From the IMG/VR virus record IMGVR_UViG_3300020190_000040: a DNA stretch of 20,000 nucleotides. The stretch is one strand, 5' to 3'. Source of the DNA: an uncultured virus (IMG/VR IMGVR_UViG_3300020190_000040). Lineage: Duplodnaviria > Heunggongvirae > Uroviricota > Caudoviricetes > Kyanoviridae. How positions within the stretch are numbered: position 1 is the stretch's first letter; the number at the start of each line of letters is the position of its first letter. This document shows, in pieces, positions 1 through 20,000 of the stretch. Below the pieces are notes generated by a model that worked only from the letters and a program-made list of their open reading frames with translations, made no database searches and was not told the DNA's origin. The position numbers and the translations under genes are program-made.

Positions 1-891
1 GAGTCGAGCGAAGTAGCTGAGAGCATCGTCATCATCAGAACCAACAGAACTCATCACAGGAAGAGAAGGTTCACGACGAAGAGGAGCAACAAAATCTTCA
101 TCCTCTTCTTCATTCATACGGTTTGCTACAGTAGCAGCACGAGCATTGGCGGGAGTTTGAGCAATCCCCAGAACCAAATTTAGACGCTGCTCAAGTTCTT
201 CGTAGGACTTGAATTGATCGGGAGCAGTGAATGCTTCCAGACTGTACTCTTTGTTGTAGATTTCTTCTAGAAGATCATCGTTAGCTGCCAGAGCAGTGGG
301 AGAATCAAACTCAGAACTATCATAGTTCCAGTAACCAGCAACAGTTTTGATCTTCAGTTTGAAGTTAGCACCTTCCCACAGATCAAATACATTTACAGGA
401 GTTTCATCTTGGAACTCAGGTTGCATCGCTGCTTGAATCTTGTCAAAGATTTTCTTACCATACTTGTAAAGGAAAACTTTACCGTTGTTCTCAGGATTCT
501 TAGGATCCTTAACAACATAGATGTTGCTGTAGTAAGCAAGTTTACGTTTCTGTTTACGTGCTTCTTCCTTATCAGCATCGCTACCGCTATTCCACAGTTT
601 ACGATTCACTTCCCCAACAGGATCCTTACCACCAGTAGTAGTCAAGGAGTTTTCAATATACCAACCACCAGGACCTTGGAAGGCATGAGAATATAGTTTT
701 GCCCAGGGAACGGATTCACCTTTAGGAGCAGGCAGGAAACGGATAACAGCATAACCATTACCAGAAGCATCAAGTTCTGGTTTCCAAAAGCGTTCATCAG
801 CACCGCCACCAGTAGAAACAGTCTTCTCAAGTTCTTTCTGGAGAAATTCAAAACTGTTTTGGGACTTACGCTTAAGATCAGCAAAAGACAT
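1..891 (-). CDS. gp32: T4-like single-stranded DNA-binding protein gp32 (3' end runs off window)
   Basis: Manual translation from ATG at 891: MSFADLKRKSQNSFEFL...GNGYAVIRFLP...HAFQGPGGWYIENSLTT...VAGYWNYDSSEF...DDDDALSYFARL. Open to position 1. Missing from the ORF track because it is truncated. Confidence 0.96.
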   Translation of the reverse strand, partial: MSFADLKRKSQNSFEFLQKELEKTVSTGGGADERFWKPELDASGNGYAVIRFLPAPKGESVPWAKLYSHAFQGPGGWYIENSLTTTGGKDPVGEVNRKLWNSGSDADKEEARKQKRKLAYYSNIYVVKDPKNPENNGKVFLYKYGKKIFDKIQAAMQPEFQDETPVNVFDLWEGANFKLKIKTVAGYWNYDSSEFDSPTALAANDDLLEEIYNKEYSLEAFTAPDQFKSYEELEQRLNLVLGIAQTPANARAATVANRMNEEEDEDFVAPLRREPSLPVMSSVGSDDDDALSYFARL

Positions 892-946
892 AGGATTACC
901 TCGGATTAAATTAGATTTGGTCTTTGTGACGCCCGATCACTTAATC

Positions 947-975
947 ATCATAACATAGGCAGAGGTCGGCGTCAA
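947..975 (-). promoter_or_regulatory. sigma70-type early promoter for gp32
   Basis: TTGACG-17 nt-TATGAT with TGn extended -10. The -35 overlaps the stop codon of the upstream ORF. Confidence 0.75.
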
Positions 976-1310
976 CCCTCTGCCTCTAGTTTTTCTTTCA
1001 TCATCGAAACTTTCTTCGATAGATCATCAAACATAACAGTCAAACTAACATTAGGATTTCCTCCCAGCATAATAGCAGCTTGTTTCATTGTGTCTGCCAT
1101 TTCAACTGCTTCTGGATCATCACTTAAAGCTAGTCTAGTATTAAATATTTTTTGTTTTTCAATCAGTTGTTCTAAAACATCAAAATATTCTTTCTTTTTT
1201 TCTTTAGTGAGTACAGGAAAAGCAGCAGCACATTGAAAACAATATCTTTGTAGCTCCATTATTTCTTGTACTTCACCTCTCACCATTTCAGATTTAAAAA
1301 ATTCAGACAT
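972..1310 (-). CDS. Conserved cyanophage hypothetical protein (DUF1825-like)
   Basis: FFKSEMVRGEVQEI...LIEKQKIFNTRLALSDDPEA. Usual position between gp33 and gp32. Confidence 0.8.
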   Translation of the reverse strand: MSEFFKSEMVRGEVQEIMELQRYCFQCAAAFPVLTKEKKKEYFDVLEQLIEKQKIFNTRLALSDDPEAVEMADTMKQAAIMLGGNPNVSLTVMFDDLSKKVSMMKEKLEAEG

Positions 1311-1311
1311 A

Positions 1312-1557
1312 TCAAACTAGCATCAATTTTGCTCTAGAAGTTTTCTTCATATAGTTAAGTTTTTGAGCGTCATACTTAAGTTTATCTTTCAAAGGTTTAG
1401 AAATTAATTTAGGTACTGACTCAATTTCAATTTCATTTCTCTCACAATAATGTACAATAGCGTCGATATAATTCATGGAGTATTCGACAGCAATTTTTTC
1501 CACATCCTGCGAGAACTTCGCAGCAGTCATAAATTTATCCTCCAGTGTCTCTAGCAT
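1312..1557 (-). CDS. gp33: Late promoter transcription co-activator gp33
   Basis: KFSQDVEKI...MNYIDAIVHYCERNEIEIESVPKLISKPLKDKLKYDAQKLNYM, plus synteny. Confidence 0.9.
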   Translation of the reverse strand: MLETLEDKFMTAAKFSQDVEKIAVEYSMNYIDAIVHYCERNEIEIESVPKLISKPLKDKLKYDAQKLNYMKKTSRAKLMLV

Positions 1558-2227
1558 TTTTTTCTTTATATTCTTGGATATATTCTTGTAGTCTTATTAA
1601 GTATTCTTTTTTAGGTGGTTGAATACTGACTTGGCAATCGCCATCTTCACACGAAACAATCGTGACTAATTTCTTAACTTTTAAATTGTATATCTCCTGT
1701 AACATACAGGCGTAAGCACATTCTTGAACGTAATAGTCATAGAGGTGCTCTTCTTTTTTTATCTTAGCGGAGGTTTTAAAATCTATGATGGATAATTCAC
1801 CATCAAACTCAGCAATACAATCAACTCTACCTGCTATTTTTAGCGTATCAGAATAGAGAGCTGCTTCTTGAAGATATATGTTATTTATACGATTTAAAAT
1901 TTCAACCGCAGAATGAAACATAATGACAGGAAGAGGAGTGTCCTTATAATTTTCTATAACTAATTCATTATTGAAATAATCTTCAACAATTTTATGGTAT
2001 TTTGTACCTCTATTGGCAGATCGAGTAGAAATTTGCTGAGCTTTTTCTTTACCAACCCGCCTTCTCCATTCAGATAGAACCTTTTGTTTTCTACTATTGT
2101 TTCCAATAACAGTTGTCACAGAGGGATGCTTAAACCCTGTAGGTGTAACATAATATCTTTTACCATCAATGGTAACTGTATCCATTTCGATAGGTTTAAG
2201 CAACCCAACATGATTAAACTGTTTCAT
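1535..2227 (-). CDS. PD-(D/E)xK family exonuclease (cyanomyovirus exonuclease)
   Basis: PSVTTV, RGTKYH, E..LYS, AGRVDCIAEFDGELSIIDFKTS and Q..AYA motifs. Adjacent to phoH. Confidence 0.9.
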   Translation of the reverse strand: MKQFNHVGLLKPIEMDTVTIDGKRYYVTPTGFKHPSVTTVIGNNSRKQKVLSEWRRRVGKEKAQQISTRSANRGTKYHKIVEDYFNNELVIENYKDTPLPVIMFHSAVEILNRINNIYLQEAALYSDTLKIAGRVDCIAEFDGELSIIDFKTSAKIKKEEHLYDYYVQECAYACMLQEIYNLKVKKLVTIVSCEDGDCQVSIQPPKKEYLIRLQEYIQEYKEKNARDTGG

Positions 2228-2979
2228 TAGAATCCTAGATTAATTTTAGCAATGATATATGATTTGATTAGACCAGAACGTACAATGTCTTCAACACCAA
2301 ACTCAATAAGAGAAACTTCTTTCATTTGCTGAAGAATACGTTGAAAGTCAATGATACCAGAACGTTCGTTACTACGTTGTAGATCTGACTGACTAGCATC
2401 ACCACAGAAAATAATTTTGGTATCTTCCCCAACACGAGTAATAATAGAATCAAGTTCGTGGAAGTTCAGGTTTTGACATTCATCTACAATAACAATAGAT
2501 TTGTCTAATGTAGTGCCACGAAGGAATGAAGTGGACCAGAAAGAAATAGTTTCTTGATGTTTGAGATTCTCGTAGAGCATTTCAAACGAAGCATCATCTG
2601 GCATCTCAAACATATACTTTACCATATTCTTATATGGAATTTGATAAAGCGAAGACTTATCTTCATGTGTACCAGGAAGGAAACCAATCTCTCTAGTAGC
2701 AACCAAAGATCTTACCACATAAACTTTCTCGTATGGAGTGTTCTCATCCAATACATCACGAAGAGCTAAGTACATAGCAACAAATGTTTTGCCTGTACCA
2801 GCAGCACCATAAACAAATAGGTTTTGCCCTTTGCCATACTCTTCAAACATAACTCGTTGATTATCAGTCAACGGTTCAATGTTGAGGAGGTAATCATAAT
2901 TGATTGGCTTTCTCCTCTTGAATTGTTTGACACTCATACCATTGATATCTGGTTGATTTCTTTTTCTTGCTCTTGGCAT
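2227..2979 (-). CDS. phoH: PhoH-family ATPase
   Basis: Walker A GAAGTGKT, IGFLPG, FLRGTTL, IVDECQN, TRVGE, GDASQSDL. Confidence 0.97.
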   Translation of the reverse strand: MPRARKRNQPDINGMSVKQFKRRKPINYDYLLNIEPLTDNQRVMFEEYGKGQNLFVYGAAGTGKTFVAMYLALRDVLDENTPYEKVYVVRSLVATREIGFLPGTHEDKSSLYQIPYKNMVKYMFEMPDDASFEMLYENLKHQETISFWSTSFLRGTTLDKSIVIVDECQNLNFHELDSIITRVGEDTKIIFCGDASQSDLQRSNERSGIIDFQRILQQMKEVSLIEFGVEDIVRSGLIKSYIIAKINLGF

Positions 2980-2980
2980 A

Positions 2981-3220
2981 TTACCACTCCACTCGTGATC
3001 CAGGTACGTTTTTCATTTTGTTCATAATTTCAGTCCATCCAGGGTGAGTTTTGTTCATTTTGTTTCGCCAATCTCCAACTTCACCAACACCAGCAACACC
3101 AGCAGTCCAATCTTTATCCCATTCGGGGTTATCTTTTCTCCACTGTTCATACTCTACCATCGACATGTAGAGTTCTTTCTTTTCTCCAGTCTCTTTATTT
3201 ACAATAGGATATGTAGGCAT
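2981..3220 (-). CDS. Conserved cyanophage hypothetical protein
   Basis: MPTYPIVNKETGEKKELYMSM...WRKDNPEWDKDW. ATG at 3220 overlaps the thyX stop (TAATG). Confidence 0.8.
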   Translation of the reverse strand: MPTYPIVNKETGEKKELYMSMVEYEQWRKDNPEWDKDWTAGVAGVGEVGDWRNKMNKTHPGWTEIMNKMKNVPGSRVEW

Positions 3221-3876
3221 TAGTTCCACTCCAAAGCTTCGGCACAAATAGGGAATTGTTCAATGAATACTTCACGACAAGCATTAGCAATGATCATATG
3301 TTCTTTTTGAGTACCATGAGCACTCCGTAAATCTATATAGTGTATCCACGACCTTACTGATCCTGTCATATAGATTTTTGTTGGGGTTGCCAATGGAAGC
3401 ACAAACCTAGCACATTCCTTTGCTACTCCCTGATTCAGAAGACGATTATAAAGTTGTTGTGCTTTAGCAAAGTGTTCTTGAATTTCAGTTTCAAGAACAA
3501 GTTTCAGATAACCATCAAGGTCATCGGTAGAATTTTGACGGTTCTTTGTATCCTGACGACGAAGTTCAGGAATAGGAATATACTGAGAAAGAAGATTGGT
3601 ATCGGCATATCGTTGTGAAAATTCTTGATATGTAAACGAACGGTGGCGTAAAATTTGAGCAGCAATACCACGATTAGTTTCAATCTCTAGTGTCATATGT
3701 GCTTGCTCAAATACAGACCAATGATTATGTTTGATACAATACTTGAGCAGACCAGCAACGTTAGGGTTCTCCTGGTTCTGGGGATTGCTCACCCTCGCTA
3801 CGTACCCCATTGTCTGTTCCGCTTGTGGGGTCACTGAGATCAGTGTCACTGGTGATTTCTGATTCGATTGGGGCAT
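3220..3876 (-). CDS. thyX: Flavin-dependent thymidylate synthase
   Basis: HWSVFEQ, RHRSFTYQEFSQRY ThyX motif, AKECARFVLP, RSWIHYIDLR. Start uncertain (3876 or 3912). Confidence 0.96.
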   Translation of the reverse strand: MPQSNQKSPVTLISVTPQAEQTMGYVARVSNPQNQENPNVAGLLKYCIKHNHWSVFEQAHMTLEIETNRGIAAQILRHRSFTYQEFSQRYADTNLLSQYIPIPELRRQDTKNRQNSTDDLDGYLKLVLETEIQEHFAKAQQLYNRLLNQGVAKECARFVLPLATPTKIYMTGSVRSWIHYIDLRSAHGTQKEHMIIANACREVFIEQFPICAEALEWN

Positions 3877-4072
3877 AGTTGTATCCAAATCCTCGGTATG
3901 CTTTTTCGTCATTAATAATACGCTCTCTCAGTTTTTTGATATCACGGTATTGTTTTTTAGCCTTGTGATATGTTTCATCATCAAGACCGATTGGGTTATC
4001 AAGCAATCGTTTAATATTTTTTGATAAGTTTTTTAAGGTTGCCGAACGTTTAAATGATAACATTTGATTCAT
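3761..4072 (-). CDS. Hypothetical protein overlapping the thyX 5' end
   Basis: 103-aa ORF directly after a consensus promoter (4088-4116). Basic helical N-terminal part; the C-terminal tail overlaps thyX. Confidence 0.6.
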   Translation of the reverse strand: MNQMLSFKRSATLKNLSKNIKRLLDNPIGLDDETYHKAKKQYRDIKKLRERIINDEKAYRGFGYNYAPIESEITSDTDLSDPTSGTDNGVRSEGEQSPEPGEP

Positions 4073-4087
4073 GTCAAATATGTTTGT

Positions 4088-4116
4088 ATAATAACATAAA
4101 AAAAGGAGGGTGTCAA
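4088..4116 (-). promoter_or_regulatory. sigma70-type promoter overlapping the terminator
   Basis: TTGACA-17-TATTAT with TGn extension. Confidence 0.8.
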
Positions 4117-4122
4117 CCCTCC
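4098..4122 (-). terminator. Intrinsic terminator with an embedded -35 element
   Basis: GGAGGGT-TGAC-ACCCTCC followed by T7. Confidence 0.85.
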
Positions 4123-4129
4123 CGCTTGA

Positions 4130-4219
4130 TTAATTCTTATACAACCACTGAATGTAGGTTGAAAGTAAGATTGTTCCTAGAGCTGCTACAGCAGTTAGAG
4201 ATATGATAGTTTGTATCAT
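4130..4219 (-). CDS. Small membrane peptide (29 aa)
   Basis: MIQTIISLTAVAALGTILLSTYIQWLYKN. TAATG-coupled to the upstream ORF and ends just before the terminator. Confidence 0.6.
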   Translation of the reverse strand: MIQTIISLTAVAALGTILLSTYIQWLYKN

Positions 4220-4317
4220 TATTTTGCTCCCACTAGTTGTGCTAGTTGTGCTTGATAACGACGCTCCTCTTTTTGCTTTTGTTCCTTAATCAATTGTAGG
4301 AAGTTAAGTTTTTTCAT
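4219..4317 (-). CDS. Small basic peptide (32 aa)
   Basis: MKKLNFLQLIKEQKQKEERRYQAQLAQLVGAK. ATGA-coupled, with GGAGG upstream. Confidence 0.65.
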   Translation of the reverse strand: MKKLNFLQLIKEQKQKEERRYQAQLAQLVGAK

Positions 4318-4475
4318 TGCTTTTCCTCCCAGTTCCAATTGTTACATGGACGATAGGAAATACCACGATACTTATTTGGTGGATGAGATGGAGCATGTGT
4401 TTCTGAATACCACTTACGATATTCTAGTTTCGGAATGTGAGTATTATACTTCACACCACGATAGGTTGCTGTCAT
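4314..4475 (-). CDS. DUF4278-like small protein (53 aa)
   Basis: MTATYRGVKYNTHIPKLEYRKWYSETHAPSHPPNKYRGISYRPCNNWNWEEKQ. Two YRGxxY motifs; ATGA-coupled. Confidence 0.75.
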   Translation of the reverse strand: MTATYRGVKYNTHIPKLEYRKWYSETHAPSHPPNKYRGISYRPCNNWNWEEKQ

Positions 4476-4612
4476 CCCTTGGTCCCCTCTTTTACAAATT
4501 TGACCCCACGATAGGTCTCATTGTATTGTTGAGGTTGTTGTTGCATTTGCTGTTGATAAGCGATACGCTTTTCGGTATCGTATTCAACGCCACGGTATAC
4601 GACTTTCGACAT
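4472..4612 (-). CDS. DUF4278-like small protein (46 aa)
   Basis: MSKVVYRGVEYDTEKRIAYQQQMQQQPQQYNETYRGVKFVKEGTKG. Two YRG motifs; strong SD (AAGGAG). Confidence 0.8.
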   Translation of the reverse strand: MSKVVYRGVEYDTEKRIAYQQQMQQQPQQYNETYRGVKFVKEGTKG

Positions 4613-4644
4613 TAGGTTTCTCCTTAGTTGTTCAGGTTAAAGAG

Positions 4645-4816
4645 CGTTCCTTCAGTCGGCTTTTGCGTCTATGAATTTACAGGTCTTTGGCGAGTGTTCT
4701 ATATAAATTTGAACGAGCTCTTCCTTTACATTGTTCGGCACTTTTGAAATGCGAACATTATTAATAAGTTTCTGAGCTTCTACACACGACCAGAGAATGA
4801 TTTCCATAGATGAACG
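4645..4816 (-). ncRNA. Glutamine riboswitch aptamer 2 (glnA class) with a large P2 insertion
   Basis: CGUUCA-UCUAUG...[~130 nt]...CAUAGA-CGCAAAAGCCGACUGAAGGAACG. P1 is CGUUC/GAACG and P2 is UCUAUG/CAUAGA. Confidence 0.75.
4652..4807 (-). CDS. 51-aa ORF embedded in glutamine aptamer 2
   Basis: MEIILWSCVEAQKLINNVRISKVPNNVKEELVQIYIEHSPKTCKFIDAKAD*. AUG lies in the P2 5' strand and the stop lies in the aptamer 3' core. Confidence 0.65.
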   Translation of the reverse strand: MEIILWSCVEAQKLINNVRISKVPNNVKEELVQIYIEHSPKTCKFIDAKAD

Positions 4817-4819
4817 ATC

Positions 4820-4870
4820 CGTTCCGAGTCGGCTTACTTCCGTTCGCTATTCGGAAATAGCGAATGAACG
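4820..4870 (-). ncRNA. Glutamine riboswitch aptamer 1 (glnA class)
   Basis: CGUUCA-UUCGCUAUU-UCCG-AAUAGCGAA-CGGAAGUAAG-CCGACUC-GGAACG. P1, a perfect 9-bp P2 and the GGAAGUAAG junction typical of the glnA motif. Confidence 0.85.
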
Positions 4871-4893
4871 TTTATTATATATCTATTTAATTT

Positions 4894-4908
4894 TGTAGTG
4901 AGTGATAC
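4894..4908. promoter_or_regulatory. Putative NtcA binding site
   Basis: TGTA-GTGAGTGA-TAC matches GTA-N8-TAC. It lies 15 nt upstream of a minus-strand TATAAT (4874-4879) and of the aptamers. Confidence 0.6.
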
Positions 4909-5246
4909 TATCTATCAACATAATCCAAGGTAAAGTCCTTGGCTTTAAGTTGTTCTATTATTATATCACATCCAATTTTAGGTTCACATTCACCACAGGT
5001 AAAAATATCTGCTGCTGCTTTCCCTTCTTCTGGCCAAGTATGAATGCTAATGTGACTTTCAGAAAGTAAACTAACTACAGTAACGCCTTGTGGATCAAAC
5101 TTCTCATAGATTGTTTGTAAGACCCGAGCGCCCGCAGCTTCAGCAGCATTTTCTAGCAAGTCACAAAGAAAAAATTCATTATTCAATGAAGAAAATGGAC
5201 ATCCATACAAACTTAACAAGTAGTGTCTACCCAGTCTTTCCATCAA
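4908..5246 (-). CDS. speD: S-adenosylmethionine decarboxylase proenzyme (pyruvoyl-dependent)
   Basis: GRHYL, FDPQGVT, LLSESHISIHTWPE (E-S self-cleavage site), ADIFTCG. Confidence 0.93.
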   Translation of the reverse strand: MMERLGRHYLLSLYGCPFSSLNNEFFLCDLLENAAEAAGARVLQTIYEKFDPQGVTVVSLLSESHISIHTWPEEGKAAADIFTCGECEPKIGCDIIIEQLKAKDFTLDYVDR

Positions 5247-5252
5247 TATACC

Positions 5253-5513
5253 TCACTTTTTTTTCTTTGTTTCGTCTTTATAAAACCATAGTTTAGGATT
5301 TACCCTTCCCTCGGTTTGTTTAAATGTTATGAACCCTTCACGATATTTATCCCAATAGTAATCAAAAATATCAACCTGCCTATTAGAAATTACAATATCA
5401 TAACAAATTCCCTCAGCAACATCTTTATACTTAACAATATAAGCACTATAAGGGAGACTTCTATCTTGTGCTAAATTTGGATCACAGTTTTGATGTAAAA
5501 TTTTTATATTCAA
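5253..5513 (-). CDS. Conserved cyanophage hypothetical protein
   Basis: IKILHQNCDP...LPYSAYIVKY...VDIFDYYWDKY...QTEGRVNPKLW. Probable TTG start overlapping the upstream TGA. Confidence 0.75.
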   Translation of the reverse strand: MNIKILHQNCDPNLAQDRSLPYSAYIVKYKDVAEGICYDIVISNRQVDIFDYYWDKYREGFITFKQTEGRVNPKLWFYKDETKKKK

Positions 5514-5941
5514 GAGCGTCCCCCCCACTCAATTTGGGGGAAAGCTTCTTCAACACAAGCTCTGGTAATTTTATACTTAGATTGTAAGCCTTTATCTTTT
5601 ACTAAAACTAAAATTTCTGCTTCTTCAGCATGTAATCCTTCAAGCATTTGAATAAAAAGATTCTCTCTCATCATTTGCTTGATCGAAGAACCACCTTTAA
5701 AGAAAACATAGAGCTTACGATACTCATGTTCTAACATAGTGTGCTCTGTTCCTTTAGGAGCATCGTTAGGAGTATAAGGAACTTCTCCTTCGGGAAGCAA
5801 AGAAACAACAGAGTCATCGTAATTAGCAATTAAAATTGCTCGTAAAGCAGGAGTGTTATACTCTTGAAAAAGTTTTACTTTTTCTGCTTTTGTTTTAGCG
5901 TTGCTTACCTTCTGTAAGACTTCCGACAGTAATAGTTTCAT
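5510..5941 (-). CDS. Conserved T4-like cyanophage hypothetical protein
   Basis: LLLSEVLQKVSNAKTK...LPEGEVPY...RENLFIQMLEGLHAEEAE. Confidence 0.85.
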   Translation of the reverse strand: MKLLLSEVLQKVSNAKTKAEKVKLFQEYNTPALRAILIANYDDSVVSLLPEGEVPYTPNDAPKGTEHTMLEHEYRKLYVFFKGGSSIKQMMRENLFIQMLEGLHAEEAEILVLVKDKGLQSKYKITRACVEEAFPQIEWGGRS

Positions 5942-6010
5942 GGTTTAAATTAATTTTATTATGGGGGAAAGCATGTTCCCATCAAAGATGGTCACAGGAT
6001 TTATTATTAT

Positions 6011-6247
6011 TTATCTATCGTCGTATTCTTCATCATCATCAGTTTCAAATCTAACAGCCACAATTTCATCTGGGAGAAGATTACCATTCTCATCAAACAT
6101 TTCTGGGTGCATAGGTTGAATTCTATTTTTATTTAAAAATGAATATACAATATCATTTCCAAACCATCCAAGCATAAACCCAATAACAAATGATCCGAGG
6201 ATTCCTATTCCAGAAAAGAATAGAATATATGGTGTTGCTGATTCCAT
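6011..6247 (-). CDS. Hypothetical membrane protein (DUF2973-like)
   Basis: N-terminal hydrophobic helix, then HPEMFDENGNLLPDEIVAVRFE. SD GGAG. Confidence 0.75.
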   Translation of the reverse strand: MESATPYILFFSGIGILGSFVIGFMLGWFGNDIVYSFLNKNRIQPMHPEMFDENGNLLPDEIVAVRFETDDDEEYDDR

Positions 6248-6248
6248 T

Positions 6249-6431
6249 TTAGTTCTCCCTTGTTAGATTATTATCTTCCCAAGTGAATTCAAACTTGATT
6301 TGAAATTTTTTCTTGAGGAAAACAAATATTTTGCTAATCTTTAGACCATATGTTTCTGGTTTTTGTTCTACTTTCCTCCTGAGCATAAGCTCAACACCTT
6401 TATTTATTGCGAGTTCTCTATCCGTTTTCAT
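6249..6431 (-). CDS. Hypothetical protein
   Basis: 60-aa ORF (INKGVELMLRR), ATGA-coupled to the glutaredoxin. Confidence 0.65.
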   Translation of the reverse strand: MKTDRELAINKGVELMLRRKVEQKPETYGLKISKIFVFLKKKFQIKFEFTWEDNNLTREN

Positions 6432-6679
6432 TTTTTTCTTGAGGTTACCAATCCTTTTTCCACAAATAATTTAACCGTTTCTGTAAGTCCTCCAACTGGT
6501 TCTCCATCAATAATAACATATGGGAATCCAATTGCTTGTGGAAACTTTTCTTTAAATTCTTTTCGGTTTATATCTTCTCCAACCATGTAAGAAGTATATG
6601 GAAGATCAGCACGTTCCATTAATTCTACAATTTTATTACAGAATCCACAACCACTAGTTTTGTAAATAACAATCTCCAT
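6428..6679 (-). CDS. Glutaredoxin (NrdC-like)
   Basis: MEIVIYKTSGCGFC...FPYVIIDGEPVGG: CxxC, cis-Pro and GG motifs. Real start taken as ATG 6679, after the psbA terminator. Confidence 0.9.
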   Translation of the reverse strand: MEIVIYKTSGCGFCNKIVELMERADLPYTSYMVGEDINRKEFKEKFPQAIGFPYVIIDGEPVGGLTETVKLFVEKGLVTSRKK

Positions 6680-6704
6680 AAAAAAAGGGGGATTAACTCC
6701 CCCT
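6680..6704 (-). terminator. psbA intrinsic terminator
   Basis: AGGGGGA-GTTAA-TCCCCCT followed by a T-tract. Confidence 0.85.
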
Positions 6705-6733
6705 AGTGTATCAGATTTTATCCTGATTGTCAA
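6705..6733 (-). promoter_or_regulatory. sigma70-type promoter for the glutaredoxin operon
   Basis: TTGACA (contains the psbA TGA stop)-17-TACACT with TGn extension. Confidence 0.7.
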
Positions 6734-7809
6734 CCAATTGCTGGAGCAGTGAGAGCAACAGGAGTTGCATTGCTGGAAGCAAGATCTAGAGGGAAGTTAT
6801 GAGCGTTCCTTTCGTGCATTACTTCCATGCCAAGACCACCACGGTTCAGAATGTCTGCCCAGGTAGGGATGACTTTGCCTTCACTCGATACGATGGACTG
6901 GTTGAAGTTAAAACCATTCAGGTTGAATGCCATGGTGCTAACACCAAGAGCAGTAAACCAGATGCCAACTACAGGCCAAGCAGCAAGGAAGAAGTGTAGT
7001 GAACGAGAGTTGTTGAACGAAGCATACTGGAAGATCAAGCGACCAAAGTAACCGTGGGCTGCCACGATGTTGTAGGTCTCTTCTTCTTGACCGAACTTGT
7101 AACCATAGTTCTGACTTTCGTTCTCGGTAGTCTCACGAACCAGTGAAGACGTAACCAGACTTCCGTGCATGGCACTGAATAGAGAACCACCAAACACACC
7201 AGCAACTCCGAGCATATGGAAGGGGTGCATCAGGATGTTATGTTCTGCCTGGAATACAAGCATATAGTTGAATGTGCCAGAGATTCCCAAAGGCATAGCG
7301 TCACTGAAAGAACCTTGACCAAAAGGATAAACAAGGAACACAGCAGAAGCAGCAGCCACGGGAGCAGAATAAGCAACACAAATCCAAGGGCGCATACCCA
7401 AACGATAAGAGAGTTCCCATTCACGACCCATGTAAGCATAGATACCGATGAGGAAGTGGAAAACAACCAGTTGGAAAGGTCCTCCGTTATATAGCCATTC
7501 ATCAAGAGAAGCAGCTTCCCAGATGGGATAGAAGTGAAGTCCGATAGCATTGGAACTAGGGACAACAGCACCAGAAATAATGTTGTTTCCGTACATTAAT
7601 GAACCAGCAACAGGTTCACGGATACCGTCGATATCAACGGGTGGGGCAGCAATAAAAGCAACGATGAAGCAAATAGTAGCAGCGAGTAGGGTAGGAATCA
7701 TTAGGGTTCCAAACCAACCGACGTAAAGACGGTTATCGGTAGAAGTGATCCACTCACAGAACTGTTGCCAAGTGTTACTTTGTCGCTGTTGGGCGATAGT
7801 AGCAGTCAT
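6730..7809 (-). CDS. psbA: Photosystem II reaction centre D1 protein
   Basis: Full-length 359 aa. [58 protein letters not shown]. Uninterrupted. Confidence 0.99.
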
Positions 7810-7870
7810 AGTTTTAAAAGAACGTTAAATTTACATGAATTGTGAAGAAATGTTTCCATCTCTTAACACT

Positions 7871-7904
7871 TATTTATAATAGCACGGTTTCCCGTACCTG
7901 TCAA
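7871..7904 (-). promoter_or_regulatory. Composite psbA promoter (sigma70 early plus T4-type late)
   Basis: TTGACA-17-TATTAT overlapping TATAAATA (7871-7878). Confidence 0.8.
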
Positions 7905-7911
7905 CCCCCCC

Positions 7912-7929
7912 CATAAATAAAGATAAATA
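7912..7929 (+). promoter_or_regulatory. Tandem T4-type late-promoter-like boxes for the plus-strand island
   Basis: CATAAATA and GATAAATA just upstream of ATG 7947. Confidence 0.55.
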
Positions 7930-7946
7930 AAACCTTTTTATGGATA

Positions 7947-9431
7947 ATGGCAAATCGATTCCCATTAGTAATCAATAATTCTACTACTGTTGTCGGAGAG
8001 TTGCAAGCCTCCGACAATTTGAATTTATCTTTATCTGGAATTTATGATGGGGCTGGTACAGGTATTTTAGGTCAAGTTTTAAAATCAACTGGCAGTAATG
8101 GAGTTGTTTGGGGAACTGTTGGTGATGTATTTTTAACCAGCACACAAACACTAACAAATAAAACATTTAGTTCTTGTACTTTTAATGCTTTATCTAATAC
8201 ACTGACTAATATTCCTAATAATTCTTTAGTTTATTCAACAATAACTATTAATGGTGTTGCTATTCCTTTAGGTGGAACAGTAGCGACTATAGATACAAAC
8301 ACAACATATTCATTAGGAACATCAACTCCATCAGTTAATTATGCTTTGATTAAATTAACTGCTGGTGGGAGTGGAGGTGCTAGTTCAGAATTTAGTATAT
8401 ATGGATTAAATGGTATAACAGTAAGTAAACAAGCAAATGGTGATATACAACTATCGCCCAGTTTACAATCATTGACGCCAGGAAATTATATAACTGGATC
8501 TTCTTACGATGGTTTAACTGCTAGAACTTGGGACATCAACGCTGTTGTTACTGCTACAGCATCCACTATAGTTGCCAGAGATTCTACTGGTTCTTTTGCT
8601 GGAAATAATATAGCAGCATCACAATTTATAAAAACAGGTGGAACTTCATCTCAATTTTTAAAAGCAGATGGGTCAATTGATTCTAATACTTATTTAACTT
8701 CTGCCCCAACTCCAGGAAATGGAACTTTAACTCTTGCTGTTTCTGGTACAGGATTAAGTGGTTCCCAAACCTTTACTGCAAACCAAAGTGGAAACTCTAC
8801 ATTCACAGTAACATCAAATGCTACATCAGCAAATACTGCATCAACTATTGTTGCTAGAGATAGTTCAAATAACTTCTCTGCTGGTACAATTACCGCCGCA
8901 TCATTTGTCAGATCTGGAGGAACCTCAGCACAATTTTTAAAAGCAGATGGATCTATAGATAGCAACTCTTATTTAGTGTCGGCGCCACCAGAAATTCCCT
9001 CTGGATCTGTATTTTTACTTTACCAAGCAAACGCACCTACAGGATGGACAAAGGTTACTACTCAAGATAACAAAGCATTGAGAGTTGTTTCTGGAACTGG
9101 TGGTGGAATGGGAGGTTCAACTGCATTTACATCAGTCTTTACTTCCAGAACGCCTAGTGGTTCTGTTTCTATGACTAATGCTGCAGTTACCTTGAGTCAA
9201 TCACAAATTCCAAGTCATAATCATACATTTGCAGGATCATATGGATATGATAGATACAACATGAATTATTATGGTTGGAACCAAACAGCAGGCCTAAATC
9301 CAAGTACAAATTCAACTAATTCCACTGGAGGAGGTGGATCCCACACTCACGCTAACACAGCATCATTCAGTGGATCGTCAATGGACTTTGCTGTTCAGTA
9401 TATAGATATTATACTCTGCAGTAAAGATTAA
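7947..9431 (+). CDS. Tail fibre / virion structural protein
   Basis: Gly/Ser/Thr-rich. MANRFPL N-terminus, TQTLTNKT motif, duplicated ASTIVARDS...QFLKADGSIDSN module, collar-like IPSG...APTGW region and a C-terminal HxH tip (PSHNH, SHTH). Confidence 0.8.
   Translation: MANRFPLVINNSTTVVGELQASDNLNLSLSGIYDGAGTGILGQVLKSTGSNGVVWGTVGDVFLTSTQTLTNKTFSSCTFNALSNTLTNIPNNSLVYSTITINGVAIPLGGTVATIDTNTTYSLGTSTPSVNYALIKLTAGGSGGASSEFSIYGLNGITVSKQANGDIQLSPSLQSLTPGNYITGSSYDGLTARTWDINAVVTATASTIVARDSTGSFAGNNIAASQFIKTGGTSSQFLKADGSIDSNTYLTSAPTPGNGTLTLAVSGTGLSGSQTFTANQSGNSTFTVTSNATSANTASTIVARDSSNNFSAGTITAASFVRSGGTSAQFLKADGSIDSNSYLVSAPPEIPSGSVFLLYQANAPTGWTKVTTQDNKALRVVSGTGGGMGGSTAFTSVFTSRTPSGSVSMTNAAVTLSQSQIPSHNHTFAGSYGYDRYNMNYYGWNQTAGLNPSTNSTNSTGGGGSHTHANTASFSGSSMDFAVQYIDIILCSKD
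8559..8975 (+). repeat. Internal duplication in the tail fibre gene (two ~138-nt copies, 279-nt period)
   Basis: 8559-8696 and 8838-8975 encode ASTIVARDS(TGSFAGNNI/SNNFSAGTIT)AAS..GGTS.QFLKADGSIDSN.YL. Confidence 0.85.
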
Positions 9432-9449
9432 TTAAGGAGATTTAAAAAA

Positions 9450-9743
9450 ATGAGAGTAACGATTATCCCTGAAGATAAATTTATTAGAAAGGATGATGTA
9501 TTTGTAAAACTTCCTGAATGGAACTTTAATGATCCTGATATTCATGCAATTCAGTGGTACGAAGATAATGGTGAAATAGAGTGGAAGAACCCACAACGAA
9601 ACGAACTAATTACTGATGACTCTATTCTTGAACCTTATCTTATTGCATTAGAAGAGTATTTGGTTGAATTATCTACTCCTCCCCCACCACCTGATCCTAC
9701 TCCAAATGATACAGAAACTTTAACAAATATATTAAATTCTTAA
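9450..9743 (+). CDS. Hypothetical protein, possible tail-fibre-associated/assembly protein
   Basis: SD AAGGAG. MRVTIIPED...IHAIQW...GEIEW. Directly follows the fibre gene; function inferred from context only. Confidence 0.65.
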   Translation: MRVTIIPEDKFIRKDDVFVKLPEWNFNDPDIHAIQWYEDNGEIEWKNPQRNELITDDSILEPYLIALEEYLVELSTPPPPPDPTPNDTETLTNILNS

Positions 9744-9744
9744 A

Positions 9745-10368
9745 ATGGAAAATAAAGAGGCATGGATTTATATACATATTTTTAAGACAGCAGGAACATT
9801 TATAAAAGATAGAATAGCACAATCTAAAGATACATCTAAAATACTAGATCCATTTACTGCCAACCCCGAATATTCACAACCTCTCAGACATGCTCCTAGT
9901 ATTTCTTTTGTTCGTAGTAAAATAAAACTCGCTAATGATCCTAGAATTGGTTTTGTAGTAATTGTTAGAAATCCTTATGATAGATTGTTTAGTTTGTGGA
10001 AGTGGACAAGAGCATATGGATATGATGGAAACCTATTTTATCCAGAAATAGAAGAAAAGTTTGAAGATTTTTTAATAAGTTTAAAAGATGGAAAATATAA
10101 TTCTTATTATCTTATGAATAAACAAACTTTTTTCTTTACTGGAGAAGAAGATGTATCTGTAAAAACTATGAAATTTGAAGAACTTAATACTACTGTGAGA
10201 ACTTTTTTTGGGGATAATGGCGTTGCTTGGTCTGGTACAAAACTGAACAATATCACTGCTCCTCCATATCATGAAATGTACAATAATAAAATGAGAGATT
10301 TAGTAATTGAGATGTGTAGTGAAGAGTTTGAAAAGTTTGATTATTCTTTAGATTTACAAATTAAATAA
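9745..10368 (+). CDS. Sulfotransferase family 2 protein
   Basis: 5'-PSB-like IHIFKTAGT, 3'-PB-like VRNPYDRLFS, KFEEL and a C-terminal F.KFDY. Confidence 0.8.
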   Translation: MENKEAWIYIHIFKTAGTFIKDRIAQSKDTSKILDPFTANPEYSQPLRHAPSISFVRSKIKLANDPRIGFVVIVRNPYDRLFSLWKWTRAYGYDGNLFYPEIEEKFEDFLISLKDGKYNSYYLMNKQTFFFTGEEDVSVKTMKFEELNTTVRTFFGDNGVAWSGTKLNNITAPPYHEMYNNKMRDLVIEMCSEEFEKFDYSLDLQIK

Positions 10369-10393
10369 ATTCTTTTATAATATAGTTTTAGTT

Positions 10394-10723
10394 ATGGCTA
10401 AGATAAAACCAGGCAACTTTTGCCCACTGATTAAAAAAGATTGTATTGGATTGAAGTGTGCTTGGTATACTCAAATGAGAGGAACCAATCCAAACACAGG
10501 AGAACCTGTTGATGAATGGGGATGTGCTGTTGCTTGGATGCCTTTTATGGCTGTCGAAATTGCACAAAAATCAAATCAAACGGGAGCAGCAGTTGAGTCA
10601 TTTAGAAATGAAGTTGTGAAAGGAAATCACGAAAATAGACAACTTTACATTTCTGCTTTACAACAAGGAATAGTTCCAGTGCAGATATCTCCATTAAATA
10701 TTTTAGAAGATAAAGATCAGTAA
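10394..10723 (+). CDS. Cys-rich hypothetical phage protein
   Basis: CPLIKKDC...CAW...WGCA...TGAAVESFRNE. Confidence 0.8.
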   Translation: MAKIKPGNFCPLIKKDCIGLKCAWYTQMRGTNPNTGEPVDEWGCAVAWMPFMAVEIAQKSNQTGAAVESFRNEVVKGNHENRQLYISALQQGIVPVQISPLNILEDKDQ

Positions 10724-10785
10724 AACCCCAAAGATGGATTTGATATAAGTAAATTAGATATAAAAAAACTTTACCAGGAATTAGA

Positions 10786-11310
10786 ATGTCAGTAACTGTT
10801 TCCAGAACATATAGCACATCACATGATTTTTTAACTGCTACATGGTTCTATGATAAAGTAGGTGATGAAGCTATCACCTGTTCTACTGACAAACCGATAT
10901 CGCCCGAAAGAATACTTGATCATGGATGTAGTTTTATACTACGTGGTTCGGGAAAAGAAAAAGAAATGTATCAAGAAGACTTTATCCACTATCAAAAAGG
11001 TGATGTAATAAATGATCGTTTTCCAGCAGAAACTATAGCTATAGCACTGGAAGATAATTCTGTGTGGTGTTACATCTGTGATAAAGATGAATCAAAAGTA
11101 ATTACAGGTACAACATTATTTGTTCCTGAATATAAAATCATTATGCTAGAAGCTAATGATAAAGACATCTACCTGTTTTGCCCCCACGAAGACGTAGAGA
11201 TTGATGGGGAACTTTTAGATCGAAAAGAAATTAAAAAAATAAATGCTGGTGAGGTAGCAATCCTCACCAGCAAAAAAGATATTTACATTGCTACTTTTAC
11301 TTACGATTGA
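10786..11310 (+). CDS. Hypothetical protein (beta-rich)
   Basis: 174-aa ORF ending convergently with the peroxiredoxin (10-nt overlap). Confidence 0.7.
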   Translation: MSVTVSRTYSTSHDFLTATWFYDKVGDEAITCSTDKPISPERILDHGCSFILRGSGKEKEMYQEDFIHYQKGDVINDRFPAETIAIALEDNSVWCYICDKDESKVITGTTLFVPEYKIIMLEANDKDIYLFCPHEDVEIDGELLDRKEIKKINAGEVAILTSKKDIYIATFTYD

Positions 11311-11804
11311 CCAGTTAAATAAAGAAGAATGTTGTCTGGAGTAGTAACTTCATAAGGATCATTTCCTACGTTGTTACCAATACCATCTTCAACAAACCAT
11401 TGTTCAATACGTTTGTCATTAGCAATTACAGCATAACGCCACGAGCGTTCTCCAAATCCAAGATTAAATTTGGGAACTAACATACCCATCGAACGAGTGA
11501 AGTATGTATTTCCATCTGGGATTAGTTTTACATTTTGAATGTTTTGATCTTTTGCCCAAGCATTCATTACGAAACCATCATTAACAGAAACACAATAAAT
11601 TTCATCGATTCCTAGTGATTTGAATTGCTCATACTTCTGATCAAAATCAGGCAGTTGATAAGCAGAACATGTTGGAGTAAAAGCACCAGGAAGACTAAAA
11701 ATAACTACACGTTTATCTCCAAACAAATTATCTGTAGTTTTAGTGATAAATTCATCACCTTCTCTACAGATAAAATCATTAGGGGGAAGAAGATCAATGT
11801 TCAT
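11301..11804 (-). CDS. Peroxiredoxin (Prx5/type II)
   Basis: FSLPGAFTPTCS peroxidatic motif, SVNDGFVMNAW, PDGN, RSWRYA. Confidence 0.93.
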   Translation of the reverse strand: MNIDLLPPNDFICREGDEFITKTTDNLFGDKRVVIFSLPGAFTPTCSAYQLPDFDQKYEQFKSLGIDEIYCVSVNDGFVMNAWAKDQNIQNVKLIPDGNTYFTRSMGMLVPKFNLGFGERSWRYAVIANDKRIEQWFVEDGIGNNVGNDPYEVTTPDNILLYLTGQS

Positions 11805-11923
11805 CACCAAACACCAGGAATAATCTGACCAGTAGTGAAGTATGTACCAACAGCAATGACGAAACCGAGCATTGCCAGACGAGCGTTGAGGATCTCTGCC
11901 TCAGGGGTGAATCCGAATTTCAT
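11804..11923 (-). CDS. hli: High-light-inducible protein (39 aa)
   Basis: MKFGFTPEAEILNARLAMLGFVIAVGTYFTTGQIIPGVW: ExxNxRxAM motif and TGQIIPG. SD AAGGAG. Not in the ORF track. Confidence 0.93.
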   Translation of the reverse strand: MKFGFTPEAEILNARLAMLGFVIAVGTYFTTGQIIPGVW

Positions 11924-11934
11924 AGTTGTTCTCC

Positions 11935-12120
11935 TTATTTGACTTTAGAGTAGATGGAAGTGTCACCGTAATCACGGTGAAGTTTGTAACCGACAACCGC
12001 TCCCTTTGTATTCATGAGTGAAGGCATGAAAACGATTGTAAAGAAAACTACTGGTGCTCCAATAAAAATGGCAGCAACAATAACATAATAAGTCAGTAAT
12101 TCAATTAGTGAGTGTTCCAT
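11935..12120 (-). CDS. Hypothetical membrane protein
   Basis: MEHSLIELLTYYVIVAAIFIGAPVVFFTIVFMPSLMNTKG... Confidence 0.7.
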   Translation of the reverse strand: MEHSLIELLTYYVIVAAIFIGAPVVFFTIVFMPSLMNTKGAVVGYKLHRDYGDTSIYSKVK

Positions 12121-12373
12121 TATAAGGGTGTTGTTGTTTGAGGTCAGGGTTTGGTGTGGATGATACCACTTGTTTGATTGGTTTGATGACAATAAACTTG
12201 TCGTTTTTTAGGGTGCCTGCAAGCTTAACTTCCAGTTTGGTGTTATGATCCCAGGCACCCGACTCAATCAAATCTATAAGAACAAGGGCAAATTGCCCAA
12301 GCATGTCACTAGTATTGGTGGAAGTAGGTATGTCTGATAACACCCTTTCTTCTGGTTCAAGATTACCAATCAT
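12101..12373 (-). CDS. Hypothetical protein
   Basis: 90-aa ORF, TGATG-coupled to the upstream gene. Confidence 0.7.
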   Translation of the reverse strand: MIGNLEPEERVLSDIPTSTNTSDMLGQFALVLIDLIESGAWDHNTKLEVKLAGTLKNDKFIVIKPIKQVVSSTPNPDLKQQHPYNGTLTN

Positions 12374-12672
12374 CAGTAATCATCTCCATATTCAAGACCA
12401 GATTCGGCATTCATTAATTCTACCGTAGTCTGGTAACCATTTGCGACTGTGAGATCATGGGTTTTTCCAATGTCATACACTGCTGCAACGTCGTAGACGG
12501 GAGCGGTAATCCAAGAAAATCCCTTGCCGAATGTATTATCAGGATTGACGACGTACCAATGACAAGCAGTGTCAGGTACGGCAACCGAACATTTTTTCCA
12601 GTCATTATCCCATTGAGGTACTTGGACAAATTGTAGCACAGCAAATAATACTGCGAATAAACTAGTAAACAT
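12373..12672 (-). CDS. Hypothetical protein with N-terminal hydrophobic segment
   Basis: 99-aa ORF coupled at both ends. Confidence 0.7.
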   Translation of the reverse strand: MFTSLFAVLFAVLQFVQVPQWDNDWKKCSVAVPDTACHWYVVNPDNTFGKGFSWITAPVYDVAAVYDIGKTHDLTVANGYQTTVELMNAESGLEYGDDY

Positions 12673-12758
12673 CAGTATGTCTCAGCGAGTTGCTCTACAG
12701 CATAGCATAGCGCGACGAAAAAAGCAACCGTAGTGATGGTAAAAATTGTTTCAGTCAT
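12672..12758 (-). CDS. Small membrane peptide (28 aa)
   Basis: MTETIFTITTVAFFVALCYAVEQLAETY. TGATG overlaps at both ends. Confidence 0.6.
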   Translation of the reverse strand: MTETIFTITTVAFFVALCYAVEQLAETY

Positions 12759-12952
12759 CAGAAGACACCGAAGAAGAACTTGTCAGTGAGAGCATAAGAA
12801 ATGAAACCAGCAATAATACCGACCATAGCCCAGCGTCCATTAACTTTCTCCTTTACTTGATTAGGGGAATCCATACCGTAGTTTTCGTAATACATCGTAG
12901 GCTCTGTTGCCCACATGTTTTGTTGACCACGATCATTTGTTGTTACAGTCAT
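12758..12952 (-). CDS. hli: High-light-inducible protein (64 aa)
   Basis: MTVTTNDRGQQNMWATEP...EKVNGRWAMVG...FFFGVF. Confidence 0.92.
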   Translation of the reverse strand: MTVTTNDRGQQNMWATEPTMYYENYGMDSPNQVKEKVNGRWAMVGIIAGFISYALTDKFFFGVF

Positions 12953-12979
12953 TGTAGTTTTGTAAAGAACTATTACATT

Positions 12980-13008
12980 ATTATATAGCAAAAAAAAGGG
13001 GGTGTCAA
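12980..13008 (-). promoter_or_regulatory. Perfect sigma70 consensus promoter for the hli operon
   Basis: TTGACA-17-TATAAT. Confidence 0.85.
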
Positions 13009-13017
13009 GCCCCCCTT
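12990..13017 (-). terminator. Intrinsic terminator with an embedded -35 element
   Basis: AAGGGGG-GCTTGACA-CCCCC followed by T8. Confidence 0.8.
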
Positions 13018-13056
13018 CGTAGTCATTTATACTTATTTTGTTATGATTTCCTGATA

Positions 13057-13434
13057 TCAGAACGAGTAACGAACTTTCAGTTCACCACCAAGGTCAAAGA
13101 CTTCACTCTTACGACCATACTCACCACCAACTTTAGCGTTGACGCTAACACGGTCGGAAACTCTGGCTTTCACACCAACTTCACCAACGGCAACGGTTTC
13201 ACCAGTGGTCTGTAGGAATCCATCAACCGCCGTCCACTCATAACCAGGACCGATTTCACCAAAGACAGTTACGCCCTTGGAAACTTTCTCTTCATAACCA
13301 ACACGAAGTTCAGTCTGAGCACCTTTGTAAGTGCCATCAGAAAGACCTGCAGTGGTCTTCGATTCTACATAAGGACCAGCAAAGGCGGGAGCTGCCATAA
13401 AAGGAAGAGCAGCAAGAGCAAGGAATTGTTTCAT
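13057..13434 (-). CDS. Putative small outer-membrane beta-barrel protein
   Basis: Signal peptide MKQFLALAALPFMAAPAFA|GPYVE, alternating amphipathic strands and a C-terminal KVRYSF beta-signal. Confidence 0.75.
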   Translation of the reverse strand: MKQFLALAALPFMAAPAFAGPYVESKTTAGLSDGTYKGAQTELRVGYEEKVSKGVTVFGEIGPGYEWTAVDGFLQTTGETVAVGEVGVKARVSDRVSVNAKVGGEYGRKSEVFDLGGELKVRYSF

Positions 13435-13479
13435 AAAAATTAAAAACGTAGGATAATGTCCAAAAATTAAGGACAACTG

Positions 13480-13509
13480 ATCTTAGCATAACTGTATCGG
13501 TTGTGTCAA
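13480..13509 (-). promoter_or_regulatory. sigma70-type promoter for the beta-barrel gene
   Basis: TTGACA-18-TAAGAT with TGn extension. Confidence 0.55.
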
Positions 13510-13527
13510 CTAAGAACAGGTTAAGAA

Positions 13528-13599
13528 AGCGGAGTATCGGAATCGAACCGACGACATCTAACTTGGAAGGATAGCGTTCTACCGCTGAACTAACTCCGC
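13528..13599 (-). tRNA. tRNA-Gly(TCC)
   Basis: GCGGAGT acceptor stem, anticodon loop CTTCCAA, GGTTCGATT T-loop. No encoded CCA. Confidence 0.95.
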
Positions 13600-13621
13600 A
13601 GGGTGGGGAGGTCAATCCCCG

Positions 13622-13945
13622 TGAGCAGGCTCGCCACCAACTTTGGTACGAGAAAGTTGGAAACTCGGCGGGAGTATACCTCCATCCGCACCAGCAGGCT
13701 TAACCCTTATCCTGCGGGGTTACAGTAACTTTGACTAGTCTAAAGTACTCTTCATATATTTTATCTTTAAGAAAATCAAGGTACTTGATGTCTTCTTCCC
13801 AAGTAGTTAACTGCTCCAAAATTGCCATAGCATTTTCGATTTGGTTACCACATGAAAGAAGTCTTAAAGAGTTGTATTTCGGATCATAGTTTGTCATAAC
13901 TACCAGGGGGTCCCGACCAGGGCAAGTTTAAAGTCATTCCGAGAC
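13622..13945 (-). ncRNA. manA-like structured RNA interrupted by an ORF
   Basis: 5' block GUCUCGGAAUGAC...CCCUGGUCGGGA. 3' block UGGUGCGGAUGGAG..CUCCCGCCGAG...GUGGCGAGCCUG. Two hairpin/pseudoknot units. Adjacent to a tRNA. Family recognised from memory, not by a covariance-model search. Confidence 0.7.
13700..13897 (-). CDS. 65-aa hypothetical protein embedded in the manA-like RNA
   Basis: MTNYDPKYNSLRLLSCGNQIENAMAILEQL...; helical, AT-rich. Confidence 0.6.
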   Translation of the reverse strand: MTNYDPKYNSLRLLSCGNQIENAMAILEQLTTWEEDIKYLDFLKDKIYEEYFRLVKVTVTPQDKG

Positions 13946-14131
13946 TGTTTGTGGAATAAGATCTTCCACTGCTGCTTGTACTGCAGCATCAAACTCTAGG
14001 AATGGTCCGTGATTAATGTCATTATATACGTAGTAGAACTTATTGTCAATGGTTTTAATTGAGTAATAGGTAATAACTTTATCACCCGTATCAAGTTCTT
14101 CTACAATTCTCATCTTTACTTCATCAGTCAT
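13934..14131 (-). CDS. Hypothetical protein
   Basis: 65-aa ORF whose stop overlaps the 5' hairpin of the manA-like RNA. Confidence 0.65.
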   Translation of the reverse strand: MTDEVKMRIVEELDTGDKVITYYSIKTIDNKFYYVYNDINHGPFLEFDAAVQAAVEDLIPQTVSE

Positions 14132-14158
14132 CTTTAATATAGCATAGGACGGTATGTT

Positions 14159-14593
14159 TTAATTTAACCAATTTAAAAATTCTTCATTTCCATAATTGTT
14201 CCAACCACCAGCAATTTGTACTCTGATGGGAATTTGTGTAGTAGCATGATATTCAATCAACCAAGCTAGAATAGAAGAATCAAGTTTTTGTCCACATTCA
14301 TAAACCTCATAATAAAGATTTTCATTATCCCCTCCTTTACAATCTTTAACAATTACCTTTGATTTATTCGGTTTGAACCATTCTGGAAAATCTTTATTAA
14401 TTAACCATTGACATTTAAATGTTTTACAAGGATCTTCTGGGCGATCTTTATAGATCGAGCAACATCCTTCAGAAACAAAATGACAGGGTTTGCCTGGATA
14501 AAAATGATGTCCATGAGCAGAACCCCATAACCATCCTTGACAACATTCAGTACATGTACCACAAGTTCTTTCTATGTTTACTTCATTAGTCAT
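14159..14593 (-). CDS. YkgJ-like cysteine-cluster (Zn or Fe-S) protein
   Basis: CGTCTECC...PCHF...CCSIYKDRPEDPCKTFKCQW. Confidence 0.75.
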   Translation of the reverse strand: MTNEVNIERTCGTCTECCQGWLWGSAHGHHFYPGKPCHFVSEGCCSIYKDRPEDPCKTFKCQWLINKDFPEWFKPNKSKVIVKDCKGGDNENLYYEVYECGQKLDSSILAWLIEYHATTQIPIRVQIAGGWNNYGNEEFLNWLN

Positions 14594-14828
14594 CTTTTAC
14601 ATAACAAGGGACACGATCTGGATCTAACCATTTAGTATACTCAAAGTCTTCCATTGCTGTTGTCATTTGCATTTCGTTGTCACACAGATACATATCACGA
14701 TAGCGTCCAGTAAATGAACACATTTTTTGAATACGGTAATCTGGTTTACCATTCAATTCAATTGTGCCTGTTTGTACATAACGATATGGAAACCGTTCAA
14801 GCAAGACTTTCGGAAGTTTCGTGGTCAT
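14586..14828 (-). CDS. Conserved cyanophage hypothetical protein
   Basis: LLERFPYRYV...NGKPDYRIQK...YRDMYLCDN...EDFEYTKWLDP. Confidence 0.75.
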   Translation of the reverse strand: MTTKLPKVLLERFPYRYVQTGTIELNGKPDYRIQKMCSFTGRYRDMYLCDNEMQMTTAMEDFEYTKWLDPDRVPCYVKDD

Positions 14829-15012
14829 CTTTCATAGGGAAATTGTCTTTAATAGTATCCCATACATCCTTGAGTTCGTCAAGGGCTGGAATCATGGCAA
14901 CTGCTCTCCCATCAGGAAGTCTAATGAGAAATTCTTTCTTTTCATTTTCAACTTGATTCATATAATGATCAAAATTAATTTCAAATTCTTTTTGGGTTAC
15001 TTCTTCCATCAT
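14797..15012 (-). CDS. Hypothetical protein resembling the Phd/YefM N-terminal domain
   Basis: EVTQKEFEINFDHYMNQVENEKKEFLIRLPDGRAVAMIP follows the Phd beta-alpha-alpha-beta-beta pattern. Confidence 0.55.
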   Translation of the reverse strand: MMEEVTQKEFEINFDHYMNQVENEKKEFLIRLPDGRAVAMIPALDELKDVWDTIKDNFPMKDDHETSESLA

Positions 15013-15254
15013 ACTTCACAGCATATATTATGTTTTTGTAAATATTCAATTGTATCAGAACATCCACCAAGATGCTTATCATCCATAGTTATTTGAGGGA
15101 AGGTAGATCCCTCACCAAATTCTTGATAAAATTGTTTTTTATTAAAGTCCACATCTAAAGTATATACTTTCATATCAAAGTTATGATATTCTAAAATAGC
15201 AATGCATTTTTTACAATTAGAACATCCTGGTTTTGAATAAATTGTAAATCTCAT
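15009..15254 (-). CDS. Glutaredoxin
   Basis: MRFTIYSKPGCSNC...STFPQI...HLGGCSD. Start at 15254, because the longer ORF-track start lies inside tRNA-Pro. Confidence 0.9.
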   Translation of the reverse strand: MRFTIYSKPGCSNCKKCIAILEYHNFDMKVYTLDVDFNKKQFYQEFGEGSTFPQITMDDKHLGGCSDTIEYLQKHNICCEV

Positions 15255-15280
15255 TGAAGTATATTTGCTGTTGTGGACAA

Positions 15281-15354
15281 TCGGGGTGATAGGATTCGAA
15301 CCTACGACATCCGCCTCCCAAAGACGGCGCTCTACCAAGCTGAGCTACACCCCG
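15281..15354 (-). tRNA. tRNA-Pro(TGG)
   Basis: CGGGGTG acceptor stem, anticodon loop TTTGGGA, GGTTCGAATCC. Confidence 0.95.
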
Positions 15355-15464
15355 TTACTCGCCTCTGTGTATAAACATTATACCATATATGGGGACTACA
15401 ATCAACAGGAAACAAAGAAATCCTAGTGAGTATGGATTATTTAAAATAATAGATGGTATATGAA

Positions 15465-15719
15465 TCATCTAATTTCAAAATCTAATTTACGTATTGTGCG
15501 TTGCTTTCTTTTCTCGTGAAATTCTAAATCTTGTTTAGACCATGGTGACTGATCCTGACGCTTTTGTTTCACGCCAGAAATTATTTCTACGAGGGTAAGA
15601 TCAAGTCCGCTGATATTCCCACCACGGATGCTGGTAAGGTTCGGGCATTGGCAACATCGTAGTTGGGATGGGTGCTCCTCTAATACTTTCCCGCAATTCT
15701 TGCATCTGATTACTAACAT
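15465..15719 (-). CDS. Hypothetical zinc-ribbon protein
   Basis: RCKNCG...RCCQCPN; ends RKLDFEIR. Confidence 0.7.
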   Translation of the reverse strand: MLVIRCKNCGKVLEEHPSQLRCCQCPNLTSIRGGNISGLDLTLVEIISGVKQKRQDQSPWSKQDLEFHEKRKQRTIRKLDFEIR

Positions 15720-15783
15720 TTTGAATCATCCCTTTCAACTCTTCAAGTTCTTGGCGAATTTTGATATATCTATCTGTATCCAT
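15601..15783 (-). CDS. Hypothetical coiled-coil protein overlapping the zinc-ribbon gene
   Basis: ATG directly after a CATAAATA late-like box. IRQELEELKGMIQNVSNQMQELRESI. Confidence 0.5.
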   Translation of the reverse strand: MDTDRYIKIRQELEELKGMIQNVSNQMQELRESIRGAPIPTTMLPMPEPYQHPWWEYQRT

Positions 15784-15799
15784 AATATTTATGTGTAAA

Positions 15800-15871
15800 T
15801 GGGCGATACTGGATTCGAACCAGTGACCATCTCCGTGTAAAGGAGGTGCGCTACCGCTGCGCTAATCGCCC
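15800..15871 (-). tRNA. tRNA-Val(TAC)
   Basis: GGGCGAT acceptor stem, anticodon loop TTTACAC, GGTTCGAATCC. Confidence 0.95.
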
Positions 15872-15874
15872 AGG

Positions 15875-15947
15875 CGACTCAGGTTGGGGTCGAACCAACG
15901 ACCGACTGCTTAGAAGGCAGTTGCTCTATCCACTGAGCTACTGAGTC
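15875..15947 (-). tRNA. tRNA-Arg(TCT)
   Basis: GACTCAG acceptor stem, anticodon loop CTTCTAA, GGTTCGACCC. 3-nt spacer to tRNA-Val. Confidence 0.95.
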
Positions 15948-15961
15948 ATGTATATGTAGGT

Positions 15962-15990
15962 ATTATATCAGTCCTTTGGGCAACTGTCAA
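15962..15990 (-). promoter_or_regulatory. Perfect sigma70 promoter for tRNA-Arg/Val
   Basis: TTGACA-17-TATAAT with TGn extension, built into the last codons of the upstream ORF. Confidence 0.85.
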
Positions 15991-16375
15991 CCCATGGGGC
16001 ACAAATCCTCATGGGGGGAGCAAGTGCTTTACATTCATCAGTATAGCACATGGTCTCGTCATTTATCTCATCTATGTAACGAGGTTTATCTACTCCAGAT
16101 TCTTTTAATCCAGATTTTTTAACGTAGTCATCTATTGCTCTGTCTACGTCTCTTGTAATTCTTCTGTTTAGTTTCTCAGGATCTTTAAGTATAAACTCAT
16201 TAAGAATAGTTTGTGGGAAATATTTTCTTTGAATCTCGTCCAATAAGTCCCATAGTCCATTTTCAGATACTCCTGTACATTGAGAGAGTGCTGCAATAAT
16301 AGATGATAATACTACTGCAACTATAGCGTATTGTTTTATATCAGGTTTTTTCTTACCGAAGTTAAAGTTAAACAT
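15968..16375 (-). CDS. Hypothetical protein with N-terminal membrane anchor
   Basis: 135 aa; hydrophobic segment and a Cys-containing C-terminus. Confidence 0.75.
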   Translation of the reverse strand: MFNFNFGKKKPDIKQYAIVAVVLSSIIAALSQCTGVSENGLWDLLDEIQRKYFPQTILNEFILKDPEKLNRRITRDVDRAIDDYVKKSGLKESGVDKPRYIDEINDETMCYTDECKALAPPMRICAPWVDSCPKD

Positions 16376-16393
16376 AAGGGGAGTTCTGCTGTG

Positions 16394-16912
16394 TCAATCC
16401 TCGTAAGTTAAATCAGCTGACAACACATATCTTTTTTTATTAGATGTTATTTTTCCAGGTCTATGAAGAAGCTTTGAAGGAAATATAAACCAAGAAAATT
16501 TTTCAAATAAAATATTTTGATTTTCAAATTCTGTTGATGGAATATTATTTTTTTGTGGCACATTTAAATAAAATATTCCTGATAGACTTTCTATAGTAGA
16601 GTCTAGATCACTATGCCTATGCCAAGTTTCATTATTTTTTAATTTCCAATTATCATAATAATCCATGTAACACCACGATTTCATTGATAATATTGATGGT
16701 TCTCTTTCTAGATAACTAAAACAAGAAAAGACAAACGAAAATTTAAATTTATAAAAATTTTGGTACTCAAAAAGATATGGATAAGTTTGAAAAGTTGGTG
16801 ACTCTGGATGATGACCCTCCTGTTCGAATAAAATATCTATAGATTCTATTGCTTTATCAATGTCTTGTTGATTTATTAATTGATTAAAATTATATTTTTT
16901 TATAATATCCAT
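16394..16912 (-). CDS. Putative 2OG-Fe(II) oxygenase-like protein
   Basis: SW...WHRH...LSGIFYL...IFPSKLLHRP...KRYVLSADL pattern. Confidence 0.7.
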   Translation of the reverse strand: MDIIKKYNFNQLINQQDIDKAIESIDILFEQEGHHPESPTFQTYPYLFEYQNFYKFKFSFVFSCFSYLEREPSILSMKSWCYMDYYDNWKLKNNETWHRHSDLDSTIESLSGIFYLNVPQKNNIPSTEFENQNILFEKFSWFIFPSKLLHRPGKITSNKKRYVLSADLTYED

Positions 16913-16940
16913 AATAAAAGGGGAGTCTTATTCACTCCCC
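16913..16940 (-). terminator. Intrinsic terminator downstream of the lysozyme-like gene
   Basis: GGGGAGT-GAATAAG-ACTCCCC-TTTTATT. Confidence 0.75.
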
Positions 16941-16956
16941 AGTATTTATTTGGTTT

Positions 16957-17598
16957 TTAAACTTCTACCGTGATCAGTCTGGAAGCATAATCATGTGCAT
17001 AATGTGTACGAGCACCATGAATGCCCCAACCAATCCAATCATACGCATAGTCCATGTAACGATTAATAGACTTACCAGGAGTTTTCATCTTCTCCTCAAT
17101 GTCTAACCATTGGACCTCATTTGTTAGATAACGAAGTTGCGTGTTAAGTGTTGATGGAGAACCACCATACTTCTTAGCAAAATCACCCAATCCATAATAT
17201 CTATTGGCAGATGTCCATTGGATCAGTCCGTAGCCGCCGTAGCAACTACCGTAACTGGTCCTGCTACCACCTTCACAAACATTAGGAACAAAAGTAGACT
17301 CTTGTTTAATATTGCCTAGAATGGTAGCTAGGGCGTTTCTGTCTTTTATACCACGATCCTGGAAGTATGCCAGGGTAGCATTTTCATTTTCATTACACCC
17401 TTTACAAATTAACCTTGTCTCTTTAGGTCTTTCGGGAGCAACCTCTTTGGTCGCTGTCTTTCTTGTAGGCTCCTCTTGAATAATAGAGAATGGTGGGGGA
17501 CCACTCACAGGGGGAGGAGGAAACACTGAAGGCAGTGTTGCCACATTGGTTGTAACCGTTGCCAAAAGGGGCAGGGTTACTGTAAGGAATTGTTGCAT
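16957..17598 (-). CDS. Phage-tail-lysozyme-family cell wall hydrolase with N-terminal signal and Pro-rich linker
   Basis: LATILGNIKQES, GYGLIQWT and TQLRYL motifs. Confidence 0.8.
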   Translation of the reverse strand: MQQFLTVTLPLLATVTTNVATLPSVFPPPPVSGPPPFSIIQEEPTRKTATKEVAPERPKETRLICKGCNENENATLAYFQDRGIKDRNALATILGNIKQESTFVPNVCEGGSRTSYGSCYGGYGLIQWTSANRYYGLGDFAKKYGGSPSTLNTQLRYLTNEVQWLDIEEKMKTPGKSINRYMDYAYDWIGWGIHGARTHYAHDYASRLITVEV

Positions 17599-17609
17599 TT
17601 AGTTAAATT

Positions 17610-17728
17610 GAACTCTACATCCGAATAGAAGGGGGGTACACCACCCCTCTCGGGGGGCACCTTCCTCGGCTCTAATTGTCACATCACCTTCTCATAATGT
17701 GAAACCTGCCCCTTTCGGTAGCAGGTCG
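17610..17728 (-). ncRNA. Candidate structured 5' leader RNA
   Basis: Three consecutive stems (17704-17726, 17679-17702, 17621-17669), two of them capped by GNRA tetraloops. GC-rich in an AT-rich context. Confidence 0.55.
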
Positions 17729-17734
17729 GATCAT

Positions 17735-17763
17735 AATATAGCACATATTTATATGAGTGTCAA
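17735..17763 (-). promoter_or_regulatory. Composite sigma70 plus late promoter
   Basis: TTGACA-17-TATATT with TATAAATA nested in the spacer. Confidence 0.75.
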
Positions 17764-17775
17764 ATGTCTTTTTAA

Positions 17776-17865
17776 CTAATGTTGGTAAGCATTTGTCAAT
17801 CCCCATTGAATGAATATGGCTAATACCATAAAAAGGACTACTGATTTAATGGCGAGGTGATTCAT
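17776..17865 (-). CDS. Small membrane peptide (29 aa)
   Basis: MNHLAIKSVVLFMVLAIFIQWGLTNAYQH. Confidence 0.55.
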   Translation of the reverse strand: MNHLAIKSVVLFMVLAIFIQWGLTNAYQH

Positions 17866-17971
17866 TTTTCATTTCATCCGTTGCTAATTTAAGTATATAA
17901 TAAATGATGTAGACAGTGCCAGATAATCCAACACCAAGAATAATGATTACGCCCCATGGTAATTCACTCAT
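17846..17971 (-). CDS. Small membrane peptide (41 aa)
   Basis: MSELPWGVIIILGVGLSGTVYIIYYILKLATDEMKNESPRH. ATGA-coupled to PTOX. Confidence 0.65.
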   Translation of the reverse strand: MSELPWGVIIILGVGLSGTVYIIYYILKLATDEMKNESPRH

Positions 17972-18468
17972 ATCATTGCCATCGCTCTGTTTAACTCAAT
18001 ATAATGATTCATTTCATCAGTTGCGATCTCAGCAATCTTGGTGTCTTCCTGGTGATCCCAGAGATAGTTTAAATAAGTCTCTGTGGCATGATATTCAATG
18101 CCTGCGTTCAAGTGATAAGCAGAAACGGGAGCAATAGAATAATAAACCACCAGAATCCAATAATAGACGAGAACCAGATGATAAGCGAAAAAGCGATCAA
18201 ACCAGCGGTCGCTTCCGCCACGCGACTCCATTTCGATAAGGTGTTCGGTTTCATTGATTGTCTGTGCAAAGTGTTCTTTCATTAGAAAATAGTGTGCTTC
18301 TGTTCTTAATCCTAAACTTTCTCTAAGATGTAGCACACTTAGAAAGGCAAAGTATGGTGCTCTAGCAATCGTCTCAAGCACCCAAAATCTTTGTATTGGT
18401 AATCCACGGTAGATAAAGTCAATGATTGCTACCGTGATTCCGAGTAGTGTATCATTTAGTTTTCTCAT
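17968..18468 (-). CDS. ptox: Plastoquinol terminal oxidase (PTOX, alternative-oxidase family di-iron protein)
   Basis: RFWVLETIARAPYFAFLSVLH, NETEH, EYHATETY and DEMNH di-iron motifs. Confidence 0.95.
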   Translation of the reverse strand: MRKLNDTLLGITVAIIDFIYRGLPIQRFWVLETIARAPYFAFLSVLHLRESLGLRTEAHYFLMKEHFAQTINETEHLIEMESRGGSDRWFDRFFAYHLVLVYYWILVVYYSIAPVSAYHLNAGIEYHATETYLNYLWDHQEDTKIAEIATDEMNHYIELNRAMAMI

Positions 18469-18575
18469 AAACCTCCAGAATCTTTTATACCATTTATATA
18501 ACCTATCAGAACCCCGCCAATAAACACAACAGAAATCAAAAGTTCTTTCGAAATAAAATCAATAAATTCTGTCAT
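18465..18575 (-). CDS. Small membrane peptide (36 aa)
   Basis: MTEFIDFISKELLISVVFIGGVLIGYINGIKDSGGL. Its end supplies the PTOX SD (GGAGG) and an ATGA overlap. Confidence 0.55.
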   Translation of the reverse strand: MTEFIDFISKELLISVVFIGGVLIGYINGIKDSGGL

Positions 18576-18684
18576 TTCCATAATCTTCGTCTTCGTAGGT
18601 GGATGGTTCTTCGAAGAGCTCTATCATTTTTAAATCTAAAACTCTTTCTTGTAATTCTTTTAAGTCTTCTTCTGTTATTATCAT
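18559..18684 (-). CDS. Small acidic protein (41 aa)
   Basis: MIITEEDLKELQERVLDLKMIELFEEPSTYEDEDYGNDRIY. ATGA-coupled. Confidence 0.6.
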   Translation of the reverse strand: MIITEEDLKELQERVLDLKMIELFEEPSTYEDEDYGNDRIY

Positions 18685-18860
18685 TTATCCTCAAGTAATT
18701 CTTCCACTCTTTTTCTCATGTTTTTGCTATCTTGTTTCATGTAATCTCGTAGAGAATATCCACGTTGGTTTCTTAAAATACAAGCGCCTTGATAAAACAT
18801 CGTGGCAGCAAATACCAATAATAGAACTATGCCTATTATTTCAGGGTAATGTTGAGCCAT
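18681..18860 (-). CDS. Hypothetical membrane protein (59 aa)
   Basis: MAQHYPEIIGIVLLLVFAATMFYQG...MRKRVEELLEDK. Confidence 0.65.
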   Translation of the reverse strand: MAQHYPEIIGIVLLLVFAATMFYQGACILRNQRGYSLRDYMKQDSKNMRKRVEELLEDK

Positions 18861-19054
18861 GGTAGTACTGGTGGAATTACGCCAATAAGTCTTAGGAGTC
18901 CTTCAGCAAATAAAGCAAGGACAAACCAGCCAACAAACATAGAAATAATGGAAGCATTTCTATTATGCCGTCTTATGGCAGCATCAATCATCTCCTGACA
19001 CTCTTTGTGAGTGACATGATGTTCTGGTTTAATTTGGTCCATCCTATGACTCAT
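18836..19054 (-). CDS. Hypothetical membrane protein
   Basis: ECQEMIDAAIRRHNRNASIISM..GWFVLALFAEGLLRL. Confidence 0.75.
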   Translation of the reverse strand: MSHRMDQIKPEHHVTHKECQEMIDAAIRRHNRNASIISMFVGWFVLALFAEGLLRLIGVIPPVLPWLNITLK

Positions 19055-19088
19055 GAATTTTAACGATAGCTATGATCGAAAATATTTG

Positions 19089-19298
19089 TTAGAAAAGTTT
19101 TAACTTTTCTATATTTAGTTTAGGAATAGGTAATTTTTCCAATGCCTTGCTGATTTGTTTCTCAACGATGACATTTACAAACTGTTCTGGATTGTCTAAA
19201 ATCTTTTGTGCTTTTTGATATGTCATGTATGCTCCTACACATAGAGCAGCACTGACACTTAAACTTAATGCTGATAATGTTAGTGATAAGTATTTCAT
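19089..19298 (-). CDS. Hypothetical protein with N-terminal hydrophobic helix
   Basis: 69-aa ORF, ATGA-coupled. Confidence 0.7.
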   Translation of the reverse strand: MKYLSLTLSALSLSVSAALCVGAYMTYQKAQKILDNPEQFVNVIVEKQISKALEKLPIPKLNIEKLKLF

Positions 19299-19486
19299 TC
19301 TTCTACTCCTATTACTATAATAGCATCCTCATAGATACCAGTTGTATCTGATTTTGTGAAAGCTTCTTTCCTTGTTTCAAATCTCATTGCTTCTGATTCG
19401 TTTGTTGTCCATTTAGGAGAGTCATTATTATTATCTTTAAAATAAAGATACCCACCGAATGATTCTCTAGCGGCAATATATTTCAT
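19295..19486 (-). CDS. Hypothetical protein
   Basis: 63-aa ORF tightly packed in the operon. Confidence 0.65.
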   Translation of the reverse strand: MKYIAARESFGGYLYFKDNNNDSPKWTTNESEAMRFETRKEAFTKSDTTGIYEDAIIVIGVEE

Positions 19487-19488
19487 TA

Positions 19489-20000
19489 TCAGTACCTACC
19501 TGGCGTACAAAAATCTGCTTTTTGATTTGGAGTATAAACTTCGTGACCCTCCTGTGGTTTCATCCATCCACAACCAATCAACCATTCCATCGTCATAGGA
19601 GTTGGTCTGACTTGCTCCCACAGAGGACCCTTACCACACATCGCTAGATGATTTGCGGTTACATTTGATTGCTCCTCTGCCCAGTTAGCATCCGACTCCC
19701 AAGGAATAGCACGAGCCATACCAGCAGCAGTATAGGTTCTTGTCGTTTGCTTGATTACCCAGTCAGGTATCTCTTTATCCTGATGGACCTGTGCCATGAA
19801 TGGTGTGCTGATACCACCTGCCATACAATCTTGTACAGCGTGCCATCCTTCGTGACGTAGCGTGCCTAGAAACTCTCTGGGGTCTCTGAGAAGGTATGCG
19901 TTAATGTAAAGACGATTAACATCTGGCTTATAAAGACCAATGGTTCCTGGTATCCAGTATCTTCTTGGTGCTAGATACACAGGCACCTTACTAGCATCTA
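19489..20000 (-). CDS. HExxH zinc-metallopeptidase-like protein (5' end off window)
   Basis: TLRHEGWHAVQDC and a downstream WESDA. Frame is open to the window end. Confidence 0.75.
   Translation of the reverse strand, partial: DASKVPVYLAPRRYWIPGTIGLYKPDVNRLYINAYLLRDPREFLGTLRHEGWHAVQDCMAGGISTPFMAQVHQDKEIPDWVIKQTTRTYTAAGMARAIPWESDANWAEEQSNVTANHLAMCGKGPLWEQVRPTPMTMEWLIGCGWMKPQEGHEVYTPNQKADFCTPGRY

Follow-up and report, generated by a model that had tools for sequence, protein, structure and literature searches.

Locus and leader layout

The window analyzed here is the whole stretch of 20,000 nucleotides from an uncultured Kyanoviridae virus (IMG/VR record IMGVR_UViG_3300020190_000040). It carries speD, a gene that we take to be thyX, four tRNA genes, and a wcaG RNA, which together point to a T4-like cyanophage. 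Downstream of speD, a structured leader stands ahead of two short genes. The features of this neighborhood are as follows:

4908-5246: speD, upstream of the leader
4890-4918 (-): promoter-like site, TTGATA, 17 nt, CAAAAT, 9 of 12 consensus matches, from a consensus scan
4641-4872 (-): whole candidate composite glutamine-riboswitch leader, an outer aptamer with an inner unit and the ORF within P3, from cmscan, pairing covariation, and folds
4472-4612 (-): first putatively regulated gene, DUF4278 (IF17-like), 46 aa; Pfam E 6e-4, below cut-off; phrog_5049 1.3e-12
4314-4475 (-): second DUF4278 gene, 53 aa; Pfam 28.8 bits against a cut-off of 25.3
3220-3912: presumed thyX, downstream of the leader
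13623-13723 (-): wcaG RNA, 60.1 bits (cut-off 42)
13528-13599, 15281-15354, 15800-15871, and 15875-15947 (all -): four tRNA genes

The putative promoter would start the transcript ~10 nt ahead of the leader. The consensus scan returned 4 sites, with 4.0 expected from shuffled sequence and hence no excess, and in relatives this position holds a clearer TTGAC-17-TATAAT site. Between the two DUF4278 genes there is an overlap of ATGA (4472-4475, minus strand), with the second start on the first stop, which suggests coupled translation.

The leader is 232 nt long and all of its features are on the minus strand. They are given here from 5' to 3':

4872-4816 (-): unit 1, from the cmscan alignment to the Rfam glutamine aptamer
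4866-4870 (-): outer P1, 5' strand CGUUC, partner 4645-4649, from RNAalifold on 18 unsplit relatives
4843-4864 (-): P2 hairpin of the outer aptamer (hp1), UUCGCUAUU-UCCG-AAUAGCGAA, 9 bp, from cmscan, leader fold, and covariation
4834-4842 (-): E-loop 5' strand CGGAAGUAA, equal to the canonical 23-GAAGUAA-29 strand in the accessible text of PMC5393176, cmscan-aligned
4827-4833 (-): P3 5' strand GCCGACU, antiparallel partner 4655-4661, U4827-A4661 covarying
4812-4824 (-): inner hairpin P1', GAACG-GAU-CGUUC, from the single-sequence fold and RNAalifold, invariant
4816-4811 (-): CGUUCA, 5' half of the split second unit
4810-4805 (-): UCUAUG, whose AUG is 4807-4805
4803-4810 (-): ORF-holding hairpin, 5' strand UCUAUGGA, which holds the start codon
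4652-4807 (-): nested gene, 51 codons and UGA, phrog_504 superfamily, a predicted small two-helix protein with conserved Cys8 and Cys43
4673-4645 (-): CAUAGA-CGCAAAAGCCGACUGAAGGAACG, 3' half of the split second unit
4668-4675 (-): ORF-holding hairpin, 3' strand UUCAUAGA, coding part of ..K-F-I-D
4661-4667 (-): inner junction CGCAAAA, in place of CGGAAGUAA in the inner unit, coding part of D-A-K
4655-4661 (-): P3 3' strand AGCCGAC, coding part of K-A-D
4650-4654 (-): E-loop 3' strand UGAAG, canonical 50-UGAAGC-55 in the same partly accessible source; UGA 4654-4652 is the ORF stop
4645-4649 (-): outer P1, 3' strand GAACG, from pairing tests and RNAalifold
4620-4644 (-): expression platform, anti-SD CUCUUUA 4644-4638 paired with SD UAAGGAG 4626-4620, from folds

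According to the accessible text of PMC6212724, DUF4278 marks IF17-like glutamine synthetase inhibitors, and the type-1 glutamine riboswitch is a translational ON switch in which sequence adjacent to P1 keeps the ribosome-binding site masked as long as no glutamine is bound. The leader in the window likewise stands upstream of a DUF4278/IF17-like gene and has an SD-masking sequence beside P1. In the leader fold the anti-SD adjoins outer P1 and pairs with the SD. Among the matches listed, pairing of the SD with the 12 nt that follow P1 is seen in all 24 distinct tails of the window's type, and in only 40 of 75 marine 'G-start' tails. Taken by itself, the anti-SD hairpin is unremarkable (z -1.11; 28 of 200 shuffles fold as well).

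The nested ORF and its relatives

IMG/VR was searched with a pattern in which the 3' core is fixed, and at least 120 loci were returned. From the matches listed, 124 leaders were parsed (IMG/VR loci, three named phages, and the window), and counts of leaders are counts of sequences rather than of independent events. The split at the second hairpin is present in 87 of these listed leaders and absent from 32, and the other 5 are cut off. Among named phages, the window is closest to DSL-LC02, DSL-LC03, S-SRM01, and S-CREM1, which come from freshwater and estuaries; the first three share the split, with ORFs of 50-55 codons, and S-CREM1 has the same leader without the insert. Cellular genomes gave 8 matches to the core pattern in 185,579 species genomes, all of them on MAG or single-cell contigs, and the core variant is almost only found on viral contigs. 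A search of sequencing runs returned small shares only (0.05-0.07 of sampled words). In three runs (X2, X3, X10) the contigs, at 80% likeness, span the conserved cores only. In a fourth, X5, whose library may hold DNA, a 343-nt contig from a relative matches 4562-4673 and 4802-4863, and the equally long sequence between these two segments is diverged. The contigs from these runs show neither ends nor strand.

A sequence-only reading of this DNA had proposed that CGUUCA-UCUAUG and CAUAGA are the two halves of an aptamer split around a 51-aa ORF, and that the ORF reads through the aptamer's 3' core. Both proposals held on the minus strand, with the halves at 4816-4805 and 4673-4645. The ORF ends ..IDAKAD-UGA, and its last six codons and UGA are drawn from the stem 3' strand, the junction, P3, and the E-loop. 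In the 87 listed split leaders, the AUG invariably lies 9-11 nt past CGUUCA and the nested ORF is 49-66 codons long and always in frame. It runs in frame into the core and ends at the core UGA in 85 of the 87; the two exceptions (L056 and L117) stop at a TAA or TAG just ahead of the core.

The same reading had suggested frame conservation and a dN/dS-type comparison as checks, and these came out in favor of translation. Every one of the 83 distinct inserts among the matches listed is open in the ORF frame, and each of the other five frames contains stops in 64-83 of the 83. For 219 equal-length pairs that were 70-99% identical, pN/pS was 0.25 in the ORF frame versus 0.84 and 1.95 in the shifted frames. 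Variability across codon positions was 0.34, 0.22, and 0.47, being highest at the third and lowest at the second. Because the position of the ORF is kept in 87 of the 124 listed leaders and pN/pS is low specifically in its frame, the nested ORF is, as judged by sequence comparison, a real gene under protein-level selection. No Shine-Dalgarno sequence was found ahead of it. The genome records of DSL-LC02, S-SRM01, and P-SSM2 list the ORF as a CDS.

In the family alignment, Cys8 and Cys43 are invariant or nearly so, and the N-terminus ahead of them is hydrophobic and variable in length. The window ORF matches phrog_504 with an E-value of 8e-4 (20.1 bits; residues 7-49 align to positions 11-52 of the 53-position profile), and 8 of the 9 other second-hairpin ORFs that were scanned match the same profile (E 3.3e-4 to 2e-17), the one without a match being that of L001. 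A profile of the nested-protein family retrieved 312 cluster representatives. The AlphaFold model is a two-helix hairpin (pLDDT 82.8). No Pfam family was matched by the nested protein, the best Foldseek hit against the PDB had an E-value of 2.7, and the ESM Atlas returned viral hypothetical clusters only, at 0.77. Longer family members, such as L104:42-245, have a signal-peptide-like start (MTKALLLLGWVPLL..) ahead of the first conserved Cys, and for these export and a disulphide are possible; the window protein has only 7 residues ahead of that Cys. Among five further members (P0118, P0122, P0034, P0045, and P0056), some use a different frame in the core (tail ..ETQKPTEGT) and others read through it, which indicates that the DAKAD tail is not required by the protein. 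The called product P0045 spans the nested ORF into the DUF4278 gene.

The ORF is closed by a stem of 8 bp, with one G-U, between UCUAUGGA (4810-4803) and UUCAUAGA (4675-4668), which is present in the unconstrained minimum-free-energy fold of the whole leader. At least five contiguous closing pairs occur in 85 of the 87 listed split leaders. Covariation of this stem, another check that had been proposed, was observed at helix positions 3-5, with variants such as UCUAU/AUAGA, UCCCA/UGGGA, UCCUUA/UAAGGA, and UCCUCA/UGAGGA. Over 41 distinct strand pairs among the matches listed, the mean contiguous helix length was 5.93, versus 3.93 +/- 0.21 when the 3' strands were shuffled among loci, and none of 2000 shuffles reached 5.93. 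The AUG had been placed inside this P2 stem, and it is: at least one of its bases lies within the contiguous helix in 84 of the 87 listed split leaders, and all three do in 35.

In relatives, ORFs of the same superfamily (phrog_6471, phrog_13397), with 61-73 codons, also occur in the first hairpin, and these often end ..GRK-UAA, with the UAA supplied by the E-loop strand GGAAGUAAG. Carriers include L027, L022, L026, L045, L049, L018, L034, and L046. The first hairpin of the window (4843-4864) is a plain 9-bp stem. Among the matches listed, the 124 leaders were distributed as follows:

First hairpin short, second with ORF: 59 of 124 listed leaders, window included
First hairpin short, second short: 17 of 124 listed leaders
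First hairpin with ORF, second with ORF: at least 15 of 124 listed leaders
First hairpin with ORF, second short: 14 of 124 listed leaders
First hairpin long with its 5' end outside the available sequence, second with ORF: 13 of 124 listed leaders
Unit 1 core outside the available sequence, second hairpin unscored: 6 of 124 listed leaders

The layout of the window recurs in the ocean phage P-SSM2 (L125, 487-636), where the nested ORF carries the annotation 'predicted protein'. The P-SSM2 core reads GAC-UAA-AGG in place of GAC-UGA-AGG, which keeps a stop at the same position and alters the E-loop strand.

This distribution bears on whether the ORF and the sensor are linked at all. The nested genes could instead be passengers, a mobile family of small genes that has colonized insertion-tolerant hairpin loops and rides a strong promoter, with the RNA folding whenever ribosomes are absent and with no regulatory link between ORF and sensor. 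Such a neutral cassette is a serious rival, although on balance we regard it as unlikely. It would account for the way in which presence or absence of the ORF differs among close relatives, as tabulated above and as seen in the insert-free leader of S-CREM1, and for the occurrence of a single protein subfamily in either hairpin (L090 versus L011 and L064). The conserved cores could act as homology arms for such exchange, and the C-terminal tail of the nested protein is dispensable. Against it, the ORF fills the loop exactly, from an AUG at a fixed distance with 1-3 bases in the stem (84 of 87 listed) to a stop codon in the core (85 of 87 listed), and P-SSM2 keeps its UAA at that same core position. 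Compaction of phage genomes could also give a tight fit of this kind, so the fit is not decisive against a passenger.

Interlocked architecture of the leader

The second unit had been described as a self-contained aptamer, and here the sequence-only reading did not hold up. In the accessible text of PMC5393176, the canonical aptamer runs in the order P1, P2, GAAGUAA, P3, UGAAG, P1, with GAAGUAA and UGAAG forming an E-loop across P3. In the window, GGAAGUAA is present in unit 1 only and UGAAG in unit 2 only. Both E-loop strands (4842-4834 and 4654-4650) are thus there, and they flank P3 only if the two units are interlocked; that the motif forms is a prediction. With this topology, CGUUC 4816-4812 pairs with the GAACG just upstream (4824-4820), and GAACG 4649-4645 pairs with the first CGUUC (4870-4866).

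The two GCCGAC segments would then be the strands of one P3, and they covary. The base after the first GCCGAC is complementary to the base before the second in all 118 parsable leaders among the matches listed, as U-A in 90, A-U in 24, G-C in 2, and U-G in 2; in 18 unsplit listed leaders, this end pair is AU in 12, UA in 5, and GC in 1. Where the GCCGAC of unit 1 has changed to GACAAC or GCCAAC, the partner strand in unit 2 reads GUUGAC or GCUGAC. Covariation between the two segments, together with E-loop strands that lie in different units, indicates that the two "tandem aptamers" are an interlocked double unit, with one canonical outer aptamer at 4872-4641, a permuted inner unit within P3, and the ORF in the inner P2.

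Across the 18 insert-free leaders among the matches listed, 92.9% of cells were paired in the interlocked structure, compared to 85.5 +/- 0.6 in shuffled alignments (0 of 500 as high), and sliding the structure along the alignment gave at most 55.7%. For P3, 74.4% of cells pair, with two A.C mismatches. RNAalifold, run without a given structure, returned the outer and inner P1 helices and did not predict P3. Both hairpins are supported by changes on both sides of a pair among relatives (3 of 4 aligned pairs in hp1, 3 of 5 in hp2). The loop of the inner hairpin P1' differs in length between relatives. In L093, 24 nt separate GGAACG and CGUUCA versus the usual 3-6 nt, which fits a hairpin loop or a linker of free length.

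The older picture, in which two independent aptamers lie side by side and the second (4816-4645) is split by the ORF and closed by its own P1 (4816-4812 with 4649-4645), now appears improbable. The published glnA alignment handles the phage units as separate adjacent aptamers (supplement file 5 of PMC2864571, a source accessible in part). The P1 strands CGUUC and GAACG are each present twice with identical sequence, which makes either pairing possible, and since all pairs of both P1 helices are invariant, covariation cannot separate nested from side-by-side P1 pairing. RNAalifold, however, pairs the outermost two strands and so gives the nested topology, and neither unit alone has both E-loop strands. 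The covarying bases, complementary in all 118 listed leaders, lie in different units, and the mini-P3 partners that each separate aptamer would need (A34-N42 and N89-U96 in alignment A3) would be broken in the A-U and G-C classes.

Detection by covariance models

It had been suggested that standard covariance-model searches may miss a split aptamer, and they do. Rfam at its gathering threshold found no glutamine aptamer (RF01739) in the window: unit 1, at 34.1 bits, falls just short of the cut-off of 35, and unit 2 yields only a 19.8-bit alignment (E 0.16) at 4717-4641, which uses an internal CGUUCA at 4715-4710 and which we consider spurious. For a second covariance model, R1, the interlocked structure was imposed on 18 unsplit leaders. 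R1 fails to bridge the 131-nt insert as well, giving separate matches at 4872-4772 (26.3 bits) and 4717-4642 (15.4 bits). A further R1 match on the plus strand, at 2475-2531 (E 0.26), was taken as chance, there being no Rfam glutamine match at that place.

These lower-scoring alignments, from cmscan (19.8 bits) and from R1 (15.4 bits), could be read as a compact second aptamer built from the internal CGUUCA and the 3' core, with the ORF overlapping it only partly. We consider this highly improbable, given that only 1 of the 87 listed split leaders, the window itself, has an internal CGUUCA, that its nearest relatives L027, L047, and L122 lack one, and that the alignment leaves CAUAGA unexplained. 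It is equally hard to believe that the insert is a non-coding structured RNA with an incidental open frame: the whole leader does fold somewhat better than shuffles (z -2.39; 3 of 200 equal), but the frame-specific pN/pS, the codon-position pattern, the single open frame in all 83 listed inserts, and the nearly invariant cysteines all argue against it.

Discussion

Positions 4872-4641 on the minus strand are probably the leader of a small cyanophage operon encoding two IF17-like DUF4278 proteins, a type-1 glutamine riboswitch of two interlocked units in which the inner stem closes round a real 51-codon gene. The AUG, the closing stem, P3, the E-loop 3' strand, and outer P1 all lie within or beside the ORF, which suggests that a translating ribosome on the ORF and a folded sensor could not co-exist on one mRNA. 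Ribosomes may load on the ORF while it is being transcribed, before the 3' strand exists. Once the ORF is cleared of ribosomes, the sensor would close and the AUG would be hidden. By analogy with the gifB leader, bound glutamine would free the SD (4626-4620) from the anti-SD (4644-4638), and the DUF4278 genes would be translated. A ribosome terminating at UGA 4654-4652 might also cover or melt outer P1 and the anti-SD, which could open the SD and activate the downstream gene. The sequence-only reading had envisaged that the nested ORF and the DUF4278 gene might be expressed in a mutually exclusive way; this is accordingly one of two possibilities, as the link between them could be coupling or exclusion.

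A more speculative possibility is a ribosome-gated riboswitch, in which glutamine level and translation of one or two nested genes are merged in a single RNA fold. Production of the small Cys proteins and of the IF17-like inhibitors might in that case follow a fixed sequence or be reciprocal, depending on the nitrogen state of the host, and the aptamer cores may double as recombination arms that shuffle nested genes between hairpins.

Riboswitch aptamers are usually treated as non-coding, compact, and free of ribosomes. The predicted ligand-binding fold described here must form across ~150 nt of translated sequence, sharing its start-proximal stem and its core with codons. Because these nucleotides are shared, translation and aptamer folding can be tested directly against one another on a single mRNA. 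The locus further illustrates how riboswitches come to be under-counted in covariance-model scans, and several PHROG families without an assigned function gain a context from it. With IF17-like proteins as the products of the operon, the layout is relevant to how cyanophages sense the nitrogen status of the host and reset it. Many related phages have this layout, as do much-studied ocean phages such as P-SSM2.

Comparison with known systems

The closest known system is the glnA RNA (RF01739), represented by the Synechocystis gifB/IF17 leader (PMC6212724, accessible text). The phage leader shares with it the P1 strands CGUUC/GAACG, the P2 hairpin, and the E-loop strands GGAAGUAA and UGAAG with P3 between them, as well as a position ahead of DUF4278 (IF17-like) genes and an anti-SD that abuts P1. 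It differs in that P3 is formed from two distant GCCGAC segments, which enclose a permuted unit and a 51-codon gene, in its score just under the cut-off, and in a core variant that is almost confined to viral contigs.

Two glnA-like units per leader are also found in the tandem glnA RNAs (Weinberg et al. 2010, PMC2864571, accessible text) and recall tandem riboswitches such as those for glycine. The published units are separate and side by side, whereas here P3 is shared and the P1 and E-loop strands are exchanged. Four ORF start strings were absent from the published glnA alignment (PMC2864571). Our literature search found no description of a nested ORF or of an interlocked aptamer pair, including in the accessible portions of PMC2864571, PMC6212724, PMC9964418, PMC9004378, PMC9602691, PMC12379486, PMC7657543, and PMC5393176; Ames & Breaker 2011 and Ren et al. 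2015, which may bear on tandem architecture, fall outside it.

The nested ORFs belong to phrog_504, phrog_6471, and phrog_13397, families of small cyanophage proteins without an assigned function that genome records call hypothetical proteins. In the accessible literature we found nothing linking these proteins to an enclosing riboswitch.

In the trp and erm leaders, a short ORF lies within a structured leader, and the position of the ribosome decides which helices form. The leader in the window shares with leader-peptide attenuation a short ORF in a structured leader. A glutamine attenuator might be expected to carry a run of Gln codons, and none conserved across subfamilies was seen in the family alignment: the window ORF has 2 Gln among 51 residues, and a Q-x-Q motif occurs in one subfamily only. 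The nested ORF also differs from a disposable peptide in encoding a conserved family, with purifying selection in its frame and 312 cluster representatives, and the structure with which its translation would compete is a predicted ligand-binding aptamer.

Follow-up and report, generated by a model that had tools for sequence, protein, structure and literature searches.

A probable array of wcaG-type RNA modules with a small protein gene between two of them, ahead of tRNA-Gly in a T4-like cyanophage sequence

What kind of RNA surrounds the small open reading frame (ORF) at 13700-13897 of this viral sequence, and does the ORF belong to the fold of a single RNA or stand between separate RNA elements? 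The window, meaning the whole 20,000-nucleotide stretch of DNA that was analysed, had been described in an initial annotation as carrying a manA-like RNA whose 5' and 3' halves are separated by the ORF and joined again by a long-range helix, with the coding region looped out and its AUG locked in that helix. Read along the minus strand, the locus consists of an upstream element that we call A-J0 (13946-13906), the 65-codon gene (13897-13700), a wcaG core (13723-13623), a hairpin (13620-13605) and tRNA-Gly (13599-13528).

In Rfam searches, the minus-strand stretch 13623-13723 proved to be a complete wcaG RNA core (RF01761): its score of 60.1 bits (E 3.4e-9) exceeds the cut-off of 42, and positions 1-98 of the 98-position model align in one piece. 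The manA model (RF01745) gave no match at any score, with a limit of E ≤ 10 in 13400-14200 and of E ≤ 1 across the whole window; the isolated 5' element (13860-13960) matched neither wcaG nor manA, and Sf-CH1b, a natural insert-free relative, has a wcaG match and no manA match in Rfam. Since the wcaG match is full-length and contiguous and manA is absent, the catalogued RNA is wcaG, unsplit by the ORF; both the manA label and the division of the RNA into halves by the ORF therefore have to be withdrawn. The two families are alike in being unexplained and pseudoknotted, in occurring in T4-like cyanophages and in being treated in the same section of one paper (Weinberg et al. 2010, PMC2864571), whose passage on manA describes a riboswitch candidate; manA is about twice the length of wcaG, with a 215-nt match reported in phage S-CREM1, and in the relevant part of a 2026 preprint (10.64898/2026.07.01.735769) it is modular and self-assembles into multimers.

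In the wcaG passages of the 2010 paper, wcaG is a probable cis-regulator and a riboswitch candidate upstream of non-homologous genes, drawn with one pseudoknot, and its table entry there carries no remark on repetition or modular stems (PMC2864571). The wcaG passages of later phage papers give it only as a listed Rfam hit. The window resembles described wcaG loci in its full-length match above the cut-off, its junctions UGGUGCGGAUGG and GUGGCGAGCC, its pseudoknotted 3' hairpin, its T4-like cyanophage and marine setting, and a high-light-inducible (hli) gene nearby (12758-12991). Every element of the wcaG layout, namely a hairpin, the UGGUGCGGAUGG junction with a short GGG/CCC helix, a second hairpin and GUGGCGAGCC, was found at 13723-13623. 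Unlike the usual wcaG, the window has the rarer first hairpin, which carries the ORF stop, and a pseudoknot arm directly against the stem; unlike described wcaG, its next downstream gene is a tRNA, not an exopolysaccharide or high-light gene, and 170 nt upstream, on the far side of a protein gene, there is one more wcaG-type module.

The architecture of the core was resolved as follows, all on the minus strand. The first hairpin, GCAGG/CCUGC (13715-13694, arms 13715-13711 and 13698-13694), is tied by a first pseudoknot of 6 bp between UAACCC (13722-13717) and GGGUUA (13706-13701), and the ORF stop codon UAA (13702-13700) sits within its loop. The junction UGGUGCGGAUGG (13693-13682) with P2 (13684-13669) leads to the second hairpin CCAACUU/AAGUUGG (13660-13637), around which a second pseudoknot pairs CGAG (13667-13664) with CUCG (13652-13649), and the core closes with the tail UGGCGAGCCUG (13636-13626). 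Both loop pairings of the initial annotation, AACCC with the loop of the GCAGG/CCUGC stem and CGAG with CUCG in the second unit, are thus present, the former within the longer UAACCC:GGGUUA.

Comparison across the family bears on both pairings. The four-nucleotide arms of the second pseudoknot were fully complementary in 99 of 101 family sequences, against a mean of 54.5 and a maximum of 63 when the arms were permuted; in the MAFFT alignment 97% of the cells were paired, 35 and 24 sequences showed changes in both partners, and the observed covariation was reached by 0 of 500 shuffles. In the window this pseudoknot has its rarer form, CGAG:CUCG, which five of the 101 sequences show. The first pseudoknot reached at least 4 bp in 31 of 92 parsed sequences (permuted mean 11, maximum 22), and at a threshold of at least 3 bp there was no separation (65 observed, permuted maximum 65). 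Pseudoknots and stems alike covary and use G-U pairs, as would be expected of RNA.

We then characterized the element on the 5' side of the ORF. A-J0 (AGUCUCGGAAUGACUUUAAACUUGCCCUGGUCGGGACCCCC, 13906-13946, minus strand) is GC-rich and comprises a hairpin of AGUC (13946-13943) and GACU (13935-13932) with the loop UCGGAAU, a linker UUAAACUUGCC and the junction CUGGUCGGGACCCCC (13920-13906); its hairpin contains the stop codon UGA (13936-13934) of the upstream ORF. It belongs to a recurrent unit upstream of wcaG cores, made of a 4-5-bp hairpin with a GG-containing loop, UAAA(A/C) and CUGGU(C/G)GG...CCC. A covariance model, R1, was built from 76 modules of other loci, with the window and its near-copies left out; it matched 13893-13950 with 46.2 bits (E 3e-15), and the runner-up in the 20-kb window scored 6.6 bits. 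The stem covaries in the alignment (AGUC/GACU, AGAC/GUCU, CGUG/CACG, CGCC/GGCG), a relative locus, L136, has the compensated form UGUC/GACA, and the module is kept in Synechococcus phage S-CAM3 ahead of a very different ORF. The original wcaG alignment, in the part that bears on this, includes units of the A-J0 form as hairpin P1 plus junction P2 (PMC2864571), and the Rfam wcaG model gives the insert-free A-J0-H1 unit of Sf-CH1b 41.5 bits, which misses the cut-off of 42 by 0.5 bit. At 1003-1237 of the Sf-CH1b locus, at least four wcaG-type modules stand unbroken ahead of tRNA-Gly, and Rfam reports only one wcaG. Judged from these comparisons, A-J0 is genuinely a module of the wcaG type and is conserved; the R1 match, the stem covariation, the units in the wcaG alignment and the Sf-CH1b score together indicate that wcaG is best seen as one register of a module chain. 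In the alignment of the 76 modules, we also noticed by eye that the second loop base of the module hairpin (C/U) seems to covary with a purine (G/A) three bases before CUGGU; two module subtypes show this co-variation, which may reflect a tertiary pair.

The ORF at 13700-13897 (minus strand, ATG start, 65 aa), listed as such in the initial annotation, begins 8 nt past the A-J0 junction and, on the strength of its homologues, is a real protein gene. Three homologues (63-65 aa, 80-85% identity) have the C-terminal sequence VTPQDKG in common, and it is the first wcaG hairpin that codes for these residues. Against L136, which ends after codon 43, 14 of 43 codons differ, nine of them synonymously and five not. 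The protein belongs to no Pfam family and has a weak PHROG match (phrog_741, E 3e-4). A tblastn search against 50,697 named phage records returned no match, a protein-guided metagenome scan found no DNA of diverged homologues among 596 candidate stretches, and a DNA-pattern scan for homologues returned only an identical copy and three unrelated stretches.

Could A-J0 and the core nevertheless be the two halves of one fold? In this explanation a 13-bp helix joins them, the ORF is looped out with its AUG sequestered, and folding controls translation or the insert is processed out. The complementarity itself exists and covers the AUG, with the arms UGGUAGUUAUGAC (13905-13893) and GUCAAAGUUACUG (13735-13723) pairing at 12 of 13 positions, four of them G-U, and a wcaG-type module does lie 5' of the ORF. 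As a structure, however, the helix does not stand out from chance. Its duplex energy is −6.5 kcal/mol for the arms alone and −8.0 kcal/mol for flanks of 46 and 47 nt, and pairing at least as good was obtained with 53% of 1000 dinucleotide shuffles and with 89% of 868 other same-strand 47-nt stretches. The minimum-energy fold of 13600-13950 (z only −1.96 for the whole fold) lacks the helix and instead places a local hairpin, GUAGUU/AACUAU, around the AUG, using bases that the helix would need (−4.0 kcal/mol in the window, −5.3 kcal/mol in L136), together with other long-range pairs (AACUU:AAGUU and CUGGUC:GACUAG).

Conservation of the helix, without which the initial annotation held its model to be refuted, also failed to appear. 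L136, the one diverged relative whose DNA covers the 5' arm, has UUA there where the window has UGG, and the protein homologues replace VK by IR or IK over the 3' arm, which, read back through the codons, would break at least two more pairs. Among 30 loci with an ORF between modules, the flank duplex was better than 95% of shuffles in one only. The pairs are real and the helix is not borne out, and with it goes the proposed locking of the AUG. The core, moreover, scores as a whole RNA without the 5' element, and we regard the single-fold explanation as extremely improbable. A tertiary contact between A-J0 and the core that needs no Watson-Crick helix may exist.

Group I introns that carry homing-endonuclease genes are structured RNAs in which an ORF is looped out of a peripheral helix, and a single fold around the 65-aa ORF would resemble them. 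In contrast to such introns, no closing helix, intron core or splice-site features were found in the window, and its flanks are self-contained. Nothing suggests that the genes between modules are looped out.

We next surveyed how modules, cores and genes are arranged in other phages. At least 120 stretches from viral contigs were fetched by the invariant wcaG junction pattern, so that the junction was required for inclusion, and modules were recognised by a perfect 4-bp stem, a filter that mis-sorted at least two loci with contiguous modules (L069 and L081) and makes the counts rough; for many loci only 300 nt of upstream sequence was available. Among the matches listed, which gave 114 distinct core loci, the nearest A-J module lay no more than 70 nt upstream of the core in 45, at 71-130 nt in 9 and at more than 130 nt in 33, and no A-J module was seen in the available sequence of the other 27. 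The gap in the loci beyond 130 nt was filled by an ORF of 62-251 aa in 31 of 32 examined (L017 gave 18 aa, and L081 was dropped).

The ORFs between modules fall into at least seven families, that of the window included. Among the matches listed, these comprise a membrane protein of 75-79 aa in 13 loci, a coiled-coil-like protein of 62-80 aa in 7, a protein of 66-70 aa in 6 and a Cys-rich protein in 2, next to the 65-aa ORF of the window, the S-CAM3 ORF and, in L069, a homologue of the gene upstream in the window. In the 13 membrane-protein loci (L009, L010, L016, L030, L035 and others) the AUG follows the module's CCCCUU after two bases, too close for a Shine-Dalgarno sequence to fit between, and the gene stops at a UAA within the loop of the next hairpin.

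Insert content at the slot occupied by the 65-aa ORF was compared as the initial annotation had proposed. S-CAM3 has an ORF of 227/251 aa there, Sf-FS3 two ORFs and L083 a Cys-rich ORF of 89 aa, and in L048/L075 and Sf-CH1b, which have none, the module directly abuts the core. The special first hairpin ACCCCGCAGGAUAAGGGUUAAGCCUGC of the window recurs in S-CAM3, Sf-FS3 and L083; among the matches listed, its general form ACCCCG(C/U)AGGAUAAGGGUUAA(G/U)CCUGC occurs only where an ORF runs into it (the window, S-CAM3, Sf-FS3/L073/L114 and L083). L048/L075 match the window in the upstream gene (78%), A-J0 (85%), junction plus P2 (96%) and second hairpin (93%), and also have tRNA-Gly, with a 39-nt hairpin replacing about 215 nt of the window, that is, the ORF and the special first hairpin. 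The modules are mosaic between phages at a scale of 30-40 nt: the special hairpin of the window is 100% identical to those of S-CAM3 and L083, its second-hairpin type is common to the window, L048, L083 and L015, and its tRNA-Gly shares 97% identity with the S-CAM3 and Sf-CH1b genes and only 74% with the L048 gene.

Since the modules fold alone, A-J0 abuts the core in relatives and unrelated genes fill the slot, the 65-aa gene is better regarded as a cassette than as a looped-out insert. Of the suggestion that the RNA tolerates or regulates cargo genes in a variable loop, the genes between modules stand, as the swaps at the slot indicate, and the loop falls with its helix. We give a probability of about 0.7 to the reading that self-contained pseudoknotted wcaG-type modules form an array here, upstream of tRNA-Gly, and that two of them flank a gene cassette, the comparison being unrooted. 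The module form is a short pseudoknotted hairpin plus a nearly invariant junction, UGGUG/UGGUC...GGG...CCC. To judge from the surveyed sequences, the layout of module, gene and module is common in cyanophages, and it appears new relative to the literature found: the wcaG passages of the papers retrieved by motif-name searches contain no description of wcaG as a module array with genes between.

By its nearest matches, the source of the window is a T4-like Synechococcus myovirus. Among named phages, 13450-14150 matches Synechococcus phage S-CAM3 best, at 87% identity over 35% of the query, with other Synechococcus myoviruses next; the nearest named relatives of the wcaG locus are the Synechococcus myoviruses S-CAM3, Sf-CH1b and Sf-FS3. 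Genes nearby encode a high-light-inducible protein, a thioredoxin-like protein and a cyanophage outer-membrane-like protein, and the minus strand of the window carries four tRNA genes. Elsewhere in the window, on the minus strand at 4816-4872, the glutamine riboswitch model (glnA RNA, RF01739) matched over its full length with 34.1 bits (E 4e-4), just under the cut-off of 35.

Directly downstream of the core lies the hairpin GGGGA-UUGACC-UCCCC (13605-13620, minus strand, read from the sequence), which starts 2 nt past the core and separates the wcaG tail from the tRNA. L048/L075 have it at 100% identity; it is found ahead of tRNA-Gly in Sf-CH1b as well (1222-1237 of that locus, L002), and in S-CAM3 it takes the compensated form GGGGGAC/GUCCCC. 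A counterpart lies at 2391-2408 of L001, and the hairpin looks like the junction helices of the modules. The tRNA-Gly gene (anticodon UCC, 13528-13599, minus strand; ARAGORN, and Rfam tRNA at 66.5 bits) begins 23 nt past the wcaG match. It is followed at once by a promoter-like site, TTGACA-18-TAAGAT with an upstream TG (13480-13509, minus strand), and then by the Phage_OMP gene (13057-13476) and the hli gene. If this site is active, the wcaG core would not be the leader of the Phage_OMP gene.

These surroundings raise a second explanation, in which the elements are merely neighbours in a crowded variable region, A-J0 being a 3' element of the upstream gene (a stabiliser, for example) and the core a leader of tRNA-Gly or a stable small RNA. 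The independent folding of the modules and the overlap of A-J0 with the upstream gene's stop codon agree with this, as do, among the matches listed, the 27 of 114 core loci without an A-J module in the available sequence and the same-strand tRNA found within 250 nt downstream of the core in 16 of 113 loci (tRNA-Gly(UCC) in 10 of the 16). Against it, an A-J module lies within 130 nt of the core in 54 of the 114 loci among the matches listed, A-J modules and core have the junction grammar UGGU..GGG..CCC in common, units of the A-J form were aligned as wcaG by the authors of the family in the pertinent part of their paper (PMC2864571), and in L048/L075 the same upstream gene together with A-J0 abuts the core. 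We consider this explanation unlikely.

A promoter-like TTGACA-17-TATAAT, agreeing with the sigma-70 consensus at 12 of 12 positions, lies at 14021-14049 on the minus strand inside the upstream ORF (13934-14131), and L136, L048, L069 and L075 retain both hexamers at the same distance, with variation in the bases between. The hexamers also encode conserved residues, so that coding and promoter constraint are inseparable here and the site may be an internal promoter or reflect coding constraint only; we infer a candidate start of a transcript that would include the module, the ORF, the wcaG core and tRNA-Gly. No terminator-like sites were found in 13000-15000. Contigs from two RNA libraries of one study (X1 and X2) belong to a relative and reach from its upstream gene, by way of A-J0 and the wcaG core, into its tRNA; these contigs, which may contain DNA and from which a single transcript is not demonstrable, give a weak hint of co-transcription. 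Over 13720-13875 of the window, 145 different letters in the contigs replace 154 in the middle of the ORF and both flanks match; this relative carries diverged or different cargo in the same slot. The matching RNA runs contribute small shares (0.07-0.10 of words). Most of the four runs that were aligned cover only the tRNA or A-J0, from other phages, and neither their depth nor the uncovered parts are a measure of expression.

A third explanation holds that the elements act mainly as DNA, as recombination sites for cassette exchange like the PeSLs of T4-type coliphages or integron attC sites, with incidental RNA folds. PeSLs (Arbiol 2010, PMC2839356; Comeau 2014, PMC4122927) are short repeats, conserved between genes in the variable parts of T4-like genomes, at which small genes without common ancestry trade places. 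Comeau 2014 does not contain the words 'cyanophage', 'S-PM2' or 'Synechococcus'. Varied cargo in one slot, the module mosaic at the 30-40-nt scale and junctions invariant over at least 12 nt, in a collection for which the junction was required, are what such sites would leave behind. The array, however, keeps pairs of RNA type, including an invariant U-G and many G-U pairs that are mismatches on the other strand, and the ORFs of 31 loci lie on the module strand, the only strand searched. A PeSL is composed of an early promoter and a terminator stem-loop; the wcaG modules have neither and are pseudoknotted and covarying, and no such composite was found in 13000-15000, where the promoter-like sites lie outside the modules and terminator-like sites numbered 0. 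A role mainly as DNA therefore seems to us very unlikely. For the exchange of genes at such repeats, the PeSL cassettes of T4-type coliphages are nonetheless the closest parallel.

Returning to the array of modules, one transcript would probably contain all parts, perhaps started at the promoter-like site at 14049-14021. A ribosome ending the ORF at its UAA would open the first hairpin and the first pseudoknot, and since the ribosome must open that hairpin, folding of the core and translation of the ORF's end would be mutually exclusive in time. If tRNA-Gly is processed at its 5' end, the RNA left over would finish with the wcaG core. From this arrangement we tentatively suggest, as a possibility at less than even odds, that the modules are cis-acting punctuation that sets the processing, stability or translation of adjacent cistrons and tRNAs through a ligand or a protein. 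The invariant junctions could double as recombination joints, and recombination there would explain the swapped cassettes.

The practical outcome is a correction: the RNA is wcaG, it is intact, and there is no evidence for locking of the start codon. As a riboswitch candidate, wcaG has been an orphan since 2010. Should it in truth consist of autonomous modules in a chain, with genes and tRNAs between them, the search for one fold that binds a ligand may have picked the wrong unit, and the Rfam model would cover only one register of an array. In its widest and more doubtful form, the proposal is that wcaG, in place of a single-site riboswitch, is a kit of self-folding pseudoknot modules punctuating the variable regions of cyanomyoviruses. 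As RNA, the modules would mark the bounds of small cistrons and tRNAs and tie the translation, processing or stability of these to a signal; as DNA, their invariant junctions would be where cassettes such as the 65-codon gene are swapped between phages. Were the chain of autonomous modules confirmed, the modules would offer a handle on the shuffling of small genes in cyanophages.
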